The notes under the pieces: model-generated
The model's input: only the letters and a program-made list of their open reading frames with translations
The model's database searches: none
Told to the model about the DNA's origin: nothing
Assembly: GCF_055900595.2 (NCBI RefSeq)
Contig: NZ_CM148325.1
Reading direction: 5' to 3' (one strand)
Length of the DNA stretch: 64,000 nucleotides
Made by a program: the position numbers and the translations under genes
Shown: positions 1 through 64,000 of the stretch, one piece after another
How the letters are laid out: the number at the start of each line of letters is the position of its first letter
How positions within the stretch are numbered: position 1 is the first letter of the stretch

Positions 1-1069
1 CCAGTTCATGACATTTTTGCAGGGCGAAGGCAAACCAGCTTTTCACTTCTGCATCAAGACGCGTTTCCACGCTCAGGTCGATAGGGCTGTGCAGCAATGA
101 GCAGGAAGATGCCACCCACAAATCACGTTTGCCGACAATGTCCTTAATTTGCGCATATTTCTCGGTAAGATCGGCGCGCCAGACGTTACGACCATTGATA
201 AGACCAGCAGATAGCAGCCAGTCAGAAGGCAGACGCTTGTGCAGTTCAGCAACGTCATCTTTACCATGTACGAGATCGACATGCAGACCCTGAACAGGCA
301 GCGCAGTAATGGTGTCGAGATTTGGCGTTACGCCTTCAAAATAGGTAGTCAGCAGCAGTTTCACCTGGCCCTGGAGCGCGTCGTAAGCGGGTTTATAGGC
401 GTCCAGCCACGCCTGCGGCAGTTCCAGCACCAGCGCGGGTTCGTCGATCTGTACCCACTCAATGCCGCGTTTTGCCAGTTCTGCCAACACTTGCTGATAA
501 ACCGGCAGAATGTCGTTTAGCAGGCTCAGGCGATCAAACTGTTCACCTTTCACTTTACCCAGCCACAGGTAGGTAACCGGTCCCAGCAGCACGGGCTTGA
601 CCTTGTGGCCCAGCGCCAGCGCCTCGTCCACTTCCTCCAGCAGTTGCGTCCAGGTCAGTTTGAACTGTTGGCCTTTAACGAACTCCGGCACCATGTAGTG
701 ATAGTTGGTGTTAAACCATTTGGTCATTTCCGCTGCCGCCGCAGGTTCGCCAGTCGGCGCACGTCCACGACCAATACGGAACAGGGTGTCGATATCTACC
801 GAACCATCTTTGTTCTGGTGACGCGCCGGAACGTTACCCAGCAGCAGGCTGGTGGTCAGGACATGATCGTACCAGGCAAAATCACCCACCGGCAGCAGGT
901 CGATACCTGCTTGCTTTTGTTGATCCCAGTGACGAGCACGCAGTTCACGCCCTACCGCCAGCAGTTCTTCACGCGTGGAGTTCCCCGCCCAATAACTCTC
1001 TTGCGCTTTTTTCAGCTCGCGACGCAGGCCAACGCGAGGGAAACCGAGGGTGTGATTAAGAATTGTCAT
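1..1069 (-). CDS. metE: Cobalamin-independent methionine synthase MetE, N-terminal part only; the 3' end of the gene lies beyond the window start
   Basis: Minus-strand reading from ATG (plus 'cat' at 1067-1069) gives [21 protein letters not shown]..., which I recognise as the MetE N-terminus. Absent from the ORF track because no stop falls inside the window. Divergent from metR as in E. coli. Confidence 0.9.
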
Positions 1070-1186
1070 TATATGCCCCTTATGGAATTTTTAGTATTTA
1101 GCCGTCCAGATGTTTACACATCCATAATTGGCGGTTACTGTATATTCCTCAAGCGCAAATTATTCATGCCGAAGTGAAGGACTTTC
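1070..1186. promoter_or_regulatory. metE–metR divergent control region (expected MetR and MetJ operator sites)
   Basis: 117-bp gap between the divergent metE and metR starts. Contains met-box-like octamers (AGATGTTT, ACACATCC around 1108-1125) resembling the AGACGTCT consensus. Site positions were not verified. Confidence 0.45.
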
Positions 1187-2140
1187 ATGATCGAAGTAAA
1201 ACACCTGAAAACGCTACAAGCGTTGCGGAACTGCGGCTCACTCGCAGCCGCTGCGGCGACGTTGCATCAAACGCAATCCGCCCTGTCTCACCAGTTTAGC
1301 GATCTGGAACAACGCCTTGGCTTCCGGCTATTTGTGCGTAAAAGCCAGCCGCTTCGGTTTACACCGCAGGGAGAAATCCTGTTGCAACTGGCGAATCAGG
1401 TGCTGCCGCAAATCAGCCAGGCACTGCAAGCCTGCAATGAACCGCAGCAGACGCGCCTGCGCATTGCCATTGAGTGCCATAGCTGTATTCAGTGGCTGAC
1501 GCCCGCGTTAGAAAATTTCCATAAGAACTGGCCGCAGGTGGAGATGGATTTTAAATCGGGCGTGACGTTTGACCCGCAGCCCGCGTTGCAGCAGGGTGAG
1601 CTGGATCTGGTGATGACCTCCGATATTCTGCCGCGCAGTGGCCTGCATTATTCGCCGATGTTCGATTATGAAGTGCGTCTGGTGTTGGCACCTGACCATC
1701 CACTGGCGACAAAAACGCGAATCACGCCGGAAGATCTCGCCAGCGAGACGCTGTTAATTTATCCGGTGCAGCGTAGCCGACTGGATGTCTGGCGGCATTT
1801 TCTTCAGCCCGCAGGCGTTAGCCCGTCACTGAAAAGCGTCGATAACACCTTGTTGTTGATTCAGATGGTTGCCGCACGGATGGGCATCGCTGCTCTACCG
1901 CACTGGGTGGTGGAGAGTTTTGAACGCCAGGGTCTGGTGGTCACCAAAACCCTGGGCGAAGGCTTGTGGAGCCGACTGTACGCCGCCGTTCGCGATGGTG
2001 AGCAGCGTCAGCCGATTACGGAAGCGTTTATTCGTTCAGCGCGCAATCACGCCTGCGATCATCTGCCGTTTGTGAAGAGCGCGGAGCGACCCACTTACGA
2101 TGCACCCACAGTGAGGCCAGGATCACCAGCGCGCCTGTAA
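1187..2140 (+). CDS. metR: LysR-family transcriptional activator MetR
   Basis: 317-aa ORF beginning [45 protein letters not shown], an HTH LysR-type N-terminus matching MetR, divergent from metE. Confidence 0.95.
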
Positions 2141-2927
2141 TAAACGTTGGCCAGTGCGGCTGTTGGTGCCAGATAGCCAGGTTAACCAACAGCCCTGCCG
2201 GAACGTGCATATTATTCATAATGCCCAGCGTTCCGGCGTCCACCTGAGTCGCGCCGTAGTTCCACATAAAGTAGCCAATACCGGAAGCCACCACGCCAAG
2301 AAACACCAGAATGCCCCATTGCAGCGTGGTTTGCGGCATTTTCTGCGCATTTCCCAGCAAGAACCATGCAATCACCGCCACCAGGAACGCGCCAAGATAG
2401 AACCACGCAAAGGCGTTATGCTGCGGCATCGGGCGAGTTTCCATCAGGCGTTTGTAGCCCACCATGCCGATGGCAAAAGTGATATTGGAGAGTTGCACCA
2501 GCAACAGGCCGGTCCAGAAATGGTCAGTGACCTGATCATAGCGAATAATCCCGGCACCAATCACCGCCAACAAGGCGCTAAAAGCATAGCCCCAGCGCAG
2601 ACGGCGCTTACTCATGATGTCATAAATCAGCGTGATGTAGAGCGGCGTCAGTACGGTGAACAGCAACAGTTCGGAGACCGTCAGGTAGAGATAGGCGCGA
2701 AAACTCAGCATATACATCACGCCAAGCTGCATCGCGCCCACCAGCATATACAGACCGACCGTTTTCAGGCTATTGCCACGGGTACGCAGAAACGGCAGAA
2801 ACACGAGTGCCGCCAGGCCAACGCGCACCAGCACTGCAAAATAGCTATCGACGTGCCCCGCAAGGTACTCGCCATAAAAGCTAAAGGAGAAGGCCCACAG
2901 AATCGTGGTGATGATAAGTAGCGCCAC
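2028..2927 (-). CDS. yigM: Inner-membrane EamA/DMT-family transporter YigM (biotin uptake, BioP)
   Basis: The track ORF (2028..3002) is N-terminally extended. The polytopic membrane protein matches YigM (299 aa) if it starts at the GTG at 2925-2927 ([15 protein letters not shown]...). Its 3' end overlaps the metR 3' end by 113 bp. Confidence 0.85.
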
Positions 2928-3002
2928 AATGGAAAACTCTTTGATTAACGAGTATCCATTGTAGCGAAGTATCAGGTTGACAACTGACCAAATAAAGAAC
3001 AA

Positions 3003-3803
3003 TTACGATAAATAGAGTTTACGCAGATAATGCGGCACCGCGTCGTCGGCATTAGTACCAATCACTTCCAGCTCCGGATGCAGATCTTTCAGACGCTGGT
3101 GCGCACTGCCCATAATGCAGCCTTTACCTGCCATCGACAGCATTTCGGCGTCGTTCATCCCGTCACCAAAGGCAATACAATCTTTCAGACTGTAGCCCAG
3201 TTTCTTCGCTACCGCTTCCAGGGCATGGCCTTTTGAAACGCCACCCGCCATCACTTCCAGACAAGTTAGGGTAGAGAAGCTGACGTTGACGCGATCGCCC
3301 CAACGAGCGTTGATTGCCTGCTCCAGCGGCAGCAGTTGCTCATGGGAATCGCAGGTGAAGAACACTTTGCTGACGCCTTCCGGCTCCAGTAATCCTGGCT
3401 CATACAGCGCATATTTGAACACCGCTTCTTTAAAAAAGCGCATCTCTTCCGGGCGGTGGCGATTCATAAACCATTCGTCGTCGCGATAAACGTTAGTAAT
3501 GATGTCCGGGTTGTCGTTGACCACGCCAAACAGATCGCTGGCAATGTCGCGATCCAGGTTATGAGCAAAAATCAGATTGCCATCCAGATCGTGAACACGC
3601 GCGCCATTGGAGGTAATCATGTAAGACTTAATCTCCAGATTATCGCGAATTTGCCCTACATCAACGTGGTGGCGACCGGTCGCAAACACAAAGTTAATGC
3701 CGCGCGCGGTGAGCAGCTTCAGAGTTTCTTTGGCGTAAGGGGATAACGTATGGTCGGGAGAAAGTAACGTGCCATCTAAATCAGACGCAACAACCTGGTA
3801 CAT
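3003..3803 (-). CDS. yigL: HAD-superfamily sugar-phosphate phosphatase YigL
   Basis: Track ORF 3003..3929 trimmed to the internal ATG at 3801-3803, giving MYQVVASDLDGTLLSPDHTLSPYAKETLKLLTARGINFVFATGR (the HAD DxDGT motif), 266 aa. Immediately downstream of pldB, as in the pldB-yigL operon. Confidence 0.9.
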   Translation of the reverse strand: MYQVVASDLDGTLLSPDHTLSPYAKETLKLLTARGINFVFATGRHHVDVGQIRDNLEIKSYMITSNGARVHDLDGNLIFAHNLDRDIASDLFGVVNDNPDIITNVYRDDEWFMNRHRPEEMRFFKEAVFKYALYEPGLLEPEGVSKVFFTCDSHEQLLPLEQAINARWGDRVNVSFSTLTCLEVMAGGVSKGHALEAVAKKLGYSLKDCIAFGDGMNDAEMLSMAGKGCIMGSAHQRLKDLHPELEVIGTNADDAVPHYLRKLYLS

Positions 3804-3810
3804 AAGAAAT

Positions 3811-4833
3811 TTAAACCTCTGTAGAGCGGTTTCCGCTGGGTGAGTTATGCCTGTTGAAAAAATCAACAATGGCGTGGAGCGCGACTGAGCGCATTGCGTC
3901 CTTTTCAAAAAGGATCTCATGGTACGCACCTTTAATTACCAGCGGTCGTCCCCCTTCGACAGGATGGCCCGCAGCGGTGCGGAGTTCACAAAAACGGTCG
4001 TGCATGCGGTTATCCACCACGCGTTCCTCTTCAGCCTGCAAGAGAAGCGTTGGCGTGGCGTCATCACCCGCACCGGCTAACACCTGTTCGCCAGCCAGAA
4101 TACTTTCGCGTACCCAATGGTAGGTCGGCCCACCGACGCGAATCGTTGGGTCATCAGCATAGAAGCGTAAGTTACGTCGATATCGCTGTCTGCTGTGGGT
4201 CAGTACGTTGATAGCAAACGGCAACGCGCGCCAGCGCCCGGTGCCTATTGCATAGCCATCACGGAAACGGGGATGCGCTTCGGCCCAGTTAAGGATCTGC
4301 CGCGCCATAAATGACGGCATACGAATCACGATCCCAAACATTGGCGCAGTTAGCGCAATGGCGTCACATACACCTGGATGGCGTTGCAGAAATAACGTGG
4401 AGATCGCACCGCCCATCGAATGTGCCAGTATATAGCGCTTACGCCACGGACCGGGCTGGACCTCCTGTTGCCAGAATGCCGCCAGATCATCAACATAATC
4501 ATTAAAGCGATTAACATGCCCAAGATGCGGATCGGCTAACAGGCGACCGGAACGTCCCTGCCCGCGATGGTCGATGATTAAGACATCAAACCCCAAATGG
4601 AACAGGTCGTAGGCCAGTTCCGCATATTTTACGTAGCTCTCAATACGCCCCGGGCAGATGACTATCACCCGGTCATGGTGCTGTGCGCGAAAACGGACAA
4701 AGCGCACCGGAATGTCATCTACACCAGTAAACTCTGCTTCATCACGCTGACGCCAGAAATCAGTCAGCGGTCCCATGGTAAAAGCAGCAAACGCGTTTTC
4801 TCTTGTTTCCCAGTCTTTTTGCTGCTGAAACAT
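3811..4833 (-). CDS. pldB: Lysophospholipase L2
   Basis: 340-aa ORF (MFQQQKDWETRENAFAAFTMGPL...), alpha/beta hydrolase with a GHSMGG nucleophile elbow. Length and sequence match PldB. Confidence 0.95.
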   Translation of the reverse strand: MFQQQKDWETRENAFAAFTMGPLTDFWRQRDEAEFTGVDDIPVRFVRFRAQHHDRVIVICPGRIESYVKYAELAYDLFHLGFDVLIIDHRGQGRSGRLLADPHLGHVNRFNDYVDDLAAFWQQEVQPGPWRKRYILAHSMGGAISTLFLQRHPGVCDAIALTAPMFGIVIRMPSFMARQILNWAEAHPRFRDGYAIGTGRWRALPFAINVLTHSRQRYRRNLRFYADDPTIRVGGPTYHWVRESILAGEQVLAGAGDDATPTLLLQAEEERVVDNRMHDRFCELRTAAGHPVEGGRPLVIKGAYHEILFEKDAMRSVALHAIVDFFNRHNSPSGNRSTEV

Positions 4834-4943
4834 CGGGTAATCTGCCTCTTAAACCACGTAAAATCGTTTTTTTAAGCGTGTCTGACACAACGCTGCGACA
4901 GTAGCGTATTGTGGCACAAAAATAGACACACCGGGAGTTCATC

Positions 4944-5564
4944 ATGACCTTAGAATGGTGGTTTGCCTACCTGCTAACATCAATCATTTTAAGCCTGTCG
5001 CCAGGCTCTGGTGCAATCAACACCATGACCACCTCGCTCAACCACGGTTATCGTGGTGCGATGGCGTCTATTGCTGGGCTTCAGACCGGACTGGCGATTC
5101 ATATTGTGCTGGTTGGTGTGGGGTTGGGTACGCTATTCTCCCGCTCAGTGATTGCGTTTGAAGTGTTGAAGTGGGCAGGAGCAGCTTATTTGATTTGGCT
5201 GGGTATCCAGCAGTGGCGTGCTGCTGGCGCAATTGATCTTAAATCGCTGGCCTCTACTCAATCGCGCCGACATTTGTTCCAACGCGCAGTGTTTGTGAAT
5301 CTCACCAATCCCAAAAGTATTGTGTTTCTGGCGGCGCTCTTTCCGCAATTCATCATGCTGCAGCAGCCGCAACTGATGCAGTATATCGTGCTCGGCGTCA
5401 CCACTATTGTGGTCGATATTATTGTGATGATCGGTTACGCCACCCTCGCCCAACGGATCGCATTATGGATAAAAGGGCCAAAACAGATGAAGGCATTGAA
5501 TAAGATTTTCGGCTCGTTGTTTATGCTGGTAGGAGCGTTGTTGGCATCGGCGAGGCATGCGTGA
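4944..5564 (+). CDS. rhtB: LysE/RhtB-family homoserine / homoserine-lactone exporter
   Basis: 206-aa membrane protein ([28 protein letters not shown]...), divergent from pldB and convergent with rhtC, as in E. coli. Confidence 0.95.
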
Positions 5565-5572
5565 AAAATAAT

Positions 5573-5602
5573 GTCGGATGCGGCGTAAACGCCTTATCCG
5601 AC
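5573..5602. repeat. REP (repetitive extragenic palindromic) element between the convergent rhtB and rhtC
   Basis: GTCGGATGCGGCGTAAACGCCTTATCCGAC, a canonical REP palindrome with the GCCGGATG/CATCCGGC-type core. Confidence 0.8.
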
Positions 5603-5625
5603 TTACTCTGATGACGCGTCTGGCA

Positions 5626-6246
5626 TCAACGCGAAATAATCAAATGAATACCAAATCCGGCAAATAACGCCCCGGCAAAACCATCAATCCACTTCGCCAG
5701 ACGTTGATAACCACGGCGCATTTGCGGCAGGGCAAACAGGCTGGCAACGACGGTAAACCACGCCAGTGTTTCGATAATAATCAACGCGAAAATGCCCCAG
5801 CGCTCAGTGGTGCCGACGTTATCGCCGACAAACAGCGAGAATACCGAACCAAAGTAGATAATCGCTTTCGGATTGGCGAGATTGGTCAGTAAGCCTTTCA
5901 GGAAACTGCGCCCGCTTTTTGCCAGTTCTACCTGTGGCGCAGGCGCAGAAACGACCTCTTTTTTCAGTGCGCTACGCAGCATCTGATAACCCATCCAGCA
6001 GAGATACAGGCCACCGCCCACCATAATCAGCGTATGCAGCCAGGCCATTTTTTCGATAATCAAATGCAGGCCAAGCAACGCGATCCCTGCCCAGACCATT
6101 ACGCCGCAGGTAATGCCCAGCACGCCCATCATCGCTTCTTTGCGCGAACGGCTAACGGCAGTCTGGGAGACAAAAAAGAAATCGGGACCGGGGCTCATAA
6201 GCGCCACGATATGAACCATGGCGACGGTGAGGAATAACATCAACAT
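5626..6246 (-). CDS. rhtC: LysE/RhtB-family threonine exporter
   Basis: 206-aa ORF (MLMLFLTVAMVHIVALMSPGPDFFFVSQTAVSRSRKEAMMG...) matching RhtC. Confidence 0.95.
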   Translation of the reverse strand: MLMLFLTVAMVHIVALMSPGPDFFFVSQTAVSRSRKEAMMGVLGITCGVMVWAGIALLGLHLIIEKMAWLHTLIMVGGGLYLCWMGYQMLRSALKKEVVSAPAPQVELAKSGRSFLKGLLTNLANPKAIIYFGSVFSLFVGDNVGTTERWGIFALIIIETLAWFTVVASLFALPQMRRGYQRLAKWIDGFAGALFAGFGIHLIISR

Positions 6247-6309
6247 ACAATTGACTCGCGGGGAAATCGTTTACGGAGTCTTCATCCTGGCACTTTTTTA
6301 TGCCGCTGA

Positions 6310-8139
6310 CTACTCTTCGTCGTCGCCATCGACATGCGCACGGATAAGTGCCATAAACGGTTTGCCAAAGCGCTCCAGTTTGCGCATCCCAACGCCGTTA
6401 ACGCTGAGCATTTCGCTGGCGGTGATTGGCATCTGTTCCGCCATCTCAATCAGGGTCGCGTCGTTAAACACCACATACGGCGGGACATTACTTTCATCAG
6501 CAATGGATTTACGCAGTTTGCGTAATTTGGCGAACAGTTTGCGATCGTAATTGCCACCGAACGATTTCTGCATCGCTTTCGGTTTGAGCGCCACAATACG
6601 CGGCACGGCAAGTTGTAAAGAGGATTCGCCGCGCAACACCGGGCGCGCGGCCTCTGTCAGTTGTAGGGCAGAATGCTGCGCAATATTTTGCGTCACCAGG
6701 CCGAGGTGAATCAGCTGGCGGATCACGCTGACCCAATGTTCATGGCTTTTATCGCGACCCATGCCGTAGACTTTCAGTTTGTCATGACCATAGTCGCGGA
6801 TTCGCTGGTTATTGGCGCCGCGAATCACTTCCACTACATAGCCCATACCAAAACGCTGATTCACACGACCAATGGTGGAAAGCGCAATCTGCGCATCGGT
6901 TGAACCATCGTACTGTTTCGGCGGATCGAGGCAGATATCGCAGTTCCCGCACGGCTCCTGCCGCCCTTCGCCAAAATAGTTCAGCAGCACCAGACGACGG
7001 CAAGTTTGCGCTTCGGCAAACGCGCCCATCGCATTGAGTTTATGACGTTCGATATCCTGCAACTGCCCCTGCGGCTTCTCTTCCAGGCAACGGCGCAGCC
7101 ACGCCATATCCGCTGGATCGTAAAACAGCATCGCTTCCGCGGGCAGGCCATCACGCCCGGCGCGTCCGGTTTCCTGATAATAGGATTCGATATTGCGCGG
7201 AATATCAAAGTGGACCACGAAGCGGACGTTTGGTTTATTGATGCCCATGCCGAACGCCACCGTCGCCACCACAATTTGCAGGTCATCGCGCTGGAATTTT
7301 TCCTGCACGTCCGCACGGACATCGTTTTCAAGCCCGGCGTGATAAGCCGCTGCGCTGATACCCTTGCTTTGCAGACGCGCTGCGGTGTCTTCTACTTTCG
7401 CACGACTATTACAGTAAATAATCCCCGACTTACCGCGTTGTTCCTGCACGTAGCGCATCAGCTGATCGAGAGGTTTGAACTTCTCCATCAGCATGTAGCG
7501 AATATTCGGGCGATCAAAACTGCTGATTTGAATCAGCGGATCGTTCAGCCCCAGCAGGCGCACGATATCCTGCCGCGTGGTGTCGTCGGCGGTGGCGGTT
7601 AGCGCCATAAACGGCAGAGTAGGAAAACGCTGACGCAGCTGACCGAGCGCGGCGTATTCCGGGCGGAAATCGTGCCCCCATTGGGAGATACAGTGCGCTT
7701 CATCAACGGCTAATAACACTGGATTCCAGTGCGCCAGATGCTCAAGGAAGTTATCCAGCATCAGGCGTTCCGGCGCGATATACAGCAGGCGGATTTGCCC
7801 GGTGCGGCAGCCTGTCATTACTTCAAGCTGCTGCTCGCGGGTTTGCGTCGAGTTAAGGCACGCCGCCGCCACGCCGTTGGCCTGTAGCTGATCCACCTGA
7901 TCTTTCATCAACGAAATCAGTGGTGAAACAACCACGGTAAGACCGTTTAGCAGTAAGGCAGGAATTTGATAGCAAAGGGATTTTCCGCCACCAGTGGGCA
8001 TGACGACCAGGCAATCGCGACCGGAAAGTACGGTGTCGATAATCTCTTCCTGGCCGGGGCGAAACTGTTGGTAGCCAAAGGTTTCTTGTAAAACCTGTTT
8101 AGCCCCGGACTCCAGATTCAACACTTCCGCCTGCGCCAC
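6310..8139 (-). CDS. recQ: ATP-dependent DNA helicase RecQ
   Basis: 609-aa ORF with the helicase motifs PTGGGKS and DEAH (in [19 protein letters not shown]), plus the Zn-binding CGNCDIC and a C-terminal HRDC region. Starts at a GTG (plus 'cac' at 8137-8139). Confidence 0.95.
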
Positions 8140-8157
8140 ATTAACCCCGATTGCCTG

Positions 8158-8188
8158 AAATAAAAACAGGCGCTATTTTCAGCGCCTG
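8158..8188 (-). terminator. Rho-independent terminator downstream of pldA
   Basis: Minus-strand hairpin CAGGCGCT–GAAAAT–AGCGCCTG followed by TTTTTATTT (plus-strand A-run 8158-8166), between the pldA stop and the recQ start. Confidence 0.7.
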
Positions 8189-8270
8189 CGCGAGAAACTG
8201 CAATGCTTTTAGTCTCTGAGAGGGTAATCCTGGATGCTGGATTCCAGTTTTGCCTTTCAATCAACTCACA

Positions 8271-9140
8271 TTAGAACAAGTCGTTTAGCATAACCCCCAC
8301 ACCCACACGGGTCTGGTTAAAGTTATAGTCGATGAGCGATTCGCCATAACCGCTGTAAACCTGGGTATAAAGGCGCACATGCCTGGTGATCGGGTAACTT
8401 AAGCCTAACTCCGCACCACCGTAACCGGTGTTCCAGTTGTACTGTCCTTTCGCACTCAGCACCGCATCACCCAGGTGATAGCCGATTTTAAGCTGGTAGT
8501 AACCCATATATTTGGTGATATCTGGGTTATCGTCAGTATTCCCCACCACATACCACGGCTTCACCTCTACCAGCCAGTTACCGTTTTCTGCCATCAGACG
8601 GGTATAAAGGCGGTTCCAGCTGCGGGAAGTCGGGTCTGAACGCCCGTTAGAGTCGTGGTTATAACCCATCTCCACATCGCGCAGCGTCCAGCCAGCAAAG
8701 CGGTAATCTGTGGCAAAACCAAGGAACAATTGCGGTTCGTAGTTGGTTTCACGAAACGGTGAAGACTCTTCGCTATTGGACAGTTGCCACCAGGATTTTT
8801 GCGTGTAAGAAGCTCCCAACACCGAATTTGGCCCCAATATTCCGCGCCACAGCGGAAATGCCAGACTCAACTGGAATTTCACTTCATCCTTACGCGCATT
8901 TTCCGCCCAGTCATAACTGGCAATCGCTTCTTTATTCAGATCGCTGGTTTGGGTGTAGATGAGGTAGTTGGTGTCATAAGGATAGAGCGTGAAAGGATTG
9001 TCATGCTCCTGCAGCATATTCGCAATAATACTGCCACGCACCGCAGGCGCGTCATGCACCTCTTTTACCGTTGCCTCTTGCGCATACACTGCCATTGGCA
9101 ACATAAACACCGGCAACAACCAGCCCTGCAGAGTCCGCAT
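8271..9140 (-). CDS. pldA: Outer-membrane phospholipase A1 (OMPLA)
   Basis: 289-aa ORF with an N-terminal signal peptide (MRTLQGWLLPVFMLPMAVYAQEA...) and the conserved catalytic region (YNHDSNGRSDPTSRSWNR), matching PldA. Confidence 0.95.
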   Translation of the reverse strand: MRTLQGWLLPVFMLPMAVYAQEATVKEVHDAPAVRGSIIANMLQEHDNPFTLYPYDTNYLIYTQTSDLNKEAIASYDWAENARKDEVKFQLSLAFPLWRGILGPNSVLGASYTQKSWWQLSNSEESSPFRETNYEPQLFLGFATDYRFAGWTLRDVEMGYNHDSNGRSDPTSRSWNRLYTRLMAENGNWLVEVKPWYVVGNTDDNPDITKYMGYYQLKIGYHLGDAVLSAKGQYNWNTGYGGAELGLSYPITRHVRLYTQVYSGYGESLIDYNFNQTRVGVGVMLNDLF

Positions 9141-9304
9141 CGGTCGTGTTCTCCGTAACGAATTATTGATTAGATGAATATTTTTCTGCGGGCTATTTTA
9201 CATACTTAACTCCTTTGCCGTTAGTTATCCCTTCCTAAAGTAGAAACCAACAAAAAAGAAGCATAAAATCAACATTTCATTAACCAATAAAGTGTAAGGA
9301 TGAT

Positions 9305-9772
9305 ATGTCTGCCGTACTGACCGCTGAACAAGCCCTGAAATTAGTGGGTGAGATGTTTGTTTATCACATGCCATTTAACCGTGCGTTAGGGATGGAACTG
9401 GAGCGTTACGAAAAAGAGTTCGCACAGCTGGCCTTTAAAAATCAGCCAATGATGGTGGGTAACTGGGCGCAAAGCATTTTGCACGGCGGGGTCATTGCGT
9501 CGGCGCTGGATGTCGCCGCAGGTCTGGTGTGCGTGGGAAGTACCTTAACCCGCCACGAAACCATCAGTGAAGATGAACTGCGCCAGCGGCTATCGCGGAT
9601 GGGGACCATTGATCTTCGCGTCGATTATCTGCGCCCAGGCAGAGGCGAGCGTTTTACTGCTACCAGTAGCCTGTTGCGGGCAGGCAATAAAGTCGCCGTC
9701 GCCCGCGTTGAATTACACAATGAAGAACAGCTTTATATTGCCAGCGCTACAGCCACCTATATGGTAGGTTGA
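9305..9772 (+). CDS. yigI: PaaI/hotdog-fold acyl-CoA thioesterase YigI
   Basis: 155-aa ORF ([36 protein letters not shown]...), in the position and with the sequence expected for YigI. Confidence 0.9.
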
Positions 9773-9823
9773 TAACGTAAAAGCAGGTAAACTGCTTTTA
9801 CCAATAAAAAATGAGTTTTGCCA

Positions 9824-10714
9824 ATGGACACCAAACAAACGCGGCAGGGCGTATTACTCGCTCTTGCCGCTTATTTTATTTGGGGTATTGCGCCAGCGTA
9901 CTTCAAGCTGATTTACTACGTGCCCGCCGATGAGATCCTGACGCATCGCGTGATCTGGTCGTTTTTCTTTATGGTGGTGCTGATGAGCATCTGCCGCCAG
10001 TGGTCTTATTTAAAAACGCTGATTCAGACGCCACAGAAAATTTTTATGCTGGCCGTCTCTGCCGTACTGATTGGCGGCAACTGGCTACTGTTTATCTGGG
10101 CGGTGAACAATCACCATATGCTGGAAGCGAGCCTCGGTTATTTTATTAACCCACTGGTGAATATAGTGCTGGGAATGATTTTCCTCGGCGAGCGATTCCG
10201 CCGGATGCAATGGCTGGCGGTGATTCTGGCGATATGTGGTGTGTTGGTTCAGTTGTGGACTTTTGGTTCACTGCCGATTATCGCGCTGGGGCTGGCGTTT
10301 AGTTTTGCCTTCTACGGCCTGGTACGCAAGAAGATTGCTGTTGAAGCGCAAACCGGCATGTTAATCGAAACTATGTGGCTGCTGCCCGTGGCGGCGATTT
10401 ACCTGTTTGCTATTGCCGACAGCTCAACCAGCCATCTGGGGCAAAACCCGATGTCGCTGAATTTACTGCTGATCGCCGCCGGTATTGTCACTACCGTACC
10501 GCTGTTGTGTTTTACTGCGGCTGCGACACGCCTGCGTCTCTCAACGTTAGGCTTTTTTCAGTATATTGGCCCGACGCTGATGTTCCTGCTGGCTGTGACG
10601 TTTTATGGTGAAAAACCGGGTGCCGATAAGATGGTGACCTTCGCCTTTATTTGGGTGGCGCTGGCAATTTTTGTGATGGATGCGATTTATACGCAGCGTA
10701 GAACGTCCAAATAA
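9824..10714 (+). CDS. rarD: EamA/DMT-family inner-membrane protein RarD
   Basis: The track ORF starts at a TTG at 9818; the ATG at 9824 gives MDTKQTRQGVLLALAAYFIWGIAPAYFKL..., the RarD N-terminus (296 aa). Confidence 0.9.
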   Translation: MDTKQTRQGVLLALAAYFIWGIAPAYFKLIYYVPADEILTHRVIWSFFFMVVLMSICRQWSYLKTLIQTPQKIFMLAVSAVLIGGNWLLFIWAVNNHHMLEASLGYFINPLVNIVLGMIFLGERFRRMQWLAVILAICGVLVQLWTFGSLPIIALGLAFSFAFYGLVRKKIAVEAQTGMLIETMWLLPVAAIYLFAIADSSTSHLGQNPMSLNLLLIAAGIVTTVPLLCFTAAATRLRLSTLGFFQYIGPTLMFLLAVTFYGEKPGADKMVTFAFIWVALAIFVMDAIYTQRRTSK

Positions 10715-10801
10715 ATATATTCTGAAAAAATATGCCGACTCTTGCATGAGAGTGGGCATATTGTCATGCTGACAGGAGACTCACACAAGGATGTAAAATT
10801 T

Positions 10802-11182
10802 ATGTTGCGTATATTTATCCCAACATCTAACGGTAAGATTTCCAGACGTCGTTATATATTTTCATTTATTTTAATAAATTTCATTTTTGCCTTTCTTATT
10901 ATCTTTTTTAACGATGGGGACGCAGGTTTTCTTGTTATTGTCTCTACCATCGCACTCCATTATCTCGTCATCAACATGAATTGCCAACGACTCCGTGATA
11001 GTGGTTTCATATATATAAAAACTTATGTTTTTGGTACATTAGCAGTATATATCATCTCTATCATCACAATGATAGCCGAACATTTTGATTGTTCAGGCAA
11101 TGGTTCGATGATTTTTTTGATTTGTTATTTTTCTACTTTCAGTATGCTAATGCTTGCACCTACTGATTCATCAAAACAATAG
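10802..11182 (+). CDS. yigG: Small inner-membrane protein YigG
   Basis: Track ORF trimmed to the ATG at 10802 ([36 protein letters not shown]..., 126 aa). AT-rich coding sequence, located between rarD and yigF. Confidence 0.8.
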
Positions 11183-11195
11183 TTATGGAGTATTT

Positions 11196-11576
11196 ATGAG
11201 TAAGGAATATATGAACGATGGTTCATTAAGTGAAAAATGGAAATATCGCTTTAGTTTTTATGATCAACATGGCTTTCCTGGATTCTGGGGGGCAACACCA
11301 GAATATAAAGCAGCATTTAAAGCATTAAAAGTAAGACAACGATTAACTATTCAAATTAATTTCATTGCTTTCTTCTGTTCCTGGATCTATCTATTTGTTC
11401 TGGGTTTATGGAAAAAAGCAATTATAGTTCTATTACTTTGCATTCTATCTCTATTTGTTGGTGCACTAATTGGCGTTAACATTTTGGGAATTGCCGTAGC
11501 AGCCTATGTTGCTGTTAACACGAACAAATGGTTTTATGAGAAAGAGGTAAAAGGGTTAAATACCTGGAGCCTTTGA
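11196..11576 (+). CDS. yigF: Small inner-membrane protein YigF (DUF2628-type)
   Basis: Track ORF trimmed to the ATG at 11196, preceded by a GGAG Shine-Dalgarno (MSKEYMNDGSLSEKWKYRFSFYDQHGFPGFWG..., 126 aa). AT-rich. Confidence 0.8.
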   Translation: MSKEYMNDGSLSEKWKYRFSFYDQHGFPGFWGATPEYKAAFKALKVRQRLTIQINFIAFFCSWIYLFVLGLWKKAIIVLLLCILSLFVGALIGVNILGIAVAAYVAVNTNKWFYEKEVKGLNTWSL

Positions 11577-11582
11577 ATAACT

Positions 11583-11620
11583 GGTGGCTTAGCCGGGCTA
11601 AACCACCACTCTCGTTTTTT
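11583..11620 (+). terminator. Rho-independent terminator for yigG-yigF; its T-tract overlaps the corA stop codon
   Basis: GGTGGCTTAGCC-G-GGCTAAACCACC imperfect hairpin followed by CTCGTTTTTT (11611-11620), between the convergent yigF and corA. Confidence 0.65.
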
Positions 11621-12569
11621 ACAACCAGTTCTTCCGTTTAAAGTACAGATACGGTGCCAGGCCCGCGAGGATCATAAAGATAATCGCGCCTGGGTAGCCG
11701 AAGCTCCACTTCAGTTCCGGCATAAACTCAAAGTTCATCCCGTAGCTGGAAGCGACCAGCGTCGGTGGCAGGAACACCACGGATACCACCGAGAAGATTT
11801 TGATGATGCGGTTCTGCTCGATATTGATAAAGCCCATCGCCGCCTGCATCAGGAAGTTCACCTTCTGGAACAGGGATTCGTTATGCGGCAGCAGGGATTC
11901 GATATCTCGCAGGATTTCACGCGCCTGTTCCAGTTGCCCACCCGGTAAGCGTGCTTTACGTACCAGGAAGTTGAGCGCGCGCTGGGTATCCATCAGACAC
12001 AGGCGAACTTTCCAGCCGATATCTTCCAGTTCCGCCAGCGTGGAGAGCGCCTCGTCGTACTCATCGCCCTGATGCCCTTCCATAATTACCCGGCTCAACT
12101 GCTCCAGGTCGCTGTAGATATTTTCAATTTCATCTGCCAACTGTTCGATTTTGGTTTCGAACAGATCCAGCAGCAGCTCGTAGGCGTTACCGTCCACCAT
12201 TGACTGGCTACGGGCACGCATACGATACAGACGAAAAGCGGGCAGTTCACGCTCACGCAGAGTAAACAGACGACCATCACGGATGGTAAATGCCACAGTG
12301 GAGTTACCGGCGTGATCTTCCGCATCTTCAAAGAAGAAGAAGGAGTGAATATGCAGGCCGTCATCGTCTTCAAAGAAACGTGCCGATGCTTCGATGTCTT
12401 CCAGTTCCGGGCGGGTTGCCAGGCTCTGCCCAAGTTCAGATTGTACGCGCAGTCGCTCGTCGTCATCCGGTTCGACAAGATCAATCCATACTGCATTTAC
12501 AAGGGGTTGTGACTCTTCGACTTCCAGCCGGGTCAGTCGGTTATTTTCCAGTTGAAATGCGCTCAGCAT
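11619..12569 (-). CDS. corA: Mg2+/Co2+ transporter CorA
   Basis: Track ORF trimmed to the ATG at 12567-12569 ([23 protein letters not shown]...). C-terminal [10 protein letters not shown] carries the CorA GMN signature. 316 aa. Confidence 0.95.
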
Positions 12570-12938
12570 GACCGGGACTCCCAATGCTTAAAATATCGGA
12601 CAGTTCGGTGGGCACACAGAAACAAATTGGGTTTCAGACCATTAAACAGCCTGACTCAGCGCGACGGGAAAAATTGAGGTCGCTGACAACCGCTAAGGCT
12701 ATCAGCAAAAAGGGATAGCCTTAGGAGTTGATCCTGGATGACAGGATAATGAGCCAGTATCTACTGGGTGTGTCCAAGGCGAATGTCCTCTTAGAGTGAT
12801 CGTGCGCGCATGTTACGCCAGCAAAATTTTGCCGTCAACACGCAACAGAACACCACAGAACAATAGTTGAACTTCGCGCTTTTTGGTACTCGTCAAGGTC
12901 GCTAACAGGATAAAAAAATCCCACATCCAGGACCTATA

Positions 12939-13703
12939 ATGGCGCATCGGCTACTCATTGGTAAAGGAATGATCACCTTGAATCTCAAACGGATTTTTCT
13001 CGCCCTCACCTTACTTCCCTTGTTTGCTGTTGCCGCTGATGATTGCGCACTATCAGATCCGACACTGACCGTACAGGCGTATACCGTTAATCCTCAAACA
13101 GAGCGGGTGAAAATGTACTGGCAAAAAGCCAATGGCGAAGCGTGGGAAACGTTACATGCGCTGCTGACGGATATTAATAGTCAGGGTCAGGTGCAAATGG
13201 CGATGAACGGCAGCATATATGATGAAAGCTATGCGCCGCTCGGTTTGTACATCGAAAACGGTCAGCAGAAGGTGGCGTTAAATCTCGCTTCAGGTGAAGG
13301 GAATTTCTTTATCCGTCCTGGCGGTGTGTTTTATGTCGCGGGAGATAAAGTCGGCATCGTTCGTCTGGATGCCTTTAAAACCAGTAAAGAGATTCAGTTC
13401 GCGGTGCAGTCAGGGCCAATGTTGATGGAAAACGGCGTCATTAATCCGCGTATTCATCCCAACGTCGCCTCACGCAAAATTCGTAACGGTGTTGGGATTA
13501 ATAAACAAGGGAACGCCGTGTTTTTGTTGAGCCAGCAGGTGACAAATTTTTATGATTTTGCCTGTTATGCCAAAACGAAACTGAACGTTGAGCAACTGCT
13601 TTATCTTGATGGCACGATTTCACATATGTATGTGAAAGGCGGGGCAATCCCGTGGCAACGCTATCCTTTTGTTACCATGATTTCCGTCGAGCAGAAAAGT
13701 TAA
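12939..13703 (+). CDS. yigE: Conserved exported protein YigE (DUF2233)
   Basis: 254-aa ORF with a signal-like N-terminus (…LKRIFLALTLLPLFAVAADDCA…), between corA and uvrD as in E. coli. Confidence 0.85.
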   Translation: MAHRLLIGKGMITLNLKRIFLALTLLPLFAVAADDCALSDPTLTVQAYTVNPQTERVKMYWQKANGEAWETLHALLTDINSQGQVQMAMNGSIYDESYAPLGLYIENGQQKVALNLASGEGNFFIRPGGVFYVAGDKVGIVRLDAFKTSKEIQFAVQSGPMLMENGVINPRIHPNVASRKIRNGVGINKQGNAVFLLSQQVTNFYDFACYAKTKLNVEQLLYLDGTISHMYVKGGAIPWQRYPFVTMISVEQKS

Positions 13704-13738
13704 AACAACCGTTTTGTGTCACTGAATATGGTGCAGAT

Positions 13739-13841
13739 GCCGGATGCGGCGTAAACGCCTTACCCGGCCTACATGACATTGCAATTTATTGAATCTACAT
13801 GATTTTGTAGGCCGGATAAGGTGCGCAGCACCGCATCCGGC
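13739..13841. repeat. BIME: two REP elements in inverted orientation
   Basis: GCCGGATGCGGCGTAAACGCCTTACCCGGCCTAC (13739-13773) and the inverted copy GTAGGCCGGATAAGGTGCGCAGCACCGCATCCGGC (13808-13841), between the convergent yigE and uvrD. Confidence 0.8.
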
Positions 13842-13845
13842 AACG

Positions 13846-16008
13846 TTATACCGTCTCCAGCCGGGCGTAAGCCGCCACCAGCCATTTAATACCCTGGCCC
13901 TGAAATGCCACCTGCAAACGACTATGTTCGCCGCTGCCTTCCATATTGACGATAGTCCCTTCACCAAACTTGGCGTGTCGTACGCGCTGGCCGAGTTTGT
14001 AACCGCTGTCGTTCTCAACCATCGGCGTACCCATACGCTGATGGCTGACCGGGCGGCTTACCGTAGCGCGTAAACGCACCTCTTCCACACACTCTTCCGG
14101 CAACTCGCCAATAAAACGCGACGGGCGATGGTAAACCTCTTTGCCATACAGACGCCGGGTTTCCGCGTAGGTCAGCGTCAGTTTCTGCATCGCGCGGGTT
14201 ACGCCAACGTAGGCCAGACGGCGTTCTTCTTCCAGACGCCCGCCTTCATCCAGCGACATCTGGCTTGGGAACATGCCCTCTTCCATACCGACAATAAACA
14301 CCTGCGGGAATTCCAGACCTTTCGCCGAGTGTAGCGTCATCAGCTGTACCGCATCCTGCCAGGTATCCGCCTGCCCTTCACCTGCTTCCAGTGCCGCATG
14401 GGAGAGGAACGCCTGCAGCGGCATTAAATCTTCGTCTTCTTCGTTGTAGCTGAACTGGCGCGTTGCCGTCACCAGTTCCTCTAAGTTTTCGATACGCGTC
14501 TGGCCTTTTTCGCCCTTCTCTTGCTCGTACATGGTGCGCAGGCCGGAGTCTTTAATTACCCGATCAGTCTGTACATGCAGCGGCATATCGGCAGTTTCTT
14601 GCGCTAAGGCGTCGATCAGTTCCATAAACCGTTGCAAAGCGCTGGCAGCACGTCCGGCGAGGGCTTTTTCCTGCAACAGTTCACGACATGCCTGCCAGAG
14701 TGTTAACTGGCGATCGCGCGATGTCTGACGTACCACGTCCAGCGTCCGGTCACCAATACCCCGCGTTGGCGTATTCACCACGCGCTCAAAGGCCGCGTCG
14801 TCGTTACGGTTGGCAATCAGGCGCAGATACGAGAGCGCATCTTTGATTTCCTGGCGTTCGAAGAAGCGCATCCCGCCATAAATACGGTACGGCATACTGG
14901 CTTGTAATAACGCCTCTTCCAGTACACGCGACTGGGCATTGCTACGATAGAGAATGGCGCACTCGGCGAGCGCCCCGCCGTTGTCCTGCCAGGTCTTGAT
15001 GCGGTTAACAACAAAACGCGCTTCGTCGAGTTCGTTAAAAGCGCAATAGAGGGAAATCGGCTCACCGTCCGCGCCATCGGTCCACAACTTTTTACCCAAA
15101 CGCCCGTTGTTGTTTTCAATCAAGGCGTTCGCCGCGCTCAGGATATTGCTAGTGGAGCGGTAGTTTTGCTCCAGACGGATAGTTTCGGCACCGGGGAAAT
15201 CATTGAGGAAACGCTGAATATTCTCCACCTGCGCCCCGCGCCAGCCGTAGATTGACTGGTCGTCATCGCCAACAATCATCACTTTGCCAGTATCGCCCGC
15301 CAGCAGGCGGATCCACGCGTACTGAATGTTGTTGGTATCCTGGAATTCGTCTACCAGGATATTGGTAAAACGTTCGCGGTAGTGTTGCAGGATATGCGGC
15401 TTGTTAAGCCACAGTTCGTGGGCGCGTAGCAGTAGTTCAGCGAAGTCTACCAGGCCCGCGCGGTCGCACGCTTCCTGATACGCCTGGTACACCTTCTGCC
15501 AGGTCTGCTCCACCGGATTACCGTAGCTTTGAATATGATGCGGACGCAGCCCTTCATCTTTCTGGCTGTTGATGTACCACATTGCCTGGCGCGGCGGCCA
15601 CTGCTTCTCGTCGAGGTTCATGGCTTTGATCAGACGCTTAAGCAGGCGCAGCTGGTCTTCGCTGTCGAGGATCTGGAAATCCTGCGGCAGGTTGGCGTCC
15701 ATATGGTGCGCACGCAGCAGACGGTGTGCCAGCCCGTGGAAAGTGCCGACCCATATACCGCCCTGGCTGGTACCCATCAGTTGCCCGATACGATGGCGCA
15801 TTTCCGCCGCCGCTTTGTTGGTAAATGTCACCGCCATAATCGAGTACGGCGAGCAGTTTTCCACGCTCATCAGCCAGGCGATACGATGCACCAGTACGCG
15901 CGTCTTACCACTGCCCGCGCCCGCCAGCACCAGAAGGTTGCTGCGTGGCGCGGCCACCGCTTCGCGCTGTTTGTCATTAAGGCTGTCGAGCAGGTAAGAA
16001 ACGTCCAT
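13846..16008 (-). CDS. uvrD: DNA helicase II UvrD
   Basis: Track ORF (782 aa) trimmed to the ATG at 16006-16008, giving [40 protein letters not shown]... (720 aa), a UvrD/Rep superfamily-1 helicase. Confidence 0.95.
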   Translation of the reverse strand: MDVSYLLDSLNDKQREAVAAPRSNLLVLAGAGSGKTRVLVHRIAWLMSVENCSPYSIMAVTFTNKAAAEMRHRIGQLMGTSQGGIWVGTFHGLAHRLLRAHHMDANLPQDFQILDSEDQLRLLKRLIKAMNLDEKQWPPRQAMWYINSQKDEGLRPHHIQSYGNPVEQTWQKVYQAYQEACDRAGLVDFAELLLRAHELWLNKPHILQHYRERFTNILVDEFQDTNNIQYAWIRLLAGDTGKVMIVGDDDQSIYGWRGAQVENIQRFLNDFPGAETIRLEQNYRSTSNILSAANALIENNNGRLGKKLWTDGADGEPISLYCAFNELDEARFVVNRIKTWQDNGGALAECAILYRSNAQSRVLEEALLQASMPYRIYGGMRFFERQEIKDALSYLRLIANRNDDAAFERVVNTPTRGIGDRTLDVVRQTSRDRQLTLWQACRELLQEKALAGRAASALQRFMELIDALAQETADMPLHVQTDRVIKDSGLRTMYEQEKGEKGQTRIENLEELVTATRQFSYNEEDEDLMPLQAFLSHAALEAGEGQADTWQDAVQLMTLHSAKGLEFPQVFIVGMEEGMFPSQMSLDEGGRLEEERRLAYVGVTRAMQKLTLTYAETRRLYGKEVYHRPSRFIGELPEECVEEVRLRATVSRPVSHQRMGTPMVENDSGYKLGQRVRHAKFGEGTIVNMEGSGEHSRLQVAFQGQGIKWLVAAYARLETV

Positions 16009-16066
16009 TGGCACCGCCGCGTAAAAATAGGTTGGGCGGAGAAGCGCAACGCCCTCCGCCAAAAAG

Positions 16067-16082
16067 CTGGGTATATATACAG
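16067..16082 (-). promoter_or_regulatory. LexA (SOS) box in the uvrD promoter
   Basis: Minus-strand CTGTATATATACCCAG fits the CTG-N10-CAG LexA consensus and lies about 60 bp upstream of the uvrD start. uvrD is a known SOS gene. Confidence 0.8.
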
Positions 16083-16091
16083 ATTTGCTGA

Positions 16092-16808
16092 TTATATCAG
16101 CGAGGTCAGAGATGCCAACCGGGAAATTTCCAGATGCGGGAGTAAACGGCTGTCCCAGGTTTGCATCAGATCGCCATTTTCCGGTCTGATCCAACAGGCC
16201 TGCATTCCGCTGCGAATTGCCCCACCCACGTCAGTGGTGAGATCGTCCCCGACATGTAAGATCTCACCGATCGGCACGTTGAGTTTTTCCGCCGCCAGGA
16301 AGTACATATCGCTGAACGGTTTCGAGCGCCCGTGCGGACCAGCGCGCAGCACAAACTCAAAATAATGCCCCAAACCAAACAGCTCCGGCTGGGCGTTACC
16401 GTTGGTGATCGCCACCAGCGGCCATTTCTTCGCCAGCTGTTTTAAGGTGTCGTGCGTTTGCTGCGGAACGTCGATCCGGCTACGCCATTTGGCAAAGTTG
16501 ATCATTGCCGCGTGTGCGCCTGCACTGGCCTCTTCCGCGCTCAGCCCGGCATCAAGCATCGCTTGTTCTATTGAGCGAAAACGCCAGCGCGTCACATCAT
16601 GATAAATCTCGGGTTCCGCTTCCCGTACCGCCTGACGCAGACGTTGCAGATCTTCATTCTGGAAGCTGCGCAGCGCCGGATGGTAATTTTGCACAAAGGT
16701 AAGCGCCTCCTGCTCAGTGCGCAAAATCACCGGACGGTTATCGTAAAGGGTATCATCCAGGTCAAAGGTGAGCGCCGAGATGCGCCCCAAAGGCCGGTAA
16801 AAACGCAT
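16092..16808 (-). CDS. yigB: HAD-family phosphatase YigB (5-amino-6-(5-phospho-D-ribitylamino)uracil phosphatase)
   Basis: 238-aa ORF containing [12 protein letters not shown] (HAD motif I), the last gene of the dapF-yigA-xerC-yigB cluster. Confidence 0.9.
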
Positions 16809-17704
16809 TATTTCCCCCGTTTGGCGCGTGGATGCGCCGCATCGTACACCGAGGCAAGGTGTTGAAAATCAAGATGAGTATAGATTTGCGTGGTAGAAAG
16901 GTTGGCATGACCCAGCAGCTCCTGTACACCACGAAGATCACCGCTCGACTCCAGCATATGCGTAGCGAACGAGTGACGTAATTTATGCGGGTGAACGTGA
17001 TTATTCAGCCCTTGTTTTATGCCCCATTCGGCAAAGCGTTTCTGCACATTACGCGCGGAGATACGCTTGCCCAGTTTCGACAGAAAAAGCGCGTCGTCTT
17101 CGCTACCAAACAGGTCGCGCAAATCAAGCCAGTGCTCAATCCACGCCACGGCGTTGCGACCAATCGGCAGGCGGCGCTCTTTGCTGCCTTTCCCCATCAC
17201 CCACACTTCACCGGACTCCAGGTCGAGGTGTTTGATATCGAGCCCCACCAGTTCGGAAAGACGCAGACCCGCACCGTACATTACTTCCAGCATTGCCCGA
17301 TCGCGCACGGCGAGGGGATCGTTGATATCAATATCCAGCAGCCGATTTATATCATCGACGTCGATATTTTTCGGCAGATGACGCGGCGCTTTCGGTGCCG
17401 AAACACCTTTCGCCGGGTTGGCTTTAAGTTCGTTCTGGCTGACCAACCAGTCAAAAAAGCTACGTAGCGCAGAGAGGCGTAATGCGAGGCTTGCCGCGCC
17501 CAGCCCTTTACGGCGACTGCGTACAGCGAAATTGCGCACCATCGCCGCATCACATTGCTGCCAGCTTTGCAGGCCGTTTTCGCTGGCAAAATTGATGATC
17601 GCCTCAAGTTGGCGCTGGTAGTTAAGCAGGGTTATCGGGCTAAGCTGACGCTCCACGCTCAGATAACGTAGGTAGCGTTCTACATCGGTGTGTAAATCGG
17701 TCAT
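16808..17704 (-). CDS. xerC: Tyrosine recombinase XerC
   Basis: 298-aa ORF ([33 protein letters not shown]...) with the C-terminal catalytic region [39 protein letters not shown] containing the R-H-R-Y signature. Confidence 0.95.
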
Positions 17705-18408
17705 ACGCGTTCAATCCAACGCTCCAGAAGCTCCGGCAACATCAGCGCAATTTCATGAAGTAACTGCGTTCCCTGCCCTTGTTGATAGTGACTGGCATCG
17801 CGGCTGGTGAACAGCACGACACCCAAATCAGCATCGCTTCCCAGCATCGACATCGCCACCGATCCCACCGCTTTCGCTTCCGGTAGCACCACCAGCAGCT
17901 CCGGTCCGTTAAGCGGCCCAAGATAGTGCTGTTCCTGCCCCAGACGCTGAATACGCAGCGGTTCGAAAGACTGACGGCTTAATGCGAGATGAGTGTGGTT
18001 CGACGGCGCACCTAAGCGCCAGCGATCCGGAAACAGGCGCAGACTCGCACCTGCCAGGCCGAGATCGCGCGCCCAGCGGTGAAAACGCATCAGCATATCG
18101 TCGAGACTGCTGGCGGCTGTGAGACTACGCTGCAGGTAAAGTAAGCGATAGAACAAGCCTTCGTTGGCGATAGCCTGTTCCATCAACAGCGCCATGTTCT
18201 CTTCCAGAACATGAATATGATGACGTGCGCGGGCCATGTGCCACTCGACCAACGAAACGGTGCCGCGTACCGGATGCGGCACACGTATCGCTTCTACTGC
18301 GCGCGCATTGCGGATAAAAAACTCAGGATTTTTAATCAGATAATCGACAACCGCCCGGTCATCTAGCTCCGTGAGTGTTTCCTGTAGTTCTTCCCCTGGT
18401 TGCTTCAT
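17701..18408 (-). CDS. yigA: Conserved protein YigA (DUF484)
   Basis: 235-aa ORF overlapping the dapF stop and xerC start by 4 bp each, in the conserved position between dapF and xerC. Confidence 0.85.
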
Positions 18409-19229
18409 AGATGAATAAATCCGTCGTAGACATGTACCGCCGGCCCCGTCATATATAAGGGGTGACCCGGACCTTTCCAGGCGATATCAAGACGACCGCC
18501 GGGGAGTTCCACACGTACTTCTTCGGCCAGCAAACCTTGCTGAATCCCTACCGCCACCGCCGCACACGCGCCGCTGCCGCAGGCCTGGGTTTCTCCTGCC
18601 CCACGCTCATAAACGCGTAAACGAATATGCTCGCGCTTAACCACTTGCATAAAACCGATATTAGCGCGCTCCGGAAAACGTTCGTGGCTTTCCAGAACAG
18701 GACCAAGCGTTTCTACCGCCGCAGTATCGACATCATCAACCTGAATCACGCAGTGCGGATTTCCCATCGACACCACGCCGCATAAGATTGTCTGCTCGGC
18801 GGCGCGCATAATATAGGTCTTTTCCGCTTTGTTAGCGCGAAATGGCACGGCAGAAGGTTCGAAGTTGGGTTCGCCCATATTGACGCGCACCAGATCGTCA
18901 TCGGTGACGGTCAGAACCATCCGCCCGTTGGCAGTGCTGACGCGGATATCGCGCTTATTGGTCAGCCCTTTCAGGCGCACAAAGCGGGCAAAGCAGCGCG
19001 CGCCGTTGCCGCACTGCGTCACTTCACTGCCATCAGCATTGAAAATGCGATAGTGAAAATCCAGTTCCGGATCATACGGTGGCTCAACCACCAGCAGTTG
19101 GTCAAACCCTATCCCCAGGTGCCGATCCGCCAGGCGACGAATCAGTTCTGGTGAAAAAAAGACATTCTGCGTTACCGCGTCGACGACCATAAAATCGTTG
19201 CCAAGGCCATGCATTTTCGAGAACTGCAT
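18405..19229 (-). CDS. dapF: Diaminopimelate epimerase DapF
   Basis: [33 protein letters not shown]... with the active-site region around [12 protein letters not shown]; started at the second Met (274 aa). Confidence 0.95.
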
Positions 19230-19265
19230 CATTTACTCCAATCACGCGGGTACAGAAACTGACTT

Positions 19266-19469
19266 TTAGTAATTCACCTGGGATGGGCCATCGCCAGTGG
19301 CGCGGTCGTTTTTATCCGGCACCGTGGATTGCGTTTGCGTCTCTACCGGTTTGGTCGGTGGCGGTGCGTTTTTATCTGCAGGCGGGAAATAGAGCGGACC
19401 TTTCAGACCGCAGCCCGTCAGGCTGAAGAGAGTAAGTAATACAGTGAGTGCCTTAAACACGTTTTTCAT
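19266..19469 (-). CDS. yifL: Small lipoprotein YifL
   Basis: 67-aa ORF MKNVFKALTVLLTLFSLTGCGLKGPLYFPP... with an LTGC lipobox, directly upstream of dapF. Confidence 0.85.
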   Translation of the reverse strand: MKNVFKALTVLLTLFSLTGCGLKGPLYFPPADKNAPPPTKPVETQTQSTVPDKNDRATGDGPSQVNY

Positions 19470-19557
19470 TATGGATTGCCTGTAAAGTTCATCGCTTTCT
19501 GCTTTCTATCATCGCAGGAGAAGACGTAAAAGCAAGCGTTTAGCGACTCTTTATGAA

Positions 19558-19560
19558 GTC
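19558..19560. repeat. Target-site duplication (GTC), left copy, flanking the IS629-like element
   Basis: GTC immediately abuts the IS terminus at 19561 and is repeated at 20871-20873. Confidence 0.75.
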
Positions 19561-19602
19561 TGAACCGCCCCGGGTTTCCTGGAGAGTGTTTTATCTGTGA
19601 AC

Positions 19603-20493
19603 TCAGGCTGCCAGATCATCGTTTCCGATGGAAGCATAATAAGCTTTTTCTGCTTCTGCCGGAGGAGTATGGCCCAGCCTTCCCAGCAATCGTCGATTGT
19701 TATACCAGTCCACCCACGTTAGTGTGGCCAGTTCCACTTCTGCACGGTTTTTCCAGCTCTTACGGTGTATTACCTCCGCTTTGTAAAGACCATTGATGCT
19801 CTCAGCCATCGCGTTGTCATACGAGTCGCCTGTACTCCCTGTTGATGCCAGTAATCCGGCTTCTTTTAGTCGCTCCGTATAGGCCAGTGACACATACTGA
19901 GAGCCTTTATCGCTGTGATGGATGGTGCCAGACGGACGACGGGCCCACAACGCCTGCTCCAGCGCATCCAGCACGAATGTCGTTTCCATAGACGATGAGA
20001 CCCGCCACCCCACGATGTATCCGGCAAACACATCAATGATAAACGCCACATAGACGAAGCCCTGCCATGTGCTGACGTAAGTAAAATCAGCCACCCACAG
20101 CTGGTCAGGTCGTTCTGCCACGAACTGACGGTTTACGCGGTCGCCTGCGGCAACGGCTTTCCGGCTGATGGTCGTACGGACCTTTTTACCCCGGAGAACA
20201 CCGGCAAGTCCCATAACCGCCATGAGACGTGCCACTGTACATCTGGCCACCCTGATTCCTTCCCGTAACAACTGACGCCAGACTTTACGCACACCGTACA
20301 CCTGATGATTTTCATCGTATACGCGCTGTATCTCTCTCTTCAGCCAGTCGTCGTGCTGCGCACGGGCACTGCGTTTATCCGGATGATGTCGCTGTTGCTG
20401 ACAATGGTAATACGTTGACGGGGCAATATGCAGTTCGCTGCATACCGGTCCGACCCCGTACTGCTCACGCAGCTTATCCAGCAGTGGCATCAT
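19603..20493 (-). CDS. IS629-like transposase OrfB (DDE integrase/catalytic domain)
   Basis: 296-aa ORF ([33 protein letters not shown]...) with an rve-type catalytic core (…[31 protein letters not shown]…[10 protein letters not shown]…[16 protein letters not shown]). In the -1 frame relative to orfA. Confidence 0.9.
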
Positions 20494-20816
20494 TTTTTCC
20501 AGAGGCGGTCGAACTCCGCCTTCGCAAAATAAGCGGAAGCCTGGCGAAGGATATCGTTACTGCGGCGCAGTTCACGATTTTCACGTTCCAGCTCTTTCAG
20601 ACGCTGACGTTCAGCGCTGGTGAGCCCACCATCACCGCCCCCGGTATCCCGCTCATGCTGGCGAACCCAGACACGCAGAGTCTCCGGCGTACAGCCAATC
20701 TTTGGAGCAATGGAACAAATTGCCGCCCACTGTGAGTCATATTCATCCTGACTTTCCAGAACCATACGAATCGCCCGCTGACGGACTTCGGGGGAAAAAC
20801 GAGTATTTTTAGTCAT
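20490..20816 (-). CDS. IS629-like transposase OrfA (HTH and leucine-zipper protein)
   Basis: 108-aa [67 protein letters not shown]...[28 protein letters not shown]. Ends in the A-run CTCTGGAAAAAATGA, where orfB begins in the -1 frame. Confidence 0.9.
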
Positions 20817-20870
20817 CCTGTTTACCTCTTTCTCAGGGAGTTTAGTCTCCAGGATTTCCGGGGCGGTTCA

Positions 20871-20873
20871 GTC
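20871..20873. repeat. Target-site duplication (GTC), right copy
   Basis: Direct repeat of 19558-19560, immediately outside the IS terminus at 20870. Confidence 0.75.
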
Positions 20874-20970
20874 TGAAAAATGAGGAATTGCTGCGAGTAT
20901 AACGCTTACACGTGGGGATTTATGTTTTGCTGGTAGTTTCGTGATCGGCACCTCGCGCCAGGATGGCTTT

Positions 20971-22449
20971 ATGCACTATCGCAATGTGGTTTGTTTGTTG
21001 TCTTGTTCGTTATTCTTATCCCCGGCATGGGGATGTCGGCTTTCCGCGCCTGAACATAATATTTACCAGAAACAGGGAAAAGGCGTGGTGTACCTGCGCC
21101 CTTATAAAGAAACAAATCTTTCTCTACCTGACGTGAATTACAAGAGTTTGCGTCGTTTACCTAATTTATTAATAGACGCAACAACACAAGATGAATGGAA
21201 TAAAGAACCACCTCTGACTGATCTAACAACTGACAACCTCTATGAGGGCGCACAAGCCTGGTATCCCCATTACTCCTGGCATAGCGATGGTCGCTATATC
21301 CTCTACGCGGGTGAAGTAGTGCAAAATCCTCACGACGCACCACCCGTCGATATCGCCTCATTCAAGGCATGGGGAGATTTTGCCGCGGATAAACACAGTC
21401 TCTATTTTGAAGGCAAGCGCACCGATAACAATGGCGGGGGAAATAGCTTAGATATCAAAACACTGCATCAGGTGGAATTCCGGCCTCCCTGGGATCCTGA
21501 CTTACTGGGGCTGATATTACGTGACGCTAATTTCTTGTATATCAATGGGCATCGCCTCGCAGATCCCGATAGTTTCCGTGTGCTGGCACAAAAGTCATGG
21601 GATCAGCGAGGAAAGTTTTCTACCGCGTTTAATCCCTGTGTGGCTATGCCATTTGGCCCCTGGGATACCCTGGCTCGTACACGGACCAAAATCCTGATCA
21701 ACGGCGAACAGCTTGATGCCGACCCGGACACCTTTTCCGTCGTGCGCTGGATGCCCGGCTCACTCTTGACCTGGCGTGATAAAAACGGGCTACAGCGTAA
21801 AGTCCTCGACAAGGAAAATCTGGCGTGGGATGAAGATTTAACAAAGCACTGTCTGGATTTTTCTCTGCTGGAAAAGAAAGTGTTCTGGCGTAAAGGGCCT
21901 GCTTGTAAACAGGAAGAATTACCGGGGCTCGATCCTGAACAGTTCCACCCCATCAGTGATGCTGTCGCCCAGTATCAGGATTCGCTTTATACCATCATCG
22001 AAACAGAGTCTGGTGACCGCAAGCTGGAGATCGTAAAACTTGATGATCCCAATCTTATTATCAACAAACGTTTCAACGCCGGGAAACGCCATGGCTATTT
22101 ACTTACGCGTGCCGAAGGGTGGCCAAACCATTCCGGTTTACACGTGTTTGAATCTGACGGACCGCTGATCTTACTGGATAACCACTCTCCGGATGAACGC
22201 GAAGCCCATCTTGATGACCATCCCTTTTTGCGCAGATGGTATGCCCGCGATAACCGCTACGTTTACAGCTTTGATGGCGCGCAGCTCTGGCGATACCGCA
22301 CTGCGGATCCGAAACAAGTTCGCTTAATCTGGAAGGAACAACATTCGGGATATGGCTACGGGGTAAATTACAAAACGGGATATCTGGACGGAAAAATTAC
22401 CGATGACGGCGAATTTATTCCTGCCCCGCGCAATGAGGCGACAAAATGA
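20971..22449 (+). CDS. Secreted protein with DKNYY-like repeats (paralogue 1); function unknown
   Basis: Track ORF 20941..22449 trimmed to the ATG at 20971, with AGGA 7 nt upstream. Hydrophobic signal-like N-terminus MHYRNVVCLLSCSLFLSPAWGC. Recurrent motifs DKHSLYFEGKR, DANFLYINGHRLADPDSF and DNRYVYSFDG. Family assignment is by motif recall, not a database search. The segment looks AT-richer than its flanks by eye. Confidence 0.75.
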   Translation: MHYRNVVCLLSCSLFLSPAWGCRLSAPEHNIYQKQGKGVVYLRPYKETNLSLPDVNYKSLRRLPNLLIDATTQDEWNKEPPLTDLTTDNLYEGAQAWYPHYSWHSDGRYILYAGEVVQNPHDAPPVDIASFKAWGDFAADKHSLYFEGKRTDNNGGGNSLDIKTLHQVEFRPPWDPDLLGLILRDANFLYINGHRLADPDSFRVLAQKSWDQRGKFSTAFNPCVAMPFGPWDTLARTRTKILINGEQLDADPDTFSVVRWMPGSLLTWRDKNGLQRKVLDKENLAWDEDLTKHCLDFSLLEKKVFWRKGPACKQEELPGLDPEQFHPISDAVAQYQDSLYTIIETESGDRKLEIVKLDDPNLIINKRFNAGKRHGYLLTRAEGWPNHSGLHVFESDGPLILLDNHSPDEREAHLDDHPFLRRWYARDNRYVYSFDGAQLWRYRTADPKQVRLIWKEQHSGYGYGVNYKTGYLDGKITDDGEFIPAPRNEATK

Positions 22450-23774
22450 AAGGTCAAATAATCACTGTTGCACTCATCCTGTTGGGGCACATATTTCTGA
22501 CGCCTGCTGTACAGGCCATAGGGTTCGACTATTACAATGATCACGGTGTTATGTCTTACGGTAAAGGTTATGGGGAGGATGAGAAAATCATTGCCCAATT
22601 TCCGAAGATGAACAGAGCCGATTTACGCCTTGTGACAAATATATCCAGGGAGCGGGAGTTGGTGGAAGGCTATATACCCACCGATGAAATAAGCATAAAA
22701 AATGAGGAATACCACTGGGTGACAGACGGCCGCGTTATTCTCTGGCGTGGCAAAATCGTTAGCAATCCACCGGGAACACCCACTGTCGATATTGCCAGCT
22801 TTCAGGCTATGGGCCGCTTCGCGGTCGATAAATATAGCCTCTATTTTGACGGACAGCGCACCGAAAGTAATAGCGGCGCGTCACGTGTTGATCTGGCGAC
22901 ACTAAAAGCTATCGAAGGTAACTCTACCACGCTGGTGGATAGTAAAAATCTCTATTTGTCCGGTCGACGTCAGGGGAGCAGCAGTAATGTTACTGTATTA
23001 GAAAAAAGATGGTGGGGTATTAATCCACGTCTTATGAGTGTAAACAGAAATTTGTATTCCAATGATCTGCTTATCCGCAGTGGGCAGAATATTTATTTAA
23101 ATGGCGTTCACCTTACGGCGAATGCAGACTCATTTGAGATAATTCGCTGGATACCTCATTCACTGCTGGTTTTTCGCGACAATAAGGGTATGCATCGTTA
23201 TCCCTTTGGGCAATTGTCTGGCAAAGCGATACCCGTAGATGATGACGTCTCTTTTGAAGTAGGGGAAAGTCGCGTTCGCTGGCGTAAACAGCTCACGTCC
23301 GACCGTCAGTGGAGCCAGTGGATAGACCTACCAGGTATTGAACCTGAACAATTTCATCTGATTACTGACAATATTGCGCAGTATAAAGATCGGCTGTATG
23401 TAACAAAATTATCGACTTTTGGTGAAGACCAGCTTGAAATAATCCCGCTGGATTTGCCAGACCTGGTCATTGATCACTCATTTAATCGCGGCAAACAGCA
23501 TGCTTACTTTATCCACCAATTACGGTCACGCAAGAGCGTGCAAATTATTCCAGTTAACGGCCCGCTAACTAAAAACGATCGCTTTGCTTATGACGATCGC
23601 AATGTTTATACATGGACCGATACAGAGGTAAGGATTACACCCTCCCCCTGCCCAGCGAAAACATACGTCAGAGAAAAGAATGTCCGTGAAATTCATAATA
23701 GCGACATTATTATTCCGGTGACGGAGGAATCGTGCCGGAACGCAGCAGCAGACGGGCAAACTTTGAAGCCCTGA
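22446..23774 (+). CDS. Secreted protein with DKNYY-like repeats (paralogue 2); function unknown
   Basis: 442-aa ORF whose ATG overlaps the stop of the upstream gene (ATGA at 22446-22449), with GAGG 8 nt upstream. Sec-type signal MKGQIITVALILLGHIFLTPAVQA. Alignable blocks shared with paralogue 1: W.SDGR.IL..G..V.NP...P.VDIASF.A.G.FA.DK.SLYF.G.RT and G..PEQFH.I.D..AQY.D.LY. Confidence 0.75.
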   Translation: MKGQIITVALILLGHIFLTPAVQAIGFDYYNDHGVMSYGKGYGEDEKIIAQFPKMNRADLRLVTNISRERELVEGYIPTDEISIKNEEYHWVTDGRVILWRGKIVSNPPGTPTVDIASFQAMGRFAVDKYSLYFDGQRTESNSGASRVDLATLKAIEGNSTTLVDSKNLYLSGRRQGSSSNVTVLEKRWWGINPRLMSVNRNLYSNDLLIRSGQNIYLNGVHLTANADSFEIIRWIPHSLLVFRDNKGMHRYPFGQLSGKAIPVDDDVSFEVGESRVRWRKQLTSDRQWSQWIDLPGIEPEQFHLITDNIAQYKDRLYVTKLSTFGEDQLEIIPLDLPDLVIDHSFNRGKQHAYFIHQLRSRKSVQIIPVNGPLTKNDRFAYDDRNVYTWTDTEVRITPSPCPAKTYVREKNVREIHNSDIIIPVTEESCRNAAADGQTLKP

Positions 23775-23821
23775 CACCATGCCGCTATACTGCCGCCATC
23801 ACCTAAAAACAGGAAACAACA

Positions 23822-24142
23822 ATGAACGACAGTGAATTTCATCGCCTGGCCGATACCCTGTGGCTGACCATTGAAGAACGTCTGGATGACTGGGATGGCG
23901 ACAGCGATATCGACTGCGAAATCAACGGCGGTGTGCTGACCATTACCTTTGAAAATGGCAGCAAAATCATTATCAACCGTCAGGAACCGCTGCACCAGGT
24001 TTGGCTGGCAACCAAACAGGGCGGCTACCATTTTGATCTGAAAGGCGACGAATGGATTTGCGACCGTAGCGGCGAAACCTTCTGGGATTTGCTGGAACAG
24101 GCGGCAACGCAGCAAGCGGGTGAAACAGTCAGTTTCCGCTAA
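23822..24142 (+). CDS. cyaY: Frataxin homologue CyaY (iron–sulphur cluster assembly)
   Basis: 106-aa [66 protein letters not shown]..., matching CyaY; convergent with cyaA. Confidence 0.95.
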
Positions 24143-24181
24143 GATTGCATGCCGGATAAGCCTCGCTTTCCGGCACGCTCA

Positions 24182-26728
24182 TCACGAAAAATACTGCTGT
24201 AATAGCGGCGTGTCGTGATCCTGATTGGCAGGCGGCATGTTGCCGATAGATTTGGTGCGGAACGGAATCACCTGTTCACGACCATCAACCTTCACAATTT
24301 GATAGAACTGCGGCAGGTTGAAGTTGATGAAGCTTGAGCCGTAGGTGAAACGGTCGTGCGAAGACGAGTAGAAGCGACTGACGTCACGCACCAGTTCCTC
24401 TTTGCTGCCTTCGCAGTGGTGATACACCTCAACCCGGTTGCTTTCGTCGAGAATGTAGATATTAAAGCCATTCTCGTCTTGCGTTTCTTCGAAGAAGAAC
24501 TGGATGATCCCTTCGCTGGCAAAGCCGTCCACCACCGCCGGTAATTTGACGTGATTGGTTTCAACCTGCACTGACAGGCCGTGCAGTTTGTTATGCGAAA
24601 TAGCGCCATAAAACTCGATGGCATTTTCCAGTTTCTGTACCGATACATTCAGGCGTTCGAAGAATAAGCCCCAAGTTTGACCAGAAACGCGCAGCGCCTT
24701 GAAGCGCCCGGTTTCCTGGCGGGTGCTGGAAAGACGCAGTTCAATGCACTCAGAAACCAGTTGCTGCACGCGAGTACGGATTAAGCCGCGCAGATGCTGG
24801 CTGTAGCAGAAGACTTCCACGCTATCTGGCGGTGCGGCGTCCTGATGCATTTTGCCGAGAATGGTTTTCAGGGCTTCGATCATCGACTGCTCGCCGTTGA
24901 AGTGCAGCGTACGCACTTCGTTCCACGAGTTGCGGTACAGCAGGTCAACGCTACCTACCAGGCAATTTTGGTTTTCGCCAAAGCTGAAGACGTCCAGCTT
25001 ACGGAAATCAAAATGCACCACCTGATTGCGGAACGCAGCTGTCGGGTCATATTCCAGGTTAACGATAATCGCCAGATGGCGAATTTCACACGGGCTGTAG
25101 AGCGCTTTTGGCGTCGGTGCAGGCAGGCGCAGCGGGAAATGGTGCGACACATCGGCGACCATCTCCTGCAACTTAGGCAAATCGACAATGCCGTTGCCTT
25201 TAATATACAAGCGGGTGCGCGAGGTCAGCAGGCCGTTAAACCATGCCCACGCCACCAGTTTATTCAGGTAACGGTTATATTCCAGCGGCTGATGGCTGAT
25301 GATCGACTCAATATTTGGCGCGCGGTTATACAGATACCAACCTGAACGGTTAGCCCGGCCCGGCGGCACATAAATAAAGGTCAGATTCGGTTCCGAGAGA
25401 TCGGGCGAAATCTGCGGGTTTACCAGCGTCACTTTACCTGGCAATGCTTCAAACGCGGCGTACAGTTTACGCGTCAGAACACCGATATCCTGTGGGCTGG
25501 CGGAGACGCTAAGGTTATTGCGACGCGCAAAGCGGATCAGATTACGGTAGCTCTGCATCATTGCATCGAGCAGCTCGTTGTGCGCCTCACGCACCTGATC
25601 AATCTTCCAGTTAGCGCGGTTATCGAGCATTGCAAGACGACCATCGTCCCATTCCCACTCTTTCACTAACTGGGTTAGCACTTCACGACGCCAGCCTACA
25701 CAGGCGCGTTCACGGCTGAGTTTTTCGCACACTTTTAAATAGAAGCAGCGACGCACTAAATCCAGACGGGTGAAATCTTCAATCGCCGTCAGGTATTCAG
25801 TAACACGCTCCAGCATCATGCAGTACGGATCGAGACCAAACGATACAATCTCGCCGTCGTGCAAACGCTGTTTGATATCTTTCGCCAGCAGACGTGGGTT
25901 CGGGTATTCCCAGGAATAGGCTTCCAGCAGCAGTGTTTTCAGTACCGCTTTGTATGGGGAATCGATACTCTTGTAGAGCTGCCAAAGGCTGGCACCAAAG
26001 TACTCTTCAGCAGAAAGCGAGCTTAAGCCACCGAGATCCAGCCATTCATTTGGCGTCAGCACGCCCTGCGCGTAAAGCGTCATCACATAGTCATCGTAAT
26101 GCTCTTCTTCGTCACACGGCACCATATTCCACAGAATACGCTTACCGGCGAGACGCACGGCGGTACGATAAAATTCGTCAAGCAGCAGTATATGCTGGGT
26201 GGAGCCACAATCTTCGCCCCCCAGGCTGCCGCTTTCATTATGACGGAAGCGATTTTCATCAATCAGGAAGAAGCTAACTTCCACGCCCAGCGAGGCGGCC
26301 CAGCTTTCCAGCAGGCTGCATTTACGTTGTAGTAACTGGCGCTCTTCGCTATCAAGCCAGGATTGATGACAGACCCAGATATCCAGGTCAGAGGAACAAC
26401 TTTGCCCTACGGACGAGGTGCTGCCCATGGTGTATACACCAGTAATTGGAAGCTCACCTTTCGGCGGATCCTGTACTGACATTCCACGATACAGTTCAAG
26501 CTCGTTCAGGTAGTGGCGTTGAGTTTCATCAGGCGTGTAAAGGCAAATGCCTTTGGGAACGTTACCATCAAGGTAACCCGGCATTAGCGGATGGTGATAG
26601 TGCAACAATGTCGGCAGTAGACTGTAGACCTGTTGGAATGCAGGCCCCATAGCAGCAAGCGCGCGATCCACGCGCAATTGATTTATGGCATCCAGTCTCT
26701 GTTTCAGAGTCTCAATATAGAGGTACAA
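24182..26728 (-). CDS. cyaA: Adenylate cyclase (class I)
   Basis: 848-aa [50 protein letters not shown]..., starting at a TTG (plus 'caa' at 26726-26728), consistent with the known UUG start of E. coli cyaA. Confidence 0.95.
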
Positions 26729-26879
26729 GACGTATCGCCTGATTTGCTACCCGTCATGACTGTGATTCCGCCAACATCAACGGTAACACGCGGCATTCGG
26801 GATATTTCGTATGTCAAAGGTAACCGTTACCACTTTTCGCGCCTGGTTTTTTTAGTTTCACGACGAAAAAATGGTCTAA

Positions 26880-26899
26880 AACGTGATCAATTTAACACC
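26880..26899. promoter_or_regulatory. Candidate CRP-cAMP site in the cyaA–hemC divergent promoter region
   Basis: AACGTGATCAATTTAACACC resembles the TGTGA-N6-TCACA consensus (GTGA-N6-TAACA). cyaA is known to be CRP-repressed, but the exact site was not verified. Confidence 0.4.
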
Positions 26900-27114
26900 T
26901 TGCTGATTGACCGTAAAGAAAGATGCGCTACATACAAGTGTAGCACCGTTTATTCTCTGTAAATTCCTTATTACGACGGCGTGAAACGCCTGTCAGGATC
27001 CACTGCCAGACCTCATTTTACGGTTTGCGCAGGCGTCTACGTTTCACCACAACACTGACATCGCTCTGGCAAGGATGTTAGGATGGACCACGGATGATAA
27101 TGACGGTAACAAGC

Positions 27115-28056
27115 ATGTTAGACAATGTTTTAAGAATTGCCACACGCCAAAGCCCACTTGCACTCTGGCAGGCACACTATGTCAAAGACAAGTTAATGGC
27201 GAGCCATCCGGGTCTGGTCGTTGAACTGGTACCGATGGTGACGCGCGGCGATGTGATTCTTGATACGCCGCTGGCGAAAGTAGGCGGAAAAGGTTTATTT
27301 GTTAAAGAGCTGGAAGTCGCGCTCCTGGAGAATCGCGCCGATATCGCCGTACATTCAATGAAAGATGTGCCGGTTGAATTCCCGCAAGGTCTGGGGCTGG
27401 TCACCATTTGCGAGCGTGAAGATCCTCGCGATGCCTTTGTGTCCAATAACTATGACAGTCTGGATGCGTTACCTGCAGGCAGTATCGTCGGGACGTCCAG
27501 TTTACGTCGCCAGTGCCAACTGGCTGAACGCCGCCCGGATCTGATTATCCGCTCCCTGCGCGGCAACGTCGGCACTCGCCTGAGCAAACTGGATAACGGC
27601 GAATACGATGCCATCATTCTTGCCGTAGCCGGACTAAAACGTTTAGGTCTGGAGTCACGCATTCGCGCCGCGTTGCCACCCGAGATTTCTCTTCCGGCGG
27701 TAGGACAAGGTGCGGTCGGTATTGAATGCCGCCTTAATGATACTCGCACTCGCGAGCTGCTTGCCGCGCTGAATCACCACGAAACTGCACTGCGTGTTAC
27801 CGCAGAACGCGCCATGAATACCCGTCTCGAAGGCGGATGTCAGGTGCCAATTGGTAGCTACGCCGAGCTTATTGATGGCGAAATCTGGCTGCGTGCGCTG
27901 GTCGGCGCGCCGGACGGTTCGCAGATTATTCGCGGTGAACGCCGCGGTGCGCCGCAAGATGCCGAACAAATGGGGATTTCGCTGGCAGAAGAGCTACTGA
28001 ATAACGGCGCGCGCGAGATCCTTGCTGAAGTCTATAACGGAGACGCCCCGGCATGA
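27115..28056 (+). CDS. hemC: Porphobilinogen deaminase (hydroxymethylbilane synthase)
   Basis: Track ORF trimmed to the ATG at 27115 ([27 protein letters not shown]..., 313 aa), the first gene of hemCDXY. Confidence 0.95.
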
Positions 28057-28793
28057 GTATCCTGGTCACCCGCCCGTCTCCCGCTGGAGAAGAGTTAGTG
28101 AGCCGTCTGCGCACACTGGGGCAGGTGGCCTGGCATTTTCCGCTGATTAAGTTTTCTCCGGGTCGACAATTACCGCAACTTGCTGATCAACTGGCAGCGC
28201 TGGGGGAGAGGGATCTGTTGTTTGCCCTCTCGCAACACGCGGTTGCTTTTGCCCAATCACAGCTGCATCAGCAAGATCGTAAATGGCCCCGACTACCTGA
28301 TTATTTTGCCATTGGACGGACCACCGCACTGGCGCTACATACCGTAAGCGGACAGAAGATTCTCTACCCGCAGGATCGGGAAATCAGCGAAGTCTTGCTA
28401 CAATTACCTGAATTACAAAATATTGCGGGCAAACGTGCGTTGATATTGCGTGGCAATGGCGGTCGTGAGCTGATTGGGGATACCCTGACGGCGCGCGGTG
28501 CTGAGGTCACTTTTTGTGAATGTTATCAACGATGCGCAATCCATTACGATGGTGCAGAAGAAGCGATGCGCTGGCAATCCCGCGAGGTGACGACGGTCGT
28601 TGTTACCAGCGGTGAAATGTTGCAGCAACTCTGGTCGCTGATCCCACAATGGTATCGTGAGCACTGGTTACTACGCTGTCGACTATTGGTCGTCAGTGAG
28701 CGTTTGGCGAAACTCGCCCGGGAACTGGGCTGGCAAGACATTAAGGTCGCCGATAACGCTGACAACGATGCGCTTTTACGGGCATTACAATAA
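28053..28793 (+). CDS. hemD: Uroporphyrinogen-III synthase
   Basis: 246-aa [35 protein letters not shown]...; its start overlaps the hemC stop (ATGA). Confidence 0.95.
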
Positions 28794-28814
28794 CTCTCAT
28801 AACAGGAAGCCATA

Positions 28815-30020
28815 ATGACGGAACAAGAAAAAACCTCCGCCGTGGTTGAAGAGACCAGGGAGGCCGTGGACACCACGTCACAACCTGTCGCAACAGAAAA
28901 AAAGAGTAAGAACAATACCGCATTGATTCTCAGCGCGGTGGCTATCGCTATTGCTCTGGCGGCGGGCGTCGGTTTGTATGGCTGGGGTAAACAACAGGCC
29001 GTCAATCAGACTGCCACCAGCGATGCCCTGGCTAACCAACTTACGGCACTGCAAAAAGCCCAGGAGAGCCAAAAAGCCGAGCTGGAAGGCATTATCAAGC
29101 AACAAGCTGTACAGCTTGAGCAAGCGAATCGTCAGCAAGAAACGCTGGCAAAACAGCTGGATGAAGTCCAACAAAAGGTCGCGACTATTTCCGGCAGCGA
29201 TGCTAAAACCTGGCTGCTGGCTCAGGCTGATTTCCTGGTGAAACTCGCCGGAAGGAAGCTGTGGAGCGATCAGGACGTCACGACCGCTGCAGCGTTGCTG
29301 AAAAGTGCAGATGCCAGCCTGGCGGATATGAATGACCCGAGTCTGATTACCGTTCGTCGGGCAATTACCGATGATATCGCCAGCCTTTCTGCGGTATCGC
29401 AGGTGGATTATGACGGCATCATCCTTAAGCTGAACCAGCTTTCTAATCAGGTAGATAACCTGCGTCTGGCCGATAATGACAGCGATGGTTCACCAATGGA
29501 TTCCGACGGTGAAGAGCTTTCCAGTTCCCTCAGCGAATGGCGTATCAATCTACAAAAAAGCTGGCAGAACTTTATGGACAACTTCATTACGATTCGCCGT
29601 CGTGATGACACCGCCGTACCACTGTTAGCACCGAATCAGGATATCTATCTGCGCGAAAATATTCGCTCCCGCCTGCTGGTCGCGGCACAAGCCGTACCGC
29701 GTCATCAGGAAGAGACTTACCGCCAGGCGCTGGAGAATGTCTCCACCTGGGTACGTGCTTACTACGATACTGATGATGCCACCACCAAAGCGTTCCTCGA
29801 CGAGGTGGACCAGTTAAGTCAGCAAAATATCTCGATGGATCTCCCGGAAACCCTGCAAAGCCAGGCGATGCTGGAAAAACTGATGCAGACCCGCGTGCGT
29901 AACCTGCTGGCACAACCGGCAGCAGGGACAACGGAAGCTAAACCTGCACCTGCACCTGCACCTGCACCTGCACCTGCACCGCAAGCTGATACTCCGGCAG
30001 CCGCGCCGCAAGGAGAATAA
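28815..30020 (+). CDS. hemX: HemX (membrane-anchored, coiled-coil and PA-repeat protein; putative uroporphyrinogen-III C-methyltransferase)
   Basis: 401-aa [28 protein letters not shown]... with a transmembrane segment ([22 protein letters not shown]), a Q-rich coiled-coil and a C-terminal (PA)n tract. Confidence 0.9.
29942..29971 (+). repeat. Hexanucleotide tandem repeat (ACCTGC)x5 inside the hemX 3' end, encoding (Pro-Ala)n
   Basis: Five perfect tandem copies, ACCTGCACCTGCACCTGCACCTGCACCTGC, translating to [10 protein letters not shown]. Confidence 0.9.
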
Positions 30021-30022
30021 CC

Positions 30023-31219
30023 ATGCTAAAAGTGTTATTGCTCTTTGTGTTGCTGATTGCGGGGATCGTGGTCGGCCCGATGATTGCCGGTCATCAGGGG
30101 TACGTGCTGATCCAGACCGATACCTACAATATCGAAACCAGCGTCACGGGCCTGGCGATCATTTTGATTCTGGCGATGGTAGTGCTGTTTGCCATTGAGT
30201 GGCTACTGCGGCGGATCTTCCGCACAGGCGCACACACCCGTGGGTGGTTTGTCGGACGTAAGCGTCGCCGTGCCCGTAAGCAGACCGAACAGGCGCTGCT
30301 GAAACTAGCGGAAGGCGATTATCAGCAAGTTGAAAAGCTGATGGCGAAAAATGCCGATCACGCTGAACAACCGGTGGTGAACTATCTGCTGGCTGCCGAA
30401 GCCGCGCAACAACGCGGTGATGAAGCACGCGCCAACCAACATCTGGAACGCGCAGCGGAGCTGGCCGGCAACGACACAATTCCGGTAGAAATCACCCGTG
30501 TACGTCTGCAACTGGCCCGTAATGAAAACCATGCAGCACGTCACGGCGTTGATAAGCTGCTGGAAGTTACGCCACGCCATCCGGAAGTATTACGTCTGGC
30601 GGAACAGGCGTATATCCGCACCGGTGCATGGAGTTCGCTGCTGGATATCATCCCATCAATGGCAAAAGCCCACGTTGGCGATGAAGAGCATCGTGCAATG
30701 CTGGAACAACAGGCATGGATTGGCCTGATGGATCAGGCGCGTGCCGATAACGGTAGCGAAGGTTTGCGTAACTGGTGGAAAAACCAAAGCCGGAAAACGC
30801 GTCATCAGGTGGCGTTACAGGTGGCAATGGCGGAACATCTTATTGAATGTGACGATCATGATACTGCCCAGCAAATTATCATCGACGGCCTGAAACGCCA
30901 GTATGACGATCGCCTGCTGCTGCCGATCCCGCGTCTGAAAACCAATAACCCGGAACAGCTGGAAAAAGTGCTGCGCCAACAGATCAAAAACGTGGGCGAT
31001 CGCCCGTTGTTGTGGAGCACACTGGGTCAGTCGCTGATGAAGCACGGCGAATGGCAGGAAGCATCGCTCGCCTTCCGCGCGGCGCTGAAACAACGTCCGG
31101 ACGCCTACGATTACGCATGGCTTGCCGACGCGCTGGACAGACTGCACAAGCCGGAAGAAGCCGCAGCGATGCGTCGCGATGGCTTGATGCTAACCTTACA
31201 GAATAACCCGTCACAGTAA
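30023..31219 (+). CDS. hemY: HemY (TPR-containing inner-membrane protein of the hem operon)
   Basis: 398-aa ORF MLKVLLLFVLLIAGIVVGPMIAGHQGYVLIQTDTYNIETSVTGLAIILILAMVVLFAIEW..., the last gene of hemCDXY. Confidence 0.95.
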   Translation: MLKVLLLFVLLIAGIVVGPMIAGHQGYVLIQTDTYNIETSVTGLAIILILAMVVLFAIEWLLRRIFRTGAHTRGWFVGRKRRRARKQTEQALLKLAEGDYQQVEKLMAKNADHAEQPVVNYLLAAEAAQQRGDEARANQHLERAAELAGNDTIPVEITRVRLQLARNENHAARHGVDKLLEVTPRHPEVLRLAEQAYIRTGAWSSLLDIIPSMAKAHVGDEEHRAMLEQQAWIGLMDQARADNGSEGLRNWWKNQSRKTRHQVALQVAMAEHLIECDDHDTAQQIIIDGLKRQYDDRLLLPIPRLKTNNPEQLEKVLRQQIKNVGDRPLLWSTLGQSLMKHGEWQEASLAFRAALKQRPDAYDYAWLADALDRLHKPEEAAAMRRDGLMLTLQNNPSQ

Positions 31220-31222
31220 TCT

Positions 31223-31252
31223 ATATCGCCTCGTTCAGAGGCGATATTTTTT
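31223..31252 (+). terminator. Rho-independent terminator of the hem operon
   Basis: ATATCGCCTC–GTTCA–GAGGCGATAT hairpin followed by TTTTT, starting 4 nt after the hemY stop. Confidence 0.7.
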
Positions 31253-31258
31253 ACCAGG

Positions 31259-31858
31259 ATGTCAAAATTGCGCACGCCGTCCCGCTATCTTTTCCGCTTG
31301 CCATCGCATGAAATTACTCCTTTTCGGGCAACGCTCTTTTTAATCTTGTTGATATGTGCCGCTCTGGCTGGCGTAAGTTGGCTGATTATTTCCTTTGTGC
31401 GTACGGGCAATACATTCATCTTCTGGTTAACACTTTTTATTGGGTATCTGATAGCTGCGGCGAAGCAGGAAAAAATCAAGCTCCTCAAGAAGTACCGAAT
31501 CATGGCAGATAAACGTCGGGTACGCTCCATTTGCCAGTTCGCCCGCGAATTTGACACCTACACCGTAGATACATGGGTGATTCGTGCGGTGTGGGATACC
31601 TTGCAAGGAAACGGCTATATCGATTACCCACTGCCACTGAAAGCCGATGATATACTGGACGATGATCTGGATTTGGTGCGCGACGCAGTCGAGTTAGAAG
31701 AGCTGGTTGAAGATACCGCTGCTCGTTGCGGGCGCGATCTATGCGGAATAGAAGAGAATCCGTTTCTTCCCATCGTCACGGTAGGCTCTCTTGTAAGAGT
31801 TTTAAACGCGCAACCGATGACCCAGGAGCGACGTAACCAGTTCTTTATTCGGTCATAA
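31259..31858 (+). CDS. Hypothetical membrane-anchored protein (two predicted transmembrane helices and an acidic cytoplasmic domain); function unknown
   Basis: 199-codon ORF starting 7 nt after the hemY terminator T-tract, with its stop (TAA, 31856-31858) overlapping the 3' end of GlmZ on the opposite strand. N-terminus TLFLILLICAALAGVSWLIISFV / FIFWLTLFIGYLIAAA; C-terminal acidic stretch DDILDDDLDLVRDAVELEELVED. Ordinary codon usage by eye. No convincing Shine-Dalgarno (only AGG abutting the ATG). I do not recognise the protein. Confidence 0.5.
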   Translation: MSKLRTPSRYLFRLPSHEITPFRATLFLILLICAALAGVSWLIISFVRTGNTFIFWLTLFIGYLIAAAKQEKIKLLKKYRIMADKRRVRSICQFAREFDTYTVDTWVIRAVWDTLQGNGYIDYPLPLKADDILDDDLDLVRDAVELEELVEDTAARCGRDLCGIEENPFLPIVTVGSLVRVLNAQPMTQERRNQFFIRS

Positions 31859-32063
31859 AAAAACGCCTGCTCTTATTACGGAGCAGGCGTTAAAACAGGT
31901 CTGTATGACAACAAGTGGGTGCTTCACTCAACGTTGTGTCCATGGTGTCTGATGAGGCATAAGCGACATCTGTCAGTGGACGATAAGCACCGTAAACGGC
32001 TCTGCGTCATTCCGGAGTTTATGAGGCACTAAGGCGAACATAAGAGATGGAATGAGCATCTAC
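31857..32063 (-). ncRNA. glmZ: Small regulatory RNA GlmZ (activator of glmS translation)
   Basis: Reverse complement of 31857-32063 reads GTAGATGCTCATTCCATCTCTTATGTTCGCC...AACGCCTGCTCCGTAATAAGAGCAGGCGTTTTTTT, matching GlmZ (207 nt) including its 3' terminator hairpin and U-tract. Lies between hemY and aslA as expected. Confidence 0.9.
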
Positions 32064-32487
32064 TCGTTTAGTATGCCACAGAGAACCGGGAAATAACATC
32101 CCTTAACACTTGTTATGAGATAATTCTGTAATCCTCTTTGCTTCCTGAGTAATAACTTCCTGAGTGAATATTTCTCCTGCGCACGATTCTACACATATAT
32201 ATAATGAATAATAAAAGTCATTCAATTAATAATATATATATTAATTGCCATTAAAACTAAAAACAGCATCAATAATCAACGCGATATAACATCACCGCCT
32301 TACATATCACCTGCGCCAGAGGTAGGATTGAAAACGCTCTCCTGATTTTCAAATTCATTATCTGGATAAATAAATAATTTATTTTCATCACTATTATTTA
32401 TGCAATCATCCTGTCAGGGAGAGGGATCTCAATTATCAATGCTTAATTACGTCAACATTTTGACGACATGAAACCGGAGCATTTTGC

Positions 32488-34143
32488 ATGGAATTTTCGT
32501 TTTCACCCAAACTTCTTGTTGTGGCTGTCGCCGCCGCTCTTCCACTCATGGCCAGCGCAGCAGATACCCCGTCAACCGCCACCGCACGCAAAGGCTTTGC
32601 CGGATACGATCACCCAAACCAGTATCTGGTTAAACCGGCGACCACTATTGCCGACAACATGATGCCGGTGATGCAGCATCCTGCACAAGACAAAGAAACC
32701 CAGCAGAAGCTGGCGGAATTAGAGAAAAAGACCGGTAAGAAACCGAACGTGGTTGTTTTCTTGCTGGATGATGTGGGCTGGATGGACGTTGGCTTTAACG
32801 GCGGCGGCGTGGCGGTGGGTAACCCTACACCAGATATCGACGCCGTTGCCAGCCAGGGGCTGATTTTAACTTCGGCGTATTCTCAACCGAGTTCTTCCCC
32901 AACCCGCGCCACGATTCTCACCGGACAATACTCCATCCACCACGGCATTCTGATGCCGCCAATGTACGGGCAACCGGGCGGTCTGCAAGGGTTAACCACT
33001 CTGCCGCAGTTGCTGCACGATCAGGGCTACGTCACCCAGGCCATCGGGAAATGGCATATGGGGGAAAACAAAGAGTCGCAGCCGCAGAACGTTGGCTTTG
33101 ATGATTTCCGCGGCTTTAACTCGGTATCCGATATGTATACCGAATGGCGTGATGTTCATGTCAACCCGGAAGTCGCCCTGAGCCCGGATCGTTCTGAATA
33201 CATCCAAAAACTGCCGTTCAGCAAAGATGACGTTCATGCCGTGCGCGGCGGTGAACAGGAAGCCATTGCCGACATTACGCCGAAATATATGGAAGACCTG
33301 GATCAACGCTGGATGGAATATGGCGTTAAGTTCCTCGACAAGATGGCGAAGAGCGATAAGCCTTTCTTCCTCTACTACGGCACTCGCGGCTGTCACTTCG
33401 ATAACTACCCAAATGCGAAATATGCGGGTAGCTCTCCGGCGCGCACCTCTTACGGCGACTGCATGGTGGAGATGAACGATATCTTCGCCAATCTGTATAA
33501 AGCACTGGAGAAAAACGGTCAGCTTGATAACACGCTGATTGTGTTCACCTCTGATAACGGTCCGGAAGCTGAAGTTCCGCCGCACGGTCGCACGCCGTTC
33601 CGCGGTGCGAAAGGTTCTACATGGGAAGGCGGCGTTCGTGTGCCAACCTTCGTTTACTGGAAAGGGATGATCCAACCGCGTAAATCTGACGGTATTGTCG
33701 ATCTGGCGGATCTCTTCCCTACGGCGCTGGATCTGGCAGGACATCCTGGAGCGAAAGTGGCGAATTTAGTGCCGAAAACCACCTTTATTGATGGTGTGGA
33801 CCAGACATCTTTCTTCCTGGGAACAAATGGTCAGTCTAACCGTAAGGCCGAGCACTACTTCCTCAACGGCAAACTTTCTGCTGTGCGTATGGATGAGTTT
33901 AAATATCACGTACTCATCCAACAGCCATACGCTTATACCCAGAGCGGGTATCAGGGTGGATTCACCGGCACAGTAATGCAAACGGCGGGATCGTCGGTGT
34001 TTAACCTGTACACCGATCCGCAGGAAAGCGACTCTATCGGCGTGCGCCATATCCCAATGGGTGTACCGCTACAGACCGAAATGCACGCGTATATGGAGAT
34101 CCTGAAAAAATATCCGCCGCGCGCGCAGATTAAATCTGATTAA
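32488..34143 (+). CDS. aslA: Arylsulfatase-like protein AslA (Ser-type sulfatase)
   Basis: 551-aa ORF with a signal peptide ([27 protein letters not shown]) and the sulfatase signature around [15 protein letters not shown] (S-x-P-x-R). Convergent with aslB. Confidence 0.95.
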
Positions 34144-34179
34144 GCCGGCGCTATCGCTACATCGGGCCACACTGACCTT

Positions 34180-34282
34180 GCCGGATGCGGCGTGAACGCC
34201 TTATCCGGCCTACAAGCCTTGCAAATTCAATAAATTGCAGCGTCCTGTAGGCCGGATAAGATGCGTCAGCATCGCATCCGGC
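34180..34282. repeat. BIME: two inverted REP elements between aslA and aslB
   Basis: GCCGGATGCGGCGTGAACGCCTTATCCGGCCTAC (34180-34213) and the inverted GTAGGCCGGATAAGATGCGTCAGCATCGCATCCGGC (34247-34282). Confidence 0.8.
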
Positions 34283-34317
34283 AATCAACCGCAGGCGGCC
34301 ACAAAATGGCTGCTTTT

Positions 34318-35553
34318 TTACTTATTCACCACCATCAAATGCGCCTGCATAATGTCGCTGGCCGGGCGACCGTGCGCCAGCAAATCAGCCATTGCTTTAA
34401 GATATGGCGGTAGATAGCGGAAATAACGCTGATACCCGGCACACAAATAATTCAGCCCCGGCTTACCGCTGGCATCGAGCATAAAGCGGTGTTTCGGGCA
34501 GCCTCCCCAACATGCTTTTAACACGTTACAACTGCGACACTGCGCCGGTAACTGCTTAAATTTATCTTCTCCAAACACCTGCTGCTGCGGGGAATCTAAC
34601 ATTTCTGCAATTGTTTGCTGAAGCATATTCCCTAGTCGATACTGGGGATAAACATAGTGATCGCAGGCATAAACGTCACCGTTGTGCTCAACAATCACCG
34701 AGCGTCCACAGGTCGGCTGATGATGGCAAACCGCGCCCGGTGCGCCAACAAAATTGGCGAACGCCCATTCGATATTCATTACGAAAATCTTACCGACGTC
34801 GCGCTTAATCCAGTGGTCGAAAATCGCCACCAGAAACTCACCGAACTCATCGGGGCGCACCGACCATTCTGTCAGTTCCCCCTGAATATCACCAGGCGCA
34901 TGTAATTTCAGTCCATTGCGGGCAGCTGTTTCATCAGCCAGGCGCTCCACCACCGGAATAAACTGGATGAACTCCACGCCTGCATTGCACAAAAAATCAT
35001 AAACCTGTAACGGTTGCTGCGCGCTGGTGCGGTTGACACAGACCAGCACGTTATAGTCGACATGATGTTTTTGCAGGAGCGTCAGGGCACGCATCACCAG
35101 CTTATGCGTGGGTCTGCCACCTTTGGTCACGCGATATTGATTGTGGATCTCAGCCGGACCGTCCAGCGATAACCCAACAAGAAAATGATTTTCTGCCAGA
35201 AATGCACACCACTCATCATCAAGCAGCACACCGTTAGTCTGGAAGCTGTTACTTACCTTCCTACCAGCACCATATTTCGCCTGTAGCGCCACGGCACGGC
35301 GGTAAAAATCCAGCCCGAGTAACGTTGGTTCGCCGCCCTGCCAGGTAAAAGCCACTTCGTTTTGGGGTTCGCTGGCAGCGATATAGTGACGGACATACGC
35401 TTCCAGCGTGTCATCGTCCATATGCGCAACTGGCTTTTCGCGGTAAAGGGATTGTTTTTCGAGATAAAAACAGTAGTCACAGTTCAGATTACAATCGGAA
35501 CCGCTTGGTTTCGCCATCACATGAAAAGCACGCGTTGGAACCTGTTGCAGCAT
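34318..35553 (-). CDS. aslB: Anaerobic sulfatase-maturating enzyme homologue AslB (radical SAM)
   Basis: Track ORF trimmed to the ATG at 35551-35553 (MLQQVPTRAFHVMAKPSGSDCNLNCDYCFYLEK...). The CxxxCxxC radical-SAM motif is CNLNCDYC. Confidence 0.9.
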   Translation of the reverse strand: MLQQVPTRAFHVMAKPSGSDCNLNCDYCFYLEKQSLYREKPVAHMDDDTLEAYVRHYIAASEPQNEVAFTWQGGEPTLLGLDFYRRAVALQAKYGAGRKVSNSFQTNGVLLDDEWCAFLAENHFLVGLSLDGPAEIHNQYRVTKGGRPTHKLVMRALTLLQKHHVDYNVLVCVNRTSAQQPLQVYDFLCNAGVEFIQFIPVVERLADETAARNGLKLHAPGDIQGELTEWSVRPDEFGEFLVAIFDHWIKRDVGKIFVMNIEWAFANFVGAPGAVCHHQPTCGRSVIVEHNGDVYACDHYVYPQYRLGNMLQQTIAEMLDSPQQQVFGEDKFKQLPAQCRSCNVLKACWGGCPKHRFMLDASGKPGLNYLCAGYQRYFRYLPPYLKAMADLLAHGRPASDIMQAHLMVVNK

Positions 35554-35664
35554 GGTCGCTCCTTGCCTGAAGTCATCCTTCAATACGTTAAGGGCGAAAT
35601 CATACCGTGTAGCAATGAGTGACTACGGGCGTTTATTGCGAAGGGAGAGTGATGAAATGCACAG

Positions 35665-35693
35665 AAAACAAAAAACCCCGCCGAAGCGGGGTT
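35665..35693 (-). terminator. Rho-independent terminator of the argX-hisR-leuT-proM tRNA operon
   Basis: Minus strand reads CCCCGC–TTCG–GCGGGG followed by TTTTTTGTTTT, directly 3' of proM. Confidence 0.75.
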
Positions 35694-35699
35694 CAAAAT

Positions 35700-35776
35700 T
35701 GGTCGGCGAGAGAGGATTCGAACCTCCGACCCACTGGTCCCAAACCAGTTGCGCTACCAAGCTGCGCTACTCGCCG
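35700..35776 (-). tRNA. proM: tRNA-Pro
   Basis: Reverse complement is CGGCGAGTAGCGCAGCTTGGTAGCGCAACTGGTTTGGGACCAGTGGGTCGGAGGTTCGAATCCTCTCTCGCCGACCA (77 nt, CCA encoded). Confidence 0.97.
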
Positions 35777-35818
35777 AAATACTGCTTTTTGAATTTTTAG
35801 TTCAATTTTTTAAAGTCG

Positions 35819-35905
35819 TGGTGCGAGGGGGGGGACTTGAACCCCCACGTCCGTAAGGACACTAACACCTGAAGCTAGCGCGTCTACCAATTCCGCCACC
35901 TTCGC
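35819..35905 (-). tRNA. leuT: tRNA-Leu (CAG)
   Basis: Reverse complement is GCGAAGGTGGCGGAATTGGTAGACGCGCTAGCTTCAGGTGTTAGTGTCCTTACGGACGTGGGGGTTCAAGTCCCCCCCCTCGCACCA (87 nt, long variable arm). Confidence 0.97.
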
Positions 35906-35925
35906 ATTGTCACAACTTCTAATAA

Positions 35926-36002
35926 TGGGGTGGCTAATGGGATTCGAACCCACGACAACTGGAATCACAATCCAGGGCTCTACCAACTGAGCTATAGCCA
36001 CC
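35926..36002 (-). tRNA. hisR: tRNA-His (GUG)
   Basis: Reverse complement is GGTGGCTATAGCTCAGTTGGTAGAGCCCTGGATTGTGATTCCAGTTGTCGTGGGTTCGAATCCCATTAGCCACCCCA (77 nt). Confidence 0.97.
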
Positions 36003-36059
36003 ACTACAAATCTTGTTACGCGGTATTACTACCACCGCAGCTCAAGCGCCGGGACTAAA

Positions 36060-36136
<77 letters not shown>

Positions 36137-36157
36137 TTAGCGCCGTTGCGGGGGTGG

Positions 36158-36186
36158 ATAATACGGACTTCCCACCCCTCTGTCTA
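36158..36186 (-). promoter_or_regulatory. Candidate sigma-70 promoter of the argX tRNA operon
   Basis: Minus strand has TAGACA (-35), a 17-bp spacer and TATTAT (-10), followed by the GC-rich discriminator CCACCCCCGC typical of stringently controlled stable-RNA promoters; an AT-rich UP-like tract lies upstream. Not experimentally verified here. Confidence 0.55.
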
Positions 36187-36238
36187 GTCCCTTTTTAAAT
36201 AAATTGCGCGTTTGGTTACGGTTTGTGCGTTTTGCTGC

Positions 36239-37624
36239 TTATTCCTCCAGTTTATGCGCTTTACCGTGGCGATTAAGCCCAAAAACTTTATAAATTGCCG
36301 TCACCGCCAGCATAAAGATGATACCGACAAACAGCGACATACGCGTATCTTCATTAAAGTACATGCCGATCAAAACGCAAATCAGGAATGCCATTGTTAC
36401 GTAGTTGGCCCACGGGAACAGGATTGAGCGGAACGGATGGCTGGCAATCGCCGCTTTGTGCGCTCGACGAAAACGCAACTGGCTAATCAAAATCACAAAC
36501 CATGGCACCATCCCCGGAAGCACGCTGGCACTGTAGACATAGACAAACACACGCTGTGGATTGGGAATGATGTAGTTCAGGCATGAGCCAATTAACAGAA
36601 TAGCAATTGATACCGCCACGCCTGCAACCGGAACACCTTGACGGGAAACTTTCGCCATTGCCGCCGGTAACTGACGGTTTTTCGCCAGTGCGTAGAGCAT
36701 ACGTCCACAACTGTACATGCCGCTGTTACAGCCAGAGAGCGCAGCCGTCAGTACCACAAAGTTGATAATACCCGCCGCTGCAGTAATGCCGATTTTGGCG
36801 AAAGTCAGTACGAACGGGCTGCCGTTACTGCCTATTTCATTCCACGGGAAGATGGTGACGATAACGAAAATCGCGCCTACGTAGAAAATCAGGATACGCC
36901 ACAGCACCTTGCCTACGGCACTGCGCAGCGTCACCTGCGGATTCTTCGCTTCACCGGCAGTAATGCCAATCAGCTCCACGCCCTGGTAGGACGCCACCAC
37001 AATACACAATGCGGTCAGGAACCCTTTCCAGCCACCCGCAAAGAAACCGCCATGCTCTGTGAGATTGCTAAAACCAATCGACTGCCCGCCATTGCCAAAG
37101 CCAAAGAAAATCACGCCCAGGCCAATAACAATCATCACGATAATCGTGGTGACTTTGATCATCGCGAACCAGAACTCGATTTCGCCGTACAACCGCACTG
37201 CCGCCAGATTCGCCAGCGCCACCAGCGCCACCGCGATCAATGCGGGTATCCACTGCGCCATCTCCGGGAACCAGAACTGGACATAAACGCCAATGGCGGT
37301 GATTTCTGAGATCCCCACCGCCATCCACATAAACCAGTAAGACCAGGCGGTGAGATAGCCAAAAAACGGGCTCATATAACGATGCGCATAAACGGCGAAC
37401 GAACCGGTAACCGGTTCGAGGAACAACATTTCGCCCATTGAACGCATGATGAAAAAGACAAACAGCCCGGCGATGATATAGGCCAACAATACGGATGGCC
37501 CGGCCCATTTCAGGGTACTGGCGGCCCCCATAAACAGGCCGACGCCAATGGTGCCCCCCAGGGCGATGAGTTCGATATGTCGAGCTTCCAGCCCACGCTG
37601 TAGCTCTGGTTTGTTATCTGCCAT
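36239..37624 (-). CDS. yifK: APC-family amino-acid permease YifK (Thr/Ser transporter)
   Basis: 461-aa polytopic [39 protein letters not shown]... matching YifK. Confidence 0.95.
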
Positions 37625-37814
37625 AAATCCTCGTGTTGTGTTTGCATGCTTTCCGGTGTTACCGGTTATCGTTATGGGTACATCGAGTGTTGCGAATGTT
37701 TTCGTAATTCAGGAGAAATGGCAAATAAAGCATTAAAAATTTGAATGCTTTGTGTAATAAAAAGACAGGCAGGCGACGAAGTGACCACTCCGTCGCTTTA
37801 CAGAGAGAGGAAAA

Positions 37815-38555
37815 TCAGAGGTTGCCGGTGTAATACCAGCGTAAATAACGCAGCAAACGAAGCTGACGCTTAATGCGGCTCGGCTGCGAAAGCAGGCGGT
37901 AGAGCCACTCCAGCCCCAGCGTTTGCCAGATTTTCGGTGCGCGTTTCACGTGACCGGTGAAAACATCGTAAGTCCCGCCAACGCCCATATACAGCGCATC
38001 CGGATGCACCAGACGGCAGTCGCGCATGAAGATCTCCTGCTTTGGCGATCCCATCGCAACGGTGACGATTTGCGCTCCGCTGGCATGAATGCGTTCAAAC
38101 AGCGCCTGACGCTGCTCGGGTTTAAAATAACCATCCTGACTGCCAACGATATTCACATTCCACTGATTGCGCAGTTTAGCTTCAGTTTGCGCCAGCACTT
38201 CAGGTTTACCGCCCACAAGAAATACCGGCGTCCCTTCTTTGCCTGCGCGCGCCATCAGCTCTTCCCAGAGATCGGCCCCGGCAACGCGGGAAACCTGCGC
38301 CTGCGGGTACTTTTTACGTACTGAACGTACAACGCTGATGCCATCAGCATATTTAAATTCGGCAGCATTAATTAACTCCCTGACCTCGGCGTTATCTTCA
38401 ATGGTCAGCATTTTTTCGGCATTAATGGCAACCAGCGTTCCCTGCTTAAGCTGCCCGTCAGCAAACAGATAATCGAGGGCGTGCTGCATATCACGCCAAC
38501 CAATCAACTGTAAGCCACGCAGCGTATAGGTCGGTGCTGTGGTGTTGTTATTCAT
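37815..38555 (-). CDS. wecG: UDP-ManNAcA transferase (ECA biosynthesis)
   Basis: 246-aa [34 protein letters not shown]..., WecB/TagA/CpsF glycosyltransferase family, the last gene of the wec cluster. Confidence 0.9.
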
Positions 38556-38557
38556 TG

Positions 38558-39910
38558 TTATCCTTCAACCTGCGTCCGGAGCGATGATTTTGTACGTTTA
38601 TGAATGAGTCCGGCGCTTTCAAAAAGCCAGTACAACAGTTTTGCGATCATCAGACATGCGCCGAAGACCACGATAAAAAAGACCACGCGTGAGACAAACG
38701 AATCCAGCCCTTCACGCGCCAGTACGACCATATTGAAGATCGCCCCGAAGCAGAAACTGTGCAATATCGCAGCCTTATAGCGATTAGTTTCGCGATTGCC
38801 CAGTTCATACAGCCAGTCGAACCATTTGATGATCAGTCCAACCACAATCGCCCCGAGTGGGATGAACAACGCGCCGCCCATAACAACCAGTGAGCCTATA
38901 AGCGTAGGCGAGATCGCCAGCCCGGAGTGGTTATTCAGCACTTCCCAGGTAAAGTAGTTGGCGGAGTTCAGTACCATACTCGGGCGACCCGGCCACAGCC
39001 AGGAAGGGATAAAGACATAGAAATCGCGGACAATGGGAGCCAGGCCCTGGAAGTCGATGTTGTCGTAGTTCTGCAACAGCAACGCCAGATTCTCCCACGG
39101 CGAGAAGGTGTCGCGAGTGAGATAGAGAAACGTATAGAACGCTTCATCGCCGCTCACATTCATTCCATAGCGTTTTAGCGCCAGCCAGAACATGCCCACA
39201 ATCCCCAGCACGCCCGCCGCCGCCAGCATCCACAACGAAATCCAGCCGCGAATAATGCCAATAAACAGGAAGATAGCAAATGCGATGATAATATTGGCGC
39301 GAGTGCCGCCGACAATCATGTAAGTCAGCAAGCCAAAGGCGACCGTGCTGACGAGGAAAAACAGCCACGCTTTGCTGTCCTGGCGCAGAAAGTAGACCAC
39401 CAGCATTGCTGGGATGAAAAAGTAAAAGAAGCGCTTTAACGCCACGCCGGAGACTTCACTGGAGAAGATCTGACTGTAGGAGTTAAGACGGAACAGCAAA
39501 AAACCGTTGTGCATGAAGAAGATGCCGACGCTTACCAACGCAATGCCCATCAGGATCACCCACGTGAGATTGGTCTCCACGCGGTTCATGGTAAACAGCG
39601 GACGGCGCGGTACATCAGCAACGCGTTTGCGTAGGCGGGTTTTGTAGGTGACATAGTAAACCGCGTAGAAGCAGCCCGCAGAAAGCAACGCCTGCAACAA
39701 GATTTCTGGCGGCGCAACACCAACATCAAAGCGAAATACCAGCACGCTGGTCAGCGGAAAGCCGAAGAAAAAGGTGAGCAAAAACAGCAATGAAAAGAAG
39801 ACATTGAAGTTAAAGCGCACACGGCGAAACTCAAACCAGGTCAGCGTGGCAATAAACAACGTGCAGAGCAGCCAGACAACAAACAGGCCACTGAATTGCA
39901 GCAGACTCAT
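38558..39910 (-). CDS. wzyE: ECA polysaccharide polymerase
   Basis: 450-aa polytopic membrane ORF in the wzyE position of the cluster. Confidence 0.9.
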
Positions 39911-40986
39911 GCGACCTCCCCGGCGGCAATCGCCAATGCCCGCTGCCAGCCTTGCAGATAGTTCGGGCTAAAGAAGGCAATGGTGTTTTTATCCACCGAC
40001 GCCAGCTGGCGCTGCGCTTCACGCACAATATCCTCGTTGAGATCGTCGGTAGTAAACAGCACCGGCAAATGCTGTTCCGTCATATCCTGCCAGAACGGAT
40101 TTTCCCGGTTAAGCACACAAGGAATACCCGCCTGAATAAGTAAGCACAGCGTACCAATGCCCTGCTGGCGGGCAAAAATAAAGTAACCGAGATCGCACTG
40201 ACGAAGTAGCGTCAGATAGGCGTCAAATTCCAGTTTTTCGCTCAGAACTTGCAGATTTTCTTCGCTGAATAACGCCAGCCCCGCCTGACGAACTTCCTCG
40301 ATGTACGCTTCGTTATTAGGCGGATATCCCATCGGTACAACCACTTTTACAGTATCGCCAAATTGCTGATGAACGGCGCGTAAGGCGGCGACATGCTCAT
40401 TGCTGCGGTCGCCGGAGTTCCCCACCAGAATGGTCATTTTCCCTTCACGTTGGCGATCGTTCGCCATCGTATTGAGAGAAGGGTCCATCCGCGTCGGGAA
40501 GTACAGCAGTTCGCCCCGCACCTTTGGATGCGTTTTGGCAAAAAAACTCAAATCACCGCGGGTGGCAAATACACAGCCGACTCGCTTTTGCGCCAGGCGA
40601 CGCAACGGGTAAAAAAGCTTATATCTCAAGCCACTGGAAAGCTCATACAGGTCTGCCCCCCAGATATGCCAGAAAAACTGGCTGGGCTTAATGCCACCAC
40701 TCAGCAGAGCCAGCCACAGTTTGGGATTGAACTGACCGTGGAAAAAAAATCGCTGCTGACGGTTAGCTTTTGCTTTCGCGATGACCGCTTCCGCCAGCGA
40801 TTTTTTCCCAGGGAAAAATTGCACAGAAAGCGCCGGACAGCTATCACTTAAGCCGTCGTCCTTGCCAACAACCATAAACTCGCGCGCATGCTCGCTCGTC
40901 GCGGCCAGCACGTCGTTGAAAAACCGCAAAACGGTTTGGTTATGGTGAGGGATATCCGATCCCAGTACGTGAATCAGTACAGTCAT
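39907..40986 (-). CDS. wecF: TDP-Fuc4NAc:lipid II Fuc4NAc transferase
   Basis: 359-aa [36 protein letters not shown]... in the conserved position between wzxE and wzyE. Confidence 0.9.
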
Positions 40987-42233
40987 GCCCGCCTACGCCA
41001 GAGTAAAAACACGCCACAACAAAGAGAAAAATAGACGATATAGGTTGCCATATAGGCCTGCGCCGCGCCCAGTGCACCATGCGCAGGGATTAGCCAGTGG
41101 GCAAATACCATCAATAAAGTGAACTGGCTGACTTCCGCCAGAATATAAAACCGCAGTGACGCTTTGGCGATCACCAGATAACCAAAGACATAAGCGCCCA
41201 CTTTTAACACATCACCCACTAACTGCCAGGCAAAGAGATCGCGCATAGCGGTAAATTTATTCGACAACAGCAGCCAGATAGCAAAATCACGCAGCAACCA
41301 GACGGTAAAACTCGCCGCCGCCACTGCCGGTAAGACGAATTTCAGCGATTTAACCACTTCCCGGGTGATATCGCGCTTTTCCGTTAGCCGCGACAACGTG
41401 GGCAGTAAATATACGCTGAACGATGCCGTAATAAATTGCAGGTAGGCATCGGAAATACTGCTCACCCCTTGCCAGATACCCACTTCATCCCAGCTATACT
41501 GCGCCGCCAACAGTTTACGCATCATGATGTACGCAACGGGCAAGGTCACCGACGTAATCAACGCCATGAGCGTAAATTTGCTCAACTGCCCTGCCAGGCC
41601 GTTATCCCAGCAGGGTTTCAGATAGCTTAACGGGATGGCACCACGTTTGATCAACATGATGACGGCAGGAATCACCACCAACGCGGGAATCAGCGCCAGC
41701 CCCAGCAATGCCCCTTCATAACCGCCCAAACGGTAACTGACATAATAAGCAATTACGCCAATCAGGCTGCCGACAATCAGCGATAACGCATTACCTGCAG
41801 CATCGCGAAAGCCTTTCATCAGCGCCAGCAACAGGTTGCCCCAGGCGATCCCCATTTGCACCAGCGCCACTAAACGCACCAGCCCCACATAGTCGGTATT
41901 ACCAAACAATCCCTGGCTAATTGGCGCTGCCGCCAGCACAAAAACCAGCGCCATCAGCGTAGAGAAACCAAGCACCATCGCTGATGAAGTGCCGACCACG
42001 CGGCGCAGCTGCTGCGGATTATCATGGTACTGGGCAACGTATTTGGTTACGCCGTTAAAGATGCCTGCACCAGCAAGCACGCCGAGCACGGTAATCAACT
42101 GGCGGAAATTTGCCGCCAGCCCAAGCCCCGCAGGACCAAATGACACCGCCAGCAACTTACCGACTAGTAACCCGGCACCAATCTTGACCAGTGTACTGGC
42201 CGCCGTCCACAAGGACGCTTTTGCCAACGACAT
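40983..42233 (-). CDS. wzxE: ECA lipid III flippase
   Basis: 416-aa polytopic membrane ORF of the MOP/Wzx family, between wecE and wecF. Confidence 0.9.
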
Positions 42234-42234
42234 A

Positions 42235-43365
42235 TCAGGAGAAGTAGTTCAACAAGGTCGCAATTACCGTGCGCTGATTGACGGGCGACAGGTTGTAGAA
42301 CAACGGCAGGCGCAGCAGGCGCTCGCTCTCTTTGGTGGTGTAGCGATCTTCACCGTGGAACTCACCAAAGCGTTCCCCCGCAGGGCAACCGTGCAGCGGA
42401 ATGTAATGGAACACCGCCATGATTTCCGCTTCTTTCAGAAAGTTAATCAACGCGCTCCGGTCATCAATATCCCGCAGTTTAATGTAGAACATATGCGCGT
42501 TCTGCACGCAGCCATCGGGAATCGACGGCAGCTCGATACGCCCGGCTTTCGCCAGAGGTGCTAACGCATCGTAGTAGTTTTGCCACAGCGCCAGACGTTG
42601 CTGATTGATACGATCCGCTGCTTCCAGTTGCGCCCACAGGTACGCAGCTTGCAGATCGGACATCAAATAGCTGGAGCCAATATCGCGCCAGGTATATTTA
42701 TCGACCTGACCACGGAAGAACTGGCTGCGGTTTGTGCCTTTTTCACGGATGATCTCGGCTCGTTCGATTAACGCTTTATCGTTAATCAGCGTCGCGCCGC
42801 CTTCACCGCCCGCCGTGTAGTTTTTGGTTTCATGGAAGCTAAAGCAGCCAATATGACCAATGGTTCCCAGTGCACGCCCTTTATAAGTGGACATCACGCC
42901 CTGAGCGGCATCTTCCACCACAAACAGGTTATACTTTTTCGCCAACGCCATAATGGTGTCCATTTCGCAGGCCACACCCGCGTAATGGACCGGCACGATA
43001 ACGCGCGTTTTGTCGGTGATCGCCGCTTCAATCAGCGTTTCGTCGATGTTCATAGTGTCCGGGCGAACATCCACAAAGACGATTTTCGCGCCACGCAGCA
43101 CAAAGGCATTGGCGGTGGAGACAAAGGTGTAGCTCGGCATGATCACTTCATCGCCAGGCTGGATATCGAGCAGCAGCGCCGCCATCTCCAGAGAAGCGGT
43201 GCAGGACGGCGTCAGTAACACTTTGGCGCTGCCAAAACGTTGCTCCAGCCACTGCTGGCAGCGACGGGTAAAACCGCCATCGCCACACAGTTTGCCGCTA
43301 CCCATTGCCGACTGCATATAGTCGAGTTCGGTTCCCACCACCGGCGGTGCGTTAAATGGAATCAT
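42235..43365 (-). CDS. wecE: dTDP-4-keto-6-deoxy-D-glucose aminotransferase (PLP-dependent)
   Basis: 376-aa ORF MIPFNAPPVVGTELDYMQSAMGSGKLCGDGGFTRRCQQWLEQRFG..., DegT/DnrJ/EryC1 family. Confidence 0.92.
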   Translation of the reverse strand: MIPFNAPPVVGTELDYMQSAMGSGKLCGDGGFTRRCQQWLEQRFGSAKVLLTPSCTASLEMAALLLDIQPGDEVIMPSYTFVSTANAFVLRGAKIVFVDVRPDTMNIDETLIEAAITDKTRVIVPVHYAGVACEMDTIMALAKKYNLFVVEDAAQGVMSTYKGRALGTIGHIGCFSFHETKNYTAGGEGGATLINDKALIERAEIIREKGTNRSQFFRGQVDKYTWRDIGSSYLMSDLQAAYLWAQLEAADRINQQRLALWQNYYDALAPLAKAGRIELPSIPDGCVQNAHMFYIKLRDIDDRSALINFLKEAEIMAVFHYIPLHGCPAGERFGEFHGEDRYTTKESERLLRLPLFYNLSPVNQRTVIATLLNYFS

Positions 43366-43369
43366 GTGA

Positions 43370-44044
43370 TCACCTGTATAACCAGTACGCGGTGCTTTCT
43401 ACATTCGCACCACTTTGTATGTATCGTTTAAGCGCGGCGGTGTTGCCCATCTGGGTCGCCACCCGCAAAGTTGTTTTACCGCGAGCATACGCCCAGTTTA
43501 GCGCTGTTTGCATCAGCTCAGCACCTGCACCGCGTCCAGCCAGCAGGCCAATTCGCGCATCTGTCGCATTGAGTTCCCGTAAAGAGACATAGCCGCGAAT
43601 ATCGCCGGACGCCGAACGTAAAATGAGGCATTGATGATCAAAGGTGCCGCGCACGGCATTTTCAACCCACTGCGCATAAAAGCGACCGCTGGCGTCAGGC
43701 GCATACCACGGCGCACGAAAACGGCTTTGCGCAAATGCGGCACTGGCTAACTGACGTAATACGGGAATATCTGTCTCTTGTGCCACTTCTGCGCCGCTAT
43801 CACTGACATTGTTCACGGGTAGCGCCAAATCAACTTCACCTTCAACCAGGCAGAATCCCAGCTGTTGCAAGGCATCCAGCTCAACAGTATTTGATGCAGC
43901 AATTTTGGCCTGCACTCGTGACCACGGCGCTAAAGCGTCTGGCGTCAGGAGTGGCGCATCAGGAGTGAGATGCACGATAGCGCTGTTAACGCCAAAGAAG
44001 GCATTTTCCCAGGTTAGTGGTTCAATACTGGCGCGGACGGGCAC
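43370..44044 (-). CDS. wecD: dTDP-fucosamine acetyltransferase (GNAT)
   Basis: 224-aa ORF as given in the track; the true start may be an internal codon. Overlaps the 3' end of rffH by 23 bp. Confidence 0.8.
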
Positions 44045-44903
44045 GGAGTAACTCCAGCAGATATTGGCCGTAGCCAGTTTTCGCTAATGAACTGGCAGCA
44101 CGCTTCACACCTTCGTCATCGAGCCAGCCGTTACGCCAGGCAATCTCTTCCAGGCAGGCAATCTTAAAGCCCTGGCGTTTTTCCACCGTCTGTACAAAGG
44201 TACTGGCTTCAATCAGGCTGTCGTGTGTGCCGGTGTCCAGCCAGGCAAATCCGCGCCCGAGCAGTTCAACGGTCAGGTTGCCTGCCTCGAGGTACATCTG
44301 GTTGATGGAGGTAATCTCCAGTTCACCACGCTCCGACGGCTTCACCTGCTTTGCGTACTCCACAACTTTACTGTCGTAGAAATAAAGCCCGGTCACCGCC
44401 CAGTTTGATTTTGGCTGTTTTGGCTTTTCTTCCAGAGAGATAGCGCGGAAATTGTCGTCAAACTCCACGACGCCAAAGCGTTCTGGATCCATTACCTGAT
44501 AGCCAAATACCGTCGCCCCTTGCGTGCGCGCCGCAACATGACGCAGCTTCGGACTGAAGCCCTGGCCGAAGAAGATGTTATCGCCCAGCACCAGACAAGA
44601 TGGTTCACCATTAAGGAAGGTTTCACCGATGATAAATGCCTGCGCAAGACCGTCCGGGCTGGGCTGTTCGGCATATTCCAGCTGGATACCGAACTCACTA
44701 CCATCGCCCAGCAGGCGCTGGAAATAACCTTTATCTTCCGGCGTGGTGATGATGAGAATTTCGCGGATACCGGCCAGCATCAGCACCGACAGCGGATAGT
44801 AAATCATTGGCTTATCGTAAATCGGCAACAATTGCTTCGATACGCCGCGCGTAATCGGATGCAATCGGGTGCCGGAACCGCCCGCCAGGATAATACCTTT
44901 CAT
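44022..44903 (-). CDS. rffH: Glucose-1-phosphate thymidylyltransferase 2
   Basis: 293-aa [42 protein letters not shown]..., the RmlA-type signature. Confidence 0.95.
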
Positions 44904-44921
44904 GTTTGCCTCCGCTGAGAA

Positions 44922-45989
44922 TTAGCCGTTCAGACCTAAACGCTCACCCTGATAGCTGCCGTCCTGCACCTGCTTCCACCAGCTTTCATTAGCCAGATAC
45001 CACTGCACTGTTTTACGCATTCCACTTTCAAAGGTTTCCTGCGGCAGCCAGCCAAGTTCACGGGCAATTTTCGAAGCATCAATGGCATAGCGTAGGTCAT
45101 GCCCTGGACGGTCAGCGACAAAGGTAATCAGATCGCGATAGTGCGCCACACCGTGCGATTTATTCGGGGCCAGTTCTTCCAGCAGCTCGCAGATGGTTTC
45201 CACAACCTCGAGATTCTTACGCTCGTTGTGACCACCAATATTATAGGTTTCACCGACTTTCCCGGTGGTCACCACGCAATACAGCGCGCGGGCATGATCT
45301 TCAACATATAACCAGTCACGGATTTGCTGCCCATTGCCATATACCGGCAGCGGTTTACCCGCCAGCGCGTTGAGGATCATCAGCGGGATCAGTTTTTCCG
45401 GAAAGTGGTAAGGACCGTAGTTATTAGAGCAGTTGGTGATTAACGTCGGCAGGCCGTAGGTCCGCAGCCAGGCGCGCACCAGATGGTCGCTGCTTGCTTT
45501 TGAAGCAGAATAAGGGCTGCTCGGCGAATACGGCGTGGTTTCGGTAAAGAAATCATCTGTGGAATGCAGGTCACCGTATACTTCGTCGGTGGAGATATGA
45601 TGAAAACGGAACGCCGATTTTTTGTCTTCTGCCAGCGCATTCCAGTAAGCCCGCGCCGCTTCAAGCAGTGTATAAGTCCCGACAATGTTGGTTTCGATAA
45701 ACGCTGCCGGGCCGTCAATAGAACGGTCAACATGGCTTTCAGCTGCCAGATGCATAACGCAGTCTGGCTGATGTTCTGTGAAAATGCGCGCCAACTCTGC
45801 CCGATCGCAGATATCAACTTTCTCAAAGGCAAAGCGATCGCTTTGCGCGACTGGTGCCAACGACATCAGGTTTCCGGCGTAGGTCAGCTTATCGACCACC
45901 ACCACCGCATCGTTCGTCTCGTTGATGATATAACGCACCAGCGCCGAGCCAATAAACCCGGCACCGCCTGTTATCAGAATCTTTCTCAT
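44922..45989 (-). CDS. rffG: dTDP-glucose 4,6-dehydratase 2
   Basis: 355-aa [25 protein letters not shown]... with a Rossmann GxxGxxG motif, RmlB family. Confidence 0.95.
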
Positions 45990-47251
45990 TAGCGCCAGAC
46001 TCCTTTGGCATCGACGACATACTGCTGATGGACGTTGTCGCCATTGATAACTTTGAACTGACTATGATCGACCAACATCACCAGCACATCTGCCGTTGCC
46101 AGCGCCTCGTCAAGCTGCGCCAGAGTACAAAGCCCATTCAGTTTGTTCGGCAACTGGTGAATGTTAGGCTCAACAACCAGCGTTTCGCCGCTGTGCCACT
46201 GAGCGATCAATTCAGCGATTTCCATCGCCGGACTTTCGCGCAGGTCATCAATATTCGGTTTAAACGCCAGACCAAAGCAGGCAATTTTCAGCTCACTGGC
46301 GCGTTTATCGGTAGCGGCCAGGCAGTCGGCAACCGCCGCTTTGACCTGATCAATCACCCAGAACGGTTTGTGATCGTTCACTTCGCGCGCGGTACGGATA
46401 AGCCGCGCCTGCTGCGGATTCTGTGCCACGATAAACCACGGATCAACAGCGATGCAGTGGCCGCCCACACCTGGGCCAGGCTGAAGAATATTGACGCGTG
46501 GGTGGCGATTCGCCAGGCGAATCAGTTCCCAGACGTTAATCCCCTGATCGGCACAAATCAGCGACAATTCATTAGCAAAAGCGATATTCACATCGCGGAA
46601 GCTGTTCTCGGTGAGTTTACACATTTCCGCCGTCCGTGAGTTAGTGACGACACACTCACCTTCGAGGAAAATTTTGTACAGTTCGCTGGCACGGGCCGAA
46701 CAAACCGGCGTCATACCACCAATCACGCGATCGTTTTTAATCAGCTCGACCATAACCTGGCCCGGTAACACTCGTTCCGGGCAGTAAGCAATGTTGACGT
46801 CCGCCTGCTCGCCCACCTGCTGTGGGAAAGTCAGGTCCGGACGCATCTCTGCTAACCATTCTGCCATCTTCTCGGTTGAACCCACCGGCGAGGTGGACTC
46901 AAGGATCACCAGCGCGCCTTTTTTCAGCACTGGCGCAATGGAGCGAGCAGCCGATTCAACGTAAGCCATATCAGGCTCATGATCGCCTTTAAACGGCGTG
47001 GGTACAGCAATCAGCCAGGCATCCGCTTCAACCGGCGTCGTGCTCGCTCGTAAAAAACCGCCTTCTACGGCAGTTTTTACTACGCTCGCCAAATCAGGCT
47101 CGACGATATGGATTTCGCCACGATTGATGGTATCAACCGCGTGTTGGTTGATATCAACACCAATCACCTGTTTTTGCCGGGAGGCAAACGCTGCCGCCGT
47201 TGGCAGTCCAATGTAACCCAGTCCAATGACAGAAATGGTCGCAAAACTCAT
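45989..47251 (-). CDS. wecC: UDP-N-acetyl-D-mannosamine dehydrogenase
   Basis: 420-aa [39 protein letters not shown]..., UDP-glucose/GDP-mannose dehydrogenase family. Confidence 0.95.
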
Positions 47252-48378
47252 AGTGATATCCGATTATTTTTTAACGCTTCCAGAATGCGAGAGCATGCCT
47301 GACCATCACCATACGGGTTATGGGCGCGGCTCATGGTTTGATATTCGTTTTCGTCTTTTAAAAGACGCGTCACTTCCTCGACGATTCGCTGCTTATCCGT
47401 GCCGACCAGACGTACCGTACCCGCCTTCACTGCTTCCGGACGTTCAGTGGTTTCACGCATCACCAGCACTGGTTTCCCCAGCGAAGGCGCTTCCTCCTGA
47501 ATGCCACCTGAATCGGTCAAAATCAGCCAGGCGTGGTTCATCAGCCAGACAAACGGTAAATACTCCTGGGGATCGATCAGAATGACATTTTTCACGTGCC
47601 CCAGAATGCGATTGACCGGCTCTCTGACGTTCGGGTTGAGATGCACCGGATAGACAATCTGAATGTCCTGGTGAGTGGTGGCGATGTCTGCCAGCGCATG
47701 GCAGATTTCTTCAAAGCCACGACCAAAACTCTCACGTCTGTGACCGGTCACCAGAATCATTTTTTTATCAGGGTCGATAAACGGATAATTTGCCGCCAGT
47801 TCTGAACGCAGCGTATCGCTGCTCATCACCTGGTCACGCACCCATAACAGTGCATCAATAACGGTATTACCGGTAATGAAGATTCGGCTGTCAGCAACGT
47901 TTTCACGCAGCAAGTTTTGCCGGGAAGTTTCGGTTGGAGAGAAGTGATACATCGCCAGATGCCCGGTCAATGTACGGTTAGCCTCTTCCGGCCACGGCGA
48001 ATAGAGATCGCCCGTGCGCAGACCAGCCTCAACGTGACCAACAGGAATACGCTGATAAAACGCCGCCAGGCTGGTTGCCAGCGTCGTCGTCGTATCGCCG
48101 TGAACCAGCACGACGTCTGGTTTGAACTCGGCAAGAATAGGTTTTAGCCCTTCCAGAATCCGACAGGTTATCTCTGTCAGACCCTGTCCTGGCTGCATTA
48201 TGTTGAGATCGTAGTCAGGTACAATGGAAAAGAGTTTCAGCACCTGATCGAGCATCTCCCGATGCTGCGCAGTGACGCAAACTTTAGCCTCAAAAAAAGG
48301 ATCTTTTGCCAACGCATGCACCAACGGCGCCATCTTGATGGCTTCCGGGCGCGTACCAAATACAGTCAGTACTTTCAC
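47248..48378 (-). CDS. wecB: UDP-N-acetylglucosamine 2-epimerase
   Basis: Track ORF trimmed to the GTG at 48376-48378, giving (M)[46 protein letters not shown]... (376 aa). Confidence 0.92.
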
Positions 48379-48433
48379 ATCGATTCTCTTCGAATAAGCG
48401 GCGAGCGCCTTTGCGCTCACCGCAGCAGTGTTG

Positions 48434-49483
48434 CTATTTCGAGCAACGGCGGGTTAATGCGACACCAGCCCCGATCAGCCCCCCGACAATGCCCCACATA
48501 ATCATCAGGAAGGCACGACGTGGGCTATCGCGTTTTACCGGTTCTTCCGGCGTACGCAAATAGCGATAGGTCTGAAAACGCGGATCCAGGGTTGGACCAA
48601 CATTCAGGGTGTTTAACATGGCCCGATTCTGATCATAGTCGAGATCAAAGGCCGGACCGACGGCCTGTAAATTTTCCAGTCGCGCCTGGAGCATTGGACG
48701 CCCAAGCAGGAACATTTCTGAATCAGGTAGTTCCTCGGCAGGTACATCTGTCGCACTGCGCGAAATATTATGCTGCTCAGCAATTTTCAGCGCCTGTTCA
48801 ATGCTGTTCATCCGGCGGTCGTAGATGGCTTTCGCCACTTCTTCCTGACGCTTCACCTGAGCTTTCATCTGGATGGTACGCGCCGCCCATGCGCCTTTCA
48901 GCTCATCATTCAGATGGCTGGCTGCTCGTTGGCTGGCAAACGCAACATACTGACGTAACAGGTTATTAGCGTCAGGCGCGGTTTCGGCAATCAGCTTAAC
49001 GCTATCATTGACCGCACGCGTGAAGTCACCGGGAATAAACACGATGTTGTTAATCATTTCATCCAGCAACGCCGCATCGGCTTTGCTGTTCCCGACCATC
49101 CGCTGTTTGTAATAGTCTGTCTGCAACCAGAAATCGCGGCGGGTATCCCACGAGGCCAGTTGCATAACAAACTCTTTATAGGCTTCATCCATGACCGATG
49201 GTTGGTCGGCAGAAGCCATGTTCGAACGGACGTCCAGGTTACGCAAAAATTGCTGCTGCGAGTAGTATCCTCCCAGCATATTCACTGTTGGACGATCGGT
49301 AATCGCCGTCGAGCTCCACTCCTGACGAGCAAAAAAAGTATACGCCAGCGCGATTAACGCAAACGCCAGCCCCATGCCAATAATCCACAGCTTCCCAGCC
49401 CACAAGGTACGAAACAACCCACGAATATCCAGTTCATTTTCAGCGTCTTCGGCCGGTTTCCCAGGCATTGGTTGTGTCATCAC
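48434..49483 (-). CDS. wzzE: ECA chain-length regulator
   Basis: 349-aa ORF with N- and C-terminal transmembrane segments flanking a periplasmic coiled-coil domain (Wzz/PCP family). Confidence 0.92.
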
Positions 49484-49491
49484 ATCCTCAT

Positions 49492-50595
49492 TTATTTGGT
49501 TAAATTGGGGCTGCCACCACGATTTCTACGCAGTCTGCGTTTTACGCGCTTAATAAAGCGAGCAACTTTCCAGGCACGCTTAATGCAATATCCATAGAGG
49601 AAGAATGCTAGCAAAAAGAGCACCAGCATGACCCATTCCGGGACAAAATGAGAGTATTCTGCCAGCACGCCAATTGAGGCGAGCAGTGCTGCGGCAAGGG
49701 TAATCAGCACAAACGCCTGGCGGGAAGTAAACCCGGCACGCATGATCAAATGGTGAATATGCTGACGGTCAGGAGAGAATGGGCTCATGCCTTTACGCAG
49801 GCGACGGTACATAATTGCCACCATATCCATTAGCGGAATGGCGATAATCCATAATGCAGTAACCGGGCTTATTGGGTGCGTTTTTCCCTGAGTCGTTTCG
49901 AGCAGGATCCAGATAACGGTAAAACCAATCAGCGTACTGCCCGCATCACCCATAAAGACTTTGTAGCGGCGACCCAGGATACCAAGGTTGAGCATGATAT
50001 AGGGCAGGATGGCGGCGATCATCGCAAAGCACCAGATAGCGAGGCTGGTTTGCCCGTCGAACCACAAAATCATACCGATTGCTGCAAACGAGACGCAGGA
50101 CAACCCGCCCAGCAAGCCATCAATGCCATCAACCATGTTGAAAGCATTAATTGCCGCCCAGACGGCAAATAGCGTCAGGAAGTAGCCAAACGGTCCGAGC
50201 ACCATCTCCCAGGAGCCAAAGATATAACCCAGGCTACTGAGATAAAGTTTGCCGAACACCATCATAACAATGCCAACAGCGGCCTGTATGGTGGCACGGA
50301 TTTTTACGCTGATATCAAAACGGTCATCCAGCGCACCGATGAACACAAGCACACCGGCACAAGCGAGATAGAGAGATGCATGCGGAATATAATAATCGAC
50401 AATTCCGAACGTGAAGCAAATCCCTGCGTAAACCGAAATACCCCCAACGAGAGGTATCAATCCCTGGTGACGTTTGCGGAAGTTAGGTTTATCCACTAAA
50501 CCGACTTTTTTTGCTACCTTTCGGGCAAAAAACAGAAACAGTGTCGTGAATAAAAAAATACTGATGAGATCAGTACTCACTGTCAGTAAATTCAC
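49492..50595 (-). CDS. wecA: UDP-GlcNAc:undecaprenyl-phosphate GlcNAc-1-phosphate transferase
   Basis: 367-aa polytopic ORF of the MraY/WecA family; first gene of the wec cluster, downstream of rho. Confidence 0.95.
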   Translation of the reverse strand: MNLLTVSTDLISIFLFTTLFLFFARKVAKKVGLVDKPNFRKRHQGLIPLVGGISVYAGICFTFGIVDYYIPHASLYLACAGVLVFIGALDDRFDISVKIRATIQAAVGIVMMVFGKLYLSSLGYIFGSWEMVLGPFGYFLTLFAVWAAINAFNMVDGIDGLLGGLSCVSFAAIGMILWFDGQTSLAIWCFAMIAAILPYIMLNLGILGRRYKVFMGDAGSTLIGFTVIWILLETTQGKTHPISPVTALWIIAIPLMDMVAIMYRRLRKGMSPFSPDRQHIHHLIMRAGFTSRQAFVLITLAAALLASIGVLAEYSHFVPEWVMLVLFLLAFFLYGYCIKRAWKVARFIKRVKRRLRRNRGGSPNLTK

Positions 50596-50785
50596 AATGC
50601 ATGCTCTCAGAGAAAATTATTAGCAGAAGTATAACCACGAAGACCTTTATTCAGAAGGGAAAGTCCGTTCCGAACCCACCAGTCCTGTGCAAAAATTAAT
50701 CATTCGATATGCAAATTGCATAACACACGAGCAAAACCCAGGAATTTTCCTAACATTGCCAGTGCGGCAATAAGATTACAGATAT

Positions 50786-50820
50786 AAAAGCAAAACGCCA
50801 CGTAAACACGTGGCGTTTTT
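50786..50820 (-). terminator. Intrinsic (bidirectional-looking) terminator downstream of rho
   Basis: Perfect palindrome AAAACGCCACG–TAAACA–CGTGGCGTTTTT with A/T runs on both sides, 15 bp after the rho stop codon. Confidence 0.7.
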
Positions 50821-50834
50821 GGCATAAGACAAAT

Positions 50835-52094
50835 TTATGAGCGCTTCATCATTTCGAAGAAATCGTCATTGGTCTTGGTCATCGCCAGTTTATTAATGAG
50901 GAACTCCATGGCATCGATTTCGCCCATCGGGTGAATGATTTTGCGCAGGATCCACATTTTCTGCAGCTCTTCCTGAGTAGTGAGCAGCTCTTCTTTACGG
51001 GTACCGGAACGGTTGTAGTCGATTGCCGGGAAGACGCGTTTTTCAGCGATCTTACGAGAGAGGTGCAGTTCCATGTTGCCTGTACCTTTAAACTCTTCGT
51101 AGATAACTTCGTCCATCTTGGAACCGGTATCGATAAGCGCGGTAGCGATGATGGTCAGGCTGCCGCCCTCTTCCACATTACGCGCCGCACCGAAGAAGCG
51201 TTTCGGGCGATGCAGGGCGTTGGCATCCACACCACCGGTCAGCACTTTACCTGACGCCGGAACAACGGTGTTGTAAGCACGCGCCAAACGAGTGATGGAG
51301 TCGAGCAGAATGATAACGTCTTTCTTGTGCTCAACCAGGCGTTTCGCCTTCTCGATCACCATTTCCGCAACCTGAACGTGGCGAGATGCGGGTTCGTCAA
51401 AGGTGGAAGCAACAACTTCACCTTTTACCAGACGCTGCATCTCGGTGACTTCTTCCGGACGTTCGTCAATCAGCAGAACCATCAGCACACAATCCGGGTG
51501 GTTGTAAGCAATGCTCTGAGCAATGTTCTGCAGCAGCATGGTTTTACCGGCTTTCGGCGGTGCCACAATCAGACCACGCTGACCACGACCGATAGGTGAT
51601 GCCAGATCCAGTACGCGAGCGGTTAAATCTTCAGTAGAACCGTTACCACGTTCCATGCGCAGACGAGAGTTTGCGTGCAGCGGGGTTAAGTTCTCAAAGA
51701 GGATTTTGTTGCGGGCGTTTTCAGGTTTGTCGAAGTTAACTTCGTTAACTTTCAGCAGCGCAAAATAGCGTTCACCTTCTTTCGGCGGGCGAATCTTACC
51801 AGAGATGGTATCACCAGTGCGGAGGTTGAAACGGCGGATTTGGCTAGGAGAAACGTAGATGTCATCAGGACCGGCGAGGTAGGAGCTGTCTGCGGAACGG
51901 AGGAAACCAAATCCATCCTGCAATATCTCCAGTACGCCATCACCAAAGATATCTTCGCCACTCTTTGCGTGCTGCTTCAGGATGGCAAAAATAATGTCCT
52001 GCTTACGCATACGAGCCAGGTTTTCCAGCCCCATATTTTCGCCGAGAGTGATCAGCTCAGAAACCGGCGTATTCTTTAATTCGGTAAGATTCAT
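50835..52094 (-). CDS. rho: Transcription termination factor Rho
   Basis: Track ORF (443 aa) trimmed to the ATG at 52092-52094, giving [44 protein letters not shown]... (419 aa) with a Walker A motif (APPKAGKT). Confidence 0.97.
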
Positions 52095-52178
52095 AGTGGT
52101 GTGAGTTCTTAAACTTGGGGTAAATCTCGAACTTAATGTTGTGAATGGTATGGCAGGATCATCCATGCCTGTTTACGG

Positions 52179-52280
52179 TCATCGACTCATGTCTTTTCGC
52201 TGCCTGGTCACAGGAGAGTACGCAGAACTGAAACGACAAGACGGATTGAGTGACGAGCCAGAAATCTGTTCACTTCGCAT
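52179..52280 (-). CDS. rhoL: rho operon leader peptide
   Basis: 33-codon minus-strand ORF MRSEQISGSSLNPSCRFSSAYSPVTRQRKDMSR between trxA and rho. Too short for the track; found by direct translation. Confidence 0.85.
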   Translation of the reverse strand: MRSEQISGSSLNPSCRFSSAYSPVTRQRKDMSR

Positions 52281-52420
52281 TTAAGATAAAACGGGAAGCG
52301 TTGGAAATTACAAGATTCAAACTTAATAAGGTATGTTTAATACGAAGTCAACACTAAGTTAGCATGACTCACGCCGGGCGTCCAGTTTTTAGCGACAGGG
52401 CACCCGAACATGAAATTCCC

Positions 52421-52750
52421 TTACGCCAGGTTAGCGTCGAGGAACTCTTTCAACTGACCTTTAGACAGTGCGCCCACTTTGGTTGCCGCCACTTCACCGT
52501 TTTTGAACAGCAGCAGAGTCGGGATACCACGGATGCCATATTTCGGCGCAGTGCCAGGGTTTTGATCGATGTTCAGTTTTGCAACGGTCAGTTTGCCCTG
52601 ATATTCGTCAGCGATTTCATCCAGAATCGGGGCGATCATTTTGCACGGACCGCACCACTCTGCCCAGAAATCAACGAGGATCGCCCCGTCCGCTTTGAGT
52701 ACATCCGTGTCAAAACTGTCGTCAGTCAGGTGAATAATTTTATCGCTCAT
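52421..52750 (-). CDS. trxA: Thioredoxin 1
   Basis: Track ORF trimmed to the ATG at 52748-52750, giving [50 protein letters not shown]... (109 aa, WCGPC active site). Confidence 0.97.
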
Positions 52751-52880
52751 ATATAACTCCACAGGAATAAGCCTGGCGTGTTGGTTTCGTTGTTGGTGTA
52801 ACATTAACCAACTAAAGGTTGACTTTATTTCACCGGATACGCTTTCGTAAAGCAATAGTAAGCTGATATTCTACCACACT

Positions 52881-54146
52881 ATGAGCAAAACACATTTAAC
52901 AGAACAGAAGTTTTCCGACTTCGCCCTGCATCCGAAGGTTGTAGAAGCCCTTGAAAAAAAAGGGTTTCATAACTGTACGCCCATTCAGGCACTGGCCCTT
53001 CCGCTGACGCTGGCGGGTCGTGACGTAGCCGGGCAGGCGCAAACCGGTACCGGGAAAACGATGGCGTTTCTTACGTCAACGTTTCATTATCTTCTCTCTC
53101 ATCCCGCGATTGCCGATCGCAAGGTGAATCAGCCGCGTGCCTTAATTATGGCACCGACGCGTGAACTTGCCGTGCAGATCCACGCCGATGCGGAGCCACT
53201 GGCGCAAGCTACCGGCCTGAAGCTGGGTCTGGCTTACGGTGGTGATGGCTACGACAAACAGCTGAAAGTGCTGGAAAGCGGCGTTGACATACTGATTGGC
53301 ACCACGGGTCGTTTAATTGACTACGCCAAGCAGAACCACATTAACCTCGGTGCCATTCAGGTGGTAGTACTGGACGAAGCCGATCGCATGTACGATCTGG
53401 GCTTTATTAAAGATATCCGCTGGCTGTTCCGCCGTATGCCGCCTGCAAACCAGCGCCTCAACATGCTGTTCTCCGCCACGCTTTCGTACCGGGTACGCGA
53501 ACTGGCATTCGAGCAGATGAACAATGCCGAATATATTGAAGTGGAACCGGAACAGAAAACGGGCCACCGTATAAAAGAAGAGCTTTTCTACCCTTCTAAC
53601 GAAGAAAAAATGCGTTTGCTGCAAACGCTGATTGAAGAAGAATGGCCAGACCGAGCGATTATTTTCGCCAACACCAAACATCGTTGTGAAGAGATCTGGG
53701 GCCACCTGGCAGCAGATGGTCATCGTGTCGGTTTGTTGACAGGCGATGTCGCGCAGAAAAAACGTCTGCGTATCCTTGATGAATTTACCCGTGGCGATCT
53801 GGATATTCTGGTTGCCACCGACGTTGCCGCGCGTGGTTTGCATATTCCGGCAGTGACGCACGTCTTTAACTACGATTTACCCGATGACTGTGAAGATTAC
53901 GTTCACCGTATTGGTCGTACAGGTCGCGCAGGAGCAAGCGGTCACTCTATCAGCCTGGCCTGTGAAGAGTATGCATTGAATTTGCCTGCTATTGAGACCT
54001 ATATTGGTCACTCAATTCCGGTAAGCAAATACAATCCGGACGCATTGATGACCGATCTGCCAAAACCGCTGCGCCTCACACGCCCGCGTACAGGTAATGG
54101 TCCGCGTCGTACTGGCGCTCCGCGTAATCGTCGTCGTTCAGGTTAA
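52881..54146 (+). CDS. rhlB: ATP-dependent RNA helicase RhlB (degradosome component)
   Basis: 421-aa DEAD-box ORF (AQTGTGKT Walker A; DEAD in VVLDEADRM; C-terminal RGR-rich tail). Divergent from trxA. Confidence 0.95.
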
Positions 54147-54281
54147 ATAAAAAATGTCATACTCAAAATCATTCAAACTGTATCAAGATGGCAAGAGAGT
54201 TAATCCCAATGAACTTACTGTAGTAAGTGATTCGGATGAAAGAACGCAGCCAACGCAGAGACAGAATGAAGGATGAAGAGT

Positions 54282-55766
54282 ATGGGTTCCACTTCGTCAT
54301 TATATGCAGCCATTGATCTCGGTTCGAATAGTTTTCATATGCTGGTTGTGCGCGAGGTGGCTGGAAGCATCCAGACGCTGACGCGAATTAAACGCAAAGT
54401 GCGTCTGGCTGCTGGCCTGAACAGCGAAAATGCCCTGTCTAATGAAGCAATGGAGCGCGGTTGGCAATGTTTGCGCCTGTTTGCTGAACGTCTGCAAGAT
54501 ATCCCTCCCTCGCAAATTCGCGTTGTCGCCACGGCGACATTACGCCTTGCCGTCAATGCCGGTGATTTTATTGCCAAAGCGCAGGAAATCCTCGGTTGTC
54601 CGGTACAAGTGATCAGCGGTGAAGAAGAAGCTCGCCTGATTTATCAGGGGGTTGCTCACACCACTGGCGGTGCCGATCAGCGCCTGGTGGTGGATATCGG
54701 CGGCGCCAGTACTGAACTGGTAACCGGCACGGGCGCACAAACCACCTCGTTGTTCAGCCTGTCGATGGGCTGCGTCACCTGGCTGGAACGCTATTTTGCC
54801 GATCGTAATCTGGGGCAGGAAAATTTTGATGCCGCAGAAAAAGCGGCACGCGAAGTGTTACGTCCGGTTGCCGATGAATTGCGGTATCACGGCTGGAAAG
54901 TATGCGTTGGTGCTTCCGGCACTGTGCAGGCCTTACAAGAAATCATGATGGCACAGGGGATGGATGAACGGATTACCCTGGAAAAGTTGCAGCAACTGAA
55001 ACAGCGCGCCATTCATTGTGGTCGACTGGAGGAACTGGAGATCGACGGGCTGACGCTGGAACGTGCGTTAGTGTTCCCGAGTGGTCTGGCGATCCTGATA
55101 GCCATTTTTACCGAACTGAATATTCAGTGTATGACCCTGGCTGGCGGTGCACTGCGTGAAGGCCTGGTCTACGGCATGTTGCATCTGGCCGTCGAGCAGG
55201 ATATTCGCAGCCGTACGCTGCGTAATATTCAACGCCGCTTTATGATCGATATTGATCAGGCTCAGCGAGTAGCCAAAGTTGCGGCTAATTTCTTCGATCA
55301 GGTGGAAAACGAATGGCATCTTGAAGCAATAAGCCGTGATTTGCTCATCAGCGCCTGTCAGCTTCATGAAATCGGTCTGAGCGTTGATTTCAAACAAGCG
55401 CCGCAACATGCTGCTTATCTGGTGCGTAATCTGGATCTTCCCGGTTTTACGCCTGCACAGAAAAAATTACTGGCGACGCTACTACTCAACCAGACGAACC
55501 CAATAGATCTCTCCTCGTTGCATCAACAAAATGCCGTACCGCCACGCGTCGCAGAACAACTCTGCCGTTTACTACGCCTGGCCATCATTTTTGCCAGCCG
55601 TCGCCGTGACGATCTCGTGCCAGAGATGACATTAAAGGCCAACCATGAACTGTTGACCTTGACGCTTCCGCAAGGTTGGCTAACCCAACATCCGCTGGGT
55701 AAAGAGATTATTGATCAGGAAAGCCAGTGGCAAAGCTATGTTCACTGGCCGTTGGAAGTGCATTAA
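54282..55766 (+). CDS. gppA: Guanosine pentaphosphate phosphohydrolase / exopolyphosphatase GppA
   Basis: Track ORF trimmed to the ATG at 54282 ([33 protein letters not shown]..., 494 aa), Ppx/GppA family. Confidence 0.95.
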
Positions 55767-55813
55767 AGAGTAATATGCTGGGTGCGATGCTCGCGCATCT
55801 TACCCGGCCTTGA

Positions 55814-57835
55814 TTATTTCCCTCGTTTTGCTGCCATCATCGCCTTCAGATTTGCCAGATGGTTTTGGCCTTTCTGCATTCGTTCTTCGGCGCTGACAAC
55901 TTTGCGCTCCTGTTCCCATACCAAATCATCCTGCGGCAGCTCCAGCAGGAAGCGACTCGGCTCCGGGCGCACAAGTTCGCCGTACTGACGGCGTTCTTTA
56001 CACAGCGTAAAGGTCAATTCCTTCTGGGCGCGGGTGATGCCAACATAGGCCAGCCGACGCTCCTCATCAATATTGTCTTCATCGATGCTGCTCTGGTGAG
56101 GCAAAAATCCTTCTTCCATACCGACCATGTAGACATAAGGAAACTCCAGCCCTTTTGACGCGTGCAGAGTCATCAGTTGTACCTGATCCAGCTCTTCCTC
56201 GCTCTCGCCGCGCTCCATCATGTCTCGCAGAGTAAAGCGCGTCACCACCTGAGTGAGCGTCATCGGCTCATCCAGTTCACTGCCTTCCAGCATCTCCGTC
56301 ATCCAGCTAAACAGTTGGTTGACGTTCTTCATGCGCATTTCGGCAGCTTTCGGGCTGGGCGATGTTTCATACAGCCAGGATTCATAATCCATGCCGTGGA
56401 TCAGATCGCGTACTGCGGCAATCGGTTCCCGCTCCGCCAGGCGCTGGATTTCCGCTAGCCAGTGAGTGAAGCGGGTCAATGCTTCATAACCACGTCCACT
56501 AAGCGTCTGACTCAGGCCCATATCAAAACTGGCGGTAAACATACTTTTATTGCGCGTCATCGCCCACTCGCCCAGCTTTTTCAGCGTCGCCGGGCCAATC
56601 TCTCGTTTCGGCGTGTTAACGATACGCAGAAATGCGCTGTCATCGTCCGGGTTAGTCAGCACGCGCAGATAAGCCAGCAAATCTTTGATTTCTGGGCGAG
56701 AGAAAAACGACGTGCCACCGGAAATTTTGTACGGGATGCGGTTTTGCATCAGGAATTTTTCAAACACCCGCGACTGATGGTTACCACGATAAAGAATGGC
56801 GTAATCTTTGTACTGCGTTTTATTGACGAAGTGATGGGCGATCAATTCACCGGTGACGCGCTCGGCCTCATGTTCCTCGTTATTCGCGCTTAAAACTTTT
56901 AGCTCTGTGCCGTAACCCAGTTCAGAAAAAAGACGCTTTTCAAAGACGTGCGGGTTATTGGCGATAAGGATGTTCGCCGCTTTCAGAATACGCCCGGAAG
57001 AGCGATAGTTCTGTTCGAGTTTAATCACCTTCAACGCAGGGAAATCCTGGCTCAACAGCACCAGGTTTTGCGGACGGGCACCGCGCCAGGAGTAGATCGA
57101 CTGGTCATCATCGCCTACCACGGTAAAACGTGCGCGGCTGCCCACCAGCAGTTTCACCAGTTCATACTGGCTGGTGTTGGTGTCCTGATACTCATCCACC
57201 AGCAGGTAGCGAATTTTGTTCTGCCAGCGCTCGCGGACTTCTTCATTGCGTTGCAGCAGTAACGTCGGCAATAAAATCAGATCATCGAAGTCGAGAACGT
57301 TACAGGCTTTCAGGTGTGAATCATACAGCCCATAACAATGGGCAAAAATGCGATCCCGCTCGCCCTTTGCTTCTGCCGCCGCCTGCGCCGGTGTTTTGAG
57401 ATCGTTCTTCCAGTTAGAGATGGTCGAAATCAGCTGTTGCAGAAGAACTTTGTCATCTTCAATCAGCCCCTCGGTCAGTTCTTTGAGCAACGCCAGTTGA
57501 TCGGTATCGTCAAACAGTGAAAAGTTCGCTTTCATCCCAAGCGCCGCATACTCCCGTTTGATGATATCCAGCCCTAATGTATGGAAGGTGGAGATCATCA
57601 GCCCGCGCGCCTCTTTACGCCCCAGCGTCTGCCCGACACGCTCTTTCATCTCGCGCGCCGCCTTATTGGTAAAGGTCACCGCCGCGATATGCCGTGCCTG
57701 ATAACCGCAACCGCGGATCAGATGGGCGATTTTATTGGTGATAACACGAGTTTTACCGGAACCCGCGCCCGCCAGCACCAGGCAGGGGCCGGTAACGAAT
57801 TCGACAGCTTGTTGTTGGCCGGGGTTTAGACGCAT
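55814..57835 (-). CDS. rep: ATP-dependent DNA helicase Rep
   Basis: Track ORF trimmed to the ATG at 57833-57835 ([41 protein letters not shown]..., 673 aa). Confidence 0.95.
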
Positions 57836-58051
57836 AGGTGTATTGCTCAATCTTCGAACGGGGGGAGGATTGTAGCAGAATCGCATTTGAATGTGACCGA
57901 GTGAAAACCGCTAACCGGATGGCTGCGGATGTTTAAATCAGAGAGGGAAGGCCGAAACCGGAGTGCATCATGAATCCATTAGACTTAGAAAATATCGGGT
58001 CGTAACGTTGTGTTATTACTTTTTCAGAGTTTACTAAGGAGAGGTTTACTC

Positions 58052-58501
58052 GTGGCGATTAATTTCAGCCCCAAGGTTGGTGAAATACTGGAATGCAACT
58101 TTGGTAACTATCCTGTTAGCCAGAATGGACAGTTCAGCACGACGTATTACGATGGCCGCATTCCACCTGAGATGATAAAAAATAGGTTGGTTGTCGTGCT
58201 CAACGGAAAAATTAATGGCAACGCATGTATCGTCGTTCCATTATCAACCACTCGCGACCATGACAAGTTAAATCGTGGAATGCATGTTGAAATAGCCAGT
58301 AATGTTATCAATGACCTGCAATTCTTTGATCAGCAGATACGTTGGGCTAAAGCCGACCTGGTACAACAAGTCAGTCGAAACCGATTAAACAGAGCAAGGA
58401 CTTATCGGGGGTATCTTAATCAATGTTTGCCACATGAGTTGGTTGCAGACATACAGAGGGCAGTCATCAAGTCAATCAATGCCATATCGCTCATAAATTG
58501 A
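58052..58501 (+). CDS. yifN: PemK/MazF-like (yifN-type) protein, apparently intact
   Basis: Track ORF 58010..58501. I prefer the GTG at 58052 because AAGGAGAGG lies 7 nt upstream. PemK/MazF-like blocks: PKVGEILECNFG (compare P-x-x-G-E/D-I/L-W), RLVVVLNG and CIVVPLSTT. Similarity judged by eye only. Confidence 0.65.
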   Translation: MAINFSPKVGEILECNFGNYPVSQNGQFSTTYYDGRIPPEMIKNRLVVVLNGKINGNACIVVPLSTTRDHDKLNRGMHVEIASNVINDLQFFDQQIRWAKADLVQQVSRNRLNRARTYRGYLNQCLPHELVADIQRAVIKSINAISLIN

Positions 58502-58578
58502 CAATAAAATCACCATCCCCGATAATGACTCTGTAGCCCATAGAGGCCCTAAGTTTTCTCCCCTTGAGGGACCTGCGA

Positions 58579-58600
58579 AGCCCGGATTTTCCGGGCTTTT
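58579..58600 (+). terminator. Candidate intrinsic terminator downstream of yifN
   Basis: AGCCCGG–ATTTT–CCGGGCT hairpin followed by TTTT. Confidence 0.5.
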
Positions 58601-58628
58601 GCCATATATGTCCCCCCTCCCTGACTGA

Positions 58629-58934
<306 letters not shown>

Positions 58935-58936
58935 CA

Positions 58937-58964
58937 GCAAGGCCTTCTCCGGGAGAAGGCCTTG
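58937..58964. terminator. Long perfect palindrome between the convergent ppiC and ilvC (probable bidirectional terminator)
   Basis: CAAGGCCTTCTCC-C-GGGAGAAGGCCTTG, a 12-13 bp stem directly after the ppiC stop and before the ilvC stop. No strong T-tract. Confidence 0.5.
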
Positions 58965-58979
58965 AACTCTGAATCGCAC

Positions 58980-60455
58980 TTAACCCGCAACTGCAATACG
59001 TTTCATATCCGTCATATAGCCGCGCAGTTTCTTACCTACCTGCTCAATCGCATGGCTGCGAATCGCTTCGTTCACATCACGCAACTGCGCGTTATCTACC
59101 GCACCTTCCGGAATAGCTTTACCCAGGTCGCCCGGTTGCAGCTCTGCCATAAACGGTTTCAGCAACGGCACACAAGCGTAAGAGAACAGATAGTTACCGT
59201 ACTCGGCGGTATCAGAGATAACCACGTTCATTTCGTACAGACGCTTACGGGCGATGGTATTGGCAATCAGCGGCAGTTCGTGCAGTGATTCATAGTAAGC
59301 AGACTCTTCGATGATGCCGGAATCAACCATGGTTTCGAATGCCAGCTCAACGCCTGCTTTTACCATCGCGATCATCAGTACGCCTTTATCGAAGTACTCC
59401 TGCTCGCCGATTTTGCCTTCATACTGCGGCGCGGTTTCGAACGCGGTTTTGCCGGTCTCTTCACGCCAGGTCAGCAGTTTCTTATCGTCGTTAGCCCAGT
59501 CCGCCATCATGCCGGAAGAGAATTCGCCAGAGATGATATCGTCCATATGTTTCTGGAACAGCGGTGCCATGATCTCTTTCAGTTGCTCTGACAGCGCATA
59601 AGCACGCAGTTTCGCCGGGTTAGAGAGCCGGTCCATCATCAGGGTGATGCCGCCCTGCTTCAGGGCTTCGGTGATGGTTTCCCAACCGAACTGAATCAGT
59701 TTTTCTGCATATGCCGGGTCGGTGCCTTCTTCCACCAGCTTGTCGAAGCACAGCAGAGAGCCAGCCTGCAACATACCGCACAGAATGGTTTGCTCGCCCA
59801 TCAGGTCAGATTTCACTTCCGCAACAAAGGACGACTCCAGCACGCCCGCACGGTGACCACCGGTGGCTGCCGCCCATGCTTTAGCGATCGCCATGCCTTC
59901 GCCTTTCGGATCGTTTTCCGGGTGAACGGCAATCAGCGTCGGTACGCCAAACCCACGTTTGTACTCTTCACGCACTTCGGTGCCAGGGCATTTCGGCGCA
60001 ACCATTACTACGGTGATGTCTTTACGGATCTGCTCGCCCACTTCGACGATGTTGAAACCATGCGAGTAACCCAGCGCCGCGCCGTCTTTCATCAGCGGCT
60101 GTACGGAACGCACCACGTCGGAGTGCTGTTTGTCTGGCGTCAGGTTAACGACCAGATCCGCCTGCGGGATCAGCTCTTCATAAGTGCCAACTTTAAAACC
60201 GTTTTCGGTCGCTTTACGCCAGGATGCGCGCTTCTCAGCGATCGCTTCTTTACGCAAGGCATAGGAGATGTCCAGACCAGAATCACGCATGTTCAGGCCC
60301 TGGTTCAGACCCTGTGCGCCACAACCGACGATGACCACTTTTTTACCCTGAAGGTAGCTCGCGCCGTCAGCGAATTCGTCGCGGCCCATAAAGCGACATT
60401 TACCCAGTTGCGCCAGTTGCTGGCGCAGATTCAGTGTATTGAAGTAGTTAGCCAT
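58980..60455 (-). CDS. ilvC: Ketol-acid reductoisomerase (NADP+)
   Basis: 491-aa [65 protein letters not shown]..., matching IlvC. Confidence 0.97.
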
Positions 60456-60606
60456 GGTGATTCCTCGTGATGTTGTGCTTCTTATTGTTCGGTTCGCTGA
60501 TGAGCGAGAATGTCACCACATTACAACAGGAAATTTATTGCGGAAATTGATATATTCACAACGTCATGTTGCAATTTCTGCAACGTCCTAACCGGGGGAT
60601 CTACCA
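60456..60606. promoter_or_regulatory. ilvC–ilvY divergent promoter/operator region
   Basis: 151-bp gap between the divergent ilvC and ilvY starts. IlvY is known to bind tandem operators here; the sites were not individually mapped. Confidence 0.5.
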
Positions 60607-61497
60607 GTGGATTTACGCGACCTGAAAATGTTTCTACATCTGGCGGAAAGCCGCCATTTTGGCCGCAGCGCACGGGCGATGCACGTCAGTCCGTCCACGC
60701 TTTCGCGTCAGATTCAGCGCCTGGAAGACGATCTCGGTCAACCATTGTTTGTACGCGATAACCGTACGGTGACGCTGACGGAAGCGGGCGAAGAACTGCG
60801 CGTTTTCGCCCAGCAAACACTGTTGCAGTATCAGCAATTGCGCCACACCATCGACCAGCAAGGGCCGTCCCTCTCTGGCGAATTACATATCTTCTGCTCG
60901 GTGACCGCTGCCTACAGCCATCTGCCGCCGATTCTGGATCGCTTCCGCGCGGAACACCCGTCGGTGGAGATTAAACTCACTACTGGTGATGCGGCGGACG
61001 CAATGGAAAAAGTTGTAACGGGGGAAGCGGATCTGGCGATTGCCGGGAAGCCGGAGACGCTGCCCGGTGCGGTGGCGTTTTCGATGCTGGAGAACCTTGC
61101 GGTGGTGCTGATCGCGCCAGCCTTACCGTGCCCGGTGCGTAATCAGGTTTCGGTAGAGAAGCCGGACTGGTCTACAGTGCCGTTTATCATGGCCGATCAG
61201 GGACCGGTACGCCGCCGCATTGAACTGTGGTTCCGACGCAACAAAATCAGCAACCCGATGATTTACGCCACGGTTGGTGGGCATGAAGCGATGGTATCGA
61301 TGGTGGCGCTCGGCTGCGGCGTGGCCTTGTTGCCAGAAGTGGTGCTGGAAAACAGCCCGGAACCGGTGCGTAACCGCGTGATGATTCTGGAGCGTAGCGA
61401 TGAGAAAACGCCGTTTGAGCTGGGCGTTTGTGCACAAAAAAAGCGGCTGCATGAGCCGCTGATTGAGGCTTTCTGGAAGATTTTACCGAACCATTAA
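60607..61497 (+). CDS. ilvY: LysR-family regulator IlvY
   Basis: 296-aa ORF starting at a GTG (MDLRDLKMFLHLAESRHFGRSARAMHVSPSTLSRQIQRLEDDLGQPLF...), an HTH LysR N-terminus. Confidence 0.95.
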   Translation: MDLRDLKMFLHLAESRHFGRSARAMHVSPSTLSRQIQRLEDDLGQPLFVRDNRTVTLTEAGEELRVFAQQTLLQYQQLRHTIDQQGPSLSGELHIFCSVTAAYSHLPPILDRFRAEHPSVEIKLTTGDAADAMEKVVTGEADLAIAGKPETLPGAVAFSMLENLAVVLIAPALPCPVRNQVSVEKPDWSTVPFIMADQGPVRRRIELWFRRNKISNPMIYATVGGHEAMVSMVALGCGVALLPEVVLENSPEPVRNRVMILERSDEKTPFELGVCAQKKRLHEPLIEAFWKILPNH

Positions 61498-63038
61498 CCT
61501 GCCAAAAAGAACCTGAACGCCGGGTTATGGGTTTCGTCGTGGCAATCGTAGCCCAGCTCATTTAGCCGGGTTTCGAAATCCGGTTCATGATCGCCAAGCT
61601 CGAACGCCGCCAGTACGCGCCCGTAGTCGGTACCGTGGCTGCGATAATGGAACAGCGAGATGTTCCAGTGCGTACCCAGCGTGTTGAGGAAGCGCAGCAG
61701 CGCACCCGGTGATTCCGGGAATTCGAAGCTGTAGAGACGTTCCTGCAACGGATGCGATGGACGCCCGCCAACCATATAGCGCACGTGTAGCTTCGCCATT
61801 TCGTCGTCGGAGAGATCAACCACGCTGTAGCCGCCATCGTTGAGCATCTGCAAAATTTCTTTACGCTCTTCGAGGCCGCGGCTTAAGCGCACGCCGACAA
61901 AAATGCAGGCGTTTTTCGCATCGGCAAAGCGGTAGTTGAACTCGGTGACCGAGCGCCCGCCAAGCAACTGGCAGAACTTCAGGAAGCTGCCCTTCTCTTC
62001 CGGAATGGTCACCGCCAGCAATGCTTCACGTTGTTCGCCCAGTTCGCAGCGTTCCGAGACGTAGCGCAGGCCGTGGAAGTTCACGTTAGCACCGGAAAGA
62101 ATATGCGCCAGCCGTTCACCGCGAATGTTGTGCTGAGCGATATATTTTTTCATCCCTGCCAGTGCCAGCGCGCCGGAGGGTTCCGCCACCGCGCGCACAT
62201 CTTCGAATAAATCCTTCATCGCCGCACAGATAGCATCACTATCGACGGTGATGATGTCGTCGAGATACTCCTGGCACAAACGGAAGGTTTCGTCGCCAAT
62301 GCGTTTTACCGCAACGCCTTCAGCAAACAGCCCCACGCGCGGCAGATCCACAGGATGACCCGCATCCAGCGCCGCTTTCAGGCAGGCAGAATCTTCCGCT
62401 TCTACGGCGATCACTTTGATTTGCGGCATCAGTTGTTTGATCAACACCGCCACACCCGCCGCCAGACCGCCGCCGCCGACCGGCACAAACACGCGGTCAA
62501 GATGGGCATCCTGCTGGAGCAGTTCCAGCGCCAGCGTGCCTTGCCCAGCGATCACCATCGGGTGGTCGAACGGTGGCACCCAGGTGAAGCCCTGCTGCTG
62601 TGACAGTTCGATCGCTTTCGCTTTTGCTTCGTCAAAGTTCGCGCCATGAAGCAACACTTCGCCGCCAAAGCCGCGTACCGCATCAACTTTGATATCGGCG
62701 GTGGCGGTTGGCATGACGATCAGCGCCTTCACGCCTAACCGTGCGGAAGAAAACGCGACGCCCTGCGCGTGATTACCCGCCGAGGCAGTGATCACGCCGT
62801 GCGCTTTTTGTTCTTCCGTCAGGCCCGCCATCATGGCGTATGCACCGCGCAGCTTAAAGCTGTGTACCGGCTGGCGATCTTCGCGCTTCACCAGAATCAC
62901 GTTATCAAGACGCGACGAGAGCTTTTCCATTTTTTGTAGCGGCGTGACCTGCGCCGCCTCGTAAACCGGTGCACGTAGCACCGCTCTTAAATATTCGGCG
63001 CCTTCCGGAGCACCAGACAGGGGTTGTGAGTCTGCCAT
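61494..63038 (-). CDS. ilvA: Biosynthetic threonine dehydratase (deaminase)
   Basis: MADSQPLSGAPEGAEYLRAVLRAPVYEAAQVTPLQKMEKLSSRL..., started at the second Met (514 aa). PLP-binding region around FKLRGA. The 3' end overlaps the ilvY 3' end by 4 bp. Confidence 0.95.
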   Translation of the reverse strand: MADSQPLSGAPEGAEYLRAVLRAPVYEAAQVTPLQKMEKLSSRLDNVILVKREDRQPVHSFKLRGAYAMMAGLTEEQKAHGVITASAGNHAQGVAFSSARLGVKALIVMPTATADIKVDAVRGFGGEVLLHGANFDEAKAKAIELSQQQGFTWVPPFDHPMVIAGQGTLALELLQQDAHLDRVFVPVGGGGLAAGVAVLIKQLMPQIKVIAVEAEDSACLKAALDAGHPVDLPRVGLFAEGVAVKRIGDETFRLCQEYLDDIITVDSDAICAAMKDLFEDVRAVAEPSGALALAGMKKYIAQHNIRGERLAHILSGANVNFHGLRYVSERCELGEQREALLAVTIPEEKGSFLKFCQLLGGRSVTEFNYRFADAKNACIFVGVRLSRGLEERKEILQMLNDGGYSVVDLSDDEMAKLHVRYMVGGRPSHPLQERLYSFEFPESPGALLRFLNTLGTHWNISLFHYRSHGTDYGRVLAAFELGDHEPDFETRLNELGYDCHDETHNPAFRFFLAG

Positions 63039-63040
63039 CA

Positions 63041-64000
63041 TTAACCCCCCAGTTTCGATTTATCGCGCACCGCGCCTTTGTCGGCGCTGGTTGCCAGGCT
63101 GGCGTAGGCGCGCAGGGCAAAGGAAACCTGACGTTCACGGTTTTTCGGCGTCCAGGCTTTGTTGCCACGGGCTTCCTGCGCTTCACGACGGGCCGCCAGT
63201 TCGGCATCGCTTACCTGTAACTGAATGCCACGGTTCGGAATGTCGATAGCGATCAGGTCACCATCTTCAATCAGGCCAATGCTGCCGCCGCTTGCCGCTT
63301 CCGGCGAGACGTGGCCGATGGAAAGACCAGAGGTGCCGCCGGAGAAGCGTCCATCGGTGATCAGCGCACAGGCTTTGCCGAGCCCCATTGATTTCAGGAA
63401 GCTGGTTGGGTAGAGCATTTCCTGCATGCCAGGGCCGCCTTTCGGGCCTTCATAGCGGATCACCACCACATCGCCCGCGACAACTTTGCCACCGAGGATC
63501 GCTTCTACCGCGTCGTCCTGGCTTTCGTACACTTTCGCCGGGCCGGTGAATTTTAGGATGCTGTCATCGACGCCTGCGGTTTTAACGATGCAGCCGTTTT
63601 CTGCGAAATTACCGTAGAGCACCGCCAGACCGCCGTCTTTGCTGTAGGCGTGTTCCAGCGAGCGGATACAGCCATTGGAGCGATCGTCGTCCAGCGTATC
63701 CCAGCGGCAATCCTGCGAGAATGCCTGTGTAGTACGAATGCCCGCAGGGCCAGCGCGGAACATATTTTTTACCGCATCATCCTGGGTCACGACGATGTCG
63801 TATTGTTCCAGTGTTTGCGGCAACGTCAGGCCAAGTACGTTTTTCACATCACGGTTCAGTAACCCCGCGCGATCCAGTTCGCCGAGAATACCGATAACAC
63901 CACCAGCACGGTGAACATCTTCCATATGGTATTTCTGGGTGCTCGGCGCGACTTTACACAGCTGCGGTACTTTGCGGGAGAGCTTATCGATATCACTCAT
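63041..64000 (-). CDS. ilvD: Dihydroxy-acid dehydratase IlvD, C-terminal part only; the 5' end lies beyond the window end
   Basis: Minus-strand ORF running off the window end. The translation (…[52 protein letters not shown]…) is the IlvD/Edd-family C-terminus. The initial M in the track entry is an artefact of the window edge. Confidence 0.93.

Follow-up and report, generated by a model that had tools for sequence, protein, structure and literature searches.

The frataxin homologue gene cyaY in the DNA analyzed here, a 64,000-nucleotide stretch of contig NZ_CM148325.1 (assembly GCF_055900595.2) termed the window, is very likely transcribed from a σ70 promoter of its own that straddles the end of the upstream DKNYY-like gene, g2. 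The initial annotation had proposed that inserted genes displaced the native cyaY promoter, and it implied an arrangement special to this genome. Displacement is not what we found, as the 47-bp spacer in front of cyaY still contains the −10 hexamer, the discriminator, the leader and the Shine-Dalgarno sequence, which are conserved throughout the family. Nor is the arrangement special, since 5425 of 5426 complete E. coli genomes, K-12 included, contain the same 76 bp. A further suggestion, that a promoter might extend into the terminal part of the gene upstream, was essentially borne out, with the −35 hexamer located in the last g2 codons. These results remove a false lead: in this strain cyaY is neither promoterless nor uniquely tied to acquired genes, and K-12, where cyaY was studied, shares the upstream sequence. 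The evolutionary interest lies in a housekeeping promoter that would have outlasted the insertion of an island, keeping its −10 and acquiring a new −35 from the coding end of the island.

Layout of the lptM–cyaY locus and the IS629 copy

According to the list of open reading frames, dapF (18405–19232) and lptM, also named yifL (19266–19469; 100% identity to the annotated LptM region, WP_000799889.1), are encoded on the minus strand, lptM being the ancestral divergent neighbor of cyaY. They are followed by a 1310-bp IS629/IS1203 element of the IS3 family (19561–20870, minus strand) and, on the plus strand, by g1 (20971–22449), encoding a hypothetical protein of 492 aa that is a distant paralogue of g2, by g2 itself (22446–23774; DKNYY-like, 442 aa) and by cyaY (23822–24142), which encodes the bacterial frataxin homologue of 106 aa annotated as 'iron donor protein CyaY' and is 99–100% identical to annotated E. 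coli CyaY at the protein level. Further downstream, cyaA (24182–26728) lies on the minus strand.

The reading frames and the sequence confirmed the initially described junction, with the g2 stop at 23774, the cyaY start at 23822, a gap of 47 bp (23775–23821) and the Shine-Dalgarno sequence AGGAAA at 23811–23816, 5 nt upstream of the cyaY ATG. The length of the spacer alone is not unusual. From the lptM start codon (19469) to the cyaY ATG we measured 4352 bp, in agreement with the earlier figure of about 4.3 kb. The inserted DNA had been placed on the cyaY strand as a whole, which holds for the two DKNYY-like genes and not for the IS reading frames on the minus strand. That genes were inserted into a divergent lptM–cyaY region proved true at the level of the family: in most genera of the Enterobacteriaceae, including Salmonella, Citrobacter, Klebsiella, Kluyvera, Enterobacter, Kosakonia, Raoultella and others, the two genes are divergent and only ~138 bp apart.

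For g1, the mechanical open reading frame begins at a GTG at 20941 (502 codons), and the annotated start at 20971 (492 codons) is backed by a conserved AGGA-N8-ATG arrangement. At 22446–22449 the stop codon of g1 and the start codon of g2 share the sequence ATGA, an overlap suggestive of translational coupling between these two DKNYY-like paralogues. Compared with the Pfam DKNYY family, g2 yielded a weak match (E = 0.017) and g1 no significant one (E = 4.9), and a search of NCBIfam gave no significant hits for either protein; g2 homologues of other strains carry the annotation 'DKNYY family protein'. The amino terminus of g2 contains a signal-peptide-like sequence, MKGQIITVALILLGHIFLTPAVQA.

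The window is E. coli DNA, and the boundaries of the IS were defined by comparison with the IS-free strain E200086, which is 100% identical to the window over 20870–24200 apart from lacking the IS629 copy. The element ends in the terminal inverted repeats TGAACCGCCCCGG and is flanked by a 3-bp target duplication, GTC, at 19558–19560 and 20871–20873. It contains two overlapping reading frames (19603–20493 and 20490–20816, minus strand) and an ALIL frameshift pseudoknot (RF01497; 20419–20535, 121.5 bits), and it is 99.6–99.9% identical to annotated IS1203 copies. A size of ~1.3 kb, inverted repeats, a 3-bp duplication and two overlapping frames with a frameshift signal thus identify it as an IS3-family element of the IS629/IS1203 type. 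The divergent genes lptM and g1 flank the copy, their ATG codons lying 91 bp and 97 bp away, respectively; it spares the conserved 80 bp next to lptM as well as the sequence next to g1, and its transposase genes are directed to lptM–dapF, away from g1. By these comparisons, the IS629 copy is the sole strain-specific insertion in the region, g1 and g2 being older. Its effect, if any, would be on the upstream regulatory input to g1, and the expression of lptM–dapF might be affected as well.

Elements of the cyaY promoter and their conservation

The promoter prediction upstream of cyaY that had been recommended for this locus was run as a simple σ70 consensus scan and yielded TTGAAG-17 bp-TATACT on the plus strand, with 9 of 12 consensus matches. 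The −35 hexamer TTGAAG (23763–23768) lies within the last codons of g2, the 3′ end of which reads ...ACT TTG AAG CCC TGA; the hexamer corresponds to the TTG AAG codons, and the stop codon TGA (23772–23774) falls within the 17-bp promoter spacer. With four of the six positions of TTGACA its quality is modest; the same box, AACTTTGAA, appears in a published K-12 table. The −10 hexamer TATACT (23786–23791) is located inside the 47-bp gap, agrees with TATAAT at five of six positions, including A at position 2 and T at position 6, and equals the −10 of the K-12 table. It is followed by the G+C-rich discriminator GCCGCC (23792–23797; 0.7–1.6 bits per position across species), by the inferred transcription start at A 23798, 7 nt past the −10, and by a leader of 24 nt (23798–23821) that contains the Shine-Dalgarno sequence. 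G+C-rich discriminators are typical of promoters under ppGpp/DksA repression.

Promoter-like matches of the 9/12 type are no commoner than chance, with 3 sites in 5.1 kb compared to 5.5 expected from shuffled sequences. Since the scan score alone is at chance level, the promoter call derives its weight from conservation and from the 5′ end mapped in K-12. We aligned the 110 nt preceding the cyaY start codon at the cyaY loci of 80 Enterobacteriaceae species. TATACT was invariant in 79 of the 80, with 2.0 bits at all six positions, and was located at −33 to −44 from the cyaY ATG, mostly at −35 to −37. Common to all loci is one block, in which TATACT-GCCGCC-ATCAC is followed by an A-rich stretch and the Shine-Dalgarno sequence. 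Upstream of TATACT, the homology ends in every lineage in which the neighboring gene is not lptM. At the −35 position the compact species have CTGCAA (three of six consensus positions) at equal spacing, and island carriers have TTGAAG or TTGATG (four of six). Unrelated expansions of the lptM–cyaY gap, the smallest of 155 bp and the largest exceeding 6 kb, occur in at least 10 other Enterobacteriaceae species, all with TATACT at the same distance. The few bases immediately preceding the cyaY −10 would thus seem to be a site at which unrelated insertions have repeatedly ended across the family.

Two Klebsiella loci had no lptM within 6 kb of cyaY. E. coli 23CRST031 carries a three-gene island variant (1–3045 of its locus), the last gene of which encodes 141 aa and gave no family hit. 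Its spacer before cyaY is 82 bp long, and similarity to the window starts exactly at TATACT, so that yet another sequence occupies its −35 position.

For K-12, Table S1 of Mendoza-Vargas 2009 (PLoS One 4:e7526; PMC2760140) gives a cyaY 5′ end at −24 from the start codon, observed as one 454 read of cDNA ends (frequency 1) and assigned to quality class 3, the lowest, along with the predicted σ70 boxes AACTTTGAA (−35) and GCTATACT (−10), printed as tgcaAACTTTGAAgccc and tgccGCTATACTgccg. Transferred by alignment, this single-read end falls on A 23798 of the window. With the 454 method a processed end cannot be told from a primary one, and K-12 lacks an intact island; taken alone the K-12 end is weak, yet it coincides with the site predicted independently from the invariant −10. 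The K-12 and window promoters are alike in both boxes and in a start at −24 from the ATG, and they differ at one spacer base between the −35 and +1 and at 2 of the 24 leader positions. They also differ in context, the −35 lying in the frame of the intact 442-aa gene in the window and within a non-coding relic of that gene in K-12. Promoter elements intact within 23700–23821 together with a start mapped there had been named at the outset as the result that would speak against co-transcription; the elements are indeed intact, and the mapped 5′ end is that of the one K-12 read. For the window strain, we infer promoter activity from the sequence elements, their conservation and distribution, and this K-12 end.

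The conserved block TATACTGCCGCCATCAC might instead be a protein-binding or RNA-level element within a longer leader, with transcription starting farther upstream, for example at a second promoter-like match inside g2 (23686–23713, GTGAAA-16-TATTAT). Such a match does exist, and the single K-12 read could represent a processed end. However, the upstream match is missing in the compact species and is not kept in K-12-type genomes, in which the homology begins at 23700, and the invariant hexamer is itself a near-consensus −10. Moreover, the spacer had no match to an Rfam family, the fold predicted for 23730–23840 was no better than that of shuffled sequences (z = 0.94), and a motif search detected no IscR type-2 motif near cyaY. 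We rejected an RNA element in the spacer as well as the inner start site, and regard the non-promoter function of the block as scarcely credible.

A cyaY-lacZ fusion carrying the K-12 'cyaY promoter region', the fragment boundaries of which are not given, was expressed and little changed by iron chelation. A phrase search of the literature for the cyaY promoter returned one cyaY-lacZ paper, in which no boundaries are mapped.

The DKNYY-like island, its relics and the origin of the −35 element

The two DKNYY-like genes make up an island that is old and variable and has a G+C content of 0.44–0.51, compared to 0.52–0.58 for the flanks. An intact copy of it occurs in 1393 of 5426 complete E. coli genomes (at least 80% coverage of 20820–24200). 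E200086 and ATCC 25922 are island-bearing strains. The remaining genomes of this set, including K-12 derivatives, contain an lptM–cyaY remnant of ~460 bp, for which the annotation gives a partial 'DKNYY family protein' with a frameshift. The K-12 remnant is composed of the lptM side with the first ~47 g1 codons (window 20870–21127) and the last 23 g2 codons with the spacer (23700 onward); as it joins the start of g1 to the end of g2, K-12 is a deletion derivative. In the locus of the K-12 derivative J53 the pseudogene relic spans 1929–2232. In pairwise alignment, K-12 and the window share the 122 bp that precede cyaY. The 76-bp segment 23755–23830, reaching from the −35 through the first cyaY codons, was detected by blastn at an identity of at least 90% in all E. 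coli genomes but one (5425/5426), and at a coverage of at least 80% in 5408, so that genomes with the promoter segment are about four times as numerous as those with intact g1–g2.

DKNYY-like genes occupy the lptM–cyaY gap in Escherichia (E. coli, E. albertii and unnamed Escherichia species) and sporadically in Pseudocitrobacter vendiensis, Citrobacter sp. FP75, Phytobacter diazotrophicus and Atlantibacter hermannii, and remnants of them are present in Kosakonia sp. S29, E. whittamii and Escherichia sp. E1V33. The latter two carry a g1–g2 deletion relic of the K-12 type, indicating that the intact/deleted polymorphism is either common to several species or was moved between species by recombination. 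Some E. coli have an additional DUF3304-domain gene between lptM and g1, and the gene content of the island is thus variable; in E. coli O111:H8 (1198–3066 of its locus) the DUF3304-domain gene is split by an IS1203 copy. A candidate second copy of the cyaY promoter upstream of g1 (TATAAC at ~20913) was discarded, as the likeness is absent in the Pseudocitrobacter, Citrobacter and Phytobacter islands.

Comparison with insertion-free genomes, likewise recommended at the outset, located the original −10 within the spacer, and only the ancestral −35 and its spacer, ~28 bp in total, are gone. Like the compact lptM–cyaY region of Salmonella, Citrobacter, Klebsiella, Kluyvera and Enterobacter, the window retains TATACT, a GCCGCC-type discriminator, the leader, the Shine-Dalgarno sequence and the lptM-side ~80 bp, along which the ancestral homology extends as far as GCGTTTAGCG. 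In contrast to the compact region, the ~28 bp containing CTGCAA are replaced in the window by the island, the 3′ end of which supplies TTGAAG at 17 bp.

In the sequence of events that we propose, the island would have entered between the back-to-back lptM and cyaY promoters, replacing roughly 28 bp, i.e. the ancestral −35 (CTGCAA, 3/6) and spacer, and leaving the cores of both promoters otherwise untouched. From its −10 onward, the sequence would represent the retained ancestral enterobacterial cyaY promoter, to which the 3′ end of the island would have contributed a slightly better −35 (4/6) at the correct spacing. Strains such as K-12 would later have lost most of the island, keeping its last 75 bp. 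The resulting mosaic promoter is common to essentially all E. coli.

The final 18 nt of g2 are identical at 18 of 18 positions in the variants of E. albertii, Pseudocitrobacter and Escherichia sp. MOD1, whereas the preceding 135 nt are only 59–63% identical. This pattern fits a putative selection on the −35-bearing codons; alternatively, it could reflect recombination tracts that travelled with cyaY and ended there. That the last 18–20 nt of the DKNYY gene were co-opted as the cyaY −35 and were retained for this reason is a plausible, if tentative, proposal. If true, co-option would explain the sliver kept in every E. coli, including the ~74% without the island, as well as its identity across island variants that are only ~60% alike.

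Hybrid promoters, in which inserted DNA provides a −35 to a resident −10, have been described for many insertion sequences. The cyaY promoter resembles them in that the incoming DNA brings a −35 at the proper distance from a resident −10. Unlike in the IS-made hybrids, the sequence donated at cyaY comes from the coding 3′ end of an island gene and not from an IS terminal repeat, and the cyaY promoter was already functional, so that its −35 would have been exchanged, in contrast to the activation of a new promoter. The IS629 copy of the window has no part in the hybrid promoter. The cyaY promoter is an ordinary σ70 promoter, the K-12 counterpart of which was already contained in the 2009 genome-wide table; mildly new is the apparent exaptation of the last codons of an island as its −35 and the survival of this element in island-less E. 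coli. As the −35-bearing piece outlived the island in most E. coli, the locus offers a clean natural case of promoter turnover. It also calls for caution when the K-12 'pseudogene relic' upstream of cyaY is to be deleted. In the limited literature collection searched we found no paper on the history of the lptM–cyaY locus, and the term 'DKNYY' gave nothing relevant.

Probable read-through from the upstream genes

The genes g1, g2 and cyaY share the strand, the short gap and the lack of a predicted terminator that are expected of an operon. An operon would, however, have no promoter between the upstream gene and cyaY, and because the conserved promoter (23763–23798) sits between g2 and cyaY, cyaY does not qualify as an obligate member. 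It is highly improbable that cyaY has no functional promoter and is expressed solely as the third gene of a g1–g2–cyaY operon, following the regulation of the accessory genes. Besides the common strand and the 47-bp gap, no terminator or stable hairpin was predicted between g2 and cyaY, and the region upstream of g1 is also kept in the K-12 relic, so that read-through would be possible in all strains. Yet an unchanged −10 stands at a fixed distance from cyaY even in species without a co-directional upstream gene, the K-12 5′ end was mapped 7 nt downstream of this −10, and the promoter segment persists in 5425 of 5426 genomes whatever the state of the island. With its own promoter, cyaY is independent of read-through from the upstream genes.

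No terminator-like site was predicted between 23088 and the end of cyaY, and any transcript of g1–g2 should therefore run on into cyaY. Such read-through probably adds to cyaY transcription, secondary to the gene's own promoter. Co-transcription with the acquired genes, as initially considered, thus does not stand as the sole route to cyaY mRNA, and partial read-through is likely. A stronger version, in which read-through from g1–g2 contributes a substantial, condition-dependent share of the cyaY mRNA and partly couples cyaY to the island, and in which the IS629 copy 97 bp upstream of the g1 ATG might alter this coupling, is possible although rather doubtful. In addition to the missing terminator, the untranslated gap between g2 and cyaY is too short for efficient Rho loading, and the IS cuts g1 off from everything beyond −97. 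On the other hand, the transposase genes point to lptM, so that IS-driven transcription into g1 is not expected, and the G+C content of the island is below that of its flanks, low-G+C genes often being poorly expressed, which may also hold for g1–g2. The preferred reading remains transcription of cyaY mainly from its own promoter.

On the minus strand, we observed an antisense open reading frame of 140 codons (23693–24115) that covers the cyaY promoter and most of cyaY. Its K-12 counterpart has 161 codons (1957–2442 of the locus of the K-12 derivative J53), and 'cyaY-yzcX', of which yzcX may be this frame, has been named as a divergent excludon in K-12 in a 2025 paper.

Follow-up and report, generated by a model that had tools for sequence, protein, structure and literature searches.

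A published GalR operator confined to Escherichia coli and E. albertii overlies a predicted leader stem-loop in the cyaA-hemC spacer

The 64-kb stretch of DNA analyzed here (the window) has E. coli as its source species: 651 bp around its cyaA-hemC region match an E. coli chromosome with 100% identity and recur in 5425 of 5426 complete E. coli genomes, where they are annotated as hemC and cyaA. The spacer between the two genes (26729 to 27114, 386 bp) corresponds to positions 3990767 to 3991152 of K-12 MG1655, from which it differs by two SNPs, both toward hemC; the cyaA promoter and leader are those of K-12 throughout. An earlier note on this DNA had described cyaA and hemC as divergent genes, an arrangement borne out by the list of open reading frames and by the RefSeq annotation of identical E. 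coli sequences, and the coordinates it gave for a TTG start, a CRP-like site, and a perfect palindrome all proved exact. For comparison across species, the cyaA 5′ region was taken from 80 species-representative Enterobacteriaceae genomes, and the 78 usable upstream regions were aligned. The genes and the features next to them are the following.

24182 to 26728, minus strand: cyaA coding sequence, 848 aa, class I adenylate cyclase (list of open reading frames; RefSeq annotation of identical E. coli sequences)
26726 to 26728, minus strand: cyaA start codon TTG (UUG) (list of open reading frames; annotation; orthologs)
26729 to 26745, minus strand: conserved translation-initiation region ATCAGGCGATAYGTC (columns at least 95% conserved)
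27055 to 27084, plus strand: hemC promoter-like site CTGACA-18-TAGGAT, with a TG upstream (promoter scan; hexamers conserved across orthologs)
27115 to 27117, plus strand: annotated hemC ATG (list of open reading frames; an in-frame ATG lies upstream at 27094)

The annotation, too, has cyaA start at the proposed TTG, as do all 78 of the aligned Enterobacteriaceae orthologs. An AGG Shine-Dalgarno-like element (26738 to 26740) lies inside ATCAGGCGATAYGTC. The yield of adenylate cyclase from UUG, GUG, and AUG starts has been given as 1:2:6 (as cited in PMC5499595), and cyaA is translated from a weak UUG codon. At the other end of the spacer, two in-frame ATGs (27094 and 27100) fall within the 21 nt 5′ of the annotated hemC start at 27115. 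Those 21 nt, in the block from 27092 to 27125, are at least 95% invariant in the 78 orthologs, exceeding the conservation of the first hemC codons, and the block also holds a promoter-like match in the cyaA sense (CTAACA-16-TATCAT, 27121 to 27094). A genomic-SELEX peak of FlhDC has been reported in the hemC/cyaA spacer (PMC9962212).

Between these flanks, the promoter region of cyaA carries three features.

26879 to 26900, no strand assigned: cAMP-CRP operator, the 22-mer AGGTGTTAAATTGATCACGTTT in the cyaA sense, with half-sites TGTTA and TCACG (conservation and literature)
26889 to 26917, minus strand: putative cyaA P2 core promoter, with −35 TTTACG (26912 to 26917), a 17-bp spacer, and −10 TAAATT (26889 to 26894) (sequence reading)
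26925 to 26946, minus strand: 8-bp hairpin GUGCUACA-N6-UGUAGCGC, then AUCUUUCUUU, immediately 5′ of the P2 −35 (conservation; scan)

The stretch from 26945 to 26870, which spans P2 and the CRP site, is nearly invariant across the 78 orthologs. The putative P2 promoter matches the consensus at 8 of 12 positions, under the cutoff of 9 of 12 used in the scan, and its blocks are at least 95% conserved. From the position of the −10 element, we infer that transcription from P2 starts at about 26882 to 26884, and on this geometry the CRP site would cover both the −10 and +1. The footprint of Aiba 1985 reportedly agrees with a CRP site over these positions of cyaA. The 22-mer itself (AGGTGTTA[A/G]ATTGATCACGTTT) varies among the 78 orthologs at a single spacer base, both half-sites being invariant, a conservation that is confounded by the overlap of the 22-mer with the −10 and +1.

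The CRP-like site of the earlier note (AACGTGATCAATTTAACACC, 26880 to 26899) turns out to be the known cAMP-CRP operator of cyaA, given its conservation and the literature: repression of cyaA by CRP has been described, with binding across the cyaA −10 in Yersinia pestis (PMC3050693), and cyaA is listed among known CRP targets (PMC3105977). Judged by its core, the site matches TGTGA-N6-TCACA at 8 of 10 bases (CGTGA...TAACA), and cores this good are not above chance in the window, where 13 with at most two mismatches were observed against 25 expected. A literature search with the CRP site string returned no match. A second core of this kind, with two mismatches (TGTGATTCCGCCAACA, 26761 to 26776) and situated where the leader is variable, is unconserved and probably a chance occurrence. 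Among repressing cAMP-CRP operators that lie across core promoters, a group that includes cyaA P2 and the downstream crp site, the present site is that very cyaA example, combining a good half-site (TCACG) with a weak one (TGTTA) over the −10/+1 and serving negative feedback on the cAMP-CRP system. Sequence and literature together indicate that cAMP-CRP represses P2 by binding these 22 bp across its −10 and start, a negative feedback on cAMP synthesis.

The hairpin directly upstream of P2 (26925 to 26946) is terminator-like on both strands and is kept in 38 of 40 unique orthologs, being more stable as cyaA-sense RNA in 27 of the 40. The Cedecea group has a different stem at this place with the pairing preserved (CTACCA/TGGTAG). 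Considered as a partner site for GalR, 110 bp upstream of the operator described next, the hairpin was rejected, the nearest stretch scoring 3.8 bits only.

Two overlapping features in the cyaA leader are at the center of this analysis.

26819 to 26831, no strand assigned: perfect 13-bp palindrome GGTAACCGTTACC, with 6-bp arms and a 1-bp center (sequence)
26818 to 26833, no strand assigned: 16-bp GalR/GalS operator AGGTAACCGTTACCAC on the plus strand, GTGGTAACGGTTACCT in the cyaA sense (matrix score; published ChIP)

The palindrome GGTAACCGTTACC lies 90 nt upstream of the cyaA TTG. The earlier note could not assign it to any known regulator, a view refuted by the GalR site that ChIP-chip and ChIP-qPCR had located there in MG1655 (PMC5110547). 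The only paper that a full-text literature search with the palindrome retrieved was Qian et al. 2016, Front Mol Biosci 3:74 (PMC5110547). Of the 15 GalR-bound regions it reports from ChIP-chip, the fifth strongest (score, 12.4) peaks at probe 3991055, between hemC and cyaA. Qian et al. inferred the cyaA site to be GTGGTAACGGTTACC, termed it not previously described or predicted, and included cyaA among six regions confirmed by ChIP-qPCR with a second tag, using FLAG-tagged GalR (PMC5110547). The 15-mer GTGGTAACGGTTACC maps to K-12 positions 3991048 to 3991062, and its center, 3991055, is exactly the ChIP-chip peak probe. The palindrome is the core of the GalR operator AGGTAACCGTTACCAC, as motif score and published ChIP both attest, and this operator has been in print since 2016.

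By the published rule, a GalR operator is a 16-bp hyphenated dyad (GTGNAANC.GNTTNCAC) that has CG at its center and in which positions 3, 5, 9, and 15 are critical on genetic grounds (PMC5110547). Read on the plus strand, AGGTAACCGTTACCAC has G3, A5, G9, A15, and the central CG, with mismatches only at positions 1, 2, and 12, and it shares 14 of 16 bases with galE OI (ATGTAACCGCTACCAC). The dyad axis of the operator falls between 26825 and 26826, half a base off the center of the palindrome, so the perfect 13-bp symmetry that drew attention to the site is a by-product and not a feature recognized by GalR.

We scored the site with a GalR log-odds matrix derived from the 18 other sites in Table 3 of Qian et al. 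(PMC5110547), the cyaA site being left out. It scored 19.68 bits, within the range of the training sites (14.1 to 22.2), and was the top match in the 64-kb window, 4.6 bits clear of any other; the best score in any of 50 shuffles was 19.22. At 19.68 bits the exact tail probability is 9.1e-8 per position, so that 6.8e-5 matches would be expected for the spacer, 0.012 for the window, and 0.84 for a genome. The runner-up in the window (GGGAAATCGTTTACG, 6261 to 6275, plus strand, 15.07 bits) is at about chance level, with 0.44 expected per window. No second GalR-like site of at least 9 bits was found by matrix scan of the spacer, and a partner operator of the gal type, about 113 bp away on the opposite side of the promoter, was not found, the best other score between 26700 and 27130 being 5.1 bits once self-overlap was excluded. 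The nearest other candidate (10.99 bits, 26554 to 26568) lies inside cyaA, 265 bp away. With no partner operator detected in the spacer, the OE/OI looping arrangement of gal is not reproduced at this locus.

We then compared the palindrome and the operator across the 78 orthologs. As a conserved element the palindrome fails the alignment check proposed in the earlier note: it is replaced by GGTAACGGTTATTTTT in Citrobacter, GGTAACGGTTATC in Enterobacter, and GGTGACGGTTTTTG in Klebsiella, and its right arm is Escherichia specific, being lost in every genus outside Escherichia. Only E. coli and E. albertii reach the score of 19.68 bits. In Escherichia sp. E1V33 and in one divergent genome labeled E. 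coli (GPT24-02), the central CG is changed to CA and the score is 14.59 bits; in this lineage the change preserves the palindrome and destroys the center of the operator. All other genera score at most 12.4 bits with the GalR matrix, below every training site. The motif that is conserved family-wide is instead GGTRACGG (cyaA sense).

Within E. coli, the 61-nt segment holding the GalR site is identical in 5398 of 5424 genomes and the adjacent 61-nt leader segment in 5349 of 5424, while the unconserved spacer from 26950 to 27010 is identical in 2686 of 5426. The leader is constrained as a whole within the species, and the GalR site is not visibly more so than its neighbors. A 9-nt inverted repeat formed between the palindrome and positions 26779 to 26787 was rejected as a conserved feature, the second copy being confined to E. 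coli. This second copy of GGTAAC is replaced by GTTTCC in E. albertii and E1V33. It lies in the highly variable middle of the leader (26745 to 26805), which is missing from the leaders, about 100 nt long, of Kosakonia, Phytobacter, Cedecea, and Atlantibacter and which elsewhere consists of genus-specific hairpins, such as a CCGTAC...GTACGTCGG stem followed by a T-run in Klebsiella.

The conserved motif belongs to a predicted RNA structure.

26825 to 26883, minus strand: 5′-terminal stem-loop of the putative P2 leader RNA (minimum free energy, pair probabilities, orthologs, covariance model)

In E. coli this stem-loop pairs CGUU with AACG, ACCA with UGGU, and a U-run plus CGUC with GGCG plus an A-run, with pair probabilities of 0.84 to 1.0 in the closing helices. 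Its 3′ strand is made of the left arm and center of the palindrome. From the comparison across genera, we infer that GGTRACGG is conserved throughout the family because, as the 3′ strand, it closes this stem-loop. The fold of the whole E. coli leader is unremarkable (z, −0.44), and the 5′ stem-loop alone stands out. Single-sequence folds contain it in 57 to 63 of 64 unique orthologs, with a mean z of −2.2; positions 3 to 6, 11 to 13, and 15 to 24 of the 5′ arm pair with the 3′ arm in 51 to 63 of the 64, and several positions switch among U-A, G-C, and C-G from one ortholog to another.

A covariance model built from ten sequences found the stem-loop once in 73 of 77 sources, and in the resulting alignment 94.5% of cells were paired, compared with 39 to 67% in slid controls. 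Changes on both sides were seen in 7 of 17 pairs, a number that none of 500 shuffles attained (3.3 ± 1.1), in an alignment that was itself fitted to the structure model. The two outer helices, including GGUAACG, are nearly invariant and so lie beyond the reach of covariation support, their sole variation being A to G opposite U. When 38 leaders were simply aligned with MAFFT, RNAalifold predicted zero pairs, since the genera differ in bulges and in register by single bases. An Rfam scan of 26600 to 27250 (E ≤ 10) returned only a meaningless snoRNA match. As an intrinsic terminator or attenuator, the palindrome was rejected: the scan raised no flag, and the hairpin it could form has −1.8 kcal/mol and a probability of about zero.

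Altogether, the comparison suggests a stem-loop conserved over about 20 genera of Enterobacteriaceae, with compensatory changes in the inner helices and some support from covariation. Given the putative P2 start, it would stand at the 5′ terminus of the cyaA mRNA, and by analogy it may be a 5′ hairpin that stabilizes the message. We know of no published description of a cyaA 5′ stem-loop. The hairpin in the ompA 5′ UTR is reportedly such a 5′-terminal stabilizing stem-loop (Emory, Bouvet and Belasco 1992). Like hairpins of the ompA type, the cyaA stem-loop would begin 0 to 2 nt from the predicted 5′ end and is conserved in the family with compensatory changes; it differs in having a U/A-rich stem of moderate stability (mean z of −2.2) and a 5′ end that is read from the putative promoter.

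It is very likely that the spacer carries known control elements of cyaA and that the palindrome is one of them. The palindrome is the core of a 16-bp operator of the LacI family that binds GalR and presumably the isorepressor GalS as well. On the putative P2 start, this operator would be centered at about +58, within the transcribed leader. Its distribution suggests a recent, Escherichia-specific gain, in which about four substitutions would have turned the older GGTRACGG into a strong GalR site. Lacking a partner operator, the site is unlikely to support gal-like repression by looping, and a lone GalR dimer would act at most as a weak, galactose-relievable roadblock to RNA polymerase from P2 or as an architectural anchor of the type discussed by Qian et al. 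When galR was deleted, expression of the newly found targets changed little or not at all under standard conditions, and Qian et al. proposed for them condition-specific regulation or an architectural role (PMC5110547); a regulatory role at cyaA is therefore unproven. A literature search found no later work linking GalR to cyaA regulation. That the site has a measurable effect on cyaA, as a weak roadblock, we consider less likely than not.

The fullest form of this idea is that the operator is a functional innovation of Escherichia: once P2 is derepressed, GalR or GalS at about +58 would partly block cyaA until D-galactose is present, tying cAMP synthesis to galactose sensing, and the same bases would double as a DNA operator and as one strand of an mRNA stem. 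We regard this as unlikely. Alternatively, GalR may bind at a site that is inert, having arisen by drift atop a motif (GGTAACGG) conserved for RNA structure, a reading that we hold to be a serious one at somewhat under an even chance. It accords with the absence of any reported GalR-dependent change in expression (PMC5110547), with the limitation of the GalR site to E. coli and E. albertii and its degradation in a sister lineage, with an ancestral sequence that already scored 9 to 11 bits and required few substitutions, and with the roughly 0.84 sites of such strength that each genome would hold by chance. However, all of the approximately four Escherichia-specific substitutions approach the GalR consensus, and the offset of the site in the leader nearly equals that of galE OI. 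Furthermore, 13 of the 15 GalR-bound regions are intergenic and upstream of genes (PMC5110547), which speaks against a random placement of bound sites.

We also considered whether the relevant binder is another member of the LacI family, either GalS alone or an unrelated paralog. Operators of this family look alike, and GalS shares the operators of GalR. Furthermore, the LacI-family protein YcjW has a ChIP peak within the cyaA coding sequence, with cyaA mRNA unaffected (PMC6599011). However, the YcjW peak, being in the coding sequence, is away from the palindrome, and binding of GalS would supplement that of GalR without displacing it; we find a different binder improbable.

That the palindrome is an inverted repeat due to chance and binds no protein is very improbable. 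As a bare pattern it is indeed at chance level: the window contains 33 perfect palindromes of the 6-1-6 form, compared with 19 to 36 for each of the other spacer lengths from 0 to 10, about 0.2 would be expected in the spacer region for that spacer length, and the right arm is unconserved beyond Escherichia. Nevertheless, a GalR match of 19.68 bits is expected only 6.8e-5 times in the spacer, and the ChIP-chip peak centered on the site to the base, with its validation by qPCR, contradicts an explanation by chance. Least credible is a role for the palindrome as a small RNA hairpin of its own in the cyaA 5′ UTR (a pause, attenuator, or processing signal). The palindrome would be transcribed from P2 and could form a 5-bp stem with a 3-nt loop, but this hairpin has −1.8 kcal/mol and an ensemble probability of about zero, and imposing it on the fold is 6.2 kcal/mol less favorable than the long 5′ stem-loop with which it shares bases. 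Its right arm is unconserved, and neither the terminator scan nor Rfam picked it up.

The GalR operator in the cyaA leader can be set beside other GalR targets. Like galE OI, with which it shares 14 of 16 bases and the central CG, it lies downstream of the transcription start (+53.5 for OI; about +58 for cyaA on the putative start) and is bound by GalR in vivo. It differs in that OI acts together with OE (−60.5 and +53.5, 113 bp apart) through looping stabilized by HU, whereas cyaA has no detectable partner. With talB/yaaJ, ytfQ, purR, cytR, adiY, and pck it shares a common data set and motif and a mostly intergenic position upstream of genes (PMC5110547), and the other targets outside gal likewise gave no clear change in expression in a galR deletion (PMC5110547). 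Compared with these other targets, the cyaA site was missed by the in silico searches of Qian et al.; it has three mismatches at specified consensus positions and lies within a transcribed leader, where it overlaps an RNA stem.

For E. coli K-12, the literature already contains the UUG start, the site of CRP autoregulation, and the site bound by GalR, and their sequence is identical in the window. To these our comparison makes two modest additions, namely, that E. coli and E. albertii alone carry the GalR site, which was built from an older motif by few substitutions, and that this older motif appears to be part of a 5′-terminal cyaA stem-loop conserved across the Enterobacteriaceae. If GalR does modulate cyaA, the operator would bring a sugar-specific input into the cAMP feedback loop, and the locus would offer a clean case of a young transcription factor site layered over an RNA structural element.

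Follow-up and report, generated by a model that had tools for sequence, protein, structure and literature searches.

The perfect hexanucleotide array near the 3' end of hemX is CVN014, a well-known typing marker of Escherichia coli, and is not new. Its behaviour is very probably that of a hypermutable in-frame microsatellite that gains and loses units by slipped-strand mispairing and is probably near-neutral for the protein. All positions refer to the window, the whole stretch of 64,000 nucleotides (64 kb) that was analysed. The relevant features are the following.

28815..30020, plus strand: hemX coding sequence, 401 aa (ORF; Pfam PF04375; RefSeq annotation of the near-identical strain E200086)
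29919..29938, plus strand: site of the CVN014 'R' primer GCAGCRGGGACAACGGAAGC, exact match
29942..29980, plus strand: perfect hexanucleotide VNTR (TRF, sequence, codon layout and unit count)
29943..29978, plus strand: (CCT GCA)x6, then CCG, encoding (Pro-Ala)6-Pro as HemX residues 377-389
30010..30015, plus strand: hemY Shine-Dalgarno sequence AAGGAG, within the last hemX codons (Q-G-E) and 29 nt downstream of the array
30023..31219, plus strand: hemY coding sequence (ORF and annotation), starting 2 nt past the hemX stop codon
30042..30065, minus strand: site of the CVN014 'F' primer TCCCCGCAATCAGCAAMACAAAGA, exact match, within the hemY 5' end

The array is the strongest tandem repeat of the 64-kb window, with TRF reporting a period of 6 and 6.5 copies of ACCTGC at 29942..29980 (100% matches, score 78). 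Direct reading of 29940..29983 gives AAA, six successive CCT GCA pairs and then CCG CAA, and this codon layout, AAA-(CCT GCA)x6-CCG-CAA, translates into K-(Pro-Ala)6-Pro-Q at HemX residues 376-390. The initial annotation had recognised a perfect ACCTGC hexamer array beginning at 29942 and encoding Pro and Ala in frame, and the start, the perfection, the residues and the frame all stand. The extent does not: five hexamers ending at 29971 and a (Pro-Ala)5 tract had been given, which leaves off the last 1.5 units, whereas the array comprises six full units and a half unit, ends at 29980 and encodes (Pro-Ala)6-Pro. By calculation (64000 x 4^-33), chance would yield 33 successive lag-6 matches roughly 1e-15 times in a sequence of 64 kb, so that the array is not a product of chance. 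Furthermore, CCT-GCA is the codon pair in every unit, with no exceptions, which is the outcome that DNA-level duplication would give, and not selection on the amino acids.

The generic E. coli MLVA scheme GECM-7/GECM-10 reportedly goes back to Lindstedt et al. 2007 and Lobersli et al. 2012. CVN014 is a 6-bp locus in the generic scheme of Lindstedt et al. 2007, for which the allele number is calculated as (product - 111)/6 (PMC8143711), and its published primers are F TCCCCGCAATCAGCAAMACAAAGA and R GCAGCRGGGACAACGGAAGC (PMC8143711 Table 1). In the window, the two primer sites are convergent and each is unique, with a chance expectation of 0. The resulting amplicon (29919..30065) measures 147 bp, and (147-111)/6 yields allele 6.0. 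The same calculation gives integer alleles for eight loci of other strains (2, 3, 4, 6, 11, 13, 15), in each case equal to the counted units. Given the exact matches of both primers and the fitting 111-bp offset, the array is the already known VNTR CVN014; primers, 6-bp unit and offset are the same, and there is no difference at the DNA level. The literature ranks CVN014 first in variability among the loci of the assay (PMC3877011; PMC5217547), with alleles 2-11 in ST131 alone (PMC3407997). The hemX array is likewise polymorphic, spanning 1-25 units in E. coli, 4-17 in O157:H7 and 6/3/5/3 among the clone-mates discussed below. Neither hemX nor a Pro-Ala tract is named in the open-access MLVA literature that was searched, in which no link from gene name to VNTR was found, and a full-text literature search for all six rotations of the reverse-complemented motif gave unrelated E-box and primer matches only. 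The gene-to-locus link, hemX = CVN014, is made explicit here.

The hemX gene of K-12 MG1655 is 1182 bp long and encodes 393 aa, which is the length that the initial annotation had given. Compared with K-12, the 24-bp difference of the window lies wholly within the array (6 vs 2 units) and the flanks are otherwise collinear. The proposal that the 8-residue difference corresponds to four repeat units is therefore correct, as the gap maps to the array and nowhere else in the protein. The region between the conserved flanks was also extracted from the window and eight other genomes. In this flank-to-flank comparison, K-12 has 2 units, E272 has 3, O157:H7 6535NalR has 4, the window and E200086 have 6, O157:H7 Z852 has 11, E47 has 13 and FREC5 has 15. 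None of the arrays in these nine genomes is interrupted, and the number of units is the sole length difference between the conserved flanks.

At the species level, the locus was found in 5,425 of 5,426 complete E. coli genomes. Among the matches listed, the match lengths deviate from the query solely by multiples of 6 bp, and the alleles range from 1 to 25 units. Alleles were sampled and ranked with synthetic queries composed of the K-12 flanks and 0, 30 or 60 units. The allele frequencies are approximate, being derived from two rank-spread systematic samples (118 genomes in total) of a database biased to lab strains and outbreak clones. In these 118 genomes, 1 unit was seen once, 2 units 19 times, 3 units 3 times, 4 units 9 times, 5 units 18 times, 6 units 19 times, 7 units 13 times, 8 units 8 times, 9 units 9 times, 10 units 5 times, 11 units 4 times, 12, 13 and 15 units 3 times each and 16 units once. 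The window's allele of 6 is the median of the sample and is tied for commonest. The longest alleles among the matches listed have 25, 23 and 22 units, followed by 21 (n=5), 20 (n=4) and 19 (n=7), and ranking by the long synthetic query places only 46 genomes at or above about 17-18 units.

The two extremes, read directly, are those of BKQ37E, with a single unit, and SD134209, with 25 units, all perfect. Eleven cleanly assembled arrays were read base by base (1, 2, 3, 3, 3, 4, 5, 6, 11, 13, 15 and 25 units, with the 6 of E200086 counted once), and all of these are uninterrupted, their immediate flanks showing occasional SNPs only. HemX accordingly varies in length from 391 to 439 aa, and the gene is intact in all alleles examined. 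The prediction of slippage in 6-bp steps without frameshift is thus met by alleles of 1 to 25 units in which hemX is always in frame, and the copy number is far from uniformly five. It also follows that annotated hemX and HemX lengths (391-439 aa) differ for a trivial reason, by which 393 vs 401 aa is fully explained. One HemX of 485 aa (P0001), known from a single ENA contig, was considered as a giant allele and rejected, because 84 residues of its C-terminal region are duplicated internally. The duplicated segment is HQEETYRQ...TEAKPA, and the protein also has the variant tract APAPAPTPAPAPAP. The duplication may be genuine, as a tandem duplication of 252 bp, or an artefact of assembly.

The initial annotation had raised a correlation of copy number with lineage, and a tie is indeed seen, albeit a loose one. 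Every sampled K-12 derivative carries 2 units, while genomes labelled O157:H7 carry 4, 7, 11, 13, 15, 16 or 17 units. Within the window's own clone, E200086 (Mali) has 6 units, E400634 (Kenya) 3, 100117 (Gambia) 5 and AST85 (Japan) 3. Apart from the array, these four strains are mutually identical across 10.8 kb around hemX, and all four are set apart from the window in these flanks by 2 shared SNPs, without indels. As the array is the sole difference among the four clone-mates, it mutates much faster than point substitution accumulates. The flank haplotypes QAD and QGD beside the array each span a wide range of alleles, which indicates homoplasy. From the distribution of alleles, short arrays look stable and longer ones very unstable. 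The site is best masked in SNP and indel comparisons of close genomes, or else handled as a marker that changes fast and stepwise.

In the proposed mechanism, nascent and template strands would misalign by whole units at replication, such that 6 bp would be gained or lost per event and the HemX C-terminal tail would grow or shrink by two residues. Since the unit equals two codons (Pro-Ala), the frame is never shifted and the gene is never switched off. Each unit holds the palindrome TGCA, and folding of either strand with DNA energy parameters gives 4-bp TGCA stems parted by 2x2 mismatches, the hairpin energy of the array being -5.9 kcal/mol at 6 units and -17.6 kcal/mol at 15 units (z = -6). 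Such TGCA-stem hairpins could stabilise slipped intermediates. Perfect arrays that change by whole units, together with homoplasy and an instability that depends on length, are the signature of slipped-strand mispairing, which is inferred from the established behaviour of microsatellites.

Comparable arrays are known from other genes. The 6-bp O157 loci O157-3, -9, -17, -19 and -25 resemble the hemX array in being coding, in gaining and losing units stepwise and in serving as fast clocks in outbreak typing, and Salmonella STTR5 is an in-frame hexanucleotide VNTR in yohM that is used for typing. STTR5 and, presumably, these O157 loci differ from the hemX array in the genes concerned. Simple-sequence contingency loci of Haemophilus, Neisseria and Campylobacter share the mechanism, slipped-strand mispairing in a perfect short repeat. 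However, their units are not multiples of 3, or lie in promoter spacers, and they act as on/off switches, whereas the hemX array alters tail length only. With a 6-bp unit and an intact gene in all alleles examined, there is no shift of frame or promoter spacing of the kind that characterises phase-variable contingency loci.

The 401-codon ORF matches the Pfam HemX family PF04375 with E = 3.5e-108 and 361 bits against a cut-off of 25.9 over aa 130-363, and hemX is the annotation of this ORF in RefSeq genomes. HemX has an N-terminal transmembrane helix (approximately aa 36-57), the HemX domain (aa 130-363) and a Pro/Ala-rich variable tail (aa 366-401) that starts after an invariant RVRNLLAQP motif. 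The Pfam domain ends before the repeat (aa 377-389). In Citrobacter and Salmonella homologues, the tail is variable in sequence and length, with abundant Pro, Ala and Thr. Judged by the basic KKSK patch in front of the single transmembrane helix, the topology would be N-in, C-out, with the tail in the periplasm. In an AlphaFold2 model, secondary structure ends at aa 365 and is followed by coil; the model was built from a 23-sequence alignment whose members are all at least 88% identical and has low confidence (mean pLDDT 41, pTM 0.29), the mean pLDDT making it too poor to establish disorder of the tail.

Pro-Ala-like alternation occurs in the OmpA hinge APAPAPAP, the Glu-Pro/Lys-Pro spacer of TonB and the lipoyl-domain linkers of E2p, where it is expected to be extended and unstructured. 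These segments join two folded domains, whereas the HemX tract is located at the very C-terminus. Only 12 residues follow it, so that it is a C-terminal tail and not an inter-domain linker joining two independently folded domains; the term 'C-terminal linker' used in the initial annotation does not apply, as no second domain is joined. HemX itself is a poorly characterised inner-membrane protein, described as a distant homologue of Mic60 without the mitofilin domain (bioRxiv 10.1101/2022.06.14.496148; PMC2704936). The Keio hemX deletion strain is viable and shows reduced gentamicin sensitivity (PMC12282077). As the conserved HemX domain does not include the tract, which is part of a low-complexity tail, changes in tract length are probably tolerated, the array would drift freely, and near-neutrality of HemX tail length is plausible.

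Repeats at the same place in other genera bear on this point. Citrobacter gillenii carries (GCA CCT)x5, the same hexamer, at the homologous site, and related Citrobacter protein clusters have 3-5 Ala-Pro pairs. In C. sedlakii (approximately 1400..1470 of the extracted locus), a 9-bp in-frame unit (GCACCTGCC)n is found at the same position of the HemX tail as (GCA CCT GCC)x3, encoding (Ala-Pro-Ala)n, and among the Citrobacter protein clusters P0006/P0007/P0016/P0020 this unit is present in 1, 2 or 3 copies. The 9-bp repeat may be an undescribed VNTR in that genus. The HemX tail of Salmonella enterica has no repeat at the homologous site. On these comparisons, in-frame repeat polymorphism seems to recur at the HemX tail within Enterobacteriaceae, which is a minor addition. 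The cross-genus repeats are compatible with a shared proto-repeat that expands repeatedly; weak selection favouring a Pro/Ala tail is the less probable alternative.

In an adaptive reading, the length of the Pro-Ala tail would be functional, for example as a rigid periplasm-spanning spacer, and rapid change would itself be selected as a means by which lineages adjust HemX activity. The CCTGCA array at the homologous site in C. gillenii and the 9-bp Pro-Ala-Ala array with 1-3 copies in C. sedlakii imply that a Pro/Ala-rich tail is kept across genera, and the retention of the very same hexamer in C. gillenii could hint at a constraint favouring a Pro-Ala tail, which would count against neutrality. 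Arrays are also perfect up to 25 units, but high turnover predicts perfect arrays equally well. The tract links nothing, as 12 residues follow it, and Salmonella manages without any repeat. The end of HemX, APQGE, is conserved across genera with P-Q-G-E invariant, but this is accounted for by the overlap of these codons with the hemY Shine-Dalgarno sequence. Moreover, clone-mates differ with no shared optimum apparent, alleles are spread broadly, from 1 to 25 units, and hemX deletion mutants such as the Keio strain are viable (PMC12282077). Adaptive tuning of tail length is thus unlikely. The wider proposal, in which the HemX tail is a recurrent in-frame repeat hotspot in Enterobacteriaceae because its length modulates a Mic60-like protein, with CVN014 as a selected tuning knob, is decidedly improbable. 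If tail length did affect HemX, the array would offer a handle on HemX function; nothing here points in that direction. The array has little importance beyond bookkeeping, the locus having been in use for E. coli strain typing since 2007.

A second possibility concerns the downstream gene. The array lies near the start of hemY, which is 2 nt beyond the hemX stop, and a change in its copy number might act on HemY synthesis through the structure of the mRNA or through translational coupling. Self-pairing is predicted for the repeat RNA, with the minimum free energy dropping by approximately 2.6 kcal/mol for each added unit. However, this predicted pairing is internal to the repeat and does not involve the hemY initiation region. 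The predicted unpaired probability from the Shine-Dalgarno sequence to the AUG is 0.154-0.155 at all copy numbers from 0 to 30, and the region would anyway be unwound by ribosomes terminating hemX translation. With the accessibility of the start region unchanged across 0-30 units in RNA folding, tuning of hemY translation by copy number was rejected as very unlikely, and no effect of the array on the hemY ribosome-binding site is predicted.

That the copy-number differences are assembly or sequencing errors in a low-complexity region is scarcely credible: the P276M record, with an interrupted array beside a garbled hemY, suggests that such errors occur, but the differences are exact multiples of 6 bp throughout thousands of finished genomes, the array (6-150 bp) fits easily inside single reads, and the same polymorphism is obtained by PCR fragment sizing in independent MLVA studies. 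In E. coli P276M (NZ_CP044293.1, 1660..1900 of the extracted locus), the array consists of 7 units, then CCTGCT GCACCTGCACCA, then 4 units. The adjacent 5' end of hemY is garbled and annotated as frameshifted, and the record probably reflects uncorrected long-read sequencing error and not a real allele.

Several further features were observed elsewhere in the window. An IS3-family insertion sequence of approximately 1.3 kb occupies approximately 19561..20870 on the minus strand, with orfA (108 aa, 20490..20816), orfB (296 aa, 19603..20493) and terminal inverted repeats that begin TGAACCGCCCCGGG and look IS629/IS1203-like. This element is the sole large difference between the window and E200086, which are otherwise 99.97% identical over 40 kb. 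It is located directly upstream of the first of two DKNYY-like genes, a paralogous pair on the plus strand (20971..22449 and 22446..23774, encoding 492 and 442 aa) between lptM and cyaY. Both proteins have signal-peptide-like N-termini and are annotated as 'hypothetical' or 'DKNYY family', with Pfam DKNYY matches below threshold only. Of 5,426 E. coli genomes, 1,394 have at least 80% of the 2.8-kb segment containing the paralogues, and matches that are diverged or partial are found in 4,475.

Downstream of hemY, a hypothetical ORF of 199 aa (31259..31858, plus strand) is located between hemY and aslA. The encoded protein has two predicted membrane helices, an acidic C-terminal half and no credible Pfam match. 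K-12 and six other compared strains lack the ORF, whereas 689 of the 5,426 complete E. coli genomes have it, mostly at only 80-90% identity.

Follow-up and report, generated by a model that had tools for sequence, protein, structure and literature searches.

A strain-variable gene between hemY and glmZ of Escherichia coli is predicted to encode an inner-membrane protein with a serine-less acyl carrier protein fold

The DNA analysed here, referred to as the window, is a stretch of 64,000 nucleotides of contig NZ_CM148325.1 (RefSeq assembly GCF_055900595.2). In the gap between hemY and the small RNA gene glmZ, a preliminary description of the window had drawn an ORF of 199 codons on the plus strand, running from an ATG at 31259 to 31858 and fitted between the hemY terminator and the 3′ end of GlmZ. 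The ORF is listed as drawn, and the hairpin, the T6 tract and GlmZ (identified with Rfam) were all located around it (Table 1). The hemY hairpin folds with -19.3 kcal/mol (z = -4.2 relative to shuffled sequences), and according to the terminator scan its T6 tract ends 6 nt before ATG 31259; the distance from the T-tract to the gene start adopted here is 16 nt. At the other end, the gene stops 4 nt from the GlmZ terminator stem (31862-31891 in the same scan), and because GlmZ and this stem are so placed, the TAA stop codon (31856-31858) lies within the A-run that is the U-tail of GlmZ on the other strand.

Table 1. Coordinates of the gene, of the predicted parts of its product and of the flanking features in the window
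Feature	Coordinates	Strand	Basis or remark
hemY, last gene of hemCDXY, upstream neighbour	30023..31219	+	398-aa ORF; annotated HemY in identical and related genomes
hemY 3′ hairpin (31223-31247) with T6 tract, intrinsic-terminator-like, directly upstream of the gene	31223..31252	+	terminator scan
Shine-Dalgarno AGGA, 8 nt before TTG 31268	31256..31259	+	read from sequence
accessory gene, 196 codons from the conserved TTG, plus stop	31268..31858	+	PGAP CDS in a 100%-identical genome; homologue starts; dN/dS
N-terminal cytoplasmic motif (L/M)RTPSRYLF	31268..31294	+	family consensus M-[RK]-x-[PA]-S-R-[FY]-[ML]-P
predicted transmembrane hairpin: TM1 21-43, 5-residue loop, TM2 49-65 (196-aa form)	31328..31462	+	Kyte-Doolittle peaks, charge distribution
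basic juxtamembrane stalk, residues 66-86, net charge +8	31463..31525	+	continues second AlphaFold2 helix
acidic cytoplasmic domain, residues 87-196, net charge -11, pI 4.2, predicted ACP fold	31526..31855	+	without phosphopantetheine serine
GlmZ sRNA, convergent with the gene	31857..32063	-	Rfam RF00083, 218 bits, E 2.6e-57
aslA (arylsulfatase), downstream neighbour, context only	32488..34143	+	551-aa ORF; annotated aslA in matching genomes

The start codon kept in homologues, which begin MRxPSRY..., is the TTG at 31268, three codons inside ATG 31259. It is also the start called by PGAP in an identical strain, and the RefSeq annotation of the gene is a 196-aa "hypothetical protein". The absence of a Shine-Dalgarno sequence noted in the preliminary description resulted from the choice of the upstream ATG as the start: an AGGA box precedes the conserved TTG, and GGAG or AGGA boxes occur at the equivalent spot before the start in the Klebsiella aerogenes-type locus (L004), in locus L006 and in ST131.

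Judged by sequence comparison, the interval 31268-31858 is a real protein-coding accessory gene. The dN/dS ratio is 0.11-0.31 overall and 0.10-0.67 for every domain, with none above 1, and 41 homologues drawn from several phyla share ten invariant residues. The suggestion that the ORF might be a degenerate remnant does not hold for the window copy, which is intact and under purifying selection; frameshifted copies are known from E. albertii and from some ST131-type E. coli. The relatives, almost all of 165-200 aa and with no fusions, fall into at least 1,124 clusters at 50% identity in several phyla (489 at E ≤ 1e-30). The family is large, uniform and unnamed, and it has no partner gene: no neighbouring gene recurs across 51 family loci, and the neighbours identified in six loci with NCBIfam and PHROG are heterogeneous (gamma-glutamyltransferase, RhtB-type exporter, Rieske subunit, TPR proteins and unknowns). 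A family of this extent (at least 1,100 clusters, several phyla) that has neither a name nor a Pfam or NCBIfam model is one reason for interest in the gene.

The product, not recognised in the preliminary description, bears the annotation "hypothetical protein" only, and no curated family matches it. Searches of Pfam, NCBIfam, PADLOC and PHROG with the window protein gave noise-level matches, a sequence search of the PDB gave nothing below E 0.04, and nothing useful came from the literature on the hemY/glmZ hypothetical protein, WP_001260226, membrane ACP-like proteins and DUF1493. The present status of the product is that of a well-characterised hypothetical protein, with no discovery of mechanism.

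The expectation of a strain-variable gene was borne out, as 693 of 5,426 complete E. coli genomes (about one in eight) carry it, in two alleles, and it is absent from K-12 and O157. In K-12, in agreement with the preliminary description, the annotation shows no gene between hemY and aslA; about 47 unrelated nucleotides of the K-12 interval stand in place of about 640 nucleotides of the window. Copies at the same locus are found in E. fergusonii, E. marmotae, the cryptic clades and K. aerogenes, and the order hemY-gene-GlmZ is shared by the K. aerogenes-type locus and L006. Every sampled Escherichia species other than E. coli has the gene at hemY-glmZ, the copy of E. albertii being the frameshifted one.

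The dS of the gene tracks the dS of hemY in the same genome pairs (0.356 versus 0.358, and 2.0 versus 1.6), which argues that the gene is ancestral at this locus and has been lost from most E. coli, including K-12. Among the matches listed, the gene-less E. coli share one common haplotype of 410-411 bp, which is also without the hemY hairpin; this single haplotype, the carriage of the gene by non-coli Escherichia and the matching dS values make loss the best explanation of presence and absence in E. coli. No allele of the gene region is significantly similar to the 47-nt filler of K-12, whose scores fall within the range of shuffled sequences, and therefore the sequence does not allow the loss event to be reconstructed. 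On the comparative sequence evidence, the gene appears to have resided for a long time between hemY and glmZ in Escherichia and K. aerogenes, and not to be cargo wedged into the gap as had been suggested.

The opposite history, in which the gene is a recent cargo insertion into an ancestrally empty E. coli hemY-glmZ spacer rather than a survivor of loss, would fit the gene-less spacers of K. pneumoniae and C. freundii, the mobility of the family elsewhere, and the location of the Kosakonia/Phytobacter and Superficieibacter copies at another site, between rlmC and artJ. It is nevertheless very unlikely in view of the universal carriage among the sampled non-coli Escherichia, the pair-by-pair agreement of gene and hemY dS, and the gene-less E. 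coli being a single haplotype from which the hemY hairpin is missing too. Moreover, no attC site, repeat or insertion scar was found at the E. coli locus, and the hemY hairpin upstream of the gene is common to Klebsiella: a homologue follows hemY both in the K. aerogenes-type locus and in a gene-less K. pneumoniae locus (L065).

The product is predicted to be an inner-membrane protein of about 196 aa, consisting of an N-terminal tail, a membrane hairpin, a basic stalk and an acidic domain with the fold of an acyl carrier protein (ACP). The two N-terminal hydrophobic helices, the acidic soluble stretch and the CGRDLCG motif pointed out in the preliminary description are all present. The AlphaFold2 model is confident (pLDDT 81, pTM 0.72) and places helices at residues 21-49 and 52-85 (199-aa numbering). 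In the N-terminal motif pLDDT is low; M1, S5 and R6 of this motif are at least 90% conserved in 41 homologues. The predicted topology is N-in/C-in, with a charge of +3 on the N-terminal tail to set beside that of the stalk. A lipoprotein or signal-peptide N-terminus was considered and rejected on inspection: a lipobox is lacking, the Cys varies among homologues, and a basic stalk following TM2 favours a hairpin.

The same plan, two N-terminal helices forming an N-in/C-in hairpin ahead of a charged cytoplasmic domain, is seen in two-TM inner-membrane proteins whose cytoplasmic part is an effector or sensor, such as the CptA/YgfX toxin and the class II holins, and one relative of the window protein matches Cpta_toxin weakly (E 0.013). 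The window protein differs from both in that it has no significant sequence similarity to them, no antitoxin-like neighbour, and a cytoplasmic domain that is ACP-like.

In the predicted structure the C-terminal domain has the four-helix fold of an ACP. Helix II starts right after the invariant D139, an N-cap equivalent to the Asp that precedes the serine of ACP; it is hyper-acidic and keeps the Asp of the DSL motif. The residue that follows D139 is Ala in the window protein, and among 41 relatives it is Glu in 15, Asp in 13, Ala in five, Ser in three, Pro in two and Arg in one. With Glu, Asp or Ala in the serine position, the domain would be a pseudo-carrier that cannot be phosphopantetheinylated. 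The link to ACP is one of fold only, because the comparison of the family profile with E. coli AcpP by hhalign was not significant (E 0.055 over 14 columns, with helix IV alone aligned).

Identity of the product as a genuine acyl or peptidyl carrier protein bound to the membrane is close to refuted. The fold agrees with such an identity, and some database entries for relatives have been named "acyl carrier protein" automatically, but the window protein has Ala in place of the serine and 28 of 41 relatives have an acidic residue (Glu or Asp) there, PF00550 matches none of the 41 family members, and no synthase, ligase or PPTase gene recurs as a neighbour. The family also differs from acyl and peptidyl carrier proteins (PF00550) in the fusion of the domain to an N-terminal membrane hairpin and a conserved N-terminal tail, and there are no biosynthetic gene neighbours at its loci and no detectable sequence-profile relationship. 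A carrier-protein fold that cannot carry and is fixed to the inner membrane would be an unusual architecture. The sole Pfam family with any signal is DUF1493 (PF07377), an enterobacterial family for which a literature search gave no function; one of 41 relatives matches it at E 8e-4 and three at E ≤ 0.1, and the window protein does not match it. DUF1493 proteins are soluble and have about 115 aa.

The best guess is that the product is a self-sufficient, membrane-tethered protein-binding module. Since no neighbour recurs across the 51 loci, the protein would work alone, without a partner gene. Its membrane hairpin would hold the pseudo-ACP domain against the inner leaflet, and the very acidic helix II would there bind a basic protein partner; helix II is the surface by which real ACPs dock on their partner enzymes. 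The likeliest role would be niche-dependent, dispensable and of a conflict or exclusion type: the product might, for instance, detect a foreign or toxic protein at the membrane or sequester it there. Taken as a whole, the explanation that this accessory gene, ancestral in Escherichia, encodes a pseudo-ACP membrane module that acts alone in a conflict or exclusion role is given an even chance of being correct.

A role in lipid synthesis is less likely than a role in conflict or exclusion. The product could in principle be a housekeeping modulator of lipid or envelope metabolism, a tethered mimic of apo-ACP that competes with ACP for the enzymes or regulators that dock on helix II (PlsB, LpxA/LpxD, SpoT). 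The ACP fold, the conserved hyper-acidic helix II and the DSL-motif Asp would suit a mimic of this kind, as would the tether at the inner leaflet, where the clients of ACP act, and the long vertical retention beside a housekeeping operon; inhibition of PlsB and of growth by apo-ACP is reported for E. coli. However, about 87% of E. coli do without the gene, as do K. pneumoniae and C. freundii; the rate at which its sequence evolves is well above that of the presumed conserved targets, and spread across phyla by cassettes would be unusual for a regulator tuned to host enzymes. Such a modulator is distinctly unlikely.

The cassettes in question are found outside the Enterobacteriaceae, where many family members are integron gene cassettes with attC sites. 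An attC site was taken to be an imperfect palindrome directly 3′ of an ORF, with R″ RYYYAAC ... R′ GTTRRRY; those of the family have R″ GCCTAAC ... R′ GTTAGGC, with the stop codon of the gene inside R″. Three loci have such sites in same-strand arrays: at least 10, each 69 nt long, in L043, where one lies on either flank of the family gene, at least nine in L005 and at least four in L045; family loci were examined over at most 10 kb, within which the ends of the arrays are not reached. At five other loci (L039, L040, L049, L051 and L054) an attC follows the family gene, starting in the stop codon. A rule-based scan of whole loci lacked specificity (comparable counts on either strand, and likewise in random windows, 16/216), and therefore the cassettes were called by their repeats, core-site sequences and stop-codon positions. 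All 33 matches of an attC model (R1) are on the strand of the gene; with RNAalifold the attC alignment yielded no consensus pairing, which makes R1 a sequence-only model that mostly re-finds the types on which it was trained.

Neither the rule-based scan nor the sequence model detected an attC site at the window copy or any of the enteric copies. The GlmZ terminator, the single hairpin present there, was considered as a disguised attC and rejected, as its hairpin is about 41 nt and is also present in gene-less genomes. Thus, the distant family members resemble the cassettes of sedentary chromosomal integrons in being promoterless single ORFs with attC sites in same-strand arrays, whereas the E. 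coli copy has no attC and sits in no integron.

The arrays of small, unrelated, same-strand genes in which family members occur might also be read as the surroundings of an orphan immunity or antidote protein, whose acidic domain would neutralise a basic toxin domain (of a bacteriocin, CDI, Rhs or T6SS effector) on its arrival at the cytoplasmic side of the membrane. A small, very acidic, helical domain (pI 4.2) that evolves fast under overall constraint would be appropriate for this purpose, and one of the 41 members weakly matches DUF1493. However, the repeats between the ORFs are attC sites, so that the arrays are integron cassette arrays and not polyimmunity islands; none of the 51 loci has an adjoining toxin gene, and the searchable literature has no link between DUF1493 and immunity. 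Neutralisation of a toxin is very improbable as the function.

Among the cassettes of chromosomal integrons, single-gene phage-defence functions are abundant, and they include small transmembrane anti-phage proteins, for example "Brigantia" and LDILCD_22380 (bioRxiv 10.1101/2024.07.02.601686; 10.64898/2026.03.17.712381). The family belongs to the pool of integron cassettes of unknown function that has recently been the source of several new phage-defence genes, and it shares small size and a transmembrane segment with some of the validated defence cassettes. The single-gene stress, defence or toxin-like function put forward as a candidate in the preliminary description is indirectly favoured by the occurrence of distant family members as integron cassettes. 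The product might be a single-gene anti-phage protein acting by abortive infection or exclusion, in which the pseudo-ACP senses a phage product and the hairpin then forms oligomers that depolarise or block the inner membrane, in the manner of holin-like effectors in other defence systems. The occurrence of family members as cassettes in sedentary integrons, documented reservoirs of defence genes including small transmembrane proteins of unknown mechanism, is consistent with this function, and so are the lack of a conserved partner gene, the patchy distribution with repeated loss and pseudogenisation, the rate of protein evolution (about 5-45 times that of HemY) and the N-in/C-in hairpin, as in class II holins. 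Two of 20 large neighbours match defence models strongly, a DpdF/PsyrT-like helicase and a SoFic-type protein, which adjoin the family gene in L020 and L019; the E. coli copy has hemY, glmZ and aslA around it.

Several results count against an anti-phage protein, and against a conflict-type role in general. Apart from these two neighbours and two weak matches, the other 16 large neighbours have no match to a defence model. No family of PADLOC-DB v2.0.0 (a database older than the integron-cassette systems described in 2024-2026) matched at E ≤ 1 and no PHROG matched at all; a search of the viral fold library BFVD gave nothing below E 0.1. In tblastn searches with two family members, none of 50,697 phage replicon records and one of 72,556 plasmid records was matched, the latter being an 801-kb Pseudoalteromonas chromid. 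The synteny beside hemY is stable across genera and over dS >1.5, which is atypical of fast-turnover defence genes, and no domain shows positive selection (dN/dS >1). An anti-phage protein of the kind outlined is therefore considered unlikely. Equally unlikely, and more far-reaching, is a new class of self-sufficient integron-borne effectors in which the serine-less ACP fold serves as a membrane-tethered sensor or decoy, acting by hairpin-triggered phage exclusion or abortive infection, or by titration of proteins that dock on helix II.

A simple scan found no sigma-70-like promoter for the gene. In this strain it is probably expressed at a low level, by transcripts that read past the hemY terminator; this T-tract terminator upstream of it may silence it. 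Because the gene is absent from K-12 and O157, it has never been sampled by work on laboratory strains; it is fixed in non-coli Escherichia and in ST131-type E. coli, a pandemic and clinically important lineage. Transcription of the gene converges on GlmZ, and its presence or absence alters the transcriptional surroundings of this well-studied regulatory sRNA.

The 199-codon orf that the preliminary description placed at 31259-31858 (+), counting from an ATG, is present, and its product has the N-terminal hydrophobic segments, the acidic stretch and the CGRDLCG sequence ascribed to it. The orf itself is not new, RefSeq already listing it as a hypothetical protein. Its conserved start codon is TTG 31268: homologues in other genera begin with M-R-x-P-S-R, which in the window starts at this TTG; the ST131 allele (the second E. 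coli allele of the gene) has ATG in its place; and PGAP starts the protein of a 100%-identical genome there (WP_032304174.1, 196 aa). A Shine-Dalgarno sequence, of which the preliminary description saw no clear example, is therefore present as AGGA before this TTG, with GGAG or AGGA boxes preceding the equivalent start in the K. aerogenes-type locus (L004), a more distant enteric locus (L006) and ST131. On the 5′ side the hemY hairpin has a folding energy of -19.3 kcal/mol (z = -4.2 relative to shuffled sequences), and on the 3′ side, where GlmZ is encoded on the opposite strand, the TAA stop lies within the A-run complementary to the GlmZ U-tail.

Coordinates of the gene and its immediate flanks in the window
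Feature	Position	Strand	Remarks
hemY stop codon	31217-31219		directly 5′ of the orf region
hemY 3′ hairpin, 10-bp stem	31223-31247		followed by TTTTTT; terminator scan
Shine-Dalgarno AGGA	31256-31259		8 nt 5′ of TTG 31268
Gene from TTG	31268-31858	+	
GlmZ sRNA	31857-32063	-	Rfam, 218 bits; directly 3′ of the orf
GlmZ terminator stem	31862-31891		terminator scan

The orf is a gene and not a spacer. Pairwise Nei-Gojobori dN/dS values among the window, ST131, Escherichia cryptic-clade and L006 alleles are 0.11-0.31; when the N-terminal tail with the membrane hairpin, the stalk and the C-terminal domain were tested separately, values were 0.10-0.67 and exceeded 1 in no region. A first homology search gave 51 clusters with identities down to 28-40%, and a profile search of 1.84 billion representatives gave 1,124 clusters at E <= 1e-3, of which 489 reach E <= 1e-30. 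With few exceptions they share a single architecture of 165-200 aa; the lone long match (cluster P0110, 354 aa) contains two full profile matches, so that the entire unit with its hairpin is duplicated in tandem or fused. R83, I88, F91, D101, W103, I105, R106, A107, D128 and D139 (196-aa numbering) are invariant in a 41-member alignment, in which conservation of the N-terminal M, S5 and R6 is 90% or higher. The listed members are all named 'hypothetical protein' except for one automatic 'acyl carrier protein', and none has a precomputed Pfam domain.

The gene is variably present in E. coli. Its flanks were located in 5,424 of 5,426 complete genomes, only 693 of which contain it, always as a single copy annotated 'hypothetical protein': the window-type allele (>=95% nucleotide identity) in 104 and the ST131-type allele, with 87.9% nucleotide and ~84% amino acid identity to the window, in 585-589. 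A single one of 689 matches to the hemY-gene locus is on a plasmid-typed record, probably a mis-assigned or chimeric replicon. In K-12, O157 and other gene-less strains, ~640 nt comprising the hemY hairpin and the gene are exchanged for ~47 unrelated nucleotides with a different hairpin, and those listed share one common 410-411-bp structure. No deletion scar was found, as the K-12 filler aligns with the gene region no better than with shuffled sequence. In more than 400 contigs the ST131-type allele has lost one nucleotide of a C-run and is split (product 108 aa), and the E. albertii gene, located at the same place, is split by a 1-nt insertion into 80 + 118 aa. These frameshifts (L060 ~4037 and L062 ~2905; columns ~340 and ~194 of alignment A4) indicate independent pseudogenisations, although a small chance of homopolymer sequencing error attaches to the ST131-type one.

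Outside E. coli, the gene occupies the same hemY-glmZ position in an Escherichia cryptic clade (L009) and follows hemX-hemY in L068, a locus with the P0024 allele (a cluster holding E. fergusonii, E. marmotae, unclassified Escherichia and cryptic clades). In L068 (3091-4146), the next gene called is an aslB-like radical-SAM gene, and aslA is apparently missing. Alleles with 56% amino acid identity (a further enteric) and 39% (K. aerogenes type) also lie between hemY and convergent GlmZ, while the hemY-GlmZ interval of K. pneumoniae and C. freundii contains neither the gene nor a remnant. The window hemY hairpin (ATATCGCCTC...GAGGCGATAT) is recognisable both in gene-less K. pneumoniae and in the locus of the K. 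aerogenes type; the hairpin is therefore an element of hemY, with the gene placed between hairpin and glmZ. In the C. freundii spacer (L064:3700-3805), the gene's place is taken by a REP-like element (GCCCGGTGGCGCTTTCGCTTACCGGGCCTAC) together with another long inverted repeat, so the hemY-glmZ gap is generally plastic across enterics.

Genome pair by genome pair, gene dS follows hemY dS: from the window, 0.356 (gene) and 0.358 (hemY) to the cryptic clade, 2.0 and 1.6 to L006, and 0.29 and 0.15 to ST131, with gene dN 5-45 times that of hemY. In the simplest reading, the gene has long been inherited vertically together with hemY, its protein evolving fast but under constraint, and has been lost repeatedly, one such loss giving the haplotype now dominant in E. 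coli. The gene has also relocated within Enterobacteriaceae, being found in the convergent rlmC-artJ gap of Kosakonia/Phytobacter, Superficieibacter and Enterobacteriaceae UBA5654 (L010-L013), where rlmC comes after potGHI and a 157-aa orf, with REP-like elements 3′ of the family gene in two loci.

The encoded protein is predicted to be a membrane-tethered, acidic helical domain. By hydropathy, transmembrane segments at residues 21-43 and 49-65 are separated by a loop of five residues; an AlphaFold2 model from a 14-sequence alignment (pLDDT 81, pTM 0.72) has long helices at 21-49 and 52-85 (199-aa numbering) and, after them, a compact helical domain. The N-terminal tail has a charge of +3, the stalk after the second segment +8, and the C-terminal domain -11 (pI 4.2; family median -7), and by the positive-inside rule both termini are predicted to be cytoplasmic. 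By fold the domain belongs to the acyl carrier protein (ACP) superfamily, but it lacks the defining carrier features, serine and profile match. The relationship is invisible to sequence methods, since PF00550 matches 0 of 41 members and hhalign with E. coli AcpP aligned helix IV alone (E 0.055); the sole Pfam signal is DUF1493 in one of the 41 (E 8e-4), on which the searchable literature yields no functional information. Invariant D139 directly precedes helix II as the counterpart of the aspartate in the ACP D-S-L motif, and the following residue, serine in carriers, is alanine in the window protein and E15, D13, A5, S3, P2 and R1 across the 41 members, so the domain is a pseudo-carrier. Helix II is even more acidic than in ACP (D-[ED]-[ED]-D-L-[DE]-[DE]-L-V-E-E). 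The unnamed family is filed here as a new membrane-tethered, serine-less, self-standing form of the ACP fold: a solid, moderately interesting 'unknown' whose structural identity is clear.

When each GTDB species was represented by one genome, a scan gave 51 family loci, in Gammaproteobacteria (Pseudomonas, Alteromonadales, Oceanospirillales-like), Burkholderiales, Alphaproteobacteria, Campylobacterota (Sulfurovum), Armatimonadota, Planctomycetota and others, and no recurrent neighbour gene was found among them. Many are series of small orfs on the same strand; a reading of these as immunity-gene arrays was dropped because the repeats between orfs are attC sites. In L005, elements of 64 or 85 nt, present at least nine times, run from TAACAA at the preceding stop codon to GGCGTTAG; in L043, a 69-nt element whose R″ (GCCTAAC) and R′ (GTTAGGC) match the RYYYAAC/GTTRRRY core sites perfectly occurs at least ten times and flanks the family gene on both sides; and L045 has at least four copies of 57 nt. 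In L039, L040, L049, L051 and L054 an attC begins within the stop codon of the family gene (A-C-G-TAA-C), and probable degenerate versions occur in L023, L029, L031 and L035. A sequence model derived from the attC sites matched the gene strand in 33 of 33 cases, detected a further attC 16 nt 5′ of the L051 gene, and found none in the window or any enteric locus. At least eight and probably ~12 of ~45 non-enteric loci are cassette-borne, a lower bound because the rule-based whole-locus attC scan is not specific. Distant relatives are integron cassettes; the window copy is not. The GlmZ terminator hairpin (31855-31897, AAAAAAACGCCTGCTC...GAGCAGGCGTTAAAAC), despite an attC-like AAC...GTT core (R″/R′), was ruled out as a cassette scar; it is the sRNA's own terminator, being only ~41 nt long and present in gene-less K-12, K. 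pneumoniae and C. freundii. Phage and plasmid collections and a viral fold library are essentially devoid of the family. One cassette in the L005 array (2167-2733) carries an unexpected cargo, the gene of a protein matching the Rieske iron-sulfur subunit of ubiquinol-cytochrome c reductase (TIGR01416, E 1e-44, above cut-off).

The analysis establishes that the orf is coding, its architecture, that the serine is missing, that no partner gene is conserved, that relatives are cassettes, and in which genomes the gene is present or absent; how the protein acts is inferred. It probably acts alone, and would hold an ACP-shaped, strongly acidic putative binding surface against the inner membrane face, beside the conserved N-terminal peptide. 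Single-gene phage-defence functions are abundant in chromosomal integron cassettes, and small transmembrane proteins without a recognisable domain are among them (bioRxiv 10.1101/2024.07.02.601686; 10.64898/2026.03.17.712381); for this reason a conflict-type role (exclusion, abortive infection or toxin neutralisation) is the most attractive suggestion, though a tentative one. The gene product, however, has no PADLOC match and matched none of the curated defence, phage and protein-family models, and long syntenic retention and the absence of positive selection at domain level also argue against such a role. Defence-type neighbours numbered two strong and two weak among 20 tested: in Aliikangiella the gene after the family gene encodes a DpdF/PsyrT-like helicase (L020:5588-7705, PADLOC E 1e-249) and in Duganella the one before it encodes a SoFic-type Fic protein (L019:3617-4801, E 2e-25), and defence-model matches of the other 18 large neighbours were weak or none. 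A metabolic role, as a tethered apo-ACP mimic competing for ACP clients such as PlsB, would fit poorly with a gene that is dispensable in most E. coli. The preliminary description of a strain-variable gene with a possible defence or toxin-like function is borne out in its observation and in part in its interpretation, the variable presence standing and the conflict-type function staying tentative.

A terminator-like hairpin lies 16 nt 5′ of the gene start in the window strain, and a simple scan found no sigma-70-like promoter for the gene, which is probably expressed by read-through from hemCDXY. Beyond the GlmZ terminator hairpin the plus strand has two T only and then A residues, so that read-through antisense to GlmZ is conceivable. 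HemX (28815-30020) has a Pro-Ala repeat near its C-terminus, and its length of 391-407 aa among the loci compared suggests repeat-length polymorphism.

Follow-up and report, generated by a model that had tools for sequence, protein, structure and literature searches.

A glmZ promoter at the edge of AT-rich, probably H-NS-prone DNA upstream of aslA in Escherichia coli

The 424-bp spacer between the small RNA gene glmZ and the arylsulfatase-like gene aslA of Escherichia coli is probably to be understood as the known divergent glmZ–aslA control region, with the glmZ promoter at one edge and, over the remainder, AT-rich and H-NS-prone upstream DNA of aslA that belongs to a larger aslB–aslA (aslBA) segment. 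The locus, the glmZ promoter and the signals for H-NS and RpoD in genomic SELEX have all been published already (Göpel et al., 2011; Shimada 2014); what follows concerns the way in which the parts of the spacer may be assigned to its two genes, and how the arrangement may have arisen.

The spacer was analysed within a 64-kb stretch of DNA (here called the window), which comes from E. coli and is 100% identical to E. coli Z0117EC0005. It fills the entire gap between the 5′ end of GlmZ and the ATG of aslA (positions 32064–32487; Table 1), exactly as had been set out in a preliminary description made from the letters alone: Rfam places the GlmZ end at 32063, aslA begins at 32488, the two genes diverge (glmZ on the minus strand and aslA on the plus strand), and the 57-nt TA-repeat tract quoted there occurs once, at 32193–32249. 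The glmZ gene is 100% identical to that of K-12, and its +1 (32063) sets the left edge of the spacer. The K-12 counterpart (3986008–3986431) is also of 424 bp and is 93% identical. The spacer is a core, single-copy region of E. coli, found in 5407 of 5426 complete genomes. On the other side of glmZ, this strain differs from K-12 in having an extra ORF of 196 aa between hemY and glmZ.

Table 1. Features of the glmZ–aslA spacer and its surroundings (positions are those of the window)
Feature	Position	Strand	Remarks
glmZ sRNA gene	31857..32063	-	Rfam RF00083, 218.4 bits, model 1-214 of 214 (full length)
Minimal glmZ promoter region, -1 to -40, 45% G+C	32064..32103	-	Sufficient for full activity in K-12
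glmZ extended -10: TGG (32078..32076) and CATACT (32075..32070)	32070..32078	-	
Lineage-specific segment of ~3.58 kb: spacer, aslA, REP region, aslB and aslB upstream DNA	32081..35661	.	
glmZ -35 hexamer ATGTTA	32094..32099	-	Same in all 11 Escherichia alleles
Sigma-70-like site TTAACA-18-TGTAAT	32103..32132	+	~350 bp from aslA ATG
Tandem 15-bp direct repeat CTTCCTGAGTAATAA / CTTCCTGAGTGAATA	32141..32170	.	
AT-rich tract 1, 22.7% G+C (77% A+T over 110 bp)	32181..32290	.	Holds both spacer TATATATA runs
G+C-normal island between AT tracts, 50% G+C	32291..32340	.	
AT-rich tract 2, 20% G+C (80% A+T over 65 bp)	32341..32405	.	A/T-only 20-bp run, 32366-32385
aslA-proximal region	32406..32487	+	Most conserved part of spacer, 83% invariant columns
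aslA, arylsulfatase-like, 551 aa	32488..34143	+	

The spacer had been called extremely AT-rich, and rightly so: it has 33.5% G+C, compared with 52.1% for the window and 46.9% for the window's intergenic DNA (36 regions), of which it is the longest region and, among those of more than 60 bp, the lowest in G+C. The 100 bp of lowest G+C in the whole 64 kb starts within it, at 32195 (19%), and an equally low 424 bp is found at one other locus only (about 10700–11550). Two of the four A/T-only runs of at least 15 bp in the window are here (32224–32246 and 32366–32385), TpA steps are 2.4 times as dense as in the window (0.102 versus 0.043), and the spacer has two of the window's four copies of TATATATA (0.41 expected; none of 100 shuffles reached four). 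This AT-richness is well beyond chance. It is concentrated in the two tracts on either side of the island, and the 40 bp next to glmZ has 45% G+C.

Several smaller elements can be discerned within this layout. Tract 1 has a near-palindrome, CAATTAATA-N7-TATTAATTG, at 32223–32247 and a conserved block, AAAAACAGCATCAATAATCAACGCGATA, at 32259–32286, and most of a second block, CCAGRGGTAGGATTGAAAAYGCTCTCCTGAT (32316–32346), falls within the island; this second block hardly varies between E. coli and E. albertii. The aslA-proximal region contains a third block, GAGAGGGAYCTCAATTATCAATGCTTAATTACG, at 32419–32451, then a small polymorphic dyad or hairpin (CGTCAA-CATT-TTGACG, 32450–32465), and finally the aslA Shine–Dalgarno sequence GGAG (32476–32479). 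The tandem repeat nearer to glmZ is variable in copy number, strain STLIN_13 having one copy.

Deletions and point mutations have been used to map the glmZ promoter of K-12 (Göpel et al., 2011, NAR 39:1294; PMC3045617), which has the sigma-70 extended −10 motif ATGTTA-N15-tggCATAAT; in the deletion series, DNA upstream of −40 was dispensable for activity, and GlrR did not bind to a fragment extending from −424 to +32. In K-12, then, the promoter has been shown by experiment to need neither GlrR nor sigma-54. The same Escherichia-type pattern of −35 hexamer, 15-nt spacer, TGG and −10 hexamer is found here from −36 to −7 (32070–32099), with one deviation, an A>C change at −8 (window base 32071) that gives CATACT where K-12 and 10 other alleles have CATAAT. 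The exact 60-nt promoter allele with CATACT is present in 9 of 5426 genomes. By its sequence identity with the K-12 promoter, that of the window is to be expected to be constitutive. In strain PSS-16, a natural IS1 insertion at about −51 has left intact the 50 bp next to glmZ, and with them the promoter, which indirectly favours its independence of the DNA farther upstream. The preliminary description, which reasoned that the spacer must contain the glmZ promoter, was thus right about the spacer as a whole, but the promoter lies outside the AT-rich core; the core cannot be upheld as control DNA for glmZ. Since the promoter is in the edge with 45% G+C, and since everything upstream of −40 is dispensable, the AT-richness is not about glmZ.

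No GlrR site (TGTCN10GACA) was found in the 424-bp spacer at up to two mismatches; at up to one mismatch there is none within 260 bp upstream of glmZ, where taxa with sigma-54-type promoters have 2–4, and the 16-mer at −27 mismatches the sigma-54 motif TGGCAC-N5-TTGCA at 9 of its 11 specified positions (1–3 in most other genera). The spacer resembles the aslA–glmZ region of K-12 (PMC3045617) in this lack of GlrR and sigma-54 elements, and also in being at the same locus and keeping the −35 ATGTTA, the N15, the TGG extension and the +1. It departs from K-12 in its −10, CATACT, and in its B2-like haplotype of the AT core, as well as in the additional ORF mentioned above.

How, then, might the AT-rich core act? 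In the preliminary description the region was taken to be curved, and intrinsic curvature was supposed to recruit nucleoid proteins and to set both promoters. AT-rich DNA upstream of promoters is often curved (stated also in Shimada 2014, PMC3946193), and at 32460–32490 there is a local bend at the 93rd–98th percentile. Against this, a Bolshoy-type dinucleotide wedge model (with controls as expected: end-to-end/contour ratios of 0.32–0.39 for phased A6 and 0.97 for unphased) gave ratios of 0.95–0.98 for the 210-bp segments starting at 32000–32270, which take in the AT tracts and are straighter than 67–97% of segments of the window; those starting at 32330–32360, on the aslA-proximal side, were somewhat more curved than average (15th–17th percentile). 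In this model the tracts are straighter than average because they are rich in TpA rather than in phased A-tracts: A-tracts of at least 5 are few, the tracts alternate T and A, and no phasing of A-tracts at 10–11 bp was found. As the AT-rich part is also dispensable for glmZ (Göpel et al., 2011; PMC3045617), the description of the spacer as curved was not borne out, and curvature as the governing principle appears improbable.

Binding by nucleoid proteins, which had likewise been proposed, has in vitro support in the literature. In genomic SELEX with K-12 DNA, the aslA<>glmZ spacer is listed both for H-NS and for RpoD holoenzyme (Shimada 2014, PMC3946193), the H-NS flag being given per spacer and not at base resolution. 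The spacer also has the A+T content of an H-NS-silenced region (77% over 110 bp and 80% over 65 bp, TpA-rich), and TGGATAAATA, in tract 2 (32363–32372), agrees in 8 of its 10 bases with TCGATAAATT, the high-affinity motif of H-NS. An excess of IHF- and Fis-like sites in a consensus scan was discounted, as it only mirrors the A+T content. In the literature that could be searched, no in vivo H-NS ChIP data were found at aslA–glmZ, nor an expression value for aslA in an hns mutant. The one expression result for an hns mutant that the search did yield concerns aslB, which is up 12.9-fold, through its own promoter via GadE/RcsB. On the strength of the sequence and the SELEX listing, silencing of aslA by H-NS from the spacer is plausible.

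Comparison with better known cases shows likenesses and differences. Like the H-NS-bound ‘type-A’ divergent spacers (Shimada 2014, PMC3946193) and the classic H-NS-silenced control regions such as bgl and proU, the spacer has an A+T content far above that of the genome, abundant TpA steps, divergent genes, a listing as a target of H-NS and RpoD holoenzyme, and a neighbouring gene with little or no laboratory expression. Unlike all of these, it has a short AT core (~225 bp, in two tracts), flanking genes of ordinary G+C and, in the glmZ promoter, a constitutively active neighbour; and for aslA, derepression in hns mutants is a prediction.

On the aslA side, no mapped transcription start was found in the literature search, and a sigma-70 consensus scan gave no plus-strand site in the spacer. 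The best plus-strand match to a position weight matrix, TTGAAA-16-CAAATT, reaches the 90th percentile of background, and in K-12 it scores lower, this matrix scan being uninformative here because the known glmZ promoter is itself not among the top matches. The site TTAACA-18-TGTAAT (Table 1), printed as the aslA-side promoter by Shimada 2014 (PMC3946193), is a prediction only, and neither E. albertii nor the divergent clade conserves its −10. The aslA gene is not completely silent: qRT-PCR has detected its mRNA in E. coli K1, both in blood and following treatment with LL-37, and the rise with LL-37 is RpoE-dependent, though indirectly.

These circumstances leave room for a more specific form of regulation, in which the AT tracts would be incidental, H-NS would have no decisive role, and aslA would need a dedicated activator or alternative sigma factor acting at the conserved blocks (32259–32286, 32316–32346 and 32419–32451). 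The blocks do not vary between E. coli and E. albertii, Pseudocitrobacter retains them in part, and that at 32316–32346 is a candidate site for such a regulator, or for an aslA −35 (TTGAAA). The absence of a plus-strand sigma-70 promoter above background, the LL-37 response, and the fact that aslB, in the same segment, has GadE/RcsB as regulators of its own promoter elsewhere, and a reported RpoN promoter, all speak in the same direction. On the other hand, H-NS binding to the spacer has been reported (Shimada 2014, PMC3946193), and scans for GlrR, sigma-54, CRP (by consensus) and the GAD box were at background, the best match to the GAD box (GadE/RcsB), which was rejected, being 12/20 against a background mean of 11.4. 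A specific regulator is compatible with our main explanation; as an account that dispenses with a decisive part for H-NS, it is possible but on balance somewhat doubtful.

A quite different view would be that the spacer is functionless filler, either an insertion scar or the product of AT-biased drift without selection. A hot patch at 32170–32222 (the left part of tract 1), in which there are two old haplotypes, differs between the window and K-12 at 11 of 53 positions, about the synonymous rate; indels occur in the repeats and in a poly-A run; and 32% of E. coli genomes have a deletion of aslA. However, the divergence of the whole spacer is well below that of third-codon positions of aslA (6.8% versus 16.7% between the window and K-12, and 18.5% versus 28.8% between the window and E. 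albertii), the stretch 32117–32169 has no differences between the window and K-12, and 60–83% of columns are invariant over 11 alleles including that of E. albertii. Moreover, length is held at 402–428 bp in three genera (in Kluyvera, where it can be only roughly bounded, it is 400–520 bp). That all this is filler seems very improbable.

It is extremely unlikely that a small protein gene or a structured non-coding RNA has gone unannotated in the spacer. There are two minus-strand ORFs of 40 codons (32103–32225 and 32269–32391), an out-of-frame ATG at 32468, and the small hairpin 5′ of the Shine–Dalgarno sequence; but the first ORF has stop codons in the K-12, O157, divergent-clade and E. albertii alleles, and the second in those of APEC O1, the divergent clade and E. 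albertii. A search of the spacer against Rfam at E ≤ 1 gave no match besides GlmZ, and its folding was no better than that of shuffled sequences (z-scores of −0.4 and −0.5). For the hairpin, one apparent compensatory change was seen, in E. albertii; but E. coli itself has four imperfect variants of it, as quasi-palindrome mutation would produce, and the case for a functional structure is not convincing. A long inverted repeat (32327–32342 and 32418–32433) was also set aside, both arms being conserved with no covariation.

The origin of the spacer is illuminated by a comparison that took in 47 usable glmZ loci of Enterobacterales together with the window. In the five in which aslA is the neighbour (three from Escherichia, and those of Kluyvera genomosp. 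1 and Pseudocitrobacter faecalis), the 400 bp upstream of glmZ has 30–33% G+C, and sigma-54 and GlrR elements are absent at glmZ. Wherever 170 bp or more upstream of glmZ was available, the other loci all have 38–51% G+C, and most of these keep TGGCAC-N5-TGCA at −27 together with 2–4 GlrR-like sites. From the restriction of the AT-richness to loci with aslA as neighbour, and the accompanying lack of sigma-54 and GlrR elements, it follows that the spacer is the end of a 3.6-kb aslB–aslA segment. GlrR sites have also been lost with no aslA present, in Klebsiella oxytoca, Superficieibacter and four Citrobacter. The idea that the short GlrR-less spacers of these three genera are scars of aslBA deletion gained no support, since homology between them and the segment was found only at the proM terminator and at glmZ.

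The borders of the segment are the conserved terminator of proM (tRNA-Pro) and about −17 of glmZ, and only at these points does homology with other genera resume. The interval from proM to glmZ is 3612–3636 bp in the three Escherichia loci. The tRNA-Pro gene was located in 27 non-aslA taxa, and in 25 of these the interval is 145–528 bp, the exceptions being Erwinia persicina (1588 bp) and Brenneria roseae (~8.3 kb). The segment therefore lies, like an islet, between flanks that are contiguous in related taxa. It shares with tRNA-adjacent genomic islets its position (two genes directly downstream of a tRNA operon terminator), its AT-rich regulatory end and its patchy distribution (Escherichia, Kluyvera genomosp. 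1 and Pseudocitrobacter), with frequent secondary loss of aslA. Unlike them, it is fixed in essentially all E. coli; neither an integrase nor direct repeats nor duplication of a tRNA fragment could be found, its annotation shows only aslA and aslB, and its ends showed no homology to the spacers of other taxa. The coding G+C of aslA and aslB (0.50–0.60) is like that of neighbouring genes and of the genome. In composition, therefore, the segment is not foreign except in its control region.

The glmZ and glmY promoters that depend on sigma-54, GlrR (QseF) and IHF in Yersinia, Salmonella, Enterobacter and others have the same downstream gene and the same +1, and their −10/−12 region can still be aligned with the Escherichia type (TGTGnCATAAT versus TGTGCAATAAT) to about −17. 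Beyond that the likeness ends: this locus has no TGGCAC −24 element, none of the three TGTCN10GACA sites and no IHF sites, and the tRNA-Pro interval is 3.6 kb, compared with 258–528 bp in sigma-54-type taxa. Göpel et al. (2011; PMC3045617) explained this difference between glmZ promoters by mutations that accumulated gradually. We lean slightly towards another history, in which the arrival of aslB–aslA would have rewired glmZ from sigma-54/GlrR(QseF) control to constitutive sigma-70 transcription in Escherichia, Kluyvera genomosp. 1 and Pseudocitrobacter. The AT-rich end of the segment, abutting glmZ at about −17, would have taken away the −24 element along with the enhancer and brought in a new −35 (ATGTTA), and the spacer would then double as the captured upstream half of an sRNA promoter. 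Outgroups and the logic of the glmY paralogue, in place of a resolved tree, suggest that aslBA was gained and not lost many times over.

The main explanation may now be put together. The first ~36–40 bp carry the sigma-70 glmZ promoter, here with the rare A>C change at −8, and the other ~385 bp are the upstream region of aslA, with two tracts of ~78–80% A+T around a conserved island, followed by a promoter-proximal and ribosome-binding segment. The tracts would provide DNA that is straight, flexible and ready to melt, such as H-NS nucleates on, and H-NS (or H-NS/StpA) may coat or bridge both of them and occlude a weak, probably activator-dependent aslA promoter; expression of aslA would thereby be low in laboratory culture, and the glmZ promoter, at the edge, would escape. 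Since that promoter is constitutively active at only ~80–120 bp from tract 1, any H-NS filament must stop short of it. In the genera with aslBA, the ancestral −24 element and the GlrR and IHF sites would have disappeared, and the glmZ −35 would be supplied by the segment.

For the preliminary description this means a correction: the AT-rich core serves aslA, or simply travels with it, and does not serve glmZ. As aslA is a marker of invasion in ExPEC and meningitis strains, an H-NS-prone control region is useful context for it. The rare −10 variant CATACT could change the dosage of GlmZ in a small lineage. The rewiring, if it did take place, would account for the escape of glmZ from QseE/QseF (GlrK/GlrR) control in Escherichia, and such an escape would bear on the uncoupling of the GlmY/GlmZ cascade from virulence signalling.

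The AT-rich region that the preliminary description had placed between glmZ and aslA is real, correctly located and non-random: its limits are exactly those of the gap from the GlmZ 5' end to the aslA ATG, and its G+C content is 33.5%, whereas the window as a whole has 52.1% and its 36 intergenic regions 46.9%; of these regions the spacer is the longest, and no other above 60 bp is as poor in G+C. The K-12 gap is also 424 bp, and Escherichia coli strain Z0117EC0005 is 100% identical to the window. On the plus strand the order starts with hemX, hemY and a hypothetical 196-aa ORF; beyond aslA come aslB (minus strand) and a tRNA cluster (Pro-Leu-His-Arg). The AT-richness is uneven (the 40 bp adjoining glmZ have 45% G+C). 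The lowest-G+C 100 bp in all 64 kb start at 32195, and the 57-mer first singled out occupies 32193-32249. Two of the window's four A/T-only runs of at least 15 bp fall in the spacer, as do two of its four copies of TATATATA (0.41 expected in the window), and TpA steps are 2.4-fold enriched. The sole other site in the window with an equally AT-rich 424-bp stretch (yigI and the start of rarD, about 10700-11550; minimum 30.7% G+C) is largely coding, unlike the spacer.

Features of the glmZ-aslA region and other features of the window
Feature	Position	Strand	Detail
DKNYY family protein genes	20972-23792	minus	two, overlapping; between cyaY and lptM
196-aa hypothetical ORF	31268-31858	plus	between hemY and glmZ terminator
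glmZ	31857-32063	minus	Rfam RF00083, 218 bits, full length
glmZ +1	32063	minus
glmZ -10	32075..32070	minus
glmZ TGG extension	32078..32076	minus
glmZ -35	32099..32094	minus
Spacer glmZ-aslA	32064-32487
AT tract 1	32181-32290		22.7% G+C
Island between AT tracts	32291-32340		50% G+C
AT tract 2	32341-32405		20% G+C
aslA	32488-34143	plus
aslA-aslB gap	34143-34350		convergent
rho-wecA intergenic region	50596-50834
PemK/MazF-family toxin gene	58052-58501		between ppiC and rep

Comparison of glmZ loci anchored on the GlmZ 5' end (47 usable Enterobacterales loci, one genome per species, plus the window) suggests that the AT-rich DNA goes with aslA and not with glmZ. Only in Escherichia (E. coli, a divergent 'E. 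coli' clade and E. albertii), Kluyvera genomosp. 1 and Pseudocitrobacter faecalis is aslA the divergent neighbour of glmZ, and exactly these loci have 30-33% G+C over the 400 bp upstream of glmZ, with no sigma-54 element or GlrR-like sites; the spacer is 402-428 bp long in Escherichia and Pseudocitrobacter and an estimated 400-520 bp in Kluyvera, where the aslA alignment begins at residue 39. Where 170 bp or more of upstream sequence was available, the remaining loci have 38-51% G+C there. Most of them keep TGGCAC-N5-TGCA at -27 with two to four GlrR-like sites, and in most the argX-hisR-leuT-proM operon has its tRNA-Pro gene just 145-528 bp upstream of glmZ, in the same orientation. In Escherichia this distance is 3612-3636 bp, occupied by aslB, aslA and the spacer, and homology with other genera stops right after the proM terminator, to restart at about -17 of glmZ (TGTGnCATAAT). 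Because the Pseudocitrobacter spacer has conserved blocks and the -35 region in common with Escherichia, the spacer appears to be part of a segment of common origin.

In the lineages that carry it, the aslBA segment would stand where the ancestral enhancer was, and would provide the sigma-70 promoter with its -35. Göpel et al. (2011; PMC3045617) ascribed the difference between glmZ promoters to divergence by mutation; rewiring of glmZ by segment replacement is a more specific hypothesis, which the data favour without proving it. GlrR sites have also been lost without aslA, in Klebsiella oxytoca, Superficieibacter and four Citrobacter, whose spacers are 145-201 bp long and show no trace of the aslBA segment on alignment. 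Such unusually short proM-glmZ spacers are found in K. oxytoca (L110), Superficieibacter (L124), Citrobacter spp. (L005, L014, L030, L065) and Pluralibacter gergoviae (L032), all with zero or almost zero GlrR-like sites and a sigma-54 element that is degenerate or missing, which suggests a second, deletion-type route out of GlrR control; in Citrobacter sp. R56 the sigma-54/GlrR architecture is complete.

The glmZ side of the spacer is already solved in the literature. Göpel et al. (PMC3045617) found that DNA upstream of -40 is dispensable, that mutation of the -35 or -10 abolishes expression, and that GlrR does not bind a fragment from -424 to +32; our scans of the entire spacer likewise gave no GlrR site or sigma-54 promoter, which sets it apart from the sigma-54/GlrR promoter class. 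The spacer does, as proposed, hold the glmZ promoter, but at its normal-G+C edge and not in the AT-rich core. In E. coli PSS-16 (locus L132) a natural IS1 insertion (IS1A, 3051-3816) has taken the place of all DNA between about -51 of glmZ and a point within aslA, whose 5' part is lost, but the core promoter is intact. The region belongs to the published Escherichia-type promoter class, with one rare variant: the -10 is CATACT, not CATAAT, owing to A>C at -8 (window base 32071), a change seen in none of ten other Escherichia alleles. The exact 60-nt promoter allele occurs in only nine of 5426 complete genomes (isolates of dog, human and goat origin). It is the same half of the hexamer in which mutation abolished K-12 activity (Göpel et al., PMC3045617), and CATACT may plausibly make a weaker glmZ promoter.

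The spacer is present, in single copy, in 5407 of the 5426 complete E. coli genomes. Its identity to K-12 (93.2%) is near that of aslA (93.9%) and hemX (93.4%). Third-codon positions of aslA, with 16.7% differing, are far less conserved than the spacer; against E. albertii the difference is 18.5% in the spacer and 28.8% at third positions. Differences from K-12 are concentrated in 32170-32222 (11 of 53), with none in 32117-32169. Eleven aligned alleles revealed two old haplotypes of the AT core, a 15-bp tandem repeat (32141-32170) of varying copy number, a 7-bp duplication and poly-A length changes, together with long invariant blocks (32259-32279, 32316-32346, 32419-32451 and the ribosome-binding-site region). 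Given these blocks and the low divergence relative to third positions, much of the spacer is under constraint, which argues for specific cis elements besides generic AT-richness. In practice aslA is accessory: an internal 601-bp probe matches 3696 of 5426 complete genomes (68%); the spacer is kept in 99.6%. Loci L129-L131 and L133 bear on loss of the aslA body (32626-34143), and O178:H19 2012C-4431 and similar strains have only a 138-bp 5' aslA stub followed directly by aslB.

For the aslA side, a mapped transcription start and aslA expression in an hns mutant were not found in the literature reached. A sigma-70 consensus scan of the plus strand gave no site, and the best weight-matrix match (TTGAAA-16-CAAATT, about 32328-32355) reached only the 90th percentile of background; as the matrix overlooks the real glmZ promoter, such prediction is of little help here. 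For the proposed nucleoid-protein binding there is published in-vitro evidence, resolved to the level of the spacer: Shimada et al. (2014; PMC3946193) include aslA<>glmZ in their 'type-A' spacers, which bound RpoD holoenzyme in genomic SELEX, and flag an H-NS SELEX site in it. The promoters printed there are predictions from best matches, and the string given for glmZ, TTGAGA-17-GATGAT, is some 340 bp away from the true one. The sequence suits H-NS preference: it is AT-rich and TpA-rich, and 32363-32372 agrees with TCGATAAATT at 8/10 positions. In composition and published in-vitro binding the spacer conforms to the H-NS-targeted type of AT-rich divergent spacer. In an hns mutant the neighbouring aslB is up 12.9-fold, but this effect is indirect, through GadE/RcsB, and acts on a separate aslB promoter close to tRNA-Pro. 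The proposed silencing of aslA may occur; the gene is not wholly silent, its mRNA being detected by qRT-PCR in E. coli K1, with indirect RpoE dependence.

The suggestion that the spacer is curved was not borne out. Our dinucleotide wedge model (Bolshoy-type parameters) behaved as expected on controls, with end-to-end/contour ratios of 0.32-0.39 for phased A6 and 0.97-1.0 for unphased tracts and (AT)n. Over the AT tracts (210-bp segments starting at 32000-32270) it gave 0.95-0.98, straighter than 67-97% of all segments of that length in the window, and the A-tracts inventoried are short and unphased, unlike those of phased-A-tract curved DNA. The aslA end is predicted to be mildly curved (0.88-0.91, 15th-33rd percentile, for starts at 32300-32480, into aslA). 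'Flexible and easily melted' is a better description than 'curved'; the near-palindrome CAATTAATA-N7-TATTAATTG (32223-32247), folding marginally better than shuffles (z = -1.9), could possibly extrude. The window's strongest predicted bend lies outside the spacer, at about 50621-50830: the rho-wecA intergenic DNA is predicted to be far more curved (ratio 0.48; peak 69.7 degrees per 31 bp at 50742).

The spacer hides no gene or RNA. Rfam at E<=1 matched only GlmZ, and folds of 32300-32500 (z = -0.5) and 32104-32487 (z = -0.4) were no better than shuffles. Two 40-codon minus-strand ORFs were rejected, having stop codons in several other Escherichia alleles (among others, the first in K-12 and the second in APEC O1). 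A small dyad or hairpin at 32450-32465 immediately precedes the Shine-Dalgarno; E. albertii has a single compensatory change in it, but its four imperfect variants within E. coli preclude a functional claim.

Among neighbouring features, the 196-aa ORF, convergent with glmZ, is replaced in K-12 by only 82 bp, and no more than about 692 of 5425 E. coli genomes cover its part of the query; the protein has hydrophobic N-terminal helices and an acidic C-terminal half, with no Pfam, NCBIfam or PADLOC family. The aslA-aslB gap has REP/BIME-like palindromes and sub-threshold Rfam matches to naRNA4 (40 bits against a gathering score of 59.5) and ES036. aslB starts 146 bp downstream of tRNA-Pro, co-directional and just past the conserved proM terminator (35554-35699, 35662-35704); read-through from the tRNA operon into aslB is conceivable. 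Elsewhere, the DKNYY pair looks like an accessory insertion, its overlap of about 95 bp suggesting a split or frameshifted gene, and the PemK/MazF-family gene has no antitoxin partner in the annotation table.

The finding of this spacer is, then, already known biology. Only mildly new are the apparent travelling of AT-richness with aslA, the account by which segment replacement would have rewired glmZ, and the rare -10 allele.

Follow-up and report, generated by a model that had tools for sequence, protein, structure and literature searches.

rhoL in the leader of the Escherichia coli rho gene: the annotated ORF, probably lineage-restricted, over a conserved structured RNA

Between trxA and rho of Escherichia coli, a short ORF, rhoL, is annotated as that of a leader peptide. 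Taken literally, this name makes the peptide, or its translation, the driver of rho attenuation. The question raised by this locus is whether the conserved unit in the leader is the ORF or the RNA in which it lies, and the comparative data described below argue in favor of the RNA. The window (the whole stretch of DNA that was analyzed, 64,000 nucleotides) carries the trxA-rho spacer at 52095-52420 (326 nt), with the trxA stop codon at 52423-52421 and the rho ATG at 52094. It had been claimed in an earlier note, made from the letters of the DNA alone, that a 33-codon ORF at 52179-52280 on the minus strand lies in this spacer within the rho leader, and that it is the known rhoL, associated with autoregulatory Rho-dependent attenuation. 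The features discussed below are collected in Table 1.

Table 1. Features of the trxA-rho region in the window, in the order of transcription
Feature	Position	Strand	Basis and remarks
trxA coding sequence	52421-52750	-	ORF list; annotated in aligned E. coli records; upstream of rho, same strand
Putative rho promoter	52356-52385	-	TGGACG (52384-52379), 17-nt spacer, extended -10 TGcTAACTT (52364-52356)
Putative transcription start	52349	-	G, 7 nt downstream of the putative -10; 255-nt leader
rho leader (5′-UTR apart from rhoL)	52095-52349	-	Sequence; conservation profile
rhoL	52179-52280	-	33-codon ORF; range includes the stop codon; identical to b3782 and to the PGAP rhoL
Predicted imperfect hairpin (three helices, 24 pairs, 83 nt)	52177-52259	-	RNAalifold on alignment A2; E. 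coli MFE and centroid folds
C-rich, G-poor 3′ part of the leader, candidate rut site	52095-52168	-	C/G composition; nhmmer conservation
rho coding sequence, 419 codons	50835-52094	-	ORF list; annotation in E. coli records
Published Rho-dependent termination zone, early rho ORF	52007-52044	-	Adams et al. 2021 supplements

The listing of ORFs of at least 20 codons contains this ORF, which starts with ATG, runs from 52280 to 52179 on the minus strand, and translates to MRSEQISGSSLNPSCRFSSAYSPVTRQRKDMSR followed by a stop codon. An in-frame TAA (52283-52281) adjoins the ATG on its 5′ side, so that the length of the ORF is exactly 33 codons. The peptide is the same as that of rhoL of E. coli K-12 MG1655 (b3782, NC_000913 3966231-3966332; 33 residues), and the PGAP rhoL of one aligned E. 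coli record (L001, locus 1721-1822) maps to 52280-52179 of the window. Alignment to the annotated rhoL had been set beforehand as the test of identity; no other frame or position emerged, the position, frame and peptide all being the same as those of b3782, and the identity proposed in the earlier note stands. The window ORF scored 95.2 bits against the NCBIfam equivalog model NF007433 (RhoL; cut-off, 85 bits), covering model positions 1-33 of 33, and it belongs to this family by score as well as by position, strand and frame. The window and K-12 differ by one base in 401 nt; this base is outside rhoL, upstream of the promoter region. The TrxA proteins of the two are 100% identical. When a 501-nt query around rhoL was used, 5425 of the 5426 complete E. 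coli genomes gave matches, mostly with at least 99% identity, and "rhoL: rho operon leader peptide RhoL" was annotated between trxA and rho in 50 of 50 among the matches listed. The match was absent from the one remaining genome, and a few genomes have the leader in two copies; one such copy sits on a plasmid record. The window comes from an E. coli chromosome, and its 33-codon ORF corresponds to the annotated rhoL, at the same locus in another strain. The presence of rhoL in the rho leader is already known and is a textbook annotation.

The comparative material was obtained as follows. Species-representative genomes were scanned once with a degenerate pattern for the first 11 rho codons, and the resulting 120 rho loci span Enterobacterales, Aeromonadales and their relatives. 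In nearly all of these loci, trxA is directly upstream of rho, with spacers of 147-580 nt. The trxA-rho spacers of 29 Enterobacteriaceae species, one genome per species, compose the alignment referred to as A2 hereafter.

A scan of 51900-52950 for promoters and terminators returned no promoter and no terminator-like site, and the rho leader matches no leader family in Rfam. Two blocks in the spacer are nevertheless conspicuous in A2: no variation is seen among the 29 species at CTGGACGC (52385-52378) or at the TGCTA..TTA positions (within 52364-52355), and the bases adjacent to them are nearly invariant. The conservation of this promoter-like block, together with that of the leader's 5′ end, extends across families of Enterobacterales (nhmmer with the A2 profile). 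We place the putative rho promoter at 52385-52356 on the basis of the sequence. The 1980s papers on rho are said to give a 255-nt leader, and the putative start agrees with this length. A look-alike promoter, TTGACT-17-TATTAA (52351-52323), was rejected, since conservation does not extend to its -10 part and a 255-nt leader would place it within the transcript. Several other observations concern the trxA side of the spacer. The Term-seq 3′ ends of the trxA transcript at K-12 3966142 and 3966145 (Adams et al. 2021, PMC7815308) correspond to window positions 52369 and 52366 on the minus strand, and both lie in the putative rho promoter, between its -35 and -10 elements. An inverted repeat (GGCGTCCAG...CTGGACGCC) follows trxA in most genera (window 52366-52410), and its 3′ arm is formed by the invariant CTGGACGCC. 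With the trxA 3′ ends lying in the putative promoter and the invariant bases forming an arm of this repeat, the same bases may therefore serve both as the trxA terminator stem and as the rho -35. In Pseudescherichia vulneris and Escherichia sp. ESNIH1 (L028 and L058), one or two extra tandem GTCAGTTTGAAYC-like units are present in the 5′ part of the leader (A2 columns 125-170). The Rfam family RF02773 (TrxA 5′ UTR thermometer) matches 52721-52820 on the minus strand with 78.8 bits (gathering score, 58), a region that takes in the trxA start and the sequence immediately before it.

The link between this leader and autoregulatory, Rho-dependent attenuation, also drawn in the earlier note, is backed by the literature. 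Rho controls its own synthesis through attenuation in the rho leader (PMC6582626, citing Barik 1985 and Matsumoto 1986; PMC11599450). In the rho R66S mutant, the RNA polymerase occupancy within rho, normalized to the rhoL region, rises 12-fold (10.1101/682021). The coordinates of Adams et al. (2021) were converted to those of the window as 52094 + 3966417 - K-12 coordinate. A Term-seq 3′ end at rho +50 (K-12 3966467, window 52044) has a Rho score of 7.07 and is marked "Yes", and the bicyclomycin-sensitive termination region peaks at K-12 3966504 (window 52007, rho +87; score 7.82, p = 1.3e-215; PMC7815308). Another 3′ end, found in two of the listed sample sets, is located inside rhoL (K-12 3966322, window 52189, nt 91 of rhoL; PMC7815308).

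The composition of the leader was examined for a place where Rho could load. The C/G ratio in 60-nt windows peaks at 3.6 over 52153-52094; C exceeds G over 52348-52200 (C/G 1.2-2.2) and does so most strongly over 52168-52049, while YC dinucleotides are densest in 52273-52199, a stretch overlapped by rhoL. The 3′ part of the leader at 52168-52095 has the properties expected of a rut-like sequence: it is C-rich, G-poor and weakly structured, and it precedes the termination zone, with the mapped Rho-dependent 3′ ends a short distance downstream. In addition, the last about 80 nt of the leader before the rho ATG compose its most widely conserved module across Enterobacterales (nhmmer HMM positions 260-347). 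Since 52168-52095 is located between the rhoL stop codon and the rho start, ribosomes translating rhoL would not cover it. We consider this part the best candidate for the rut site. Two observations were made at the rho start itself. The ATG at 52166 shares the frame of rho, and no stop codon intervenes, so that the mechanically called ORF (50835..52166) is 24 codons longer than rho; a 2-nt indel right before the rho ATG breaks this frame in other genera (A2), and a real N-terminal extension of Rho is therefore unlikely. The rho start codon is not preceded by an obvious Shine-Dalgarno sequence (AAGAACUCACACCACUAUG, 52095-52115), yet this stretch is among the most conserved of the leader.

Next, the occurrence of the ORF in related species is considered. 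Among the 28 other Enterobacteriaceae species in A2, an ATG with an open frame is retained only in E. albertii. At the position of the rhoL ATG, Citrobacter and Enterobacter have GCG; in Enterobacter sp. R1, an ATG occurs there by chance, and codon 4 of its frame is a stop. In 18 of the 28 species, the ORF contains indels whose net length is not divisible by 3, and in-frame stops occur inside the aligned codons 2-5 in many of them. The mean identities to the E. coli base at codon positions 1, 2 and 3 are, respectively, 0.79, 0.78 and 0.80, and rhoL therefore has no coding periodicity. Three assemblies found through an identical TrxA, probably of Salmonella, carry a 418-nt spacer with CAC at the position of the E. 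coli ATG, and the gene called there at the rhoL location begins at ATC. In E. coli and E. albertii, the ORF was intact in the sequences read (for E. coli, the window, K-12 and the most divergent match), with the C-terminus differing slightly within Escherichia (KDMSR, KDMR and KDMS).

The scores against the NCBIfam RhoL model follow the same pattern. The cut-off of 85 bits was passed only by the E. coli versions, namely, the window translation (95.2 bits) and that of a divergent E. coli strain (87.9 bits); E. albertii was just under it (84.4 bits), and the homologous translations of other genera were in the range of 29-70 bits (Citrobacter-like translation, 70.2; 418-nt-spacer assemblies, 64.3; Enterobacter frame, 29). 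It was also found that some public assemblies of other genera carry gene calls homologous to rhoL that begin with ATC or ATA, and not with ATG, GTG or TTG (within 2331-2748 in L126, L128 and L133; 2461-2580 in L129), and that these calls score below the cut-off. Spacers of the L126 type carry about 90 extra nt immediately after trxA. A protein-coding signature, in the sense of a start, a frame and a periodicity kept in relatives, was not found for rhoL. rhoL shows no coding signature outside Escherichia, and these data argue that the conserved unit is the RNA of the leader.

The nucleotides inside rhoL (CTCAATCCGTCTTGTCGTTTCAGTTCTGCGT..GACCAGRCAGCG..ACAGACATGAG) are highly conserved in Enterobacteriaceae, whatever the frame. 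This conserved sequence forms part of one long imperfect hairpin in both the RNAalifold structure and the E. coli fold; the hairpin extends from rhoL codon 8 to two bases beyond the rhoL stop codon and thus includes most of rhoL. Across the 29 species, 95.7% of the cells of this hairpin are paired, as compared with 32-53% in slid-partner controls; this contrast is a generous one, because prediction and testing of the hairpin relied on one and the same alignment. Compensatory changes were found at six pairs, as compared with 2.2 +/- 1.1 in column shuffles, and none of the 500 shuffles reached six; this count lends the predicted hairpin some independent support. For the entire E. coli leader, the predicted folding is not exceptionally stable (z = -1.3). 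When the A2 profile was run against the 120 upstream regions (nhmmer), the rhoL segment could be recognized in Enterobacteriaceae and, in part, in Erwiniaceae, but in no other family. The published 3′ end at 52189 maps to the 3′ arm of helix 2 (pair 52237-52189), a position that would fit the trimming of the terminated leader RNA back to a stable stem.

With considerable confidence, we regard rhoL as the annotated ORF in an autoregulatory leader of about 255 nt, and as an upstream ORF that is probably lineage-restricted and lies over a conserved structured RNA. In the mechanism that we propose, Rho protein would load on the C-rich leader RNA during its synthesis, most of this RNA being untranslated. 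As published, Rho stops transcription at the leader end and in the first about 50-90 nt of the rho coding sequence, and high Rho activity thereby lowers rho expression, a negative feedback. According to published ribosome profiling, rhoL is translated at some level in E. coli, and, judging from the comparative data, it would overlie the conserved structured RNA element by happenstance. The sequence of the RhoL peptide is unlikely to matter. A narrower version of this reading, which we hold tentatively and to which we give somewhat less than an even chance, is that rhoL is young and restricted to Escherichia, having arisen on an older RNA element, that the hairpin at 52259-52177 is the real working part, and that "leader peptide" is a misnomer. 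The hairpin could then gate the access of Rho or of small RNAs to the CU-rich arm, or it could stabilize the attenuated leader fragment that has its end at 52189, and this fragment might titrate Rho. Within Escherichia, where the ORF is retained and translated, rhoL may still have a function. Upstream ORFs can act by translation alone and turn over between lineages, and hence the non-conservation of the peptide is compatible with a regulatory role.

Such a role is the substance of the alternative in which rhoL is a true regulatory upstream ORF: translating ribosomes would melt the hairpin, cover its CU-rich 5′ arm and alter the loading of Rho, so that rho would be coupled to translation capacity or to Mg2+. 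In one study (10.1101/2024.09.13.612970), retapamulin ribosome profiling reports initiation at rhoL in E. coli, and rhoL is one of about 19 small ORFs that are up at least 3-fold in low Mg2+ with at least 5 reads per million; its authors left rhoL aside, since perturbing rhoL would perturb Rho. The overlap of rhoL with both the YC-richest stretch (52273-52199) and the hairpin, as well as the intactness of the ORF in the E. coli sequences read and in E. albertii, also accords with regulation by its translation. However, the start codon and the frame are lost outside Escherichia in the sample, where the leader and the autoregulation are expected to be shared. A Shine-Dalgarno-like sequence was not found upstream of the rhoL ATG (CCCGUUUUAUCUUAAAUG), and the AUG falls in a predicted small stem (CUUC...GAAG, 52300-52271); the pairs of this stem are kept in about 20 of the 29 species without variation and are therefore uninformative in either direction. 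Tetracycline caused no significant change in the RNA polymerase occupancy within rho (10.1101/682021), and the mapped termination follows an 84-nt untranslated C-rich gap, which is beyond the reach of ribosomes on rhoL. We found no experiment in the literature that ties the translation of rhoL or its peptide to the control of attenuation. A regulatory upstream ORF is thus considered unlikely.

It is also conceivable that rhoL is a chance ORF without meaningful translation and that its annotation is a historical artifact. When the 326-nt spacer was shuffled with its dinucleotides preserved, a closed sense-strand ATG ORF of at least 33 codons appeared in 1889 of the 5000 shuffles (38%). The length of the rhoL ORF is by itself weak evidence of a gene; rhoL is recognizable because it is identical to the annotated gene, and not because of its length. 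The lack of a Shine-Dalgarno sequence and of coding periodicity, together with the poor conservation of the ORF, points in the same direction. Against this stand the reads at the rhoL start site, which number at least 5 per million in the ribosome profiling study (10.1101/2024.09.13.612970), and we judge an untranslated chance ORF to be distinctly improbable.

The literature on rhoL mutants bears on the last alternative. Transposon and deletion mutants of rhoL show fitness and mild RpoS-reporter phenotypes (PMC11188689), an IS2 insertion in rhoL lowers the Rho levels (PMC11829017), and a multicopy rhoL fragment was recovered in a terminator read-through screen (PMC9765468). A role of the RhoL peptide as a small protein working in trans, for instance in the general stress response, would agree with the fitness and RpoS-reporter phenotypes and with the translation reported by ribosome profiling (10.1101/2024.09.13.612970), but it is hardly credible, since the mutants have also lost the rho leader or carry it interrupted and the IS2 insertion lowers Rho, so that the phenotypes are explained by altered Rho, and since the peptide shows no codon-level constraint, is not conserved beyond Escherichia and has a C-terminus that is variable even within this genus.

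The locus can be compared with known systems. With the rhoL/rho leader of E. coli K-12, it shares the peptide, the position and the frame, and nothing of substance is different. Like rhoL and rho, the pairs mgtL-mgtA, corL-corA, tnaC-tnaA and toiL-topAI carry a short ORF within a long leader that is subject to premature termination by Rho. In the mgtL, corL, tnaC and toiL systems, the access of Rho is gated by the upstream ORF, through its translation or the stalling of ribosomes. For toiL-topAI, this gating is described in 10.1101/682021, where the Rho dependence of toiL-topAI and that of rho were measured side by side. The rhoL case differs from these systems: its ORF lacks conservation, no significant effect of tetracycline was seen on the RNA polymerase occupancy within rho, and no such gating experiment was found in the literature. 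Among the amino acid operon-type leaders, trpL, hisL, thrL, pheL and ivbL resemble rhoL in being short ORFs upstream of a regulated gene, and rhoL carries the "leader peptide" designation of EcoCyc (PMC7815308). However, neither of the two marks of a trpL-type attenuator, an intrinsic terminator with an antiterminator and a run of regulatory codons, was found at rhoL: the scan of 51900-52950 gave no intrinsic terminator, no terminator/antiterminator pair or Rfam leader match was seen, and the eight Ser residues of MRSEQISGSSLNPSCRFSSAYSPVTRQRKDMSR are scattered, tandem regulatory codons being absent. Termination in the rho leader is Rho-dependent, unlike that at trpL-type attenuators.

A further likeness concerns small RNAs. 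In rpoS (DsrA, ArcZ and RprA) and in Salmonella rho (SraL), a long leader is subject to premature Rho termination that is counteracted by a small RNA, and the rho leader is comparable in form. According to reviews, including PMC6582626, SraL of Salmonella pairs with the rho 5′-UTR and counteracts premature termination. With E. coli RyjA/SraL (K-12), the best windowed duplexes with the leader had energies of -21.8 kcal/mol at leader +13 to +25 and -17.7 kcal/mol at 52243-52220, which are no better than those of the shuffled controls (-20.4 +/- 2.1 kcal/mol). Full-length RNAduplex calculations for SraL and the leader gave long duplexes that were likewise no better than those of shuffles.

Rho sets the level of transcription termination genome-wide, and the throttling of rho itself therefore matters. 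For annotators, and for those who work with rhoL mutants, these results are a caution that rhoL is not to be treated as a conserved leader peptide. Given that rhoL has no coding signature outside Escherichia while the RNA of the leader is conserved, the phenotypes of rhoL insertions and deletions are best read as those of altered rho expression rather than of a missing peptide.
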